A stretch of 64,000 nucleotides of DNA. It comes from Malacoraja senta (taxonomy: Eukaryota). A program made the position numbers and the translations under genes. The notes beneath the pieces are model-generated. The model made no database searches, was not told the DNA's origin, and was given only the letters and a program-made list of their open reading frames with translations. Shown one piece after another: positions 1-64,000 of the stretch (within the stretch, counting starts at the first letter, position 1; each line of letters opens with the position of its first letter). Location: contig CM075989.1 of the NCBI GenBank assembly GCA_038087875.1, positions 10,790,001-10,854,000 of the forward strand. Direction: 5' to 3'.

Positions 1-120
1 CTCTCAGGTAACTGTCAATGGGAAGGTGTGGAGACGTTCCAGCAACTGAAATCCAGAAACAGATTTGCAATTATGCTACATGATGAAATACCCCAAGGAA
101 TTTCCCAGAAAGCACAAGAA

Positions 121-430
121 TCGGTGCCAGAGACCCGGGTTCAATCCTGGCTACGGGTGCTGTCTGTACAGATATTGTGCTTACTGCCCGTGACTGCGTG
201 GGTTTCCTCCAGGTGCTCTGGTTTCCTCCCACGCTCCAAAGACGTACAGGTTTGTAGTTTAATTGGCTTCAAGAAAATGTGTAAATTGTCCCAAATGTGG
301 TAGTATAGTGGTAGTGTACGGAGATCGCTGGTCGGCACGAACTCGGTGGGCCGAAGGGCCTGTTTTGACACTGAAACTAAACCAAATAGGCTCTCTAAAC
401 TAAAATAAACAAAACTAAACCAAACTAAAT
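121..430 (+). mobile_element. HE1-type V-SINE (tRNA-derived), slightly 5'-truncated
   Basis: B-box GGTTCAATCC, V-domain (CTCTGGTTTCCTCCCACGCTCCAAAGAC), CR1-like tail GGGCCGAAGGGCCTGTTT, (TAAAC)n end. Confidence 0.85.
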
Positions 431-1269
431 CTGTACATGCTGGAAAAAGAACATAGACCATAGAATGGTACAAAACCAGAACAGGACCTTCGGTCCACAA
501 TTGCTGTGCCAAACATGCGCATAATCCATATCCTGCCATTCCCTGCATGCAAAGGGAATAATCCATATCTGCGCATAAGGTGCTCCTGTTTCCTGTGACA
601 TCCCAAAGACGCTTGCGTTGATTTCAAATTTCTCCAAGTGTGTGGGTGAATGGTAGAATCTGAAGGATGTAGATGGGAATGTGGGGAGAATGAAACAGGA
701 TTGGTCTGGGATTTGTGTAACTTGATGGCCAGCATAGACTCAGTGGGCTGAAGGCCTGTGTCCTAGTTCTATGGTTCTCTGACTCCTACGTTTTATAAAT
801 TCATCAAGAGTAATGTTTGCTCCTGAGACATCCCTGTGTCCCAGTGACTAGCATCTGTGTGAATCAGCTGGCAGCCTGTGCCACTGGAAGACAATCTTGC
901 TTGTCCAAACACATAATGTCGATACGTTGCCTGCCTGCCTGCCCTTTCCAGCATCATCAGCCTCATGACAGACTGTTCATTAGATGGACCAACGGCAGTG
1001 ACCTCTTTTCCTTTGATCACCTTCCACTCTGGCACTGAGCATCTCACCAAAGCCTTGCCTCTCCTCATCGTTGCATCGAATATCCCGACATTACTCCTGA
1101 TTAGCACGTTCTATTCCCACACATTCCAACAGTGCTGACAGCTTGGGGAGTCAGCAGGGAATTAAAGTCCCAGCAGTTTGTTCAGGGACACCAACTAAAA
1201 CCACACATGACAGCTGATGGAGGATGGTGCTCACCTGGTGTATTTAAGCTTCAGGCCCATTGTATCCAG

Positions 1270-1447
1270 GCAACAGTTGAGGCAGATACAATACCAAGGT
1301 TTCAAAGACATTTGGACAGATATGTAATCAGGAAAAATTTAGAGAGAGATCTATCAAAGTCGGGCAAATGGGACTTGCTTAGAATGGGCATCTTGACCGC
1401 CATGGACAAGTTGGGCTGAAGGGCCTTTTTCCATCTTGTATGACGCT
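1270..1447 (+). mobile_element. CR1/HER1 LINE 3' fragment
   Basis: Encodes VEADTIPRFQRHLDRY; ends GGGCTGAAGGGCC 3' UTR. Confidence 0.75.
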
Positions 1448-1464
1448 ATGAGCCACTTCTTAGT

Positions 1465-1932
1465 TTGTTTGAGAAGAGGTCCACTATCATATTCAGCATG
1501 AGTAGCCTACAACCCAACAGTATGAACATTAAATTCATACCCTTACCCACACCCCCTCCTCTTTCCCCTGAACCTCCCACAGGAGTGCACATACATTTCT
1601 CCCACTATCTCACACCACTCCCAGTCTCTCTGCTCCTTTCCCCTCCCTTCCCTTTTATCCCTCCTTTCACCCCCCTCCCCACCACCATGTCGTTTCCATC
1701 CATATCCTCCTGCTTTACATTTCACTCATCCTCTTCCCTCCTTATCTGATACCCTATTGTCTCTTTTTCATCTCTCGCCTTTGTCCACTCATCTGACAAT
1801 CAGCCACCTCTCTCCTGTATCCATGTGTCACTCGCTGGGCTTTGCTCTATTCCCAGCTCTCTTTTCCGGCTTTCTCCCCCTATGACGCCCGTTTAAAGAA
1901 GGGTCCTAACCTGAAATGCTGCCCATCTATTC
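1465..1932 (+). mobile_element. Degenerate Penelope-like element 3' part
   Basis: IIFSMSSLQPNSMNIKF matches the GIY-YIG C-terminus at 14368; pyrimidine-rich UTR; AAGAAGGGTCCTAACCTGAAA terminal motif. Confidence 0.7.
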
Positions 1933-2326
1933 CCTGGTTTGTAGGTTAATTGGCCTCTATGTAATGTGTACAGAGTGGATGAGAAGGTGGGATATAGTGC
2001 AACTGGGATGATCAGGTGATTAGACTCGGTGGGCTGAAGGACCTGGTTCCGTGCTGTATCTCTAAAGTAAACTGAGATGTACAGCACAGAAATGTGTATT
2101 CTGGCCCACCATGTCCATGTCATGTTTTATGCCCATCTACACTCACTCACGCAAACGCTAGGTGGGGAGGAGATAATCATGAGAGCTGCCCTCCTGGACT
2201 GATGTGAACGTTTCCATGGTGTTATCTAAAAGTCCCCCAGCTGATATTTATTCCTCAATCAAAATCATAAATACAGTCCCTCTGATCACTATCACAGGTC
2301 AGTTACAGGGATAAGCTTTGCTCGAA

Positions 2327-2750
2327 AAAGGAAAGTGCTGGAGTAATTCAATGGGTCAGGCAGCATCTCTGGAGAACATGGATAGATGATGTTTCGGGAT
2401 GGGACCCTTCTTCATGGGGGTGGGGGGGGGGAGAATGAGAGCTGAGAGAGACAGGTCAAAGTGTGGCAGGTAACAGGTGAGCAGGTGACGGGGATGTTGG
2501 CAGGCAGATAGTTGGAACAAAGGACAGAGATTAAACCATGGGGATTGAAGAGTTACGAATTATGAAGCTGGAGGAAGGAATGTGGGTGGAGGGGGGGGAG
2601 AGATAGGTGTAAGTCCACATGGGACACAGGGGAGGGGGTAGGGGGCAAGAAAGGGGAGTGCGAGGAGAAAGGGGAGGGGGGAGCGTGTTGTAGGGGTTGC
2701 TTAAAATTGGGAATTTCAATGTTCGTTGCATTGGGCTGTAAGCTTTGCTC
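2327..2750 (-). mobile_element. Degenerate Penelope-like element 3' part
   Basis: GCTGGAGTAATTCAATGGGTCAGGCAGCATC terminal repeat; reverse strand encodes LQPNATNIEIPNFK. Confidence 0.7.
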
Positions 2751-3059
2751 GGTTTGACTCTCCCTTCTTCTATTGGAACAATGGCTACACTTTGTGTGCT
2801 TCGTTTGCTGTGAAGTGCTGTGGAGGATAGCGAGGTTGTGATAGGCGCTATAAAAATGCAAGCTTATCATTCTCTGTGCCTATGGCGTTGTTGACTATTA
2901 CAGCGCTGTTGAAAGCCCATTCAAGATTAATGAGCGTTGAAATGATGCCAGGGCATTCATGAACACCCCTCAGATTAGCCCAGCTGTTCTAATGCACTGG
3001 TCATCATAGCCAGCAACTACTGTGGAAATAATTCTGACAGCACTGATTTATTTTTCCAG

Positions 3060-3310
3060 CTTCAGCTGTGGCTTGGTTGGTCGTAATCTCATTTCTCAGC
3101 CGCAGGACATAGGTTTCAGGCTTCATTCCAACGCATTGGGCACAAAGGTCTTGAAAGACACTCTCGTGCCAGTCACGGGGGAGAGCAACGCTGTTGATGA
3201 GATTCTGGCCCTCAGGTGAATGTAGAAGATTGCAACGCATTATTTTACAGAAGAGCGGGGAAGTATTCCGTGTGCCCAGACTGATAACTAACATCACTAA
3301 TAACTTTGTG
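3060..3310 (+). mobile_element. Old Deu-domain SINE (SacSINE1-like), degenerate
   Basis: tRNA-like head AGCTGTGGCTTGGTTGGT followed by degenerate Deu-like body (GAAGAGCGGGGAAGTATTCCG...AACATCACTAA). Confidence 0.5.
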
Positions 3311-3720
3311 ATGTGACTTTGTTAGCCCTCAGAGCTTATCATTTTCCAGTCAGGTGCTACACTTCCTACTCTGAAGTCTCGAGTAGTATTACAGAACAGG
3401 CACTGGCCCTTCGGCCCAGCATGTCCATGCCGAGCAGATAGTACTTATCTATACTGTAATTGCATTTACCGGCACTTGGTCTGCAGGCTTCTATGTCTCG
3501 GTGATTCGTGCTACTCTACACACTCCTTAAATGGGTTTGAGAATCTCTACCTCCATAACCCCTCAGGCAGCGCATTCCAGACTCCAGCCACCCACTGGGT
3601 GAAAAAAGATCTTCCTCAGATCACCCATAAACCTCCCATCTCTTACTCTAAACCTTTGCCCTCTTCCTGCAAGCACACTTCAAAAATACTCCATGGACTG
3701 AACCTCCATTGACCCCATTG

Positions 3721-4024
3721 GGGCGGCATGGTGGCACAATAGTAGAGTTGCTGCCTTACACGTCAAAGACCCGGGTTCAATCCTGGCAACAGGTGCTGTC
3801 TGTACAGAGTTTGCATGTTCTCCGAGTGAATGCTTGGGTTTTCTCCAGGTACACCGGTTTCCTCCCACACTCCAGACATGCGGGTTTGTAGGTTAAATGG
3901 CTTCGATAAAAATAGTCAATTGTCCCAAGTGTGTAGGATAGTGTTAGCGTATGGTGTGATTGCTGGTCGGCGCGGACTCAGTGGGCCGGAGGGCCTGTTT
4001 TCATGCCATATCTCCAAACTAAAG
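3721..4024 (+). mobile_element. HE1-type V-SINE, full length
   Basis: A-box GGTGGCACAATAG, B-box GGTTCAATCC, V-domain, CR1-like tail. Confidence 0.9.
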
Positions 4025-4784
4025 ACTGGGGAAATCATTGGAAAGACCTGACATTGTGAGACGAGGAGCTGAGCAGACTTGTATGGCAGCTCGTAAGCAA
4101 CACAAATATTGTGCTGATTTTTGTATACCGTGGCAAGACCACCCAGTTCTTGCATCTGTATGAAGCTATAAGAGGAAATAGGAAATCGTTTATGGCAAAG
4201 ATTCATACAGTAGCTCACAGAATCTGCAGGCTATTGAGTCCACATCAACCATCAAGGACCCATTCACACTAATCCTACAGTAATCCCATTCTATTCCCCC
4301 ACATTCCCATCAACTCCCCTCAGTTTTTACCACTCACCTACACACTAAGAGCAATTTACAGTCACCTATTAACCTCAGGCACGATGTTTTTACTCAGAGG
4401 GTAGCCTTTATCTGGAATGAGCTGCCAGATGAAGCAATAGAAGCGGATACAACTGTGACTATTAAGAGTCATGTGGACACATACATGGATTGGAAGGATT
4501 TAGCGAGCTATTGTCCAAATGCAGGCAAACTAGCCCAATATGACAACTTGGTTGACATGAACAAAGAGCTTGTTTCTGTGCTGCACACCTCTATGTCACC
4601 ATTACACTACGAGCCACTGGATTAGGCCTAGGCTGGTTAAGACACTATCAACCAAGCCATCAAGATTCAAAACTGCATCTCTAGCTCTCAATCAATGTTA
4701 AATTATCAATGCTGGGGCATTCTAGCAATGCTCAATGTAGCCAATTGACCTGCAATAGTCCCATGGCCAAGATTTATTATTTTT

Positions 4785-5060
4785 TAGTTTAGTTTAGAGA
4801 TACAGCATGGAAATAGGCCCTTCGGCCCACCGGGTCCGCGCCGACCAGCGATCCCCGCACACTTACACGATCCTACACACACTAGGGCAAATTTACATTT
4901 ATACCAAGCCAATTAACCTACAAACTCTGTACGTCTTTGGCGTGTGGGAGGAAACCGAAGATCTCGGAGGACACCCAAGCAGATCACAAGGAGAATGTAC
5001 AAACGCTGTACAGACAAGCACCCGTAGTCAGGATAGAACCCGGGGCTCTGGTGCTGTAAT
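4785..5060 (-). mobile_element. HE1-type V-SINE
   Basis: (TTTAG)n tail then GGCCCTTCGGCCCACC; reverse complement of the 3721 copy. Confidence 0.9.
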
Positions 5061-5236
5061 CACAGATGCAGGATGTATGAACAAGTCATGACAAGGATTC
5101 AGACATTTATACCCAATGGTATAGTTGATGGGCCTTACTCTAGTGCATTATGAAGCTCAAGCACCAACCCTAGGTCAGCTAATCCCAACAGGGCAGTGTG
5201 TTGGGCTGTGGACGGGCCACACTGGCTATGTGGTTA

Positions 5237-5593
5237 AGGCCCTGTCCCACGATGCGAGTTTACCCAAGAGCTCTCCCGAGTTTTAAAAAAAATTAAACTC
5301 GTGGTATTCTACGAACTCCTCCTCCTGTTCACGAGTATGTTCACGAGCTCCTACGTGTGAAAAGTAACCATTTTTTTCATCACGAGTATTTTTTTACTCG
5401 TGAAGTTTTTTCAACACTGAAAAATGTCCATGAGTAAAAAAAATACTCGTGATGAATTTTTTAAAACTTTTTACTCGTACGAGCTCGTGAACATACTCGT
5501 GGAAAGTCGTAGGAGTTTGTAGAATACCACGAGTTTGATTTTTTTTTAACTTGGGAGAGCTCTTGGGTAAACTCGCTTCGTGGGACAGGGGCT
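5237..5593. mobile_element. PIF/Harbinger-type MITE, long palindrome
   Basis: TIR AGGCCCTGTCCCAC...GTGGGACAGGGGCT; TTA TSD at 5234-5236 and 5594-5596; imperfect inverted arms span most of the element. Confidence 0.85.
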
Positions 5594-6609
5594 TTAGGAG
5601 AGGAGAAGAGGAACACGAGCAGAGCTCCCAGTAACTCCGCAGTGGCTCCTGCCCACAGCTCCGGCCAACTATGGGGCAGAGGGTGGTCTGTTTCACAAAT
5701 TCCAAACCTGGCAAAAACTCTAATACCTTCCTGAGAGGAGGAGGGGAGAAGACCAGTATTAAAAACAAACAATCTCCGTTGCTAAGATTTTCCAATCGGA
5801 TATATCTATCTGCAGTTTATAGAAAACGGACTTAGTCTTGGTGCAAGCACAGCATTCCCTGGCAAAGCAGGCAAATGTTTCGTAGGATGCAGCCATGCCT
5901 ACAGAGTGTTGTGGGCTTCCGATGGCAGTATCAGGAGTTGGCAGAGACATTAATGTGAAAGCACTAACCAGAAGGTATACAATTATGAGAGACCTCATTA
6001 GGGTAGACGGTCAGAACCATTTTCCCAGGGTGAAAATGTCAAAGACTAGAGGGCAGAGGTTTAAGGTCAGAGGCGGGAAGTTTAAAGTGTAAATGTATGG
6101 GGGCAAGTTTTTACGCCAAAAGTGATGGGTGCCTGGAATACACTGCCACCCTTTCTCTATTCTCTGTTTAATTATTTTACTTTCTCTATTTATTTCATCT
6201 GAATTTTTTTCTCCTTTTCCTTCCCCTCTTTCTCTCACTTCATTTATCTTTCTCTCTCTCTATTTGCTTTGCCTCCCCTCGATTACTTCTCGCTTGCTCT
6301 TCCCCAGTTTCTCTCCGGGGTAGAGAATTCTAACCATTCATCATCTACCAAGTGTAGAATCTTCTACTTGCCAACCTGATGTTTAAGGGAGAGTTGAACA
6401 CCTATATAGGTACGGCACAGAAGGGTACAGGCCTAATGCAGCAACTGGAGAGAATGTAGAAGGGGAAGAATGTTGGCAGGAAATTGTGAGGTGAAGGGCC
6501 CGTTTGTGTGTTGTACGTCAATGACTAAATAGTCTATATGGAAGGAACCCACCAATTCCAACTCCAGGAAGGCATATATCTCACTTCCGAGATACAATCA
6601 AGATTCTTA

Positions 6610-7125
6610 ATTGTCTTCAGATTTGGGCCCCATATCTGAGAAAGAACGTGGTGGCGTTGGAGAGGGTCCAGAGGAGGTTTACGAGAATGATCCCAGGAAT
6701 GATTGGGTTAAAACATATGCTGAGCGTTTGATGGCATTGGGCCTGTACTCGCTGGAGCTTGGAAGGATGAGGGGGAACCTCATTGAAATTTACCAAATAG
6801 TTGAAAGGCCTGGATAGAATGGAAGTGGTGAAGATGTTTCCTCAAGTGGGGCAGTCAAGGACCAGGGGCCAGGGCCTCAGAATAAATGGATGCACAGTTA
6901 GAAAGGAGATGAGGAGGAATTTTTTTAGTCAAAGAGGAGTGAATCTGTAAATTCATTGCCACAGAAGGAGGCCGAGTCAATTGGTATTTTCATGGCAGAG
7001 ATTGATAGATTCTTGATTAGTTGGGGAGAAGGCAGGAGAATGGGGTTGAGAGGGAAGGATAAATCAGCCATGATTGAATGGCAGAGTAAACTTGATGGGC
7101 CAAATTCTGCTCCTATACCGTATGA
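6610..7125 (+). mobile_element. CR1/HER1 LINE 3' fragment
   Basis: RT C-terminal remnant YAERLMALGLYSLELGRMRGNLIEIYQIV; 3' UTR GATGGGCCAAATTCTGCTCCTA. Confidence 0.9.
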
Positions 7126-8237
7126 CGTTATGAGATGGCTGAGCAAGCCACTGACTGAAGAGGTTTTTAAGGACAGGCAATAAATGCAGGGCTTCCAGTG
7201 ACACCCACATCTGTGAATGGATATAATGAATGAGCTGCAAATTCAACCCACGTGTTAAGGTGCAGCCATGTCTAACATCACCAACCAGACTATCGAAGAG
7301 CTATTTCAAAAATAAAACATAGCACAACAGTTAACAAAACCCTTTCATATCTTGATAGTAAACGTGCGTGATTACAGCTGATCATATGTTAATCCAATCA
7401 TTCCTGGGATCATTCTCGTAAACCTGTGATTGCAGTTGTCAAGGTCAAACCATTGCTGTAACTGCTTTAAAAAAAATTGAAGAGATAATCCAACAATCTA
7501 CTCCCACTCACTCCTCAAAAGAAACAACCAGCCAAAAGTACAAATGAAATGTATCCCTGGCTTTGAGGTTTACTGCAGGCTGCTTGAAAACCTGAGGCAA
7601 ATGTTTTTTTAAAAATTGTTAATTGCAGTGTAACTAAAAGCCACAAGAACCACTGACTATTCCTCCATAAATGAAAACAGCCCGTTTCCTTTCTTGATCC
7701 TTTGCCAAGGTTACTTACACAAGAAGCTGTTTATTCTGGTTTTAGACTTGGTTCCAGATGAGAGTTAGTTGGCTGGGTGGTTTGTTTAGGACTTGCTCTG
7801 ATAGCATTGCATAAGTCAATGGCATTTATCGCGTTGTTAAAATAAGAAATCTTTTTTTTTAATCCTCCTTTAAAGTCTCGAGAGGCTGTTCAGGGCCTAA
7901 TCCGATCAAGAATGTGGGAGGCATGGTGATTTATGACCGGATTTATAGGATTATAACTTGGTCGATTGTTAAAGAACAGGTGTTGGTGCAAGAACCAGTA
8001 ATCCTTCTAAATTGCTAAACATAGTTATTTCTTTGTCATTTGTTGCCTTTGCAAATAGAGGGTAAACATCACAGGAGTGAGTGTGGAGAGAGGAGAGCTT
8101 TGCTTCAGGAGGTCAAGGACATATCCCTTACACTATGTAAATCATCATCATTGGCCATCTAATGTTTTAAAATCTCACCCTTGTTTTACGGATCTCCCCG
8201 TGGTCTCACACCTCACTGTCATTCTAATCTTAGTACA

Positions 8238-8530
8238 CGACGGTGGTGCAGCTGGGAGAGCTGCTGCCTCACAGCGGCAGAGATCCAGGTTCTATCATGG
8301 CCTCGGGTGCTGTCTTTGTGGAGTTTGCATGTTTTCCCTGTGACCAAATGGATTTCCTCCAGGTACTCGGGTTTCCTCGCACATCTCAAAGATATGCGGG
8401 GTTTGTTGGTTAATTGATCTCTGTAAATTGCCCCTAGTGTGTAGGGAGTGGGTGCAGGTGGGAATAACATAGAATGGTCAGTGTGGACTCAGTGGGCCAA
8501 AGGACCTATTTCCATGCTGTATTTTTCAAC
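8238..8530 (+). mobile_element. HE1-type V-SINE (older subfamily)
   Basis: A/B boxes, V-domain, GTGGGCCAAAGGACCTATTTCC tail. Confidence 0.8.
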
Positions 8531-9914
8531 CAGTCAATCTCCTAAAAGCTCTTGTGATCGCTGTGCTCCTCTAGTTTAGACCTCTTGCTCTCTCCTGTAT
8601 ACCATCGCTAGTTTTGGCAATCATGCCTTTAGCTAATGAGCCCACAAGTTCTGCAATCCTCTCCCTAAACATCTATACCTCTCTCTACTCCTTCAGACCC
8701 ATCTCTAAATCCACCTCTGTGAGCAGACAGTGGCTTATCCATTGGTTAATAAAGTTCAGAAGACTTCATGTGAATACTGGATGGCGTGGACATGGGTAAC
8801 AAGGGCAAGATGAAGCCAACAACTGTACTTGAACCAAAGTGAAACATCTTGGCAAATGAGCAAGGCAACCATTAATCTAAGATGGGGTTCCAACCTTATG
8901 GGCTTGTAGTGAAAGCAACAATAGATGACCACTTGAATGCCCGTATATCCTGCAGATGGTTGCGATGGCATGCACGGACTAGCTCTTTGCTTCCTCAAGG
9001 GCATTTATTTGATCATTGCTAGTCTCCTTTAATGATTTGGCTCCAATTGAGTTTGTTTTCTCTCTCGCTCACTTTTCAATGCAGCTCAGAATTAGATCGA
9101 GGTTCTGGCAAGGAGAGGTGTATCAGAATCTTAGCACTAATGACAAAAGCTCAGCTTAAAAGGCCATTTCCAGGCTGTAATAAAATGTCTTTTGGTCTCA
9201 GTCTTTACTGAGACACATAAGTTCATACTTCCTTCTTCAGGGGCAGGAGTGATTTTGATATCCTTTTTGATAATAATTCATTGGAACACAATGACAAATA
9301 ATGGCAACGGTAGCGTGGCAATTACTTTACTGAACGTCTTCTCGGGGGCTGAATTGATGAACCAGAGGCATGAGTTCAAATCCAATCACAGAACTTAAAT
9401 CCAATTGATAAAATAAAAGCCCAAATAAAGAATGAGGTTGATAAAATGACCAGGCTGTAGCCAAGGGGCAGGTGACTATGGTAGAGGACACCTGCTACCC
9501 TTCCCTAGCCTAGTTAATTTGTGACCACGGATTGTGGCTCAGCAAGGCATTTGGTGGTCTCAAAGCCAGCGAACCCCATAGGAGGGTCTTCGCCACATGG
9601 ACTACGTCAGGTTCAAGAGACCGCAGAGCTCCAGTAGCTCGAAGGTAATAAGGAAATGGCAATACAGAAGGGTCTCGACCCGAAATGTCGCCCATCCTTT
9701 TTCTCCAGAGATGCTGCCTGGCCTGCTGAGTTACTCCAACACTTTGTGTCGATCTTTGGTATAAACCAGCATCTGCAGTTCCTTGTTTCTACCATTTGAC
9801 TAATTTCTCCTTTCTGGTCACCTCATCATTAATGAGCTGTCTTGATCATTACTGAATCTTAAACCACGTCCAATTTCTGCCAATATCCATTCTATTCCTT
9901 CTCTAGATCTGAAA

Positions 9915-11020
9915 CACAGAAACATAGAAAATAGGACAGGAGTAGGCCATTCAGCCTTTTGAGCCAGCATCATTCATTCAATATAATCATGGCTGATCAT
10001 CCAAAATCAGTACCCCGTTCCTGCTTTTCCCCCATATCCCTTGATTCCTTTAACCCTAAGAGCTAAATCTAACTCTCTCTTGAAAACATCCAGTGAATTG
10101 GCCTCCACTGCCATCAGTGGCAGGGAATTCCACAGATTCACAACTCTCTGGGTGAAAACATTCTTCCTCATCTCAGTCCTAAATGGTCTACCCTTATTCT
10201 TAAACTGTGACCCCTGGTTCTGGACTCCCCCAACATCGGGAATATTTTTCCTGCATCTAGCCTGTCCAATCGCTGAAGAATTTTATATGTTTCTGTAAGA
10301 TTCCCGCTCTAAATTCCAGTGAATACAATCCCAGTCGACCCATTCTTTCATCGTATGTCAGTCCCGCCATCTCGGGAATTAAACCTTGTGAACCTACGCT
10401 GCACTCCCTCAATAGCAAGAATGTCCTTCCTCAAATTAGGAGACCAAAACTGCACACAATACTCCAGGTGTGGTTTCACCAGGGCCCTGGACCACTGTAG
10501 TAGGACCTCCTTGCTCCTAAACGCAAATCCTCTCGCAATGAAGGCCAACATGCCATTAGCTTTGGTACACAAAAATGCTGGAGAAACTCAGCGGGTGCAG
10601 CAGCATCTATGGAGCAAAGGAAATAGGCAACGTTTCGGGCCGAAACCCTTCTTCAGACTGATAGGGGGTGGGGAGAAGAAAGGAAAAAAGGAAAAAAGGC
10701 GGAGGAGGAGCCCGAGGGCTGGGGGAGGGGAGGAGACAACCGGATGGCTGATGAAGGGGAGGGGACAGCAAGGGCTAGCAGAATTGGGAGAATTCAATGT
10801 TCAAGCCCCCAGGATGTAGACTGCCCAAGTGGAATATGAGGTGCATTTCCTCCAATTTCTTCACTGGCTGCTGTACCTGCATGCTTACTTTCAGTGGCTG
10901 ATGAACAAGCACACCCAGATCTTGTTGTCCTTCCCCTTTTCCTTATCTGACACCATTCAGATAATAATCTGCCTTCTTGTTCTTGCCACCAAAGTGGATA
11001 ACCTCACATTTATCCACATC
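9915..11020 (-). mobile_element. CR1/HER1 LINE 3' fragment interrupted by a PLE
   Basis: Reverse strand encodes KANGMLAFIARGFAFRSKEVLLQWSRALVKPHLEYCVQFWSPNLRKDILAIEGVQRRFTR (CR1 RT C-terminus); resumes after 10857. Confidence 0.92.
10563..10856 (-). mobile_element. Penelope-like element 3' fragment nested in CR1
   Basis: Begins GGTACACAAAAATGCTGGAGAAACTCAGCGGGTGCAGC; hammerhead-like core at ~10629-10658; GIY-YIG C-terminal coding at ~10780-10856. Confidence 0.85.
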
Positions 11021-11231
11021 TACACCTGGACTTGTGCAGTGGGTCACAGAGAAGCACACAAGGTTTCTGCAGTAACTCAGCAAGTCAGACAGGATCCCTG
11101 GAAAACATGGTTACTCCAGCACGTTGTGTCCATCGTCACCTATCCACGTTCCCTGGGGGTTTTGCCTGACCCGCTGAGTTACTGCAGCACATTGTGTCCT
11201 TCTCTGTATGAACCAGCATAGTCTCCACCTA

Positions 11232-11321
11232 GGTACACAAAAATGCTGGAGAAACTCAGCGGGTGCAGCAGCATCTATGGAGCGAAGGAAATAGGCAACG
11301 TTTCGGGCCGAAACCCTTCTT
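11232..11321 (-). mobile_element. 90-bp PLE terminal mini-insertion
   Basis: 15-bp TSD CATAGTCTCCACCTA at 11217-11231 and 11322-11336. Confidence 0.85.
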
Positions 11322-11829
11322 CATAGTCTCCACCTACTTCCTTTCTTTTTTCCACCCCGACATCAGTCTGAAGAAGGGTCTCGACCTGAAACGTCGCCGA
11401 TTCCTTCTCTCCATTGATGCTGCCTCACCCGCTGAGTTTCTCCAGCATTTTTTTGTCTATCTGCAGTTCCTTGTTTCTTCAGTCAGGTGGAAGTATTCAA
11501 GTGAACCCCATCAAGGTACACCAGTGTGGACACTGTTTACGGTGCATTGGAAAGGTGTTTACAAGCCTAATAAAAAACTGAGAGGCATTTATGAAAGGTT
11601 GCTGTGTCCAATGTGGTCAGAATACCACATAAACAATGTCTTACTGTTCATTAGTGTGAGGAAGCTCGCCAAACATTGACGCAGGCAAGGTTACTTAAAC
11701 TAATGTTCGAAGTGCTCATCTATCCTTGCTTTTACAACAGTTTTTAAAATATGTTTAATCCATTTGAAATCATGATGATAGACAACGCCAGCCATTAGAT
11801 TCAGACATAAAGTACAGTATTAAGTGACC

Positions 11830-12810
11830 TTTACTCCCAGATTCTTCTACTCTCTGGTTCCCAGCTTTCTCTTTTGAGATCTTTATCAGAGTGCTTGTCC
11901 TTGACCAAGCTGCTGATGACTATTATCTCCCAGTCTGCTTCAGGCTCCAGCTTAGTGTCAAGTTTCGTCCATAACTTGCCGTGGGACTTTTTAAATGAAA
12001 TTAACAGCGGCAGCAACAGCAGTTCCTGTTTTTGCAGGCCCTTTAATGTAACCAAAGATCCCAAGCAGCTTCCCAGGAATGTTAAGAAAGAAAGAAGAAA
12101 CATGTTACACGGGAGCTATTAGTAAAGATCCTATAGCGGAGCAAGATAGACCTGCTAAATGCAATGGGCTGACGTGTAGTATGCAATGGAACGGAACGTG
12201 GGCCTTTTTTTCATCCATTTCAGTAACCCGACCCGACCCGACTCGCAGTGTAATCAACGTTGCGGGGGAACAGCTTATGTTAATAAATTATAATTCTGAA
12301 AATGAGGAGAAGATTTTTACCAAAGAACTTTTATTTTTACGAGGATGTTTCCGTAACCGGCTTCCGTCTCCGCACTAGTGATCTTTGCTCCGCTATGGGA
12401 TCTTTGGTGTGGAGACGGAAGCCGGTTACGGAAATGAGGCCGAAAATTACCCATGAATCTGCCCATGACCGTACTACGTCTTTTTCGTCGAGAGGACTAT
12501 CTTGCTCGCTGTAGGATCTTTGCTATTAGTGCAGGGCACCAAAGGTTGAGAGGTTGGTTTGAAGACCGTTTTTTCTGGGAGGGGACACTAGGCTTTGAGA
12601 TTTAAGGAGGGGGTTCAAGAGTTTGACACCCAGGCAGCTGAAGGCTTGGTCACGAGTGGTGGAGCAATTACATTCAGGGTTACTCAAGCGTTCAGAAGCA
12701 GAGCAGCACTGAGCAAGTGGGGGTGGTTCGGGGCATGACTAGAATAACAAAGGGAGGAAAAATGAGACTCTGGATGGGTTTGAAAACAAGCCGGAGGATC
12801 TTAACGTGAA
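11830..12810. mobile_element. Degenerate L2 LINE 3' fragments (+ then -), interrupted by a MITE
   Basis: L2-type 3' motifs CTTGACCAAGCT...GTGTCAAGTTT and CAGGCAGCTGAAGGCTTGGTC...GGTGGAGC. Confidence 0.5.
12124..12522. mobile_element. Non-autonomous DNA transposon (CA..TG ends, 8-bp TSD; P- or hAT-like), copy 1
   Basis: TIR AAAGATCCTATAGCGGAGCAAGATAG / CTATCTTGCTCGCTGTAGGATCTTTG; TSD CTATTAGT at 12116-12123 and 12523-12530; terminal C missing on the left. Confidence 0.85.
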
Positions 12811-13019
12811 AAAAAATGTCTGTGCTGCAAATCTGCAATAAAAAACATCAGGTGCTGGGCATTCTCAGCAGACCAGGCAGTGTCCGTAGAGAGAGAAACA
12901 TACCCCCCCCCCCCCTCTCCTCCCCCCCCCCCCTCTCTTACCTGGGCTCCACAGGATGTGCATCAATTTCTCCCGCTATCCCCCCCCCCCATCCCCCCTC
13001 AACCCGGCCGTCTGACCCC

Positions 13020-13226
13020 ATGGAATTATATCTGAGTTTCTCGGAAGCTGGAGCACCAACCTGTTTTTGTGTTTTTTTAACACAGGAGTCATAGAGTCAT
13101 ACCGCATGCAAAAAGGCCCTTCTGCCCACCTGAGTGGTGGGGACTCTGCAGCATGTATCTACACTGATCTCATTTTTTTAGATCAGATAAGTTTAGTTTA
13201 AAGGTACAGCATAGAAACAGACCCTT
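13020..13226 (+). repeat. Diverged local duplication, copy A (partner 14096-14313)
   Basis: GGAATTATATCTGAGTTTCTCGGAAGCT...TGAGTGGTGGGGACT...GAAACAGACCCTT is colinear with 14096-14313. Confidence 0.75.
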
Positions 13227-14367
13227 GAGTCTTGAGATTTTTGCATTTCACCAACTCCGTGAAAATAAGTGCTAGAAATCTGAAATAGAAAATCCTGCAG
13301 AAAGAGAGGAGGTTAACATACAGGTTCTGGTCCTTCCATCAGCTTTTATGTTACCAGCTCTGGTCTCTAGCACGTCCCTCACTCCCGGCTCTCCACTGAT
13401 AGCAACCGTTCCATCAATTGCAAAGGTCCTGTGAAAAAAAATCCTGAAAAAACCTTCTTCAATTCTCCATCTCTCGTGTGTCTTTGAGAACCCACCTTAG
13501 AGCACACTTCTTTGCCCAAGCTTCAGGTCCACTGGTCACCTTCTGTTGTGGCTGGGTATCAAACCCCCTTTGCTGGAACACCCGTGAAATACCCCGGGAG
13601 GTCTCGCTCTGTTAGTGGTTCTGTATAATCGCAAGTTATCACTGATCAAAGTCAAAATTGTAAAGGAAATCCACACCTCATTTCCATTACGGAGAACATT
13701 CGACCACAGAAATACAGCTTGAGTTTTAATTATTGATAACTCAATGGGCTTTTAATGAGGAGCTCGTTGAATTTTTGCAACAAATCTTGAAGCTCTGCCA
13801 GCACTCTTCCTCTCACTGGCTGAAAGGACATTTTTGATTCATCACATTATCCAATGCATGCATGGGTTTAAATTCACAACAAGAAGGTTCACACAGAGTC
13901 TGTCAAATTCTGGAGAATTTCGCATTTTTTTCATGTTCCACTGTTTTCAATAATCTTGTTGGGTTCCACAATGTCGCTACAAGTGCCAGAAGTTTCATGT
14001 TAACAAACCCACTGTTGGTGTTAATGCCGGGGGGGAGATTCTACTACATTTGGAATGAGTTTGGTATTGGCAGCAGATCAAAATATGTATCCCGCGGAAT
14101 TCTATCTGAGTTTCTGGGAAGCTTGAACACCAATGGCGACCTGTTTTTACGTGGTGTTTTTATAACACAGGAAAATAGAGATAGAGACATAGAGTCATAC
14201 AGCATAGAAATAAGGCCACTCTGCCCATCTGAGTGGTGGGGACTATGCAGCACATATCTACACTAATCAAATTTTTTTGTTTAGTTTAGAGATACAGCAT
14301 GGAAACAGGCCCTTTGGCCCACGGAGTCCACGCGGACCATCAATCAATCACCCATTCACACTAGTTC

Positions 14368-14622
14368 TACATCGGTGAGACCAAGCGCAGGCTTGGCGAT
14401 CGTTTCGCCAAACACCTCCGCTCGGTCCGCAATAACCTACCTGATCTCCCGGTGGCTCAGCACTTCAAGTCCCCCTCCCATTCCGAATCCGACCTTTCTG
14501 TCCTGGGCCTCCTCCATGGCCAAAGTGAGCACCACCGGAAATTGGAGGAGCAGCATCTCATATTTCGCTTGGGTAGTTTACACCCCAGCGGCATGAACAT
14601 TGACTTCTCCAATTTCCGGTAG
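14368..14622 (+). pseudogene. Penelope-like element GIY-YIG endonuclease C-terminal coding remnant (open 85 codons)
   Basis: Translates YIGETKRRLGDRFAKHLRSVRNNLPDLPVAQHFKSPSHSESDLSVLGLLHGQSEHHRKLEEQHLIFRLGSLHPSGMNIDFSNFR*. Confidence 0.92.
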
Positions 14623-14846
14623 CCCTTATTGTCTCCTCCCCTTCTCAGCTCTCCCTCAGCCCTCTGGCTCCTCCTCTTCCTTTCTTCTCCCCCCCCCCCT
14701 CCACCCTACATCAGTCTGAGGAAGGGTTTCGGCCCAAAACGTTGCCTATTTCCTTCGCTCCATAGATGCTGCCGCACCCGCTGAGTTTCTCCAGCACTTT
14801 TGTCTACCTTCGACTTTCCAGCATCTGCAGTTCCTTCTTAAACACA
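14623..14846 (+). mobile_element. PLE 3' UTR / pseudo-LTR with hammerhead-like core and tail
   Basis: Polypyrimidine tract, CTGAGGAAGGGTTTCGGCCCAAAACGTTG, tail ...CCAGCATCTGCAGTTCCTTCTTAAAC. Confidence 0.85.
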
Positions 14847-14939
14847 CAAGTTCTATGTTATCCCACTTTCTGATCCACTCCCCAAACACCAGGGGCAATT
14901 GAAAACACCAGAGTTAGTTAAAACAAAACCTTTAACTAA

Positions 14940-15425
14940 CATTTGAATTAGTTAAATGGCAGGAACCTGGAGAGTGGTGTAGAGCAGAGAGACTGAAGAT
15001 TATAGGTGCACAGTTCCCTGAAAGTAGCAACGCAGGCGGACAGGGCGGTGAAGGTGTTTGCAACAGTTGCTTGAATACAGGAGTTGGGATGTTATGTTAC
15101 ATGTACAAGCCAACACACCAGTGAGTGGGTGAGCACACATTTGGAACTCGGTACCGTGTACAGTTCTGGTCACCCTGCTACAGGAACTACCTAATTAGAC
15201 TGGAAAGATTCACCAGGATATTGCCAAGACTCAAGGGGTTGAGTTGTACAGAGCGGCTGGGACTTTTATTGCCTGTAGGCTGAGAGGCGATCTAACAAAG
15301 TCATGAGAGGCATCGACGAGGTGAATGGTCACAGTCTTTCTCACAGGTCGAGATGTCTGGAAACAGAGGATAGAGATTTAAAGTGAGAGAGGAAAGATTT
15401 AAGAGACCTGAGGGGCAATTTATTC
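14940..15425 (+). mobile_element. Degenerate CR1 LINE RT fragment
   Basis: CAGTTCTGGTCACCCTGCTACAGGAA, GCTGAGAGGCGATCT, GATTTAAAGTGAGAGAGGAAAGATTT CR1 motifs. Confidence 0.75.
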
Positions 15426-15629
15426 AGTAACCTGTTAAGAGAGAAGTTGCAAACCCTGTGCAGACAGCACCTGAGGTCAGGAACAAACCTTGGTCCTTGG
15501 ATCGGTGAGGCAGCAACAGTAAAAGCTGTGCCTCACAAACTCTCTTTCATCTTTCTTCTTCTCAGTTATACACGCTGGCCTCTCCTCCATTTTCCATTGT
15601 CTAGGTTGCTCTCTGTGTTATTGAACAAG

Positions 15630-15925
15630 ACACTTGCATTTCTCGAGTACCTTTTACATTGCTCTCAGGATGCCCCAAAGGCCTTCACAACCATTGAACT
15701 GTAATCACAATGATGGGAAACGTGACAGCTAGCTGCTACACAGCAAGATCCCACACAGCGACTGAATAATTGTGATCCTGGATCCCCTCCTTTGCCCAGA
15801 GAGTGGCGGGACTGTTGCACTCGCCACCAGGAGTAGCTGAGGAGAATCACAAAGAGTTATTATAAGCCCAGGACACTGGTTTATTCTTCTGAGATGAAAC
15901 ATTGGGTTACTCATCTGAGACTTTG
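15630..15925 (-). mobile_element. Deu-domain SINE fragment
   Basis: ACTTGCATTT...CAGGATGCCCCAAAG...CACAGCAAGATCCCACA...CCCAGGACACTGG (reverse complement of Deu domain and L2-like tail). Confidence 0.6.
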
Positions 15926-16103
15926 TTGAGGCTTATAATCAGTTTTCATTTTTAACAGAAGAGCAGAAAATGCTGGAAACACTCCACAGGCATCCCTGGA
16001 GGGACAAAGCAATTAACATCTCAGATATGATGAAGTGTCCTGGTCCTGCCCACGTCACCTATCCATGTTCTCCAGGGATGCTGCCTGATCCACTGAGTTA
16101 CAC

Positions 16104-16368
16104 TTTAGACTTGAGAGATACAGCGCAGAAACAGGCCCTTCGGCCCACTGAGTCCACGACAACCAGCGATCACCCCGTACACTAACCCTATCCTACACAC
16201 TAGGAACAATTTACTATTTAAAAAAAATTAACGTACAAACCTGTACGTATTTGGAGTGTGGGAGGAAACCGGAGAAAACAGGGTCACAGGGAGAACGTAC
16301 AAACTCCGCACAGTCAGCACCCGAGATCAGGATCGATCCTGGGTCGCTGGTGTTGCAAGGCAGCAACT
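16104..16368 (-). mobile_element. HE1-type V-SINE nested in a PLE terminal repeat
   Basis: Flanked by TGAGTTAC direct repeat; PLE sequence (CCACTGAGTTAC|TCCAGC) continues on both sides. Confidence 0.8.
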
Positions 16369-17624
16369 TGAGTTACTCCAGCGCTTAGTGGTTTTATTTT
16401 GTAAACCTGCATTTGCAGTTCATTTGTTTCTACCCTATAATTCATGTTTGATTAGTAAGAGTGTCAGGGATTTGACTGATTAGTAAAGGTGTCAGGGGTT
16501 ATGGGGTGAAGGCAGGAGAATGGGATTGAGAGGGAAAGATCGATCAGCCGTGATTGAATGGCAGAGTAGACTTGACGGGTCGAATTGTCTTATTCTGCTC
16601 CTAGAAATTATGAACATTTGAAGCAGGAATTCTGTTTACAAATCTGCTCCCTGGACACCTTCCCTGAACAAACCCCTTTGACAATGGGCCCGGTTATGGA
16701 TTGTGAAAGCAGAGAAAGAGCCAGCAAGCCAGACGAGAATGGCCACATTCTGTAGCACTTGTCCCAGCCAATCCAGGTGCCCCAACCTGTTTGGGCTCCC
16801 TGCAGCTAAACTCATACCCAATGGAGACCGGGATTGAGTTAAACCACCATCAAAGGTTAGGTAAATATGGCCGCATTCTTTAGAAGCTGTTTGGTCACAG
16901 GCCGTTGACTTTGCTAACAGCAGTTAGTATTTTTTCCCCCGCCCGAAGGCCTTGTTTGTGCAGAATTAGATCTGTTTGCTGAAACACCCGGAAGAATCCA
17001 ATAGTGCAGTAGTCTTTCCAAACAGTGGAAACATCCTCCGATCAATAGTCCCTATCACAGTGCTGATAAGTGCAGCAAATTGTGCCAAGTCTAATATTTA
17101 TCCAGCCTGCTATTGGGTACTTCTGGGTTGAAACAGTAAAACATTTGGCTTGTGGACACAAGGGTATAAAGGTTGTTCCAATTTAATACCTTACTTAGAG
17201 CAAACAAGGCAAGTAGACATACTAACTGATGAAATGTGTAATAGCAAACAGTGTACTTGTTGGTGTAACTTTATTGGAGGTCATTTAGCACAGAAAGCTG
17301 GGGCTGCTTCTGTTAATGTGTGTGGGTCGCTGTAAAGCATATAAAAACTTGGCACAGATTCTGTACAAAGATAGTGAGGAGGCAGATTTTACCCTTTGAA
17401 TTTAGGCCTCAGTAAGCTAACTGACATGGATAACTCTTACAGACGGTTGCATTGGGGTGAGGGGATGCTGGGTTGGGCTAGATGGAGGGGGAGGGGGAGA
17501 GGATGGGTAGATGTTGGCAGAATGCAGTTAAATTCATTTTCATCATGACCTGCCTGTCAATGTCAAGCCAATTGCAGACACTGAAATCCAGTTACATGAG
17601 CGTGGCCATTCCTGGTTGGTTTTA

Positions 17625-17905
17625 CTTTTGAGAAACCGCGTGGAAACAGGCTCTTCAACCCACCAAGTCCGCGCCGACCAGTAATCACCCCGTACACTAG
17701 CACTATCCTACACACTAGGGGCAATTTTACAATTAACAGAAGCCAATTAACCTACAAACCTCTATGTCTTTGGAGTGTGGGAGAAAACTGGAAAACCCAT
17801 GCAGTCACGGTGAAATCGTACAAACTCTGTACAGACAGCACCCGCAGTCAGAATCAAACCTGGGTCTCTGGTGCTGTAAGGCAGCAACTCTACCACTATG
17901 CTGCC
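17625..17905 (-). mobile_element. HE1-type V-SINE
   Basis: Reverse complement of consensus; its 5' head is included in the 580-bp duplication. Confidence 0.88.
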
Positions 17906-18401
17906 GTTATCCTTGCTGTATCTGAAGTTCTGTTAGATGATTCTCAGCCTCCAACTGCCCTTCCCACCCAGTAATTGTTCGTCTGTGTGATTTAACATTT
18001 TTTTATGAACAGAAATATTCGCAATAGAGACATATTTATGTCACTGGGACCTTCTGTAGGTTTTGTTTGCACCTGTTTCCCAGAGATTAATCTTTAATTC
18101 CTGAATATTCCGGATAATCCCAAAGGCTTGGCAGCTCTATAAACAATCCGGCAAGATTAATGATAACAACAACACCTTGTTTACACCTCTAGGTGTTGCA
18201 AATCCCACAACTCCACTCAGGAGATTTGAAAGTAAAAGTTTGATGCTGAGCAGCATAAGGAAATGTTCGGACAGACAGTCTAACTCTGGGACACATGTGG
18301 AATGGGTGAGGAGGATCCTACACAATCGTTTCTGGGATGAGGGATTTCAGTTGGAGGTTTAGAGTACGTTTCTACAGGTGGCATGGAGGCACAGGATTTT
18401 T
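17820..18401 (+). repeat. Direct duplication copy 1 (~580 bp) flanking L1
   Basis: Colinear with 19631-20216; identical ORF-track peptides at 18177 and 19992. Confidence 0.95.
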
Positions 18402-19630
18402 TATTTTTATTATTTTTTTTAAAATTAGAAGTAAGTACAATATTGTAGTACATAAGTACCTAATACACACTTAGATATTACAGTTCATGTACAACTTGTT
18501 ATTTTTAATTTAACAATAAAACAGAAAATGAAGATAGGAAAGATAGAGGAAAAGAGAGTATTGTAAAAAGTGGTGAAAGTGTTAGTTCGTGAAATAGTAA
18601 AGAAAGCCCGAAGAAAGAAACAGGTAAACAAAAAGGTAGAAAATGGTAAAGAGAAGGAAAAATAATGAAACAGAAGATAAAAGAAGTAGAGAAAGAAAAA
18701 AAAAAAAAAAGGAAGGAAATAAAAAGAGAGAGATTAAGAGAGATATACCTATTTAATAACTTTACCCACCCCTCACCCGGTTCTGAAACATTTAATTTCT
18801 ACGGTTGTGTTGCACCATATGCTTGTAAAAAGTCGATAAAGGGATACCAAATCATTAAGAATTGGTCTGCTTTACCTGCTAGGAGGAATCTCATGTCTTC
18901 AAGATGTAACATTTCCGACATATTTGAAATCCACATTTTAAGCGTTGGTGTAGATGCATTTTTTCAAAATTTAAGTATAGTTTTTTTTGCCGTTATTAAG
19001 CCATAATTAAAGAGAGATTTTTGACACGTAGTTAGCTTACATCCGTCTTCCATTGTTCCGAAGATAATCAGTTCTGTGTTGGGATTCAGTTTTATATTAA
19101 ATAGTTTTGTAAAAATTCCAAAAATTTCATTCCAGAATTTATAAAGTTTTGTGCAGGAGACAAAAGAGTGTGTTACAGTGGCATTTTGAGATAAACATTT
19201 GTCACATATGGAGGAGACATTTGGAAAAATGTTATTCAGTCTACTTTACGAGTAATATAATCTATGTGAAATTTTAAATTGAATTATGTCTTACATTAAT
19301 CAAATATTTGTGTACATATAGCAAGTATTTTTCCCATGTCTTTTGGATTTTTTATCAATAATTCTCGTTCCCAATCCATTCTAATTAATTCTGTCGATGG
19401 TATTTCTATATGTAAAATGATATTATATAAATATGATATTAAATTGCTTGATTCTGCCTCTCTGTTCATTCCTTCGTCTAATAAGTCTGAAGTCAGAGTT
19501 TGATATCCTTGTATATGTTTTTTCAAATAATCTCGGATTTGGAGGTATTTGAAATATTGATTACTTTTCAGGCTGTATTTTAATTGTAGTTGTTGAAATG
19601 ATAGAATGTTTCCCATTTCATACATATCTC
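18402..19630 (-). mobile_element. 5'-truncated L1-clade LINE (ORF2 C-terminus, 3' UTR, poly-A)
   Basis: Reverse strand: QYFKYLQIRDYL...WERELL and IQFKISHRLYYS*SRLNNIFPNVSSICDKCLSQNATVTHSFVSC (C-x2-C-x8-H-x4-C); stop at 18799-18801; T-rich tail at ~18397-18420. Confidence 0.9.
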
Positions 19631-20216
19631 ACATACTCTGTACAGACAGCACCCATAGTCAGAATCTAACCTGGGTCTCTGGTGCTGTAAGGCAGCAACT
19701 CTACCACTATGCCGCCCTTATCCCTGCTGTATCCCAGGAAGTTCTGTTAGATGATTCTCAGCCTCCAACTGCCCTTCCCACCCAGTAATTGTTTGTCTGT
19801 GTGATTTTAAATGTCTTTATTAACAGAAATATTCACAATAGAGACATATTTATGTCACTGGGACCTTCTGCTAGTTTTTGTTTGCACCTGTTTCCCAGAG
19901 ATTAATCTTTAATTCCTGAATATTCCGGATAATCCCAAAGGCTTGGCAGCTCTATAAACAATCCGGCAAGATTAATGATAACAACAACACCTTGTTTACA
20001 CCTCTAGGTGTTGCAAATCCCACAACTCCACTCAGGAGATTTGAAAGTAAAAGTTTGATGCTGAGCAGCATAAGGAAATGTTCGGACAGGCAGTCTAACT
20101 CTGGGACACATGTGGAATGGGTGAGGAGGATCCTACACAATCGTTTCTGGGATGAGGGATTTCAGTTGGAGGTTTAGAGTATGTTTCTACATGTGGCATG
20201 GTGGTGCAGGATTTTT
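19631..20216 (+). repeat. Direct duplication copy 2 (~585 bp) flanking L1
   Basis: Colinear with 17820-18401. Confidence 0.95.
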
Positions 20217-20221
20217 CTACA

Positions 20222-20525
20222 GGGCCGCTGGTGGCACAGCGGTAGAGTTGCTGCCTCACAGCGCCAGAGACTCAGGTTCAATCCTGACTACGGGTGCCGT
20301 CTGTACGGAATTCGTACATTTTCTCTGTGACTGCGTGGGTTTTCTCCGGGTGCTCCGGTTTCCTCTGAAATTCGTGCAGGTTTGTAGAATAATTGGCTAT
20401 AGTTTAAAAAAATTGTAAATTGCCCCCAGTGTGTGGAACAGTGTTAGTGTACGGGGTGATCGCTGGTTGGCGCGGACTCAGTGGGCCGAAGGGCCTGTTT
20501 CTGCGCTGTATCTCTAAAGTCTAAA
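20222..20525 (+). mobile_element. HE1-type V-SINE, full length
   Basis: GGTGGCACAGCGGTAGAG A-box, GGTTCAATCC B-box, tail CTCTAAAGTCTAAA. Confidence 0.9.
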
Positions 20526-20699
20526 GATAAAGATGATTGAAAGGCGATCTGGTCAAAGTTTGGAGGGGAAATTCCAGTCTCTATCACCTCAGGAAATTAA
20601 AGCACAGATGCCAGTATTGGAGTGATGGACATAGATTACAGAGATAAAGAGGTAAGGAGATAGACTGGGAGAGATTTAATCCAGAAACCAGTGTAATTT

Positions 20700-21155
20700 C
20701 TTAACATATGATGAGCATTTGACGGCACTGGGCCTGTACTCGCTGGAGTTTAAAATAATGAGAGGGGACTTCATTAAAACGTACAGAATAGTGAAAGGCT
20801 TGGATAGAGTGAATGTAGAGATGTAGGATGTAGAGAGGATGTTTCCACTAGTAGAAGAGTCTAGGACTGGAGGTCATAGCCTCAGAATTAAAGGACGTTC
20901 TTTTAGGAAGGAGATGAGAATTTTTTTTAGTCAGAGGGTGGTGAATCTGTGGAATTCTTTGCCACAGAAGGCTGTGGAGGCCTAGTCAGTGGATATTTTT
21001 AAGGCAGAGATAGATAGATTCTTGATCAGTACGGGTGTCAGAGGTTATGGGGAGAAGGCAGGAAAATGGGTTAGGAGGGAGTGATAGATCAGCCATGATT
21101 GAATGGCAGACTTGATGGGCCGAATGGCCTAATTCTGCTCCTATCACTTATGATC
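20700..21155 (+). mobile_element. CR1/HER1 LINE 3' fragment
   Basis: ACATATGATGAGCATTTGACGGCACTGGGCCTGTACTCG...GATGGGCCGAATGGCCTAATTCTGCTCC. Confidence 0.9.
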
Positions 21156-22024
21156 TTATGAGTGCAGGAGTGTGGGCATATGGGATGGTACAAATAGGTT
21201 GTATACAATAATAGATTATTGTCACGTGACCAAGAATTAGTGGGAAAACTTTGTGTTGCATGCTCTTCAGTCAAATCAAACAATACGAGCACAATAAAGC
21301 CACACACAAATACAAGGTAGAGCAAAGTAGCCAAGTTGTAAATTAGGGTACTGATGGGAACAAATTTCTTTAGCCAGAGGGTGGTGAATCTGTGGCATTC
21401 ATTGCCACAGACGGCGGTGGAGGCCAAGTCAGTGGTTATTTTAAAATCTGCAATTGATAGGTTCATGCTTAGTAAGGGTGTCAAAGGTTACGGGAAGAAG
21501 GGGTTGGAAGGGGAATAAATAGGTCAGCCATAAACAAATGGTGAAGAAGACTCAATGGGCCGAATGGCCTAATTCTGCTCCCCTGTCTTATGAACATGAA
21601 TTTACAGATATGTTGTGTGAACGAAGGGAGAACACGATTGGATCTGAAATCTATGATCAGGAAGGGCAATGCTACTTTGCGGTAGGTGTGGACATGGAGG
21701 TCATTGGGCTCATTGTTGGTGAGGTGGCTGATGGACAACAGGTCTAGATTCATACTTGGCACAGTGTAGCTTTGTGAAGGGTGCTTTGGAATTCAAGTCT
21801 GTCCTGATATCCGGTGATGCCCATTGAGACTACGTTTGAGTAGCGATGTGGCGGTTTCCTTCTTGTGTGGGATAGCAAATCCCTCAAACTTAGACCACCG
21901 AGCAGGGGGGCTGTAGATTGGCAGCGAAGTTGGCTGTGGTGGGATGGATGTTGTCTATGGGGCTGACATTAGAGCGAGCCAGAGTTTCTGGGAGAATACT
22001 GTAACAAATACCTTACAATTAACG

Positions 22025-22450
22025 TGTAGGAAGGAACTGCAGATGCTGGTTTAAACCAAACATAGACACAAAACGCTGGAGTAACTCAGCGAGACAGGCA
22101 GCACCTCTGTAGAGAAGAAATTGGAGATGTTTCGGGTTGAGACGCTTCTTCAGACTCTCCAGAGATGCTGCCTGTCCCGCTGAGTTACTCCAGTTTTTTG
22201 TGTCCACTTTACCATTAACAGCAGGAAACACAAGGTGCTGGAGGAACTCAGCGGGTCAGGCAGCATCTGTGGAGAAAATAGACCAGCGACGTTTTGGGTC
22301 GGGAACCCTTCTTCAGCCTGTCTGAATGGACAAGCGACCCGAAATGTTGCCTGTCCATCTCCCTCCACAGATGCTGCTTGGCCCGCTGAGTTCCTCCAGC
22401 ACCTTGTGTTTGGCTCCAGATTCCAGCGCCTGCAGTTCCTTGTGTCTCCA
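22025..22450. mobile_element. Two adjacent fold-back PLE terminal insertions
   Basis: GCTGGAGTAACTCAGCG.../...CGCTGAGTTACTCCAG and GCTGGAGGAACTCAGCGGG.../...CCCGCTGAGTTCCTCCAGC inverted pairs. Confidence 0.8.
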
Positions 22451-23600
22451 CTGTCATGTCTACTCGCTCAGGCTGCTAGCAAAGGGGAAATAACCTTTGT
22501 GTCTGGAGAGCAATAATCAAAGGTTTATTTACAAATCAAACGACTGCAGCTCTTGAACATTTTGTACCTAGATAGGCAAATCCGTTAGTCAATAGAGTTG
22601 GGCAGCATTGCACCAGTATGAAGTGTTGGTTCACAAATGAACTTTGGCAAGGATAATGGGGAGAAGTCTCTTCTTCACAATAGCTTTGCTTATGACCATT
22701 CTAGAGGGTAGATGAGATTCTAGTTTAACATGTTAGAGGGCAAGAGGATCTGACGTGTTGACCCGTTTTGTTTTGTCTCTTGCACCTCCGTTCAGTTACA
22801 CATCTATAACCAGCCTAAAGCTACTGGGATAGGCTGAGGGGCTGAATGTCCCCCTTCTATTTTATACTTATCGTGCAGTGTTGCCAGCTTGGCCATGAGG
22901 GGAAATTTAAGCTAAAGACTAAAGAAAATAGGAGCAAGAATAGGCCATTCGGCCCCTCAAGCCTGCCCCACCATCAAATATGCCTGAGGCCTCAATTCTG
23001 CTAGCACCTTATTCCATCATCCACCTTTTTTCTTTCTATAACTGTGGCTACCTATCACCCAACTGCCATTATCCCCTAACTTTACTCCTCCCCTTTCCCC
23101 CGCTGCATCCATCTCCTGCTCCACCTGGCTCCACGTACGCCCTCTCCATTGCGGCAATCTCCCCACCACGTTCTCGGTCCTGATGCAAGGTCCCGACCAA
23201 AAAATATTGACCATCCCTCTGCTTCCTCAGTCTGACTTGCTGAGCTCCTCCAGAAGTTTGTCCTTTTGCTCCGCATAATCCTTAATTTCCTGATCTTTCA
23301 AAAATGTATCCACTTCTTTTAACGACCCTCAATGGTCCAGCCTCCACAGCCCTACGGGGCAGAGAGTTCAAGCATTTCACCGTCCCCCCCCCGTGAGAAC
23401 CAATGCAGAGAGACTCCATCCAAAAAGAGTCGGCCCCACACACAGCAAAATCACTGCACTCGTTGTCATCTAGCAGTGATATACTTGCTGTAAATATGTC
23501 AATCCTGTAACATGAACAGGCCCCACCCTGGTCTGCGTGATAGGCTTCTCTTTGCTGCAATCCAGCCAAGTTCAACCAAACCAAACCTCCAGATTCAGGG

Positions 23601-23685
23601 TACACAAAAATGCTGGAGAAACTCAGCGGGTGCAGCAGCATGTATGGAGCGAAGGAAATAGGCAACGTTTTGGGCCGAAACCCTT
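23601..23685 (-). mobile_element. 85-bp PLE terminal mini-insertion
   Basis: 14-bp TSD CTCCAGATTCAGGG at 23587-23600 and 23686-23699. Confidence 0.85.
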
Positions 23686-23999
23686 CTCCAGATTCAGGGA
23701 CAGTTCCTTCCCCGGTGTTATCAGGCAACTGAACGATTGTATCACCAACTAGAGAGCGGTCCTAACCTACCATCTCCCTCATATCCAGTGATCCATGGAC
23801 TATCTCTAATTGGACTGTACTGGGCTTTATCTTACATTCAACATCATTCCCTTTATCCTGTATCTGTACTCCGTGGACAGCTAGATTGGAATCATTCCCA
23901 TTCATTCCGCTTACTTGATCACATGCTACAAAGAAACAAAACAGCTTTTCACTGAACCTCGGTACACGTGACAACTAAACCAAACTAAGCTAAGCTAAA

Positions 24000-24315
24000 G
24001 TTTAGTTTAGTCTAGAGATACAGCACGGAAACAGGCCCTTCAGCCCACCAGATCTGCACTGACCAGCGATCCCCATACACCAGCACTATCCTATACACTA
24101 GGGACTATTTACAATCTTTAACCGAGGCCAATTAAGCTACAAACCTGTGCGTTTTTTGGGATGTGGGAGGCAACCGGAACACCCCGTGGTAGAAAACCCA
24201 GGTGGTCACGGGGAGAACGTACAAACTCCATACAGACAACACCCATAGTCAGGATCAAATCCGGGTCTCTGGTGCTGTAAGGCAGCAACTCTACCACTGC
24301 ACCACCATGCCGCTT
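24000..24315 (-). mobile_element. HE1-type V-SINE, full length
   Basis: Reverse-complement consensus ending ...CTCTACCACTGCACCACCATGCCGC. Confidence 0.9.
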
Positions 24316-24812
24316 TAAACTAAACTAAACTATTGAGACCCCCAAATTACACGTGGCGGAAATTGAATTTTGAAAATCCTTTTTGTGAGATATAAAATAA
24401 AAAACTATTCACAAAAAGCCAGGCTCAGCTGCAGATCAACCATGGTGATTTTCAACTGTGAGTTTTTTCGATGATGACGCCGGCCTTGGTGGATGGGCAG
24501 GTAATAATAGGCATGTTTTTTTTAAAGCTCTTAAGTCATCAGAAAGTTTTTATTCAGTCAGTAACTCAGAAGAATGAGTAGACCAATGAAGCCAATAGTG
24601 GCTCTCTGCTGTGCTTTAAGTCATTTTCAATCATTTACACACTGGTGGAGGCCAGACATTTATTAATAATATTTGCAGCAATACATTGAATATATTTTAA
24701 TATGATTTCTGCTTTAGTAGCAATGTAAATCAGCAGCTCAGTGTGAAGGGTCGTGGACAAATTTATATCTGCTGAATGTCTGTGGAACTGTGGCCAATAA
24801 AGTCATTTCTGG

Positions 24813-24996
24813 TAGCCAAAAGTGCTGGAGAAACTCAGTGGGTGCGGCAGCATCTATGGAGCGAAGGAAATAGGCAACGTTTCGGGCCGAAACTTTGCCT
24901 ATTTCCTTCGCTCCATAGATGCTGCCCAACCCGCTGAGTTTCTCCAGCACTTTTGTCTACCTTCGATTTTCCAGCATCTGCAGTTCCTTCTTAAAC
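24813..24996 (+). mobile_element. Fold-back PLE mini-element
   Basis: ~75-bp inverted arms with apex TTTCGGGCCGAAA (~24886), 36-nt tail, 13-bp TSD AAGTCATTTCTGG (24800-24812, 24997-25009). Confidence 0.9.
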
Positions 24997-25495
24997 AAGT
25001 CATTTCTGGGAACGGATTAAATGACTGCTCTCTGGAGGTCTGGTGTTTTGCCCAAAGCTTGGGCTCTTGGGTGGTGTCTCCAAGAACCAGACAAATACCA
25101 GTCTCTCCAATTTTGCCATGACGTTCACTGTTGGTTGGACCTTCCCTTCAGCTGCTGAATGTTTTTGCCCTGCTCGGTGCTCATCTGTCACCTGTATCCC
25201 AACTTGGACCAAGTCCAACTCCCCCGCCATCCTTACGTTTGCAGAGATACATCCCTGTCCAGCCGTGCCTCATCCCTCCATGGTAATATAGGGACCTTTT
25301 CTACCGTTCAATTACAGCATCCACTCAACACCATTTTCCTGCCCTTTCCCCATATTCTTTAATCCCTCTAAAATCCAGGTCCATCGGCCTGGGCTTTCAT
25401 CAGACAATGAGGGTCTGTAGCTCTCCAGGGAGACAATTCCAAGGATTCACCATCATCCCAGGGTAGAAATTCTCAATTGTGTCATAAAACCCTTA

Positions 25496-25805
25496 AGGCC
25501 CTGTCCCACTTTCCCGAGTTACTCACGAACTCTCCCGAGTTTTCCCCTTGATTCAAACTCGGGGAATGTCGGGGAATGTCGGTAGCGAGTCCGTAGATGT
25601 TTTGTAGCGGCTCGTAATGCCAGCCGTAGGAACTCAGGGGCATCAGGTAAGTCGGGACGTTTTTTCAACATGTTGAAAAATGTCCACGAGTAAAAGAAAC
25701 AGTCCCGAGTACCTACGAATGGCTATTACCGTAATTCTCCGAGTTCGAATCAAGGGGAAAACTCGGGAGAGTTCGTGAGTAACTCGGGAAAGTGGGACAG
25801 GGCCT
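25496..25805. mobile_element. PIF/Harbinger-type MITE
   Basis: ~65-bp near-perfect TIR AGGCCCTGTCCCACTTTCCCGAGTTACTCACGAAC...; TTA TSD at 25493-25495 and 25806-25808. Confidence 0.9.
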
Positions 25806-25999
25806 TTATTTTGAGACTGTGACCCCAATTCTAGATTCCTGAGACAGGGGAATATCCGACCCGTCACGCTCTCTATGAATTCTGTACCTTTCTCTGGTTC
25901 TCCTCTCATTCTTCTAAACTGTGACAAATCAAGGACTGGCCTATCCATTCTCCCCACATATGATAGATTTGCCACACCAGGAACTAGCCTGCTGAGCCG

Positions 26000-26208
26000 G
26001 CACACTAAGGACAATGTACAGAAGCTAATTAACCAACAAATCCTCACGTCTTTGTAATGTGGGAGGAAACCGGAGCACCCGGACAAATCCCACATGGTCA
26101 CAGGGAGAACGTACAAACTCTGTACATACAGCCCCCTTAGTTAGGATCGAACCCGGGTCTCTAGTGCTGTAAGGCAGCAACTCTGCCGCTGTGCCACAGT
26201 GCTGCCCT
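26000..26208 (-). mobile_element. HE1-type V-SINE, 3'-truncated
   Basis: TGTGGGAGGAAACCGGAGCACCCGG and GGATCGAACCCGGGTCTCT. Confidence 0.85.
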
Positions 26209-27149
26209 TAAATGTCTGTCATTTCTTGCAGCATAACTGTTAAAGTGTGTGTAAAGACCAATAGGGAGCTGAAGGCACAGACAATACCTTGGCTCAGAGC
26301 CTGCTGCTAATATTGTGTTAATTCCCAGCCCTTTGCCCTCATTCTTCAACGTGCCTTCGAGTAGAATCTGTTTAATTTATCCCCTGCTCTTTGCGCTTCA
26401 CTTCAATGATTTAAAAAAAAAGTATTTACAGCTTATGAATAATCACACCAATATCTACTTTCATTGTTCTATGGGCTATTAATTGAATGATGGATGCAGT
26501 GGGGGGGTTTTCAATTCAATAAGAACATTTCCTCTCACTGAGTGTGCACTTAAAAAAAATATCCACAGCAAAGCCATAAAATAACACAAACCTGAGGCAC
26601 TCATTTTGGATTCTACTAAAAGGTAAAATTGCAAACGCAGTTAATCAGACCATCATCCGTACTCCTAACAATCCCGTCACCCCTCTCTGCCCTCTACCTC
26701 TCACCTGTGGTCCATTGCTCACCTCAACAAGTTTAGAATTTCAAAAGCCTTTAGTTGGGAAAAATGGACTTTGACTGCCCTTGACCCCAATCTTTACCGT
26801 CACAGACACGTCTATTGCAAAACGTTCCTCCTCTGCTCTTCCATCTTCCCACTGTATTTTAACTTTCCCTTGCTTCTTTGCCCTTTGCTTTATGCTCAAT
26901 GACATGGATAGGACAGGTGTGGAGGGATATGGACCAAGCGCAGGCAAGTGGGACTAGTGTAACTCAGTGGGTCAGGCAGCATCCCTGGAGTAACATAGAG
27001 CGGTTTGTGGGTGGGACCCTTCTTCAGACTGGGTCAGGGTCCCGACACGAAACATCACTTATCATTGTGCTCCGGGGATGCTGCTTAACACGCTGAGTTA
27101 CTCCAGCACCTTGTGTGTTTTTTAAAAATAAACCAGCACCTGCAGTTTG

Positions 27150-27525
27150 ACAATAGACAATAGACATTAGACAATAGGTGCAGGAGTAGGCCATTTGGCC
27201 CTTCGAGCCAGCACCACCATTCAATGTGATCATGGCTGATCATCCCCAATCAGTACCCCGTTCCTGCCTTCTCCCCATATCCCCTGCCACTATTTTTAAG
27301 AGCCCTATCCAGCTCTCGAAAGCATCCAGAGAACCTGCCTCCACGCCCTATGAGGCAGAGAATTCCACAGACTCACCACTCTCTGTGAGAAAAAGTGTTT
27401 CCTCGCCTCCGTTCTAAATGGCTTACCCCTTATTCTTAAACTGTGGCCCTGATTTTGACTCCCCAACATCGGGAACATGTTTCCTGCCTCTAGTGTGTCC
27501 AAGCCCTTAACAATCTTATATGTTC
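27150..27525 (-). mobile_element. CR1/HER1 LINE 3' fragment
   Basis: (CAATAGA)n tail; reverse strand HSLRIRGKPFRTEARKHFFSQRVVSLWNSLP. Confidence 0.9.
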
Positions 27526-28269
27526 AAATAGACTTACCTTGGTACAAGATACAATTGTGCTCAAACATTCAGCTGCATCCCTTCCAGCTTCCCTCCGTAA
27601 CCTTTTCCAGCCATCAGCAGTTCGGGATCTCTGTGCTCTTCTATGATCACTTGTTCAGTCCCAGGTTTAATCACCCCTCCGCTATGGAATAATATAATCT
27701 GCTGTTAGCACTCCTGAGCTCTGATGATCCCTCCATAAACCCAATCTTTCCTCCTCAAAAACCTCTACCTTTAACCATGATGAAGGATCTCAAAAGCGAT
27801 AACTCTGTTTCTCTCTCTTCCAGCATTCCCTGCTTTTCTTTCAGTTTTCCAGTTGTTTTTGGAAAAACAAATAAAACTGCAGATGCTGGTTTACAAATGG
27901 AAACATGGGAGGAACTGTAGCAGCTGTGGAAAGAGAAACTAATTAATTTTTCAGATCAAAGTTATTTTTCCTCAGCAGTGATTTGATTTCCATCTTTGGC
28001 CCCACATTTAATCGCACATTCCAACCATTGTTGAAACAAGTAACTGCAGATGCAGGTTTTTAAAAAAAAAGATACAAAGTGGTGGTATAACTCAGTGGGT
28101 CATTCGGGTTAGGGACGCTTCTTCAGACTCAAGGTGGCCTCAGTCTGAAGAAGGATCCCGACCTGAAACATCACTATCCATGTTACTCCAGAGATGCTGC
28201 CCGACCTGCTGAGTTACACCAGCACTTTGTGCCTTTTATTCCCAACAGTTGCTATTTGGCAATGAACAT

Positions 28270-28457
28270 TTAAAAAAAAAAAAAATTCAAATAGACTTAT
28301 TCAAGTAATAAATATATACAATACATGTACCGTGCAAAAAACCTCATCTGACATTCTCAGAGGCTATACATACAGTTTCCCCAAATCGCAATTTTACCCC
28401 ACACCCTTGCCGCTCATGTGGCCCACTGGTGTGAAATCCATTCCCTTATTTTGAGAG
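28270..28457 (-). mobile_element. Short retroposed insertion (probable LINE 3' UTR, L1/Tx1-like)
   Basis: 9-bp TSD AATGAACAT at 28261-28269 and 28458-28466; A/T-rich end. Confidence 0.5.
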
Positions 28458-29128
28458 AATGAACATGCATAATGCCTCAGGACATTGTGAGGAAGTCAGT
28501 GTTCAAGCAGCTCGCATGACCCGCTGAGTTCCTCAGCAGTTTCTCTTCTACTCAAGGTTCCAGTATCTGCGGTCTCCTGTGTCTGCCCTGGCATCTTACT
28601 GCATGCTCTATACGTGCAAATTGCTGAGAATAATTCTCACCAAATCAAAGTTCTGCCCGGTAAATACCTCATCTGCATCACAAAGGCCTAATAAGCACCT
28701 GTGAAGGATACAGGAGACACTGGGTAATAGTTACGCCAATGAAGGACTTCAGAAGCGTTAATTGAGAATGCTTTGAATGAATTCCAATTACTCTTCACAG
28801 CAATGAACTGAAAGGGCTGCTGACTGAACGGCATGTGTGAGTTGTGACACTCTAATTACAGATTGTTCCTTCAAGTCTAGTAACATTACTTCCACATTGC
28901 TGCCCACAGAAGGAACCGCAGTTGTTAGTGAGCACACTTCAAAAAACAAACTGCTCGAGGAACTCAGCAAGTCAGGCTGCATTTGTAGAAATAAGCGGAC
29001 AGGCAACGTTTCAGCTCAGTTGTCTTCTTAAGGCTGATTGTAGAAGTGGGGATAAAGATGGAAGAGAAGTGGGTGGGGTGGGGGGGTGGTTGGAGGCGGG
29101 ATATGGGCAGAAGGGTGGAAGACAAAAG

Positions 29129-29522
29129 CAAAGTCCTATAGCTGAGCAAGATAGACCACTCCTGCTAAATGCAATGGGCTGACGTGTAGTACGCAACAGA
29201 ACGGAACGTGGCCCTTTTTTTCATCCATTTCCGTAACCGGACCTGACCCGACTCGCAGTGTAATCAACATTGCGGGGGAACAGTTTGTGTTAATAAATTA
29301 AAATTCTGAAAATGAGGAGAAGATTTTTACCAAATAACTTTTATTTTTACGAGGATGTTTCCGTAACCGGCTTCCGTCTCCGCACTAGTATCCTATGGGA
29401 TCTTTGGTGCGGAGACGGAAGCCGGTTATGGAAATGGGGCCTTAAATTACCCACGAATCTGCCCATGACCGTATTACGTCTTTTTCATCGAGTGGACTAT
29501 CTTGCTTGCTATAGGATCTTTG
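29129..29522. mobile_element. Non-autonomous DNA transposon (CA..TG ends, 8-bp TSD; P- or hAT-like), copy 2
   Basis: ~33-bp TIR CAAAGTCCTATAGCTGAGCAAGATAGACCACTC; TSD GACAAAAG at 29121-29128 and 29523-29530; colinear with 12124-12522. Confidence 0.9.
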
Positions 29523-29639
29523 GACAAAAGGGTTTGAGATTAGGAGAGAAACGCAAAATGTGAAGGCAGAAGTAGGGATGTAGGAGGCAGGAAACAGGGG
29601 AAGAGATAAATGGGGAGGCGGATAGTGAGAGAAATGGGT

Positions 29640-29850
29640 GTGTATCGGTGGCCAAGTCCATGCTTGGTCTCACTGATGTAAAGAAAGTCACATCAGGAGC
29701 AGTGAATGCCATAGAGGGGGTTAGAGGAGGCGCACGTGAACTCCATCTGACCTGGTTGAGCTGCTGGGGTCTCTGGATGGACTGAGGGATTTGAGGGAGG
29801 AGATATAGGAACAGGCGTGACATCTCCTGCAGTTGCAGAGGAAAGTATCG
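29640..29850 (-). pseudogene. PLE zinc-knuckle/GIY-YIG N-terminal coding remnant
   Basis: Reverse strand frames give TFLCNCRRCHACSYISSL and FTCASSNPLYGIHCS, leading into a YIGET-like segment. Confidence 0.7.
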
Positions 29851-30688
29851 GGGTGGGGGGGGGGGGGGTGGAGAGAAGGGATGAGTGAAGCAAGGAGTTC
29901 TTGAATTATGTCTGTTTTTGTAAACCAGCATCTGCAGTTCTTTGTGTCTACTTTTCCAAATGCGGTAGGTCTTGCAGGATATTGGAGCCACAATTGTACG
30001 CAGGAAGCTCTTGGAGAGGACAGAACAAGTAGCCTGTGTGATGTTGATTGAAGCTTCCATTTAGACCAGGACACTCTGGAGAATCTCCAGCTCTGCACCA
30101 AGATAGTGCCCGGGAATGTTTTATGTTCACCTTGTGAGGGCTTTCATTTTATTTCTCATCCAAAGGAAGCTGCCTCCTACATGACAGCACTGCAGCCACA
30201 CTGCACTGGGAGAGCTCTTGCATGCTTGAGTCTTGGGGTGGAGACTTTCAGAACATTTAGTTAAACACTTAAAATTCCACAGGTCATTTCCTAGGTCTAG
30301 AGCTGGAAAATAGGATTAGTGGCTAGCATGAGCATGGTGGACTGAAGGGTCTGTGTCTGTGCTGCGGTGACTCCATGACTTTCAAAATGTTAAAACAAGT
30401 TCTCTTAATGCATGGACTGGATGTTAATGTTTAACTTTATTTGTTAACTTCTTGTTAAGCAGCAATTAACATGCAACACGCCAGCACTTCCAACAACAGT
30501 TAACCTAGTTAATGGGTGATTAGTTAAATAGAATGGGGCTGGAGCCCAACGCTGAGGATGAACTGTTTGCTTCAGTGGATGAGCTGAAAAATCAGAGCAA
30601 GGATTAACTTCTGTTTATCCCCCCTCCCTACTGACTCTACAGGATACAAACATGTGAAGCCAAGTTCAGCAATTCCTTGAGATTAAGT

Positions 30689-30814
30689 GTTAAAGAAGGA
30701 ACTGCAGATGCTGGAAAATCGAAGGTACACAAAAATGCTGGAGAAACTCAGCGGGTGCAGCAGCATCTATGGAGCGAAGGAAATAGGTAACGTTTCGGGC
30801 CGAAACCCTTCTTC
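30689..30814 (-). mobile_element. PLE terminal mini-insertion with tail
   Basis: 9-bp TSD AGATTAAGT (30680-30688, 30815-30823). Confidence 0.85.
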
Positions 30815-31088
30815 AGATTAAGTAAATAGGTGCTTCACTTTGTGAATTTAAATGCAGAATAAAAGGGGAAAAAAAGATGACATTTAGATAGCACCTTCCA
30901 GGAAATTTCAAATACTTCTGGCCCAAGGTCCGTCTGAAATATATTTGTTGTGTGTACAGGAATAACGCAAGCCAATCTCCACATGGTAGGACCAAGGTAA
31001 TACAGAGATAACGTTTCTGCTAATGGTGATGGATGTGTATTAATCAGGAGATCACAAATCATTCAAAGAGTAACCTATTCATATTTTT

Positions 31089-31292
31089 GACACAAAAAGC
31101 TGAAGTAACTCAACGGGTCAGGCAGCATCTCTGGAGAAAAGGAATAGGTGATGTTTTGGGTCCAGACTCTTCTTCAGACTGAACCCAAAACATCAGCTAT
31201 TCCTTTTCTCCAGAGATGCTGTTCGATCCGTTGAGTTGCTCCAGATTTTTGTGTCTATCTTCGGTTTAAACCAGCATCTGCAGTTCCTTCCT
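31089..31292 (+). mobile_element. Fold-back PLE mini-element (second subfamily)
   Basis: GACACAAAAAGCTGAAGTAACTCAACGG... inverted to ...CCGTTGAGTTGCTCCAGATTTTTGTGTC, then tail TTCGGTTTAAACCAGCATCTGCAGTTCCTTCC. Confidence 0.8.
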
Positions 31293-31639
31293 AATCGATA
31301 ATATTTTTTGACTTGTTTTGTTTTTGGGATTTGGCAAGGAATGCCCCATCGTTAATTGCCCTTGGGGGTGAGCTGCTTCCTGAAACTGCTGCAGTCCCTC
31401 TGGAGCCATTGGGAGAGTAGATCCAGGATTTAGATCCCATGACGATGAAGGAATGGTACATTGCTATGCCACGTCAGGCTGTGACTGGGAGGGGAACCTG
31501 CAGATGGTGGTGCCTTGTCCTTCTCCATGGAGGAGGCGGTGGGTTTACGAGGAGACTGCCAGAGGAGTCTGGGTGAGTAACTGCAGTGTATTTTGTAGCT
31601 GACACATACTGCAGCCTCTGTGCACCAATGGTGGAGGGA

Positions 31640-32461
31640 ATCATCCTGATTGGACTGATCCAGGATGGGGAGGAACCTGCCTACAGACAGGAAGTGACAC
31701 AGCTGGCGTATTGGTGCCATCGCAACAACCTGGAGCTCAATGCTCTTAAGGCAGTGGAATTGATTGCAGACTTTCGGGGAGCTCCCCCCCACTCACCATC
31801 AACAACACCACAGTCACATCTGTGGAGTCATTTAAATTCCTTGGAACCATCATCTCCAGGGACCTTAAATGGAAGGCCACCATTGACTCCACAGTCGAAA
31901 AGGCCCAACAGAGGAAGTACTTCCTGCGGCAGCTGAGAAAACACAATCTGCCACAGGCAATGATGGTCCAGTTTATACTGCCATCATAGAGTCTGTCCTC
32001 ACCTTCTCCATCATGGTCTGGTTTGGCTCAGCCACCAAGCACGACATCCGGACACTGCAGCCCATCGTTCTCTCAGCCGTGAAGGTTGTTGGCTGCAACC
32101 TTCCCCCCATCGATGAACTGTACACTGCAAGGGCCAGGATGCGAGTGGGTAAGATCATCTCTGACCCCTCTCACCCTGGCCACAAACTCTTTGAAGCACT
32201 TCCCTCTGGAAGGTGACTGTCAAAGCCACCACAGCCAGACATAAACACAGCTTTTTCCCCATGAGCAGTAGCTCGACTCAACAGCCTAAAGTCTGTAGCC
32301 TCCTTTTGCTCTGGTATTTTATTTCATTCTTCACATGTTTAAATTATAATATATTATTCTTAATTGTCTACTGTATATCGTGTTGTTACTTGCGAGCAAA
32401 GCACCAAGGCAAATCCCTTGTGTGTATACATACTTGGCTAATAACATTTATTCAATTCAAT
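31640..32461 (+). mobile_element. Rex1/Babar LINE 3' fragment (RT C-terminus and 3' UTR)
   Basis: LIGLIQDGEEPAYRQEVTQLAYWCHRNNLELNALK...; MVWFGSATKHD...IISDPSHPGHKLFEALPSGR; tail CTAATAACATTTATTCAATTCAAT. Confidence 0.9.
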
Positions 32462-33509
32462 GTGTTTGACTTGGATGATATTCAATATTCTTCCGAGTTG
32501 TGTTCATCCAGGCAAGTGGAGAGTATTCCCTCACATCTTGATGTGCAGCTGATGGAAAAGCTCTGGGGTATCACTAGGTGACTTCTGACCTGAGGGAAGT
32601 GGTGGTACCTCTGTTTTAATGTCTCAGCCAAAAGGCAGAAAAGATGCACCAGGGAAGGACGATTATATATTTATGCTCAATACTCTCCAGTGGGATTTGA
32701 ACGCACAACCTTTTGACTGAGAAAGCAAGTGCCACCCATTGAGCCACGGTTGCCTCGAGAAGTGCGGTAAACAGTTCTAAAAATGGAGCATTCATCTGAA
32801 AGAAAATTATAAGAGTTCTTGAAGGAGATGTCAGGATAAAGTGTCCTCGGCATGGGACAAAGGAGGAATAATAGGAAGACCAAGAGGTTTAGGGAGGCAT
32901 GGCCAGTTTTGTTGCAATAAAATGTCCTGGTATTTGGGAAGAAAAAATCTTTCGCACACACTCATGCACAACCTCACTCCATTCTACTGCAGCCCTGAGA
33001 ACACTGTCGTTGCCTAAAGATAGACAGACACAAAATGCTGGAGTAACTCAGCGGGACGGGCAGCTGATCATCAGTCTGAAGAAGGGTCTCGATTTGAAAC
33101 GTCACCCATTCCTTCTCTCCAGAGATGCAGCCTGTCCCGCTGAGTTACTCCAGCATTTTGTGTCTATTTTCGGTTTAAACCAGCATCTGCTGTTCCTTCC
33201 TACACAATAATTGCCCAAATACATGCAGTCCCCTGGTACCTCTGTGCATGGGCACTAGGGGGTGCTGCTGCCCATCAGATGGGGCAGCGAGTAGGTAACT
33301 TCCCCACCTTGGCTCACAGGTCCAGATGCCCCCCTGAACATGCAACCTTCCCAACCGCTGAGTGGAAAGCCATGCGGGCATTTGGCCAGGAATATATCGT
33401 TACAAAATTGGAAGATGCCATTTGGCCCATCAGCCCCCTGCAAATCCATTTCTATTTTGGAAGCTGTGGTTGAATTTTCTTCCACTGCCAACTCCATCAA
33501 CATCAGTAA

Positions 33510-33942
33510 AGAGCCTGTCCCACTTGGGCAACATTTTCGGCGACAGCCTGAAAAGAGGTTGTCGCTGCGTGGTCGGGGCGTGACGCGGGGCGACGCATGT
33601 AGTGACGCGCGGTGTCTCCCTGCCGCCCCTGGATTTTGGAATGTTCAAAATTTTCAGGCAACATCTGGGTGTCTTATGTCATGCGCCCTGTCACACGCTG
33701 ACGTATGCTGTAATGCGGGTGACGGCCGGTCACACTGACGTTAAATAAACAATTTATTTCTTAAAAAGGTCCTTAGATTTATTGTAGATAAGTTCATTTC
33801 CAATGTGATTATTATACTTCATTGTAACCTTCCTGTGTTGTGAAGGCGGGTGACGCGGAGTGTCGTAAAACTTGACGGTTTTTAGGGCGTCAGTCGCTGA
33901 CGTCGTCAGTCGCCGAAAAAATCGCAAAGTGGGACAGGCCCT
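33510..33942. mobile_element. PIF/Harbinger-type MITE (CpG-rich interior)
   Basis: TIR AGAGCCTGTCCCACTT / AAGTGGGACAGGCCCT; flanks TAA / TAC (degenerate 3-bp TSD). Confidence 0.75.
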
Positions 33943-34149
33943 TACAGCCGACGGCTCTCTCTTGTCATTAGAACACTGCCAATGATGCACAATTATTTGC
34001 CATGTTTCCTCCAATCCAGCGATGGTACAATTCAATGGTTTTGACGGTCCATTATTGTTATATTTGCACAGCGCAGTGACATTCTTTTGCAAAACCCACA
34101 AATGCACAGTCGCCATATTTTGGGTGCTTGAGGACTTTGATTTGTTAAA

Positions 34150-34312
34150 CTCCAAAGAGGTACAGGTTTGTGGGTTAATTGGCTTGGTATAAATGTAAAA
34201 AATGTCCCTAGTGTGTGTGGGATAGTGTTAATGTGCGGGGAGCACTGGTCGGCTTCGACTCGGTGGGCCGAAGGGCCTGTTTCCACGCTGTATTTCTAAA
34301 CTAAACTGAACC
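34150..34312 (+). mobile_element. HE1-type V-SINE, 5'-truncated
   Basis: CTCCAAAGAGGTACAGGTTTG...GGGCCGAAGGGCCTGTTTCC. Confidence 0.85.
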
Positions 34313-35649
34313 AAACGGACTGTTTGCAATCAGGGTATTCTGATTAATCTCAGAATCACCAGAGTGCATCCCTCAGCGTTGGTAACTTCACAGAAAACTT
34401 GTCACTCCTTGTGCGGGTGGCCGGGACTAAGGTTCAGACACCATGGAGTCACTAATGGATCCAATTGGAATTCTGTTTTACCGGCCATCTTAAATCTGTG
34501 TCCTGTAGTTAGTCATAGAGACACAGCACAGAACAGGCCCTTCAGCCTATCTGTAATGTGCAGCCAGCACCCATCTTCTAACCCAGTCCTACCTAACCCA
34601 TTTTATTCTCCGCACGTTCCCATCAATTCCTCTCCCTTTCACCCTTCCCCACACCATTCCTCAATACATCTACACATTAGACAATCTAAAGTGGATCACG
34701 AGAATGTTTTCGGAAAATGGGGGAAATGTATATGCGGTCACAGGGAAAGCAATGCAACTTCCACGCAGACAACACTGGGGAGGTCAGGATCGAACCTGGG
34801 TCGCTGGAGCTTTGAGGCGGCAGCTGTACCAGTTATGTTCTCCATTCTTCAAGCCAGCGGGAACAGCTTTTTTTCCTCTGCTGACTTTGTCTGGACATTA
34901 ATTGAGAACAACTCCAGTTTCTATGATCTCCGCAGGGAGATTGTGGACTGGTCGTGGTGGTCCCACTGATCACATGTGAAAACACAGATGACTGGATTTG
35001 CTGAGATCCCCCACGGTCCACCACACCTTGCACAGACCAAAGAAGGGTCTCGACCCAAAACGTCTCCTATTCCTCTGCTCCATCGATGCTGCCTCACCCG
35101 CTGAGTTTCTCCAGCATTTTTATCTACCTTCGATTTTTCCAGCATCTGCAGTTCCTTCTTAACCACGTTATACATCGTTCTGATTGTAGCCTCTCTGCAC
35201 CGGAACTCATGTCAATGGCATATTGGAGGGAAGAATGATATCCATTTTATGGACACCAACAACAAGTCCCATCCCAATAATTCATAAGCAAACGAAAAAA
35301 CTGTCTGAAGAAGGATCCTGACACGAGACATTATCTTCATCAGTCTGAAGGAAGGTCCCAACTTGAAATGTCGTCTGTCCATTTTCCTGTACAGGTGCTG
35401 CCTGACTCGCTGAGTTCCTCCAGCACTTCGTTTCTTTATTCAAGATTCCAGCATCTGCAGCCTCTTGTGTTTCCACATGCTGGAAATCTGAAACAAAACT
35501 AGAAACGCTGGAAAAACTCAGTAGGTCAGGCAGCATCAGTGGAGTGAGCAGCAGAGTTAATGTAACAGGTCATTGACCTTTCATCAGAAACCCCCTCCTG
35601 ACCAATGGCCTGTTTCTCTATCCACAGATGCTGCCCCATTGACTGAGTG

Positions 35650-36073
35650 AGGCCCAGTGCAAATTGGAAGAACAGCACCTCATATTTCGCTTGGGCAGCT
35701 TACACCCCAGTGGTATGAACATTGACTTCTCTAACTTCAAATAACCCTTGCTTTTCCTCTCCACCCCTCCCCCTTCCCAATTCTCCTACTGTCTCTGACT
35801 ACAGTTTATCTCTGTTAGCTTTGATGTTACCTTATCCCCGCTAACAATGATCTATTCTACATTTTCCATGATCTCGATTCCCTTTGTCCTGTTTTCACAC
35901 CTTACACTCCTTATCTATGTATCTCCCTCTCCCCTGACATCAGTCGGAAGAAGGGTCTTGACCCAAAACCTCACCCATTCCCTCTCCCCAGAAATGCTGC
36001 ATGCCCCTCTGAGTTACTGCAGCATTTTGTGTCTCTTCGGTTTAAACCAACATCTGCAGTTCCTTCCTACACA
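35650..36073 (+). mobile_element. Penelope-like element 3' fragment
   Basis: KLEEQHLIFRLGSLHPSGMNIDFSNFK coding, 3' UTR, GAAGAAGGGTCTTGACCCAAAAC core and tail. Confidence 0.85.
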
Positions 36074-37059
36074 TACTGAGTATGTCTAACATTTTCTGCT
36101 CTTGTCCGCCATCATGTAAGATGGTCATTAGTGGACCCTTCACAAATTGAGGGGAAGCACCTATGGCCAGTAGAGTTTGCACTCATGACCCCCTTTCATT
36201 CTCAGCGGCAGAGGTCCACCTACGAAGTGAAGTAGACCTAGGGAGGAAAAGTCTCATATTTTAATGAGAATGCTGTTGTTCTGGTTAGATAGCACTAAGG
36301 TGATGCAAGAACCTGCAGTCCGATTCTCAGCAACCATGTTCTGGTTTTGAACAAGTCCCCTCGTGTGTTAACTCGATGGTGTGGATGTCTGGAGCAGTTG
36401 TGCATGCACAGGGCAGTGTCTGTGTGTTAGAGGGCAATTGTCACACAGCACGTGGGATGGTGCTGAGTGTAAGTCTCCACTTGTTGCTGACTAATGGGAA
36501 GGCAGCCCGAGGCCGGGTTGCCTGTCAGTAACGCTCAACAGAGTATATTTTATAAACCACAAGGATTGCTTCCTCCCTTGTCAGCTTCGTCATCCAGAGA
36601 GCTGATCCGGTTCTTAATGTTTTTGCCTTTACAAGACCACAGAAAGGTTACAGAAGGGAAGAAGGCTCTTCAGCTGTCAGCTCCATGAACGAGTAATGCA
36701 ACTGGTCCCACTACTCCACCCTCTTCCCGCAGCCGTGCACATTCAGCTCCGAATACAGATCCCCTTCGAACACTGAGGGGCGACCTGATAGAAGTATATC
36801 AGACACAGTATGTGACTCCGTGAATCTTTATCCCATGTTAGGGGTATCATAAAACAGGTGGGCAAAAGGTTTAAGATGAGAGAAAGGATTTTAAAGATAT
36901 GAGGGGTTCTCTCTTTGCAGTTGATATCTGGAACGCACAGCCAGGGGATGTGGTTGATCCTTCCCCGCCTTAAACCTATGTCCTCTGGAAAGACGTGTGG
37001 CTTGGAGGGTTGATTGGCCATGTGTACGTGGGGTAGAATGTGAGGCCAGTTGATGGGAA

Positions 37060-37307
37060 TGTGGGGGGGGGGGGGTGGGGAAGAGAACAAAGGAGGACCT
37101 GTCGTGGGGGAATCACCGTGGGGAGGGGGGGGTGGGGTGGGGGGGGGGTGGGGAAGAGAACAAAGGAGGACCCGCCCTGGGAGACGTTGTAACGTTCTCG
37201 GCGCCCTTTATGTGGTGACTCTTTGCATACCCTGGGAATGCAAAACAAAGAATTTCACTGTGACTCATCATTTGTGACGATAAGGTATTCATTCATTCAT
37301 TCATTCA
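37060..37307 (+). mobile_element. Rex1-type 3' end with internal repeat and (ATTC)n tail
   Basis: AAGAGAACAAAGGAGGACC twice; AAAGAATTTCACTGTG...GTGACGATAAGG; (ATTC)n. Confidence 0.55.
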
Positions 37308-38564
37308 GAATAGGTTATGAGAAAATTGAATGGGTAATGGGATTACTAGGTGAGCGGGCAGAGAGTCGATGGGCCGAACTGGCTCCTTCTCTGTCAGAAT
37401 AAGATCTATGTGATCTATGTGATCATGGACCAACAGCCATCTGGCCAGACACAAAATGCCGAAGTAACTCAGCGGGACAGGCAGCATCCCTGGATAGGAA
37501 TGGGTGACGTTTCGGTCGAGACCCAGTTCCTTCCTACACAGATGGGGTTACACTTTGCTTCCAGCCCTGAGCCCAGGGCAGAGTGTGGGATGTCATTTGA
37601 CAAGGTGGTTTTGGTTCAGACATTAAATGATTCATGATAATCAGCTGTGTCAAAGGCATGACGCAACTTTTCAAAATGATTTGCGTCACTGGTGTGAATG
37701 TAAAACTAATTATATGAGGCTTATCTGAACACTGTCCCTCCCACTCACTGATCGCACCCTTTCAGCATTTTACCCAACACCTCCTGTGCGTAGGAACTTC
37801 AAACGCCTGAAGCAAATGACTGTCAAATGTAAATCAGAATCTGCTGAGGTTGACAATCTGGAATAAAAACAGAAGATGCTGGAAATACTCACCCAGTCAG
37901 ATCGGACCTGTGGGAAGAGAAACAGTCGGACTGCTCTGACAAAGGGTCTGAGATGTTGACTCTGCAGTGATGCTGCCTGACCTGCTGAATTTTTCCAGCA
38001 TTTTCTGTTTCTATGGAAGATAAATGCTGGTTGACTTGGCAGAAGCAGCGAGCAGTTTGCCCCACTTTCTGTCCCACTCTCCAACCAATCTGCTCCGCTG
38101 CCTTCCCCACTCTCTCCCCTGGCACTCTCTTCCTCCAGCTCCACTCACTCTCTCCCTGACACTCCCCCCCCCCTTCTCTGCACCCCCCCCCCTCCCGTTC
38201 CCACTTTCTCTCTCCGTCCCCACACTTTCTCCATTTCTTTGTCCCCTGTCTCCACTTCTCTGCCCCCCAGAGTCCCCCCCGGGTAGAATGGGTAGTAGGC
38301 AGGCAGTGGTGTACGGTAGTGGGGCAGTAGCGGGTAGAGTCCCCCCTTTATCCACTTCACATTCACACTCTCGCTATCTTTTCCTGTTTGCCTGAACTTT
38401 TCTCCATGTCTCCCTGTCTGACTCTTTCTCGTTCTGTTGGTCCCTTTTCCCCACTCACTGTTTCTCCATCTCTATAACTCTATCTTAATCTGTACATCTT
38501 TCATCCGCGGGCAGGAAGCCCCTTGGAGACAGGCCCAGCCCGACTTCCCCAGCCCGCTCACCCC

Positions 38565-38608
38565 TCACACACACCCCACACACACACACCCCACACACAC
38601 ATCCCCCC

Positions 38609-38647
<39 letters not shown>

Positions 38648-38800
38648 CCCACACACCCCACACACCCCACACACACACACCCCCCACACACACACCCCAC
38701 ACACACACACCCCACACACACACACCCCACACACACCCCACACACCCCACACACACACACCCCACACACACACACACACACTCCCCACACACACACACAC

Positions 38801-38833
<33 letters not shown>

Positions 38834-38850
38834 CACACACACATCTCCCC

Positions 38851-38883
<33 letters not shown>

Positions 38884-38910
38884 CACACACCCCACACACA
38901 CACACCCCCC

Positions 38911-38971
<61 letters not shown>

Positions 38972-38984
38972 ACACCCACACCCA

Positions 38985-39029
<45 letters not shown>

Positions 39030-39046
39030 CACACACACACACCCCA
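38565..39046. repeat. Degenerate (CA)n microsatellite with CCC interruptions
   Basis: Directly visible; ~480 bp. Confidence 0.97.
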
Positions 39047-39246
39047 NNNNNNNNNNNNNNNNNNNNNNNNNNNNNNNNNNNNNNNNNNNNNNNNNNNNNN
39101 NNNNNNNNNNNNNNNNNNNNNNNNNNNNNNNNNNNNNNNNNNNNNNNNNNNNNNNNNNNNNNNNNNNNNNNNNNNNNNNNNNNNNNNNNNNNNNNNNNNN
39201 NNNNNNNNNNNNNNNNNNNNNNNNNNNNNNNNNNNNNNNNNNNNNN
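39047..39246. other. Assembly gap (200 N)
   Basis: Run of N; round length indicates a scaffolding placeholder. Confidence 0.99.
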
Positions 39247-40094
39247 TTGAGCCAACCCGACATCAGCTTGCTCGCTATCAACAAGACCAGTCTCTTACTC
39301 GGACTCCTCTGGGAGAATTCCAGGAGAGGCAGAGGAGCATGCAATTCACCGGGCACTTACAGTGAGTGAGCAGGTCAAGAGTTGGTGGACTCGACTGGAA
39401 ACCAAACTAAGTTGACCTCCACCTCCTCCATCCTCTGTCAATAGGGAGGATACCCCGAGATAAACTTGCATGTCCCCTCCGAGTTACCCAGAGAGGGGCA
39501 TCTAGGGACAGCCAATTAATGCTGCCAGATTTCCACCTCAGAACAGAGGGGTGTTGGCCTGGCCTGGTTGCTACTTAGAGGCTTGGACTATTGTTCTGTC
39601 GGAGCAGTATTTGGGAGGTGGTGTCACTGGTTGGTGTGTTTGACCATTAACTGGGATTGTCGGCACCTTGTCATGTGGGCTGCGGTGTCCTGGGACAGAG
39701 GTCAACTGAGCCGGACTGGGTTGTCAGCAACTGGCCCCAGGGCGTCAAGGGGGGGGGTCTTTGATGAACAAAACTAGACCAAGACCGCCCCGGGCAGACA
39801 TTGATATTGGTGCGTCAGACACTTGTGTGAGCACCTACTTGGGTCTTTTTCCACCCAGAGGAAATGGTGGTTGCAGGTTCCCTCTCATTATCTAGCTGAG
39901 CATCTGACTTGCCAAGGCATAGGAAACAATGGACTAAGTGGCGGTCAATGGTAATTCATGGTCGGAATGGACAAGGTGGGTCTGTTCTATATGACTGTTT
40001 GGGCCCATTAGTTCAGCAGATGATTGTTGGGTGTACTGGTGGGACAAGTCCACAGAGACCTCAGCCCAATTTCCCAATGTTTAATTTTGCTTAG

Positions 40095-40525
40095 TTTTGT
40101 TTATTATTGCCCCGTGTACTGAGTTACAATGAAAAGCTTTTCTGTTGCGTGCTATCCAGTCAGCGGAAAGACTATACGTGATTAGAATCAACCTGTCCAC
40201 AGTGTTCAGATACAGGATAAAGGGAATAACATTTAGTACAACATAAAGTACAGTAAAGTCAGATTAAAGATGGTCTGGGGTCCCCAATGAGGCAGATAGT
40301 AGGTCAGGACTGCTCTCTAGTTGGGTCAAGGATGGTTCAGTTGGGTCAAGGATGGTTCAGTTGCCTGATAACAGCTGGGAAGAACCTGTCCCTGAGGTGT
40401 GCATTTTCACACTTCTGAACCTCTTGCCTGATGAGAGAGCAGAGAAGAGGGGGTGACTGGGGTGAGAGTGGTCCTTGATTATGTTGGTGGCCCTGTCGAG
40501 GCAGCGCAAATGTTGGATGGGGTCA
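40095..40525 (-). mobile_element. Rex1/Babar 3' fragment with internal 20-bp tandem duplication
   Basis: GAACCTCTTGCCTGATG...GGGGTGACTGGG (reverse of PSHP...LPSG); AGTTGGGTCAAGGATGGTTC x2 at 40319-40358. Confidence 0.7.
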
Positions 40526-41706
40526 ATGAACACCATTCCACCCAGAAATGATCACTGGGCTTGAATCGATTATTGCGGAGCTTGTAAAACAAGTGCCCAT
40601 CCAGTTGAGGGTGGACCAGTGCAGGAGTGCTGGGACAGGAACCACATCCTCAAGCAACCCATACAATGGACAGTGCCTGTGCTGCCTGAACTTGCATGAC
40701 CTTCCCTTACATTGTCTTCCTTCCCCCCCCCCCCCCCACTCCACTCCCAGATGGGAGCTCCCATTGAAACCCAGCTGTCCGCAGCATTAAGGCTGTTGAT
40801 TGCACAAATACCAGGCACCTGACCAAACGTCCCTGGCTTGTAGGTGAATAATGACCCAATTAGCAAACATTTCGATAAAACCCTTAAATCTAACATGCAG
40901 GACAGCATCCTCCACAGGACTTCACTGAAACTCCAATTGAATGCAACTGTTTATAACAAGGTCACATTTGTCACCATAATTACTGATGTCATCTTCTCGC
41001 CCTCTGAGGATCTGCAGAAAGAGTCCAGTGCACTCGTGGGCTGGGTGTACAGTACAGGAAACATTGAGGTAATGAGTAAAATATTTCACTTCCTGCTCAT
41101 TAAGACATCTTGTCAAGCCATCAAGCATTTCATTTTATTTCATGAAATCTCATTCCCTTTGATTAATTTTGCTTCCCCTAATTGGAACATTGCACCATTT
41201 TATTATTGAGAATCTCTGAACATCCCCCCCCAATTATCTGATAGTTTTCCTTTTGAAAGTTGCCAGGGGCCGAGATATGTCCACAGAGTTAGTTCCATCG
41301 CTAACAGCTCCATTCCTTTGAGCGCTGGGTCAGCTTGTGCTTGGACTTTGCAGGTGTAGTGGTCTCTGTCACTGGACTCGAGTCTAGTGAAGGCTCATGA
41401 ACACGGGTATCAGCTGAGACAATGCACTCCACCCCGAAAATACACCAATGACCAAGGCAGAGGAAAATCCCCAGGGAAGGAGGCACCAAAGTGGCTTCTT
41501 GCTCAAGAGCATTTAATTGTCATATGTACCGACAGCAGAACAATGAATCTTACTCGCAGCAGCACATAACCGGCCTGTAAACATGATACACAGATAATAT
41601 ACATATACAACAATTCAAATAATTAATATTCACAGTACTAGTGCAAAACAAAACAAAGTCCTTAGTGCAATCAAAGACAGTCGTAGAAGTTGCAGTTGAG
41701 GTTGGT

Positions 41707-42105
41707 CATCATCATCATTGGCGGTCACTCAAAACGAGTATGACTGTCCTCTCCTCTCCATAAGGTCGTCTACTCGTGGGTCTGCAGATGTCTGTAGAGG
41801 CCGATCCGGGATCCACACACCTTGGTGCAACGTGGGCAGCGGAGACTGGCGGTGGTTGGTAGTTGTCGAGCCTCCTTCTCTCTCTCCTTACGGTGTTGTC
41901 GCTTTGTCTCTGCGACACGGCGTAGTTCCAGTTCGTGACGTGCAGCTCCTTCCCGCACGGATTTCCTCCAGGATCGCCTGTCCAGTGCAATGTGCTCCCA
42001 GTTGCTTGATGTGAAATTTCTTCAGACTGTTCTTGATGTTATCCTTGAAGCGTTTCTTTGGCCTGCCGGGGGCTCGCCAACCTTCCTTCAATTGAGAGTA
42101 TTGAG
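41707..42105 (-). mobile_element. RTE-clade LINE 3' fragment
   Basis: YSQLKEGWRAPGRPKKRFKDNIKNSLKK and CPRCTKVCGSRIGLYRHLQTH zinc finger; (CAT)n tail at 41707-41718. Confidence 0.88.
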
Positions 42106-42129
42106 TACTGTTCAAGAGCCTAATGGTTT

Positions 42130-42431
42130 ATTTTAGTTTAGCTTAGAGATACAGCACAGAAACAGGCCTGTCGGCCCATGGAGTCCACGCCAAACAGCAT
42201 CCCCATGCATGAGCACTGTACCTACACATTAGGGACATTTACAATTTTTACCAAAGCCAATTAACCTACAAACCTGAAAGTCTTTGGAGTGTGGGAGGAA
42301 TCCGGAACACCCAGAGAAAACCCAGGTGGTCACGGGGAGAACATACAGACACCGTACAGACAGCACTCGTAGTCAGAATCAAAGCCAGGTCTTTGGCCCT
42401 GGAAGGCAGCAACTCTACCGCTGCGCCACCC
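42130..42431 (-). mobile_element. HE1-type V-SINE, full length
   Basis: Reverse-complement consensus. Confidence 0.88.
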
Positions 42432-44837
42432 TCAGTTGTTGGCAAGAAGCTATTCTTGAACCTGCTGGTCAACGTTCTCAGGCTCAGGTACCTTCTTCCT
42501 GACGGTAGGGGTGAAATGAGAGCGTGGCCAGGGAGGTGTGAGCACTGAGGCAGCCCCTTCTCCACATCCCTTCAATGGCGAGGAGATCAGCAGCTGCGAT
42601 GGAATTAGCTTGGGGTTTAATGGTCAGCTTCCCTTTCTGGTCCAGAACCAGCTGCGACCTCACTGAGTGGTGCAACAGGTTGAAAGGCCTCCCCTCCATC
42701 CACGTCACTAAAAGTCTATTAAAATACATGCACTGACAATGTTGTGGCTGTGTCCTGGTTCTTTGTCAGTGAATTCCCGTTGCAAATCTCTTCCTCTCCC
42801 TTCAGGGAGCACAACCCGAAACATGATATTGTGTCTATAATACATCTCCACCTCCTCTCTAAAGCTGCCGAGTCCTTAGCTTGTTACCAGCATTACAAAC
42901 ATCGGATGTCACGTCACATTAGCAGCTTCCACCCTGACAACTCGGAGAGAAATGTCAGCGTGTCTCAGCACCTTTGGATGTACCGGCAGAGACGCCGTCT
43001 GTTGCTGTTCATCAAATACCATCGCCTCCTGCAGCCCGCCCTGCTGCTTTCAAGCTGGTAAATAATGTATCAAAGCCAGTGTAGCCTTCAACACTCACTT
43101 GTCAGCCCGCCCCCAGGAGGGCCAGGTTGAGATGCCGAATTAAAATAGACATCTCCTCACACCATTGGAGAAGGAGAAATCTTTCAGAAGCAAACCCAAA
43201 CTCGTCGCAATTCACTGACAGGAAAAACACTTGCAAAAAGGGGGGGTAAAAAACAGATTTAACTGCTTTGGGCAACAAAATAATTTACAGCAGGAATTGA
43301 ATATTTGCTCGTGTTCTCTCTCTCTCTTTTCTCAGGAAATTGCAAAGGGAAATGTAAATTTTTTTTCCCATGCAGGCAGGGTGAATTAGAGGCACAAGAT
43401 GGAGCCCACACCAAGAGATTGCTGCTTCCAACAACTGCTGCTCCCCTGTACAAGGTGAATTTTCCAATGCCCCAAGATCATGGGATAAATAACCACCTGG
43501 GATTGAGGTGACCACTCAAGCAGATAAGGTTTGAAAGATCAGGGAACTGAGAGTTAGGGCACAGAAGATGAGGCGAGGCCTAGGGTAGGTCACCCATGAC
43601 CGTATTAACTGTCAGGACAGGTTTGAGGGGCCGAGTGGCCTACTCCCGACGGTCAGTGGCTCCGCAGAAGGAAGGAAGAGTCTACAGGTTGTTCGATTCA
43701 GCAATCATACACTTGCACTATCCTACACAATCAGGACAATTTACACATTTTTAATCAAAGCCAATTAATCTACAAACCTGTACGTCTTTAGAGGGTGGGA
43801 GGAAACCGGAGCACAGAGAGAACATAGAAACTCCGTACAGACAGCATTTGTAGTCAGGATCAAACCCTGGTGTAAGGGAGGCTTTATTTTATTATTTTTT
43901 TATTTTTTAATATAAAGAGTTACCTAAAATTGGGGAATTCAACGTTCATAGTGTTGTGTTGTTTTGGAACATTTCAAAATGTTGTGACCACAGTGGGCTG
44001 CAAGATTCCTGTGGCTTTTTTCCTGGAAACAATGCTGATTGAAGAGTTGGAGAAATTAGTTTAACTGCGCTCTGTGTCAGAGCCGAAACAATGTGCTCTC
44101 TGTCCAAAAGCAGCAACTCGGGCAATGCCAGATTCCTCAGAACTGTCACGGCCCCAAGTTTCAATAGAATGAAGATGGTGGGTTTACGAGCCATTCCTTT
44201 AGATCTCTGGAACACACAAGGTAAACACAAGGTTTCACTGCCCACTGTTTTGGGGCCAGATTCATTTCTCGTCGATTGTAACCACACTATGCCAATTCAG
44301 ACCCCTCTCGCCTTTCACAAGCTCAGTTACAGTACCTTGGCAAAGCAGCCTTAACCCTGATGCATGCCAGCTGCTTCAACTCAAAGAGACTGGAGATCTA
44401 AAGGGACTCATTTTGTGTTTGGAGAGTGGTGCAGGAATTATCGGGCCCCATTTACAATTCCATCGTCCCTCAGGCAGCGTCTCCCCACCAACTCCTTGGA
44501 TCCCTTGAACCTTTACCATTGGGGCAGAGCGTGGGGGAAACGCCTGAAGCCAGGGTCACAGTCCACCCTTCCTCCCTCCACCCTTATCTAGCTCAGATGT
44601 GGGGTCAGTTTGCACTCTAAAAATCACCACCACGTCCGCGCACCACGCCCCAAGGGAATATATGGGGAAAGGATGGGCGTGGACTAACTAATTAGACAAT
44701 TCTTCCAAAGGGATAAAGGCTGACAGGCCTTGTTCTCTGACACCATGTAAATGAATATTGACCTAGCAAAGAGTGCTTGAGGTAAGAGCTAAACAGTTAA
44801 CACAACACCTGTTACTGACAATGGTTTGAAGACAATC

Positions 44838-45090
44838 GATCCCAACTACGGGTGCTGTCTGTACGGAGTTTGCACGTTCTTCCAGTGACCGCGTGCTTTT
44901 TTTTCCCCAGGTGCTCCGGTTTCCTCCCACACTCCAAAGACGTACAGGTTCGTAGGTTAATTGGCTTCAGTAAAAATGGTAAATTATCGCTAGTGTGTAG
45001 TATAGTGTACAGCTATCGCTGGTCGGCACGGACTCAGTAGGCCGAAGCGCCTGTTTCCGTACTGTATCTCTAAACTAAACTAAACCAAAC
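44838..45090 (+). mobile_element. HE1-type V-SINE, 5'-truncated
   Basis: V-domain and (TAAAC)n tail. Confidence 0.88.
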
Positions 45091-45589
45091 CATGATATTC
45101 AGATAGAATGGTGATATAAAGTGGATTCGTTTGTGTAACTTCATAAATAACCATTCAAAGACAATTTTGTGAAACATGCAAAGACTCTCGAGATTTAAAT
45201 GAGTTCAAATTGACTCTTGGCTGCACTAAGTCAATTAATAAGTGCTTAAGAAATTCTTTGGCACTAATTAACTCCAAGACCTACAAACGATTTCACAGAG
45301 GCACTCAAGAGCACTTGCGATTCATTGTGAATGATTCAAGGCCATTAGGACTACTGAACTACTATATCCTGCGGTGAAGGCCCCAGATTCATACAACGGC
45401 CTTTCCGCGCTAATGACATCCAATATCAGGTTGGCAGCCACCAGGCATTCCAGCCAAATAATACCTGCACTTCTCTACCGCCTGTTACAATCGTAGGACA
45501 TCTCACAGTGCAGCGCAGCAGGTGAAGCACGTTTGAAGGGTGCAGTCACTGACGCAACGCAGAAAATTCTTTATGCCAATTCACTCACA

Positions 45590-45895
45590 GGATGACACAG
45601 TGGTGCAGCAGTAGAGTTGCTGCCTTACAGCGTCAGAGACCCAGGTTCGATCCTGACGGCGGTGCTGTCTGTATGGAGTTTGCACGTTCTCCCCATGACC
45701 ACGCAAGTTTTCTCTGGGTGTTCCTTTTGCTTTCCGCACTCCAAAGACGTGCAGGTTTGTAATTGGCTTTGGGAAAATTGTAAATTGTCCCTAGTGGGTA
45801 GGGTAGTGTTGGGATGTGCTGGGTGATCGCTGGTCAGTACAGACTCGGTGGGCCGAAGAGCCTGTTACCGTACTATATATTTCTAACGTCTAAAT
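45590..45895 (+). mobile_element. HE1-type V-SINE, full length
   Basis: GTGGTGCAGCAGTAGAG A-box, GGTTCGATCC B-box. Confidence 0.88.
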
Positions 45896-46164
45896 TCCAA
45901 AGACAGCACAGATTATCAGGATCAAACCTGGATCTCTTTAGAGTCGAGAAGGATGAGAGGTGATGTCATTAAAGTATACACAGTTCCTGCAAGGCTTGGT
46001 AGAGTGGATGCAGGGATGGTGAGTATCTTGGCAGGATAGACCACATCCAGGGCTCAGAGTCCCCCAAAACCAAAGGAACCGGACATTTAGGATATTTTAC
46101 TCTTCTAATAACTATTCACAGACAATGGTTACTGGAGACAAGAAGAAATGTCTTCACAAAGAGG

Positions 46165-46932
46165 TGATGCCATCAGCAATGGCAGCCTCGCCAACGGTCT
46201 GTCTGTCTTTTCGTCTTTGTTATTTTTAGTGTGTTTTAAAAAGTTTGTGTTAATGTTCGCTGGTTTGTTTTATGTGGGGGGTGGGGGTGGGGGAGGGGGG
46301 TCGTGGGAAAACATTTTTTTCCCGAATCTCTTACCTTGCCGGAGATGCGATTGGTTTCCGGATCGTATCTCCGGTTGCTCTGCAGCCTAACATCATGGGG
46401 CTGGCGGCCTTGCTCGAGACTGACTTTGAACCCCACCGCGAGGCCGTGGACTTTCCATTGGAGCCTGTGATCCCTTGCCTGGGATCGACGCTCCAACTGC
46501 GCCCTGCAGATTTCAACATCGTGGAACTCGCAGTCTTGGGTAGAGACTGATGTCGGGAAGCTCCAAAGTCGCAGGAGGTTCGACCAGCCACAACCCGCCC
46601 AGCGCGCGGGAGCCGAGACACCCCCCCCCCCAATGCGCGAGCTTGATCGCCCCAACGCAGAGGGCCCGACCGCCCAGCGCTACCGGAGCCAAGATCGTCC
46701 CGTCAACGGAAGGCTCGAGGCCCCCGACCGCGGGGGAACAAAGAAGGGAAGAAGATTGAATGTTTTTTTCGCCTTCCATCAGTAAGGAATGTGGAGGAGT
46801 CACTGTGGTGGATGTTTATATTAAAATGTATTTTGTGTGTTTTGTTGCTTTTTAATGGTACGACTCTATGCAAATCAAATTCCTCGTACGTTGCAAAACA
46901 TACTTGGCTAATAAAGTATGATTATGATTATG
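46165..46932 (+). mobile_element. Non-autonomous element with Rex1-type 3' end, inserted in a CR1 fragment
   Basis: CpG-rich non-coding body; 3' end CATACTTGGCTAATAA shared with the Rex1 copy at ~32429; (ATTATG)n tail. Confidence 0.7.
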
Positions 46933-47183
46933 AAATCCTTGATACTTTCTCCTCAAGAGGGGGGGATATATATTGAAGTCTGAGACAGACACTTTTGGAT
47001 ACAAATGAAATGAAGAGGTAAAGGGGTTAGTGCAGAATAGTGGTTGTTAGAAGATTGGCTGTGGTCTTGCCTTATGATGGATCAGGTAGGAGGGACTGAT
47101 GACCTTCCTCCCACAACCATTTTCTTTCAATCGTACGTTTCAGACATACAGACGCACTCTCGGGGGGATAAATGCCCACAACT

Positions 47184-47500
47184 TTTAGTTTAGTTTAGAG
47201 ATACAGCATGGAAACAGGCCCTTCGGCACACAAGGTCCCCGACGACCAGCGATCCCACACATTAACACTATCCTACACGCACTAGGGACACTTTTTACGT
47301 TTACCAAGCCAATTAACGTACAAACCTGTACGTCTTTGGAGTGTGGGAGGAAACCGAAGATCTCGGCGAAATCCCACGCAGGTCACGGGGAGAAGGTACA
47401 AACGCCATACAGACAGCACCCGTAGTCAGGATCGAACCGGGGTCTCCGGCGCTGCATTTGCTGTAAGGCAGCAACTCTACCGCTGCGGCACCATGACCGC
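47184..47500 (-). mobile_element. HE1-type V-SINE, full length (young subfamily with ~10-nt head insertion)
   Basis: GGCGCTGCATTTGCTGTAAGG insertion also present in the 58331 copy. Confidence 0.9.
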
Positions 47501-49259
47501 CATAGAATAGAACTCTTGCAAGAATAGAGAAACATGAAAAACAGAAAAATCCGTTATATTAAAAAAAATTGCATTTAAATTCAAAGACAAATTACACATA
47601 AGGTGCGATCGAAGACCAGCAGATCAAAGCGAGCGAAGAAACTCCAAAGTGGGGATGAAAGAACTCGGATTAAATAGATTCCTGTCCCTTTGCTGGTAGA
47701 TCTTTATACAAGAAAATTAAAAATACTGTTAATACATTAACTTGCCTAATGATGCAAAAAAAAGACTATTCAATGAGATTGCAACTAGGAAGATTCCACT
47801 CAGTCTTCTGCACCTTTCAATACATCAAAGAGCATAGTCGAGGCACCAATAATTAGGAAGAGTAATATGATCAAAAGTAGATGCGATGAATTGCATTTAA
47901 ACAGGCTTAATCACTTCTTATACCTACACGAGTCCAGTTGCAATCACATTTCATTACTTTCAAAGGATTCTCCTTTTTGATATTCACTCACTGCTCTATT
48001 CCCAGCAAGCATCTTTTCTTTTCCCCAAGAATTAATTGCAGAGATTCATCTCGTGTGGGTTTTTTTCCCCCAGAAGAGCAATATATTTCAAAACTGCTCA
48101 CACATTTTGAAAATGTTTGCAGAGTGTATGGTGCTCCCATTCCTCCATTGTGGAAAACGCACTGCAATGAAAGGAGGCAGCGGCAGTAGTGTCATCCCAG
48201 CCAACAATAGATGCACCCTCAGCAGCGACAACACTAATCTAACAACACGGGTCTTGGTAAATCCACCTGCGTCATGCAGAGATGCACAGAGAGGCACGTC
48301 AGCAACTAGAGCAGTGGATTAGACCCCTGGTGAAAAGCAACTGGAGAATTGTCATGTTAATGACACGGCACGCTACCAATTCAGGCCTCCTGATTATCTC
48401 CTATGTTAATTGTTCTGCCATCCTGGCAAAGAAGAGGACATAAAGTGTAAGGCAGATCAGCCATGGTCATTGTGAATGGTGGGGTAGGCTCGAGAGGCCT
48501 GCTCCCATTTCCTTTTGTTCACAGAGCAACTTTAGTGCCTTTAACTATCACAAAAGTGACTCAAACAAAGCCAGTGTCAAACCATTTCAGGAGATATTGG
48601 AGAAGATGGCCGAGTGCATGAGGTGGAATTTAATGAGTTTCATAGAGGAGGAAGGAAGACAAGAGAAGCAGAGAGGGTCATTTAGAACTAATGGACAAAA
48701 TAATTTCACAGAGGGAGAGCATCTCTGGAATTCTCTCCACCAGGGGTTTGCGGAGGCAGGACTACCGGAGCTGTTTAAAGTAGTGGCAAATCTTCAAAAG
48801 ATCAGGGGACTGGCACAGAAGAGAAGCAGAGGCCAAGGAGTAAATCCGCAGTGATTGTATTAAACAGCAGGGCAGGCTCGAGTGGCCTATTCCTGCGGCA
48901 ATTTTCTTGTCTTCTCAGCTAATGCTGCTCGGCCTACTGAGTATTCTCAGCATTTTCCATTTCATGTCGTATTCCCAGCATCTTCAGTTTTTTACATTTC
49001 TTCTTGTCCTTCTACAGAGGCAACAATAAATAAATGCATCAATGTGCTCAGACACAGCTCCCACTGATCGACAGAACCAGAACGTGGAGTCAATGAACTG
49101 TGGGAAATCATTGAGCTCGTCCAAGTTTCAAACTACCAGTTTGAGCTGAAACCCTCGATGATACTGCGAGTTGTGTGTGTGGATACTGGCTCTTTCATTA
49201 GGCCTCTGACGTATAGCTGCTGGACTCAACCACACCAGGAGTGAAGGCAGAATCCAAGA

Positions 49260-49540
49260 GAGGCACAGTGGTTCAGCGGTAGAGTTGCTGCCTTACAGAA
49301 CCCCACACCCGGGTTCTATCCAGACTATGGATGCTGTCTGTATGGAGTTTTACATCCTCCCTGTGGCCATGTGGGTTTTCTCCAGGTGCTCCAGTTTCCT
49401 CTCACACTCCAAAGATGTACAGGATTGTAGGTTAAATGCCTTCTGTAAAATTGTACATTGTCCCGTGCGTAGGATAGTGTGAATGTTAATTGGCATGGAC
49501 TCAGTGGGCCTGTTCCCACACTGTATCTCTAAAGTCTAAA
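49260..49540 (+). mobile_element. HE1-type V-SINE
   Basis: A/B boxes, V-domain, CTCTAAAGTCTAAA tail. Confidence 0.85.
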
Positions 49541-49589
49541 TCTCACTGCTTCTCTCTCTCCTCCTTAACGAAACTTCTCAAATCCCATC

Positions 49590-49775
49590 ACTCTTGATGC
49601 TTTCAAGAGAGAGCTAGATGGGGCTCTTAAAAATAGCAGAGTCAGGTGATATGGGGAGAAGGCAGGACCGGGGTACTGATTGGGGATGATCAGCCATGAT
49701 CACATTGAATGGTGGTGCTGGCTCGAAGGGCCAAATGGCCTACTCCTGCACCTATTGTCTATTGTCTATTGTCTA
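49590..49775 (+). mobile_element. CR1/HER1 3' end
   Basis: GCTCGAAGGGCCAAATGGCCTACTCCTGC, (CTATTGT)n tail. Confidence 0.85.
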
Positions 49776-51324
49776 CTCTGGCCCAAGCATTTGCATCTTG
49801 TCCCAACATCTCCTTTCTGGATACTGGATCTTTCATTATCCATCTCAGTGTCAAGTTTAGTTTACTAATTGCCCTCGAGAAGGACTTTGGAATGGTTTAG
49901 TTATTTATAAGTTCGATATAAAGGCTTCATTGCTACGTTTGAACCAATAGGTCAGTAATGCGAAAACCTGCAGGATTAATGATCCAGAAGGATTTGCTCA
50001 AATCTCTCAACTGGTATTCCACCGCAGTGCCGAGAGAGAGCGGCCATCAGAGGTCCAAGCTTATAGATGACACATTAAACCTGTCATATGTTCCCAAAGG
50101 TCCCATGAGTAGCAGAGTCCACCCCAGAGTCCAGACCAACATTTATCCCTCACTCACATGGCCAGTTCCCAACACATAGTGTAGGAAGGAACTGTAGATG
50201 CTGGTTCACACCGAAGATAGACACAAAATGCTGGAGTAACTCAACGGGTCAGGCAGCGTCTCTGGAGAAAAGGAATAGGTGACATTTCACGTCAAGACCC
50301 TTCATCAAACTGAGAGAGTCAGAGAGGGGGGAACTAAAGGTATGGGAAGGTACAAAACGAAGCTGAGACCGCATCAATGACTCAGGAAAGGTGGAGCTCA
50401 CAATGGTCCATTGTGGGCTGGGGACGAGTGATAACAAATGAATATTGCTCAAGTGATTTCACCAACGCATCAAATGACTAATCCATTCCCCACCTTCCCA
50501 TAATGAGCATACTTCAAATGTACTTCATCAGCTGCAAATCAGCATGTCCAAAAGGCACTATAGAAATGAAGACATTGTTTTTTAATCTTTTCTGAATAGC
50601 ATTCCTAGTTCTGATGAATGATCAGGAGCAGAAGACAATCATCTCATGTCCTGAACTCCTACCACAGGCCTTTACACATCATAGTTCAGACAGTTCGGAT
50701 CGGTATACACTTCAGTTGGAGCTAAAACCTGGATTCAAATCAGGCGGCCTCTCTCACAGATATCTCCTCTCACTGCCCTAAATATCCAATTAGATGAAAA
50801 GGAATTATTTTTTATCCACTTTGGTATTTAATTGGAACAGCCGGCTATGCTGTGACACTGTGCATTAAGGCAAAGGTCTGATTGTGGTCTTGAAGCCTGA
50901 AAATGGTCGCTGCCTGGTCTAATTAACACCAGCTCCTGAATTCATCTGCACAGACAGCGAGTGCTGGGTGATTGCGAGGGTTAGCACAGGTTGTGTTCTA
51001 ATGAGGGGAGTATTTGGACAGCGAGCGGCACAGAACCAGCACAGGTCACAGCGCGAGTTGGAACCCATCACTGCAACTCCTGATGAGGAACACTGTGTTG
51101 AATATTTTAATTAAATGGCCAGCGGGCAAGGTGACATTACATTGATTTAAGGACACGGTCGGCTAAATCTTCTACTTAACTGTGCTTCCCTAAATCCACT
51201 GCGAGTTGTGTCTTTTGTTACTGTTCAATATAAATAAACCTAGCGTATTTATTCAAATATTCATCGGCATAATTAAATGTTCCACCATATGTTTGGTCTG
51301 CTCATTGCAGCTGAAGTGATTACA

Positions 51325-51745
51325 AGGTCATAAGTGATAGGAGCAGAATTAGGCCATTCGGCCCATCAAGTCCACTCTGCCATTCAATCATGGCGGATCT
51401 ATCTCTCCCTCCTAATCCCATTCTCAAGCCATCTCCCTATAACCCCCGACAACCGTACTAAGAATCTACCTATCTCCGCCTTAAAAATATCCATTAACGG
51501 CCTCCACAGCCTTCTGTGGCAAATAATCCCACTGACTCACCACCCTCTGACTAAAGAAGTTCCTCCTCATCTCCTTCCTAAAGGAACGTCCTTTATTTCT
51601 GAGGCTTCGACCTCTAGTCCTGGACTCTCCCTCTAGTGGAAACATCCTCCCCACATCCACTCTATCCAAGCCTTTCACTATTCGGTAAGTTTCAATTCGG
51701 TTCCCCCCCCCGCCCCCCCCCCCTCCCTCATTCTTCCAAACTCCA
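51325..51745 (-). mobile_element. CR1/HER1 LINE 3' fragment
   Basis: IETYRIVKGLDRVDVGRMFPLEGESRTRGRSLRNKGRSFRKEMRRNFFSQRVVSQW. Confidence 0.92.
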
Positions 51746-53224
51746 GCAATTACAGGCCCAATGTACATGTGTCATATGCAATTATTGATGACAGTGACAC
51801 CTCCGACACTAGGAGAAGGCAGCCCACACCAACTGAGTCCATGTCCTGCTGACCAAACCCTCCATCCGCTGGGCTCAACTGCAACTGGGTTGACGCAAAC
51901 CCACTGGAGAAGCAACGAGGGAGAGAGGAAGGGGAGAGGACACAGGTGGGGTGGGACGATGGCTCATCTGGAAACTAGACTCCGATACAAACCCGTTTGT
52001 CCAAGTAACCATTTTCTGTTGCAAATTCAATTCATTTAATTGATGAGCTGCAGTGAGGCCGTGTCTGAAGACTTAGCCCTTCTCCAACCTCCCCAGATCC
52101 ACAAAAGGCAGACAGGCCAACTCACAGATCAATGAGGCATCCTGTATGAGGTCTTTCCAAGTTAACCAAATCTAATAAAGTGCAACTCTGAGAACTGCTC
52201 ACAAGGCTTCATTACAATCTATTTGAAAAGCCAGGCTTGCAAACTTATTCAGCACGATCAATAACAAACCTTTAATTTGTGGATCACATTTCCTCAACCT
52301 CGAGTTGTCACAGGAAGTCACCTCGCTGAAGAAATGCACATGCTAAATCAAGTATAAAGGAGCCGATATTAGATTAGCCTAAGTGCTAACATGTGAGTGA
52401 GAAATCCTGGCCTCAGGTTGTACATCAAGGATCACTTAGAAATCTGCTACCATCCCCAATTAAATTACAGACTCTGCCGAAACCATGTGTGTGTGTTTTA
52501 CGGATTTAATGCGATTGTTTTTCCCCCTTTACTCTTTGGAATATGATCTCTGATTTTCAACAGATTATCAACATCTGCATGACAGCTGGCGTGCAAAGCT
52601 AAGATTGCGGGATTCTTTTTACATTGCTGTTACACATGTTTTGATATTCAATTGTAGCAGCAGCAATATGCGCAGTGTATCCAGGATTACCAACGCTGAC
52701 ACCGCCAGCCACCTCAACTGCAGTAGACAGGAAACAAATACAAACTTTTAATCAACAGCGTTTCACATTAATAAATAATTTCCCATTCCCACAGTCTCAC
52801 TACGGGGTCTCCGCTTAGATCCATCTACAACACTCTCTTATCTTGAGATTGGGATGTTTTTTCTGGCTCCAGAATCGGTTCTTCTTAATTTATTTATCTA
52901 CAGGATGTGGTTGTTGCCGGGACTGCCAGCCTTCGCCACCTGCACCAGATTGCCCCTTGTACTGCTCAAGGCCAACTCCATCACACAGCTGAGTGAGAAT
53001 GTCCTCATGACTCAGTGAGTGAGTGAGTGACGGTGCCAGTGCAGGGCAGAGGGAGCACAGCACCGGCACCAAGCCTCACGTGGACAACAAGCCTTGACCC
53101 GCGGCCAATGGCGGTACCGCCATGAGGGAGGGTCCAGGGGAAAAACAACGGACAATGGGGACCCGGCGTGAAGGAGCCGCCATGAGGGAGGAACTAAGGA
53201 GGAGCTGGCGTACTTTGTAACTTT

Positions 53225-53411
53225 TTGTTTAAGAAGGAACTGCAGATGCTGGAAAATCGAAGGTAGACAAAAGTGCTGGAGAAACTCAGCAGGTGCAGCA
53301 GCATCTATGGAGCGAAGGAAATAGGCAACGTTTCGGGCCGAAACGTTGCCTATTTCCTTCGCTCCATAGATGCTGCTGCACCCGCTGAGTTTCTCCAGCA
53401 CTTTTGTCTAC
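53225..53411 (-). mobile_element. Fold-back PLE mini-element
   Basis: Near-perfect ~77-bp arms with apex TTTCGGGCCGAAA; tail on the left; 16-bp TSD CGTACTTTGTAACTTT (53209-53224, 53412-53427). Confidence 0.92.
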
Positions 53412-54675
53412 CGTACTTTGTAACTTTGTCAGCGCCATAGGTGGCCGCTCCCACACCGTGACCTCGGCAAGGCACCAGTTCCCAAGAGTGAAGAAGGGTC
53501 TCGACCCGAAACACCACCCATACCTTCTCTCCAGAGATGCGGCCCGTCCCGCTGAGTTACTCCAGCGTTTTGTATCTGTCAGCAGCCAGTGGACCCGCAG
53601 CTTATGAGGCGGACGGAATCTCATTGAAGAGTCACGTGGGTCCGAGAGACAATCATCGTTGACTCCTTCCCCTACTGCTCTCCTCAATGTGATAGAATGG
53701 GTGTAGTAGTTTGCTCTCTTGGATAAATCTCATCCCACCTCACACATGAAGGCTTTTGCATACAGCGGGAGTTTGAAAGGCTCTCAAATGTCAGGTTTCT
53801 CAGTGACAGGTGCAGAATATTACAGCAGGGAAGAAGACTAACGTCCACCCTCCCCGGCTCACGAGTGCTGTAGCATTGTGCGAGTTGTGTGCTGTGATGG
53901 TGGGTGGTGTGGCCACATGGAGCACACACACAGCTGGAGATCTGGCCCTCACCTTCCATGGCCAGGAAGGGAAGGATTCCCTGCACCTTGTTTTGATTTT
54001 GGGAAAGATCGAATACTAGTGCTGCAAAATAATAGGAAGCAGTTGACCAGAAAGTAGTTTGCCATCCGATGGGAAAATTGTTCCACACCCTCCCACTCAA
54101 CATTTTATTGGAGCAATTCCTTGTCTCGATGGTTAGATTCTGGTTAGATTCAACCCTGGAACAGAATCAACATCTCATGCTGGGAAGTGGGAACTCACAG
54201 TTCCCATCTCTCCCTGCCACTTTCATACAGAAAAAAAGACTAGGTGCTGGAGGAACTCAGCGGGTCAGGCAGACTCTGTGGAGGGAAACGGACCAATGTG
54301 TCGGGTCGGGGCTCTTCGTCACACTGCCTCTTGACCGGCTGGGTTCCTCCAGCAGTTTTTTTTAACTCCAGCAAGATTCCAACATCCACAGTTTCTTGTA
54401 TTTCCATTTTCATGCCCTACAGTGAAATCTCCTCAAAGTACGTCCTCTTTGAAGGAGGGCCTGTTTCCACGCTGCATCTCTAGACTCCTCTTCTCTTTGA
54501 CAGGGGTTCTGCAGCACTCTCTCTCTCACTGCTCCCCCCCCCTCAGCACTTCTTGCCAGCCTCTGAATGTTGTCCATGTCCTTACTGCAACCATGTGTCC
54601 TTCCTCCATATATGCCTTTGATGCTATCTTGTTCCTTCACCATTTCCAGGCCTCCCAGGTATCGAGTTAGATTTA

Positions 54676-54918
54676 AGATACATAAAAGTGCTGGAGAAAC
54701 TCAGCGGGTGCAGCAGCATCTATGGAGCGAAGGAAACAGGCAACGTTTCGGGCCGAAACCCTTCTTCAGACTGCCCAAACCCAGTCTGAAGAAGGGTTTC
54801 GGCCCGAAACGTTGCCCGTTTCCTTCGCTCCATAGATGCTGCTGCACCCGCTGAGTTTCTCCAGCACTTTTGTGTACCTTCGATTTTCCAGCATCTGCAG
54901 TTCCTTCTTTAACTCAAC
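54676..54918 (+). mobile_element. Fold-back PLE mini-element with two opposed hammerhead-like cores
   Basis: ~95-bp inverted arms around an 8-nt spacer (CCCAAACC); 15-bp TSD ATCGAGTTAGATTTA (54661-54675, 54919-54933). Confidence 0.92.
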
Positions 54919-56860
54919 ATCGAGTTAGATTTAGCTCTTCGGGCTAATGGAATCAAGGGACATCGGGAGAAAGCAGGAACAGGTTTTGGATGATCAGCTA
55001 TGATCATATTGAATGGCGGTGCTGGCTCAAAGGGCCAAATGGCCTACTCCCACACCTATTTTCTTTGTTTCTATGTAAGGCCCATGGGAATCCCTTCACT
55101 GACGGCTGTGGGATTAACCCAGTGAATCACTGATAGAAAGATGGGCAAACCCTGGTCAAGCAAGGATGTTGGGCCTGTTGCATTGTTCACTACCACCCTG
55201 AATCCTTCAGTTTTTTTTAAATCCCTTCCCAGGATATGGACTAGTAAACAACGCAAGAACTTGTTGCTCTTTCATAATTGTCCCCCAAACATTCAGGGGT
55301 TATAGGGAGAAGGCAGGGGAATAGTGTTAAGAGGGAAATATAGTTCAGCCTTGATTGAATGGCAGAATAGAATTGATGGGCTGAATGGCCAAATTCTGCT
55401 CCTATCGCTTTGAAACAGAGAAGAAGTTACGAGTCAATCACAATGCTGGCCCTAGAACCACAGGCAGGCCAGGCTGCAAGAAGATGTCCCACCATGAAGA
55501 ACATTGATGAATGAAGTGAGGTTTTGGAACAGTCCAGTGGTTTTTCAGTCACTAGGATGGATTCCAGCTGTTCAGTGTTCTGGCCCAGTGATAAATATCT
55601 TTTGATGCACATATCCTCCAACAACTCAATCTTAGACATGGTTTTCTTTGTCAGTGATACTTATGCCTTTGAGCCAAAAAGTATGGGTTCAAGCTCAGAC
55701 TGAATCCAAATGGAAACACATTAAGCCAAGGCCATTCCAAAAACACAACTCAAAACTTAAATCACAACCATGGCCATTGCAAATCCAATCCCACAGACAA
55801 CGCAACCACAGATATTCCTAAACCAAGTCAAGGACTTTTATCTCACCACCGCAGCATGCACCAATTGTTCAGTACAAACTTTGCAACCTCAAACCTTCTA
55901 TAGATCAGTTCAAGGATGAAACACCACACACTGATCAAGAACCTCCAGATTAGATTCCATTTGGAATATTTTGGAGGACCAGGAAACCAAGAACCAAGAG
56001 GACATGTTTAGTAACACTAAACAAATTAATCAGACCCGGGTGAGGCAAGCTGGACCCACCTGCACCACGTTGGATCACATTGCCAGACTCCAATGGAAAT
56101 AACAGCAAGGCCAGCAGCTTTTGGCCTTCCCTTAAGTCCCCTTGGAAAGGCAATGGTGCACAACCCTATTAAAACAAACCGAGTAGACCAAATCATTGAC
56201 CTTTTCATGGAGTAGTTTCCAGTTAACCACTTTGCCACAGATCTAAGTAAGATCATTAAGTTGAGCAGGTTTCCTTCCTCATACGTTTACAACGAGGTCG
56301 TTTAAGCATCGTTATCTTCTTTTTCATTGTAAACTTAATTGACATTCCAATGATCAGCTAATTGAGAGTTCACCAGGTGCCCTAAACCCCTGTTCACTCT
56401 CTCCCCATTAAGGTGCTCCTTTATTGACCAAACTCCTGGAGTCAGTCAGCCCAACTAATTTTGTGCAATACTTGCCCTGAAGCATCTTGAGACAACATGA
56501 ACAGCTGGCATTCATTAGGGGGTAGCCATACCTGACTGACCTGATGAACCTTTTAGGAACTTCTGTGGAAATTAGTAAAGGTGTTGGGGGGTTAAGGTGA
56601 GAAAGCAGGAGAATTGAGTTGAGAGGGAAAGATGGATCAGCCATGATTGAATGGCAGAATAGATTTGATGGGCAGAATGGCCTAATGCTGCTCCTATAAC
56701 ATATGAACGTCACTAGGGGAAGAGTATGGTATGCAGGTACATGGAATTTAGTGGTGCTGTTGACAAGGCTCCATCTGCCAGGACATCATAAAAGGTAAAC
56801 CCATTTGTGATGGCAGGGAGAATGGGAGAACAGGTCCCAAATTGGTTCAGTTGTGTGAAC

Positions 56861-56993
56861 GTCTTCTTGCGTATGGCATGCACAGCCTAAAGTTGTAGAA
56901 CAACTTGTTCTATTTGATCTTATTTGATTGTGCATACCGGGTTGATCGCATTCGTCGAAACAGGAAGGTTCATGAAGGTTGCAATCTCCCACC
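56861..56993 (-). mobile_element. 133-bp unclassified retroposed element
   Basis: 13-bp TSD CAGTTGTGTGAAC (56848-56860, 56994-57006); reverse strand ends ...CCATACGCAAGAAGAC. Confidence 0.7.
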
Positions 56994-57479
56994 CAGTTGT
57001 GTGAACCAGAGGGTAGTTGTTAGCCGGTGGTTTAATTACTGGAAGGCTGGAGTTTGTTGGGTTTTTTGAAATATATGCTAATAATTTAATCTCCAAGGTA
57101 GAGTTGCTATCAAGACGTTCACAGGCATTGGACAAGTTGTTGACGGTGAACCAGGAAAAGTTAGGAGCGAAGCATCACAGGAGCACCAGACTCCAGGAGC
57201 AGCACTGTGGAGATCAAACATTGTAAACCTGCCACTGGGGTTTAGTTCGAAGATAGACACAAAAAAACTGGAGTAACTCAGTGGGACAGGCAGCATCTCT
57301 GGACGGAAGGATTGGGTGACGTTTCAGGTCAAGACCCGTCTTCTACCTTCTCAGGTCAGAGGGCAGAAAAGTGGCAACTGAAAGTAAAGCCAGGGAATTG
57401 TGAGCTAATGTGTCTGGGGGTTGCCACAAGGTAAGAGTGTATTCAATAAAGGGAAGGATAGTGAAATGTGAGGCAAGGT

Positions 57480-58270
57480 TTTGGTGTGTATATGCACAGG
57501 TTTAAAGGTGAGAGAATGGGTAAAATAAAGTGCTGATGAAATGGAGCTAGATTTTGCTTTTATTCACCGGGGCATGGAATACAAGAGTGGGTAGCTTATG
57601 TTACAACAGGATATATCATTAGTAGATACACAAAGCTGGAGTAACTCAGCAGGTCAGACAGCAGCTCTGGAGAAAATAATTAGGTGATGTTTCGGGTCAA
57701 GATCACTTCTTCACTGAAACGTCACCTATTCCTTTTCCTATTTCTGAGTTACTCCAGCAGTTGACTTGTCTATCTTCGGTTTAAACCAGCATCTGCAGTT
57801 TATTCCCACACAGGATATATAATTAGTTTGGCCACAGCTTGAGTGCTGAGTACAGGTCTGGTCACCACTTTAAAGAAATTAGTGCCTGCACTGGAGAGGG
57901 TGCAGAGATTTACATGGATGTTGACAGGACTGGAACAATTAGGTGTGAAGCAACTTTGAGTGGACTGGGGGTGTTTCTTTGGGACAGAAGAGGCTGAGAG
58001 CAAACTAACCTGAGGTGCATAAAATGATGATCAGTATCCAGGTAGAATAAATCAGATGGGCCTCGAAAGAACAAAGCACTAACTTGTTGAGCATTGGAAG
58101 GGAGTTGAGGACAAAGATCTTTCCCCCTAGAGGATGGTAGGGGTCTGGAACTCACTGCCAAATGGAGGAATAAGACAGATCCCTCCTCTCATTTACACAA
58201 GATGTGTGCTGGAAACGCTACCACCACCAATACCATGGACCCAGTGCTGGAAGGTGGGGTCGGCTGCAGT
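57480..58270 (+). mobile_element. Old CR1 RT fragment interrupted by a fold-back PLE (57623-57810)
   Basis: GGCATGGAATACAAGAG, CTGGAGAGGGTGCAGAG CR1 motifs; ACAGGATATAT direct repeat around the PLE. Confidence 0.7.
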
Positions 58271-58330
58271 TCTAACACGGTGGCCTCCTGAATTGTAATT
58301 TTTTAATGATTTCTGTGAAAACACTATCGA

Positions 58331-58649
58331 GGGCGGTCACGGTGACGCAGCGGTAGAGTTGCTGCTTTACAGCGCTTGCAGTGCCGGAGACCCGGGTTTG
58401 ATCCTGACTACGAGTTCTCGTCTGTACGGAGTTTGTACCTTCTCCCCGTGACCGCGTGGGTTTTCTCCGAGATCTTCGTTTTTTTCTCCCACACTCCAAA
58501 AGACGTACAGGGTTGTAGGTTAATTGGCTTGCTTTACAAATTGTCCCGAGTGTGTGTCGGATAGCGTCAATGTGTGGGGATCGCTGGTCGGTGCGGACAC
58601 GGTGGGCCGAAGGGCCTGTTTCCGTGCTGCATCTCTAAACTAAACTAAA
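58331..58649 (+). mobile_element. HE1-type V-SINE, full length
   Basis: GGTGACGCAGCGGTAGAG A-box, GGTTTGATCC B-box, (TAAAC)n tail. Confidence 0.9.
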
Positions 58650-58729
58650 TGTCGGAAGAAGAGTGAACCAGGCATAAAGGTGCCAGAGTTAAAATTTCCT
58701 TTTTAAAGTTAAAAGGATGAAGACCATGT

Positions 58730-58821
58730 CATGAGAAGCAGCAGAGATGTCCAGCATTAACCCTGACGGTGGAGCCATGAGAAGCAGCAGAGATGTCCAG
58801 CATTAACCCTGACGGTGGAGC
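58730..58821. repeat. Perfect 46-bp tandem duplication
   Basis: CATGAGAAGCAGCAGAGATGTCCAGCATTAACCCTGACGGTGGAGC x2. Confidence 0.95.
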
Positions 58822-60084
58822 CTCAAGATCCCATTTCTCTTTCACAGAAGGCAAATTTACAAATGCCTTTCTTTCCCGCTTTGAAATCTAATTAAAACCA
58901 TGGATTGTTATGGAAGCTGCACATCAGTCCTGCTGATGCGCTCCTGATGATGCATCTACAAACCTACACGGATCTGTGCATCAATCAGCGTGGCATTGTC
59001 CAGCACTTATAAATACACCCAACCACCGGGGAAGGAATTACAAGTAATAAAGTTCTGTAAATTCACAACCTCTCTACTAATTGGAAGCAGATGGCCCGTG
59101 CTAACGGACTTTGATTATTTCTAACTGATGGATACCCAATGGAATAAGTCGGAAACTAAATCCAGATGGCAGCCTTTTTAGTTTCTAACGTACCCGACGT
59201 TGTATAGAGATGATACAACAGTGGAGCTGAGGTAATAGATGTTTTTATATATTTAAATAATCATTCTGGAGTCATGGGTGATCACGGGCAAGGGCAGGAC
59301 CTATTGGCTGCCTCTTGTGGACCTACCATCTTGAAACACTTGTTCCACATCGATGCAGCTGAGTAGATTGCCAGGGCAATGTCTTTTGTGGAGAGAGTAC
59401 AAGTTTCCAAAGACGATCCAAGGTTCATAGAAGGTAAACAAACATGCCGGAGAAACTCAGCGGGTGAGGCATCATAGATCTACTTTTCATGCCGAGCTTT
59501 GTGATTAAGGGTGACCAGCTCCTTTGTGGCCGGTGAGGCCAAGGTAGGACTTTCCACAGCCCAGTGACAGAGGGTGGGAGGTGGGGGCACTCTTTGTGAG
59601 GTGGTCTGGTCCTCTGCCACCTACATGGGGCCTTGCTCTCTCCCAGTGCATGGGCTTGAGGCTTGCTGAATGCTTCAAGCCAATTGTTGTCATCTGCACA
59701 AGTATGGCAAGGTATAGGTACAATGAAAACCTTGCTTACCGCAGCATCACCAGCACATAGACTCAAACAACACACAAAAACATGAATCATGTATAAATTA
59801 CACATACATTCTGCTCTACGGGATGGAAATACCTAGTTCTCTATCAGGAGGTTGTCTTTTTTCTAGAAGCATTTTCAAGAAGCACATCCCTGGAACTTTT
59901 CCTCTGCCTGCCCCCAATCTCTTCCCATAAGACAACTGGGAAGTGGTTGCCTGTTTCGGGAGCCTGGTGTCGGGTTTGCAGATGTCCAGTGATCTAACTG
60001 AGTGCAGATGAGGTCTCGGCGTGAGGGGGAAGACAAAGACTGGGTTCATTTATCCTACCAAAGAATCCTATCAAAGATCAGTCT

Positions 60085-60110
60085 GAAGAAGGGTCTCGAC
60101 CCGAAACGTC
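60085..60110 (+). ncRNA. Minimal hammerhead-ribozyme-like core in a PLE terminal repeat (representative copy)
   Basis: CTGAAGA-A-GGGT-CTCG-ACCC-GAAA-CG-TC: CUGANGA, stem II, GAAA, palindromic stem III, GUC site; stem I is weak. Confidence 0.55.
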
Positions 60111-60209
60111 ACCCATTCCTTTGCTCCAGAGATGCTGCCTGTCCCACTGAGTTACTTTGTGTCTATCTTCAATTTAAACCAGCATCTGCAGTTCTTTCCT
60201 ACACAATCT

Positions 60210-60900
60210 GTGGCCTTTTCCAGGTATCTCTCCAACGTCCTGAGATGCGTGCTGTAGGGAGGAGAGGTCTTGGTAACATGCAGGAGGTTAGCACCACTGC
60301 CTGACAGACCGGGACTTTTGTGCCAAGTTCTGAAGTCCAAACATTTTGTTGCCTCTATCACCCAAAGGCTTGTGCATCGAAGTGTGGTGGTGAATCACAT
60401 CATTCATGTCCGCCTTTGCCAAGCGGTGGCGATCTAGGGAGTGGTCCACCTTTTCCAGGACCTCACCATGAACCTGGAGGGTGGTGTGGCAGAGTGGGGG
60501 GCAGGATGACAAACAACCTTGCCCTTGTTCACGTTGAGTGTCAGGTTGATCCTCATAGAAGGGCATGGATCGTGGCCTCCATGTTAATACACATGCAAGC
60601 ATTACCTGCAGCCCAACGTCTCAGGTCCAGGGCAGGGTCATGGTAACCGGCACATTTGTGCTCACTCCATGGATTTGCTTAGCCGAAATCATTCAGCTAC
60701 GGAGAGCAGAGACAAGCCCAGATCCAGTACAAGAGGGCCACTGTCCCAAGACCCAGCCTGCATGTCAACAGCTTCAGACGTTGCTGGCATTAGCAGGGTG
60801 GATCACAGATTGGGATCCAGTTCCTAGTGAGAGTGGAATAACAGGGATCTCAGTTTGGCTTCAGTTGGCTACATCAGCATTTCCACTCCTTTCGGGACGC
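60210..60900 (-). mobile_element. Degenerate RTE-clade LINE RT fragment
   Basis: Reverse frames give GEVLEKVDH...LAKADMNDVIHH and YSTHLRTLERYL, typical of RTE RT C-terminal region. Confidence 0.65.
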
Positions 60901-61169
60901 AAGACATGAAATTGAACTTCACCCTCTCTTGATGCGCTAAAGACAAATAACTTGTATCATCTTCCAGTGGGTGACACAAGTCTGTGACACCAGCCATGTG
61001 TTGCATTCTATCAGCCTGTCCACACACTCACATGATGGGACGGATGTGAGAGACTTCCAGTGGGGAGTGTTGCCACCACATTACAGCAAGCAGCTCCAGC
61101 TCACTCTCATCTCATTTCTGCTTTGCAAATATGGCAGGGATATAACTGGGCGGGCAGGCAGCCTTTCCT

Positions 61170-61735
61170 TCTTACAATATGGTCACAGAGCTACTGGAAG
61201 GATGTCGTTAGGCCGGAGAGGGTGCAGTCAAGATTCACAAGGATGTTATCAGGACTGGAGAACGTAAGTTATAAGGACGGTGAATCCTTTTTCTCCAGAG
61301 ATGCTGCCTGACCCGCTGAGTTACCCCAACATTTGTGTCTATCTTAAGTTAAGGGAAGACTGGATAGACTGCAACTTTTTCCCAGAGCTAAGGAGGCTGA
61401 GGGGTGACCTTATAGAGCTACATAAAATCACGAAGGACATCGATATGGAGCATGGTCATGGTCTTATTGTCAGGATAGTGGAGTCCAAAACTAGAGGTTT
61501 AGGGTGAAAAGGGAAAGATTTAAATGGGATCTGAGGGGCAACATTCGCACAATGGGCTGCGGTGATATGGAATGAGCCGGCAGAGGAAGTGGTAGAGGCG
61601 TGTGCCATTACAATCGGACAGGTGCATGGCTAGGAAAGGTTTTGAGGGATTTGGGCCAAACATAGGCAAACGGGATTAGTTCAGGCAGGCAACCCGGTCG
61701 GCATGGACATTGGGCCGAAGGGCCTGTTTCCTTCC
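61170..61735 (+). mobile_element. CR1 LINE 3' fragment with small PLE insert (~61280-61345)
   Basis: WSQSYWKDVVRPERVQSRFTRMLSGLENVSY and LRRLRGDLIELHKI; tail GGGCCGAAGGGCCTGTTTCC. Confidence 0.85.
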
Positions 61736-62255
61736 TACGAGTCTATCTCTTAACATTGCAGGAGTTGGGGAGATCTGAAGCTTAAATGTCTCAGCAACAT
61801 TCAATCTCAAGGTAGTGAAGTCAAGAGAGTTTTGTTGTTGTATGTCCCCATACGGGACAATGAAATTCTTACTTTCTGCAGCATAACAGGTATGTAAACT
61901 AAGTACTCAGTGGATACCATTCCATAACAAAAAGTTCAATACATTTTCAAAAATCAGATAGGCATTAGGGTTATAATATCTGGAGGGCATTGTGGGATCT
62001 TTACCACCCAGTCTACCAGGGACCAGGATCTTATGCCAGTGGCTGGCAGAAGAGGTCTGACATTGTCTGACGTTGTCCATGGATGCTCCTGTCCCAGAGG
62101 TTGGCATCCCACCTACTCACCTGGACTTCTAGCCTGGACTAGGTGGAATAGCTCAGGGGTGTGTGGGGTGGGGAAGTTGCATCAAAGCCTTAAAGGGACG
62201 GACAAGATCACAATCTTGCTTAAAAACAAAATGGCAGTGGTCCAGACTGCCCCTT

Positions 62256-62295
<40 letters not shown>

Positions 62296-63109
62296 TTTAC
62301 AATCGTTAACAAGCCCACTTTATAATCAGCTTTCACAGCACAATAACTCTGCAAATTTCCCTTTAATACATACACCCAGTTAGCAACGAGGATTACAAAG
62401 AAACGTGCATAATAAAATGTGGAATTCAGTGATTCCTTCTAGGCATGAGGTCTGTGGGTCTGGAAAGGGGTTGAGGAAGCTGTTGTGATTCCAAAGCAAA
62501 TGTCGACACAAAATAAGTGGATCTTCAGTCTGCCTCATTGATTTCCTCATGAAGCTTTGCTGGCAAAAGGCCGTTACATTGGCAAGGACATGGATGGGAT
62601 GCCTGGTTCAGTGCTTTGCTGATTGCCCAGTGATTATCTACACATCTTCATGGCCCAAATGTACTGGTGGCTGGGCTGTGTGCTGCACTGTGTGCAGTTG
62701 CTGCCACCTGCAGGTTGTCTCTCACACTGCATGCAGCACAATGCCTACAGTGAATGAAAATCCAAAACTGCAGATTCTGGAAATTCAAAGGAAAAACCGA
62801 GAGTGCTGGAAACGCTCAGTCCTAAGCTGCTTTACCTTTGTTAACTGTTTCTCTCGCCACAGCTGCTGCCCGGCCTGCTGAGTCAGCATCCATCTTCTCG
62901 CTACTACCATCGGGCCACTCCCAGACCACCAGGTTCAGGAACAGCTACTTTTCTACAATCATCTGGTTCTTGATCATCCCCAATCAGTACCCCGTTCCTG
63001 CCTTCTCCCCATATCCCCTGACTCCGCTATCTTTAAGAGCCCATCTGCCATTACATCACCCGTTTCTGTAACCAATCTATATCTTGCTCTATCCTCTGAT
63101 AGCCGCCTT

Positions 63110-63903
63110 CATCAAGAATCAAGAATCAAGTTTCCTTTATTGTCATTCAGACCTTTCGGTCTGAACGAAATTGTGATGCCTGCAGTCATACACAGAACCA
63201 ATAATAACAAAACATACAATAAACACAAATTAAACATCCACCACAGTGAGTTCACCAAGCACACCTTCACTGTGATGGAGGCAAAGTCTTAGTCTCCGTC
63301 TCTTCCTCCTTGTTCTCCCTCTGCGCTGAGGCGATCGATCCAGGCCGAAGATGCCGCCCTCCAGTCCAGCGGACCTCCATGGTGATGTCGCCGCCGCCGA
63401 AAGCCGGAACGCCGTCTCCGCTCCGAGACGGCCCGCCACAGCATCAGCTCCAGGTCCCGCAGTCTCCGCTCCGGACCCCGCCGTATCAGCTCCAGGTCCC
63501 GCAGTCTCCGCTCCGGACCCCGCTGCATCAGCTCCAGGCTGCCACCGAAAGCCAGAACGCCGCACCAGCAAGTCGGGCCACCGCTGCCTCAGCCCCGAAG
63601 ACGGCCAGCATCTCGTTGGTAAGTCCTGGTTGGCTCTGCCTCTGTAGCCTCGGGGTCGGTCGCAGGATGGAGGCGGCCAGCTCCGCCATTAGGCCTCACC
63701 ACAGACGGAGGCAGGGAAGGGGGATACGACACGAAAAAGTCGCATTCCCCCGAAGGAGGAGACAGAGGACATGTTTCTCCCCCCCTAACACAACCCAACA
63801 AACTAAAACTTAACAAAACAGGACAAAAAAAACCAACAGAAAAAGTAAAAACAAACGGACTGCAGGCGAGCCGCAGCCGATTAACAGCGCCGCCACTTCC
63901 GGA
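63110..63903 (-). mobile_element. Non-autonomous Rex1-type element with internal 42-bp tandem repeat
   Basis: Shares CACTGTGGTGGATGTTTA block and head with 46165-46932; (TCAAGAA)n tail; TCAGCTCCAGGTCCCGCAGTCTCCGCTCCGGACCCCG unit ~2.3x at 63444-63538. Confidence 0.7.
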
Positions 63904-64000
63904 TGTCTGCAACTCCACCAATTTATGTGTCATCTGCAAACCTACCAACCCGCTCATCTACATTTTCATCTAGGAAAGACACAAAATGCTGGAGCAACTC

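Follow-up and report, generated by a model that had tools for sequence, protein, structure and literature searches.

Long target-site duplications (TSDs) of de novo human L1 insertions have been described in cell culture, in work that cites Gilbert (2002 and 2005). Among other non-LTR retrotransposons, the R9 and Dualen families routinely produce TSDs far above 20 bp as a family trait, whereas the skate case described here is one locus. The long TSD, or L-TSD (>20 or >100 bp), is a defined category (PMC4245944, PMC2666801), and TSDs >100 bp accompany up to 10% of L1 events in HeLa cells and the majority in NER-deficient cells, with one of 1,533 bp at a TTTT/c site (PMC5223499). The routes described include a distant second nick for long TSDs (PMC5223499) and, for L1 duplications, break-induced copying from the reciprocal end (10.1101/2024.12.14.628481) and sister-chromatid capture (PMC7058536), and recombinational loss between long TSDs has been predicted (PMC5223499). 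One genome survey collected TSDs of 5-30 bp only, noted that long L1 TSDs had been ascribed to HeLa peculiarities and stated that longer in vivo TSDs still needed study (PMC2912911), and another pipeline has a default TSD maximum of 50 bases (PMC3024322). Our literature search, with most subscription papers and supplements outside its reach (the supplements may list more), listed no cartilaginous fish for which an inherited L1 TSD >100 bp had been reported. Long L1 TSDs are already a described class, and the interest of this locus lies in its being a probably old germ-line case whose length falls outside the limits of both surveys.

The skate locus resembles the human L1 L-TSDs of cultured cells in having a 5′-truncated L1, a poly(A) at a putative T-run nick, a direct repeat exactly bracketing the insert and a TTTT/c site, and its 582 bp lie within their range of 217 to 6,765 bp in the rows listed (PMC5223499). 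Those insertions are fresh, engineered and enriched in NER-deficient cells, whereas the skate locus is endogenous, with copies that are 4.4% diverged and probably partly converted. The insertion most likely duplicated about 30 times more DNA than is usual. The earlier note on this DNA had set the locus against the normal L1 TSD of roughly 7-20 bp, a contrast that leaves out the TSDs of hundreds to thousands of bases already described. Tandem duplications mediated by L1, known from tumour genomes and from L1-induced clones, are somatic and extend from 1-10 kb to 22.6 Mb, whereas the skate duplication is germ-line and 0.58 kb long (10.1101/2024.12.14.628481, PMC7058536).

Three further systems share some of these features. 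The zebrafish LINE ZfL2-2 produced a 1,228-bp TSD in DT40 cells in 1 of 25 wild-type events, and is alike as a fish LINE with a kilobase-scale TSD while differing in belonging to the L2 clade and in being engineered in chicken cells (PMC2666801). HERV-K (HML-2) has left TSDs of 250 bp and 111 bp in the human germ line, one at a site common to other primates; these are likewise inherited and unusually long, but they are shorter and belong to an integrase-based LTR element (PMC5488345). Repair-mediated duplications, in which proximal DNA is captured by SDSA, are germ-line, closely linked and up to 619 bp long, with microhomology, filler or a 1-15-nt deletion at the acceptor ends; unlike the skate locus, the 39 proximal cases examined all lacked a poly(A/T) tract, and their ends are not set by the two ends of a retroelement (PMC2671141). 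At the skate locus, the poly(A) belongs to the L1 rather than to copy 2, and the junctions contain no filler.

Anatomy of the duplicated locus

BLASTN self-comparison of the window, that is, the whole 64-kb stretch of DNA analysed, aligned copy 1 with copy 2 (Table 1) at 95.56% identity over 586 columns (935 bits). This pair is the longest and top-scoring non-self match in the window, where the runner-up spans 407 bp at 89.9%, and chance similarity of the two copies was rejected on the same comparison. About 490 bp of the segment (17910-18401) had no other match in the window, even in a relaxed search, indicating that the copies are not two members of a dispersed repeat. The inner ends of this direct repeat (>100 bp) are, to the base, the two L1 junctions, at which no short TSD or filler was found: there was no direct repeat of at least 6 bases, and the longest shared word, of 5 bases, was out of register. 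Copy 1, L1 and copy 2 are gap-free in the assembly, the nearest N-run being the window's sole one, about 19 kb away (39047-39246). By global alignment, the copies differ in 26 columns that correspond to 23 events, unevenly distributed: 17 fall within the opening 241 bp, a single one within the following 306 bp and 5 within the final 35 bp. The earlier note had placed an L1 exactly between two copies of about 580 bp, with its poly-A abutting the T-run at the end of copy 1 and with copy 2 starting abruptly inside a SINE at the L1 5′ junction, and the alignments bear out all of this: 95.6% identity over 586 columns around a 1,229-bp insert with no gap, 16 T in 20 bases beside a run of 5 T common to both copies, and a copy 2 that begins about 88 bases into the SINE head.

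Table 1 Features of the duplicated locus (window positions)
Feature	Position	Strand	Remarks
Copy 1 of the duplicated target	17820..18401	.	582 bp; adjoins the poly(A) end of the L1; 5 T at its end
Copy 2 of the duplicated target	19631..20216	.	586 bp; abuts the L1 where its 5′ part is truncated
Near-identical core, copy 1	18061..18366	.	1 difference in 306 bp vs copy 2; candidate gene-conversion tract
Near-identical core, copy 2	19876..20181	.	From the copy alignment
Old tRNA-type SINE, left	17621..17907	-	16.5% from the majority sequence of the window's 13 other copies
Old SINE, right	20222..20527	+	Begins 5 bases past copy 2; 14.2% from the in-window majority sequence
Putative first-strand nick site, pre-insertion allele	20212..20220	+	T-run then C (TTTT/C); nick between 20216 and 20217, as predicted from target-primed reverse transcription
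Degenerate poly(A) tail of the L1	18402..18421	-	Plus strand has 16 T in 20 bases; fused to the copy 1 T-run
L1 3′ UTR (approximate limits)	18422..18798	-	Between ORF2 stop and tail; multi-copy depth in 4 of 4 runs
5′-truncated ORF2 C-terminal remnant	18799..19630	-	CCHC-type zinc-binding stretch; frameshifts near 19345 and 19285; 2 internal stops

The insert (18402-19630, minus strand, 1,229 bp) codes for the C-terminal part of a LINE ORF2, interrupted by two frameshifts and two internal stops, and the endonuclease and reverse-transcriptase domains are absent from it, having been lost, like ORF1, by 5′ truncation. We take it to be an L1 partly on the strength of fish L1 ORF2 motifs. A protein search found five homologs among 77 candidates, 65-72% identical, two of the five from Leucoraja erinacea and all either unnamed or annotated as 'uncharacterized', and tblastn aligned the ORF2 remnant with these five at 52-75% identity in up to three frames. 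The two Leucoraja homologs are in keeping with a host among the skates and rays. The Pfam family zf-RVT was detected at E 0.026 in the window piece and at E 1e-4 in two of the three homologs scanned, all below the curated cut-off. Depth over the L1 region (18440-19615) ranged from hundreds to >100,000 in all four public runs described below, except for two cells of 75 and 88, and the insert belongs to a multi-copy dispersed family with a poly(A) end. At the L1 5′ junction, G or R precedes DMYEMG in the homologs, a comparison that suggests that L1 sequence extends to the junction within one or two bases. An exact 24-base L1 pattern had no match in metagenome contigs. The 3′ end of the L1 (18399-18527) is weakly self-complementary, at 67% over 126 bases (E 3e-8), probably through its A/T-rich composition.

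The left breakpoint of the duplication lies within the left SINE, presumably of the HE1 family, about 88 bases from the SINE 5′ end, and the SINE is intact upstream of copy 1. Recombination between the two flanking SINEs was rejected as the origin of the duplication: they lie in opposite orientation and the breakpoints are out of register within them. By its divergence, the right SINE is older than the duplication, and since both SINEs (16.5% and 14.2%) are far older than the copies, which are 4.4% apart, the pre-insertion allele probably consisted of SINE, unique DNA, T-run and SINE, in that order. The nick site proposed on this allele is TTTT/C as against the consensus TTTT/A, from which the element family's own preference may differ, and TTTT/c sites occur among the long-TSD L1 insertions in Table 1 of PMC5223499.

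The segment in related organisms

Contigs of four public runs, taken from 24 matching runs, were compared with positions 17180-19690, a reference that takes in copy 1, the L1 and the start of copy 2 and ends at 19690. The runs were X19 and X20 (two samples of organism G, the nearest organism, word share 0.57 and 0.54), X21 (organism H) and X1 (organism A), with word shares of at most 0.26 outside organism G. The comparison used 40 of 131 difference rows, 15 of 565 joints and 24 of 2,519 loose ends, and 88-91% of X20 and X21 was read; neither L1 junction was among the contig joints or loose ends so listed, and the T-rich tail lay outside the comparison. Graph simplification of the SPAdes type removes short variant paths. 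The run contigs derive from a 31-mer graph simplified by SPAdes heuristics (10.1101/2024.07.30.605881).

The left flank of the segment in the window differed from X21 at 11 of 449 bases plus 3 indels and from X1 at 9 of 449 bases plus 3 indels. In X21, the segment was found as one unforked contig covering 17877-18388 with 50 further letters, 37 of them past the point at which two copies would be obliged to fork; in X1, it was likewise one unforked contig, covering 17881-18388 with 52 further letters, 39 of them past that point. A single contig that runs unforked past the fork point indicates that X21 and X1 each carry one copy of the segment. Ten of the 23 copy-diagnostic events had a listed difference row, and at these, X21 resembled copy 2 at eight and copy 1 at two, while X1 resembled copy 2 at seven and copy 1 at two and had a deletion at one. 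Such a mixture of copy-1 and copy-2 letters is expected of an ancestral, pre-insertion allele, and is expected equally after reversion to a solo copy. The 37-39 letters past the segment fit the 5 spacer bases plus about 30 bases into the right SINE, and the same contigs enter the left SINE by 26-30 bases. These letters could thus be right SINE, with the absence of the L1 following from that assignment, or could instead be L1 tail. The search for an empty ortholog that the earlier note had proposed came out as predicted, so far as contigs show, with a single unforked copy and an ancestral letter mix in both X21 and X1, and the ortholog that it had named as refuting, a tandem duplication without L1, was not seen in the four runs.

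Divergence of the copies and of the L1

Divided equally, the 4.4% divergence between the copies amounts to about 2.2% for each. For the L1, a rough upper bound of 5.2-5.5% from its family was obtained from the 64-67 difference places remaining for SINE plus L1 after removal of flank and unique-segment rows; the left SINE alone is off its majority sequence at 48 sites, which leaves the L1 itself at probably 1-2%. The ages of L1 and duplication would then agree, also with the 9 and 11 substitutions in 449 flank bases that separate the window from the outgroups, within bounds that are loose and blurred by conversion. Over 17907-18060, three-way distances were 11 between copy 1 and copy 2, 11 between copy 1 and X21 and 8 between copy 2 and X21 (two copy-2 changes being deduced from X20), and these distances point to an event of about the same age as the separation from organisms H and A. 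The greater distance between the copies (11) than between copy 2 and X21 (8) goes against a strict clock, but the difference is not significant (p 0.55).

The core of the segment (18061-18366) departs from this pattern, with its one difference between the copies as against 11 places that differ from X21. X21 differs at these 11 places in 306 bp and at 4 in the 155 bp to the left of the core (post hoc Fisher p 0.0006). Label permutation gave p 0.002 for the core, and p 0.11 when changes within 10 bp were merged, with 6 of the 27 X21 differences outside the test; position-only tests gave 1e-5 and 0.056. This pattern suggests that gene conversion between the copies has homogenised a core of about 300 bp, which is likely rather than proven. 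A low mutation rate is unlikely to lie behind the identical core, given the 11 places at which X21 differs there, although the test weakens to p 0.11 after merging, and collapse during polishing is also unlikely, organism G having no long parallel contig there. Derived changes number 11 in copy 1 and 5 in copy 2 (p 0.21; 11 vs 6 with the junction base), an excess that is not significant and gives no ground for a reading by mutagenic synthesis.

The segment (17877-18388, copy 1) has roughly double the divergence from the outgroups that the left flank (17180-17628) has: 5.3% vs 2.4% for X21 (27/512 vs 11/449, p 0.03) and 4.9% vs 2.0% for X1 (25/508 vs 9/449, p 0.02). Either a constrained flank or a faster-mutating segment might account for the excess.

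Origin of the duplication

We consider it probable, with moderate confidence, that one germ-line L1 retrotransposition event made the 582-bp target-site duplication. The observed part of this reading is the order of copy, poly(A) tail, truncated L1 and copy, together with the single-copy state in two related organisms. The L1 endonuclease would have nicked the plus strand after the T-run, the T-run would have paired with the poly(A) of the RNA and primed reverse transcription, and the cDNA would have stopped after about 1.2 kb, its end then being joined to host DNA 582 bp away, inside the old SINE, instead of 7-20 bp away. This far join might have come about by gap filling after a nick far away on the opposite strand, by break-induced copying from the reciprocal end or by capture of a sister-chromatid end, three routes that leave an identical footprint. 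The event would have occurred at about the time of the split from organisms H and A, after which the copies would have diverged while their central 300 bp or so were probably converted, and the insertion is probably inherited and old. Of the earlier proposal that a second-strand nick or template jump some 580 bp away made the insertion duplicate host DNA, the duplication of host DNA by the insertion is supported, while the distant nick is not separable from replication-based copying or from a two-step history.

Such a two-step history, in which the L1 inserted with an ordinary short TSD and the segment was later duplicated by repair, is the strongest of the alternatives, though we regard it as unlikely. 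A break in or near the 5′ part of the L1 would be repaired by invasion of the second short TSD copy or of an empty homolog, with 580 bp copied before the L1 was rejoined. The outcome would be structurally identical, down to the exact right end, since the short TSD would supply the homology. Vertebrate germ lines commonly contain proximal repair-mediated duplications of up to 619 bp (PMC2671141), an allele with the L1 plus one copy in X21 and X1 is compatible with the contigs, and copy 2 is slightly nearer to X21 than it is to copy 1 (8 vs 11), as would be expected of a copy taken from a different allele. Against this stand the need for two rare events at one site, where a single one is known to suffice (PMC5223499), the compatible ages given by the L1 and copy divergences, and the 37-39 letters that would be accounted for by 5 spacer bases and about 30 bases of the right SINE.

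Less probable again is a history that is compatible with one-step insertion but places it before the split from H and A, with recombination between the long TSDs then removing the L1 and a copy of the segment from those lineages, so that a solo hybrid copy was left. The distances over 17907-18060 (11, 11 and 8) fit a tree that groups X21 with copy 2, and loss of this kind is predicted in the discussion of PMC5223499, but the difference in distance is not significant (p 0.55), the interspersed letters of X21 and X1 are equally those of an allele that never received the insertion, and the crossover must sit in the leftmost 90 bp.

Organism G bears on whether the two copies are real. Its left flank differs from the window at 1 of 516 bases in X19 and 3 of 491 in X20, and each run has a 444-nt contig (17924-18366) that agrees with copy 2 at 7 substitutions and 1 indel. 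This contig terminates beside the differences at 17923 and 18367, which are the outermost permanent forks of the copies (naive chance about 0.002). Both left arms were found in X19, the copy-2-like at depth 6.4 and the copy-1-like at 3.54, with no right arm placed, and only the copy-1-like left arm in X20. At two sites where the window's copy 2 differs, X20 retains the copy-1 letter, indicating that X20 is not the window's haplotype. Segment depth over flank was 1.71 in X19 and 1.39 in X20, against expectations of 1.67 under two loci and 0.83 under two alleles; the ratios of 1.57 and 0.79 in the single-copy outgroups show that depth is weak evidence, too noisy for copy counting. The window's L1 letter was in no contig at 4 of 8 (X19) and 6 of 8 (X20) listed L1 difference sites, indicating that the window's L1 copy was not recovered in organism G, for which graph simplification may be responsible. 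Both versions of the segment exist outside this assembly, with the window's forks, and their phase is not given by contigs.

These data make it quite improbable that the assembly is in error and that the copies are two alleles of one locus, one with the L1, joined in tandem. The 5′ junction is absent among the joints and ends listed (15 of 565 and 24 of 2,519), the fork points shared within organism G would also be expected if both samples were heterozygous, and the depth of the copy-1-like arm in X20, 12 against 25.5 for the flank, is that of about one haplotype. An error of this kind would, however, require heterozygosity in all three individuals and copies 4.4% apart where the organism G left flank is only 1/516 and 3/491 from the window, and haplotypes 4% apart would be expected to give about 2% in a simplified contig. 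Furthermore, neither junction has an N-gap, the depth ratios of 1.71 and 1.39 are nearer 1.67 than 0.83, and an allele bearing the L1 should run on into the right SINE and not 582 bp back. Mis-joined haplotypes, which the earlier note had given as a refuter, fit poorly on these counts.

A head-to-tail tandem duplication with later blunt insertion of the L1 at its junction is the least credible history: the end of copy 1 and the start of copy 2 would form TTTT/A, the consensus L1 nick site, and the non-core part is about 8% diverged and would predate the L1 if conversion has affected the core, but the L1 must have struck one of the duplication's 12 consensus-type sites (5 of them strict) and left no TSD of its own, none of at least 6 bases being found, and no two-copy, L1-free ortholog was seen in the four runs. 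Both mis-joined alleles and a prior tandem duplication fit worse than the two-step history.

If one-step insertion is correct, an inherited 582-bp TSD means that such events pass through the vertebrate germ line and persist even though the flanking repeats should favour deletion. The locus also supplies a survey recipe, namely direct repeats >100 bp that bracket truncated L1s in shark and skate assemblies; a single case gives no rate. It is a conjecture to which we give little credence that long TSDs are a regular, uncounted germ-line L1 product in cartilaginous fish and behave like LTRs once fixed, through mutual conversion and clean deletion of the L1 to a solo hybrid copy, in which case organisms H and A could be revertants. 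If true, LTR-like long TSDs would provide a route of L1 removal that has so far only been predicted.

The locus shows no sign of a host function: Pfam gave no match in 41 of the 47 window open reading frames of at least 120 aa (the other 6, over the simple repeat and the N-run, being left out), and Rfam gave none in 16500-21500. To the left of the locus, about 1 kb (16630-17612) has no repeat match in the window and no Rfam match and is single-copy from 17180 on in all four runs; it could hold a conserved non-coding element. Elsewhere in the window, a young short repeat family (90-99% alike), which resembles a small inverted-repeat element, occurs in at least 8 places, often as inverted pairs (22065-22411, 24811-24998, 53219-53412, 54667-54916 and others). 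A 400-bp sequence is present in two copies 17 kb apart (12121-12522 and 29127-29522) at 89.9% identity and is probably a dispersed repeat, and a long CA-rich simple repeat (38560-39246) runs into the window's only gap (200 N). Finally, 41724-41987 has a 75% match to gene model P0005 in its N-terminal part (residues 21-109), outside the L1-like part of that model, which is probably a chimera of two repeats.
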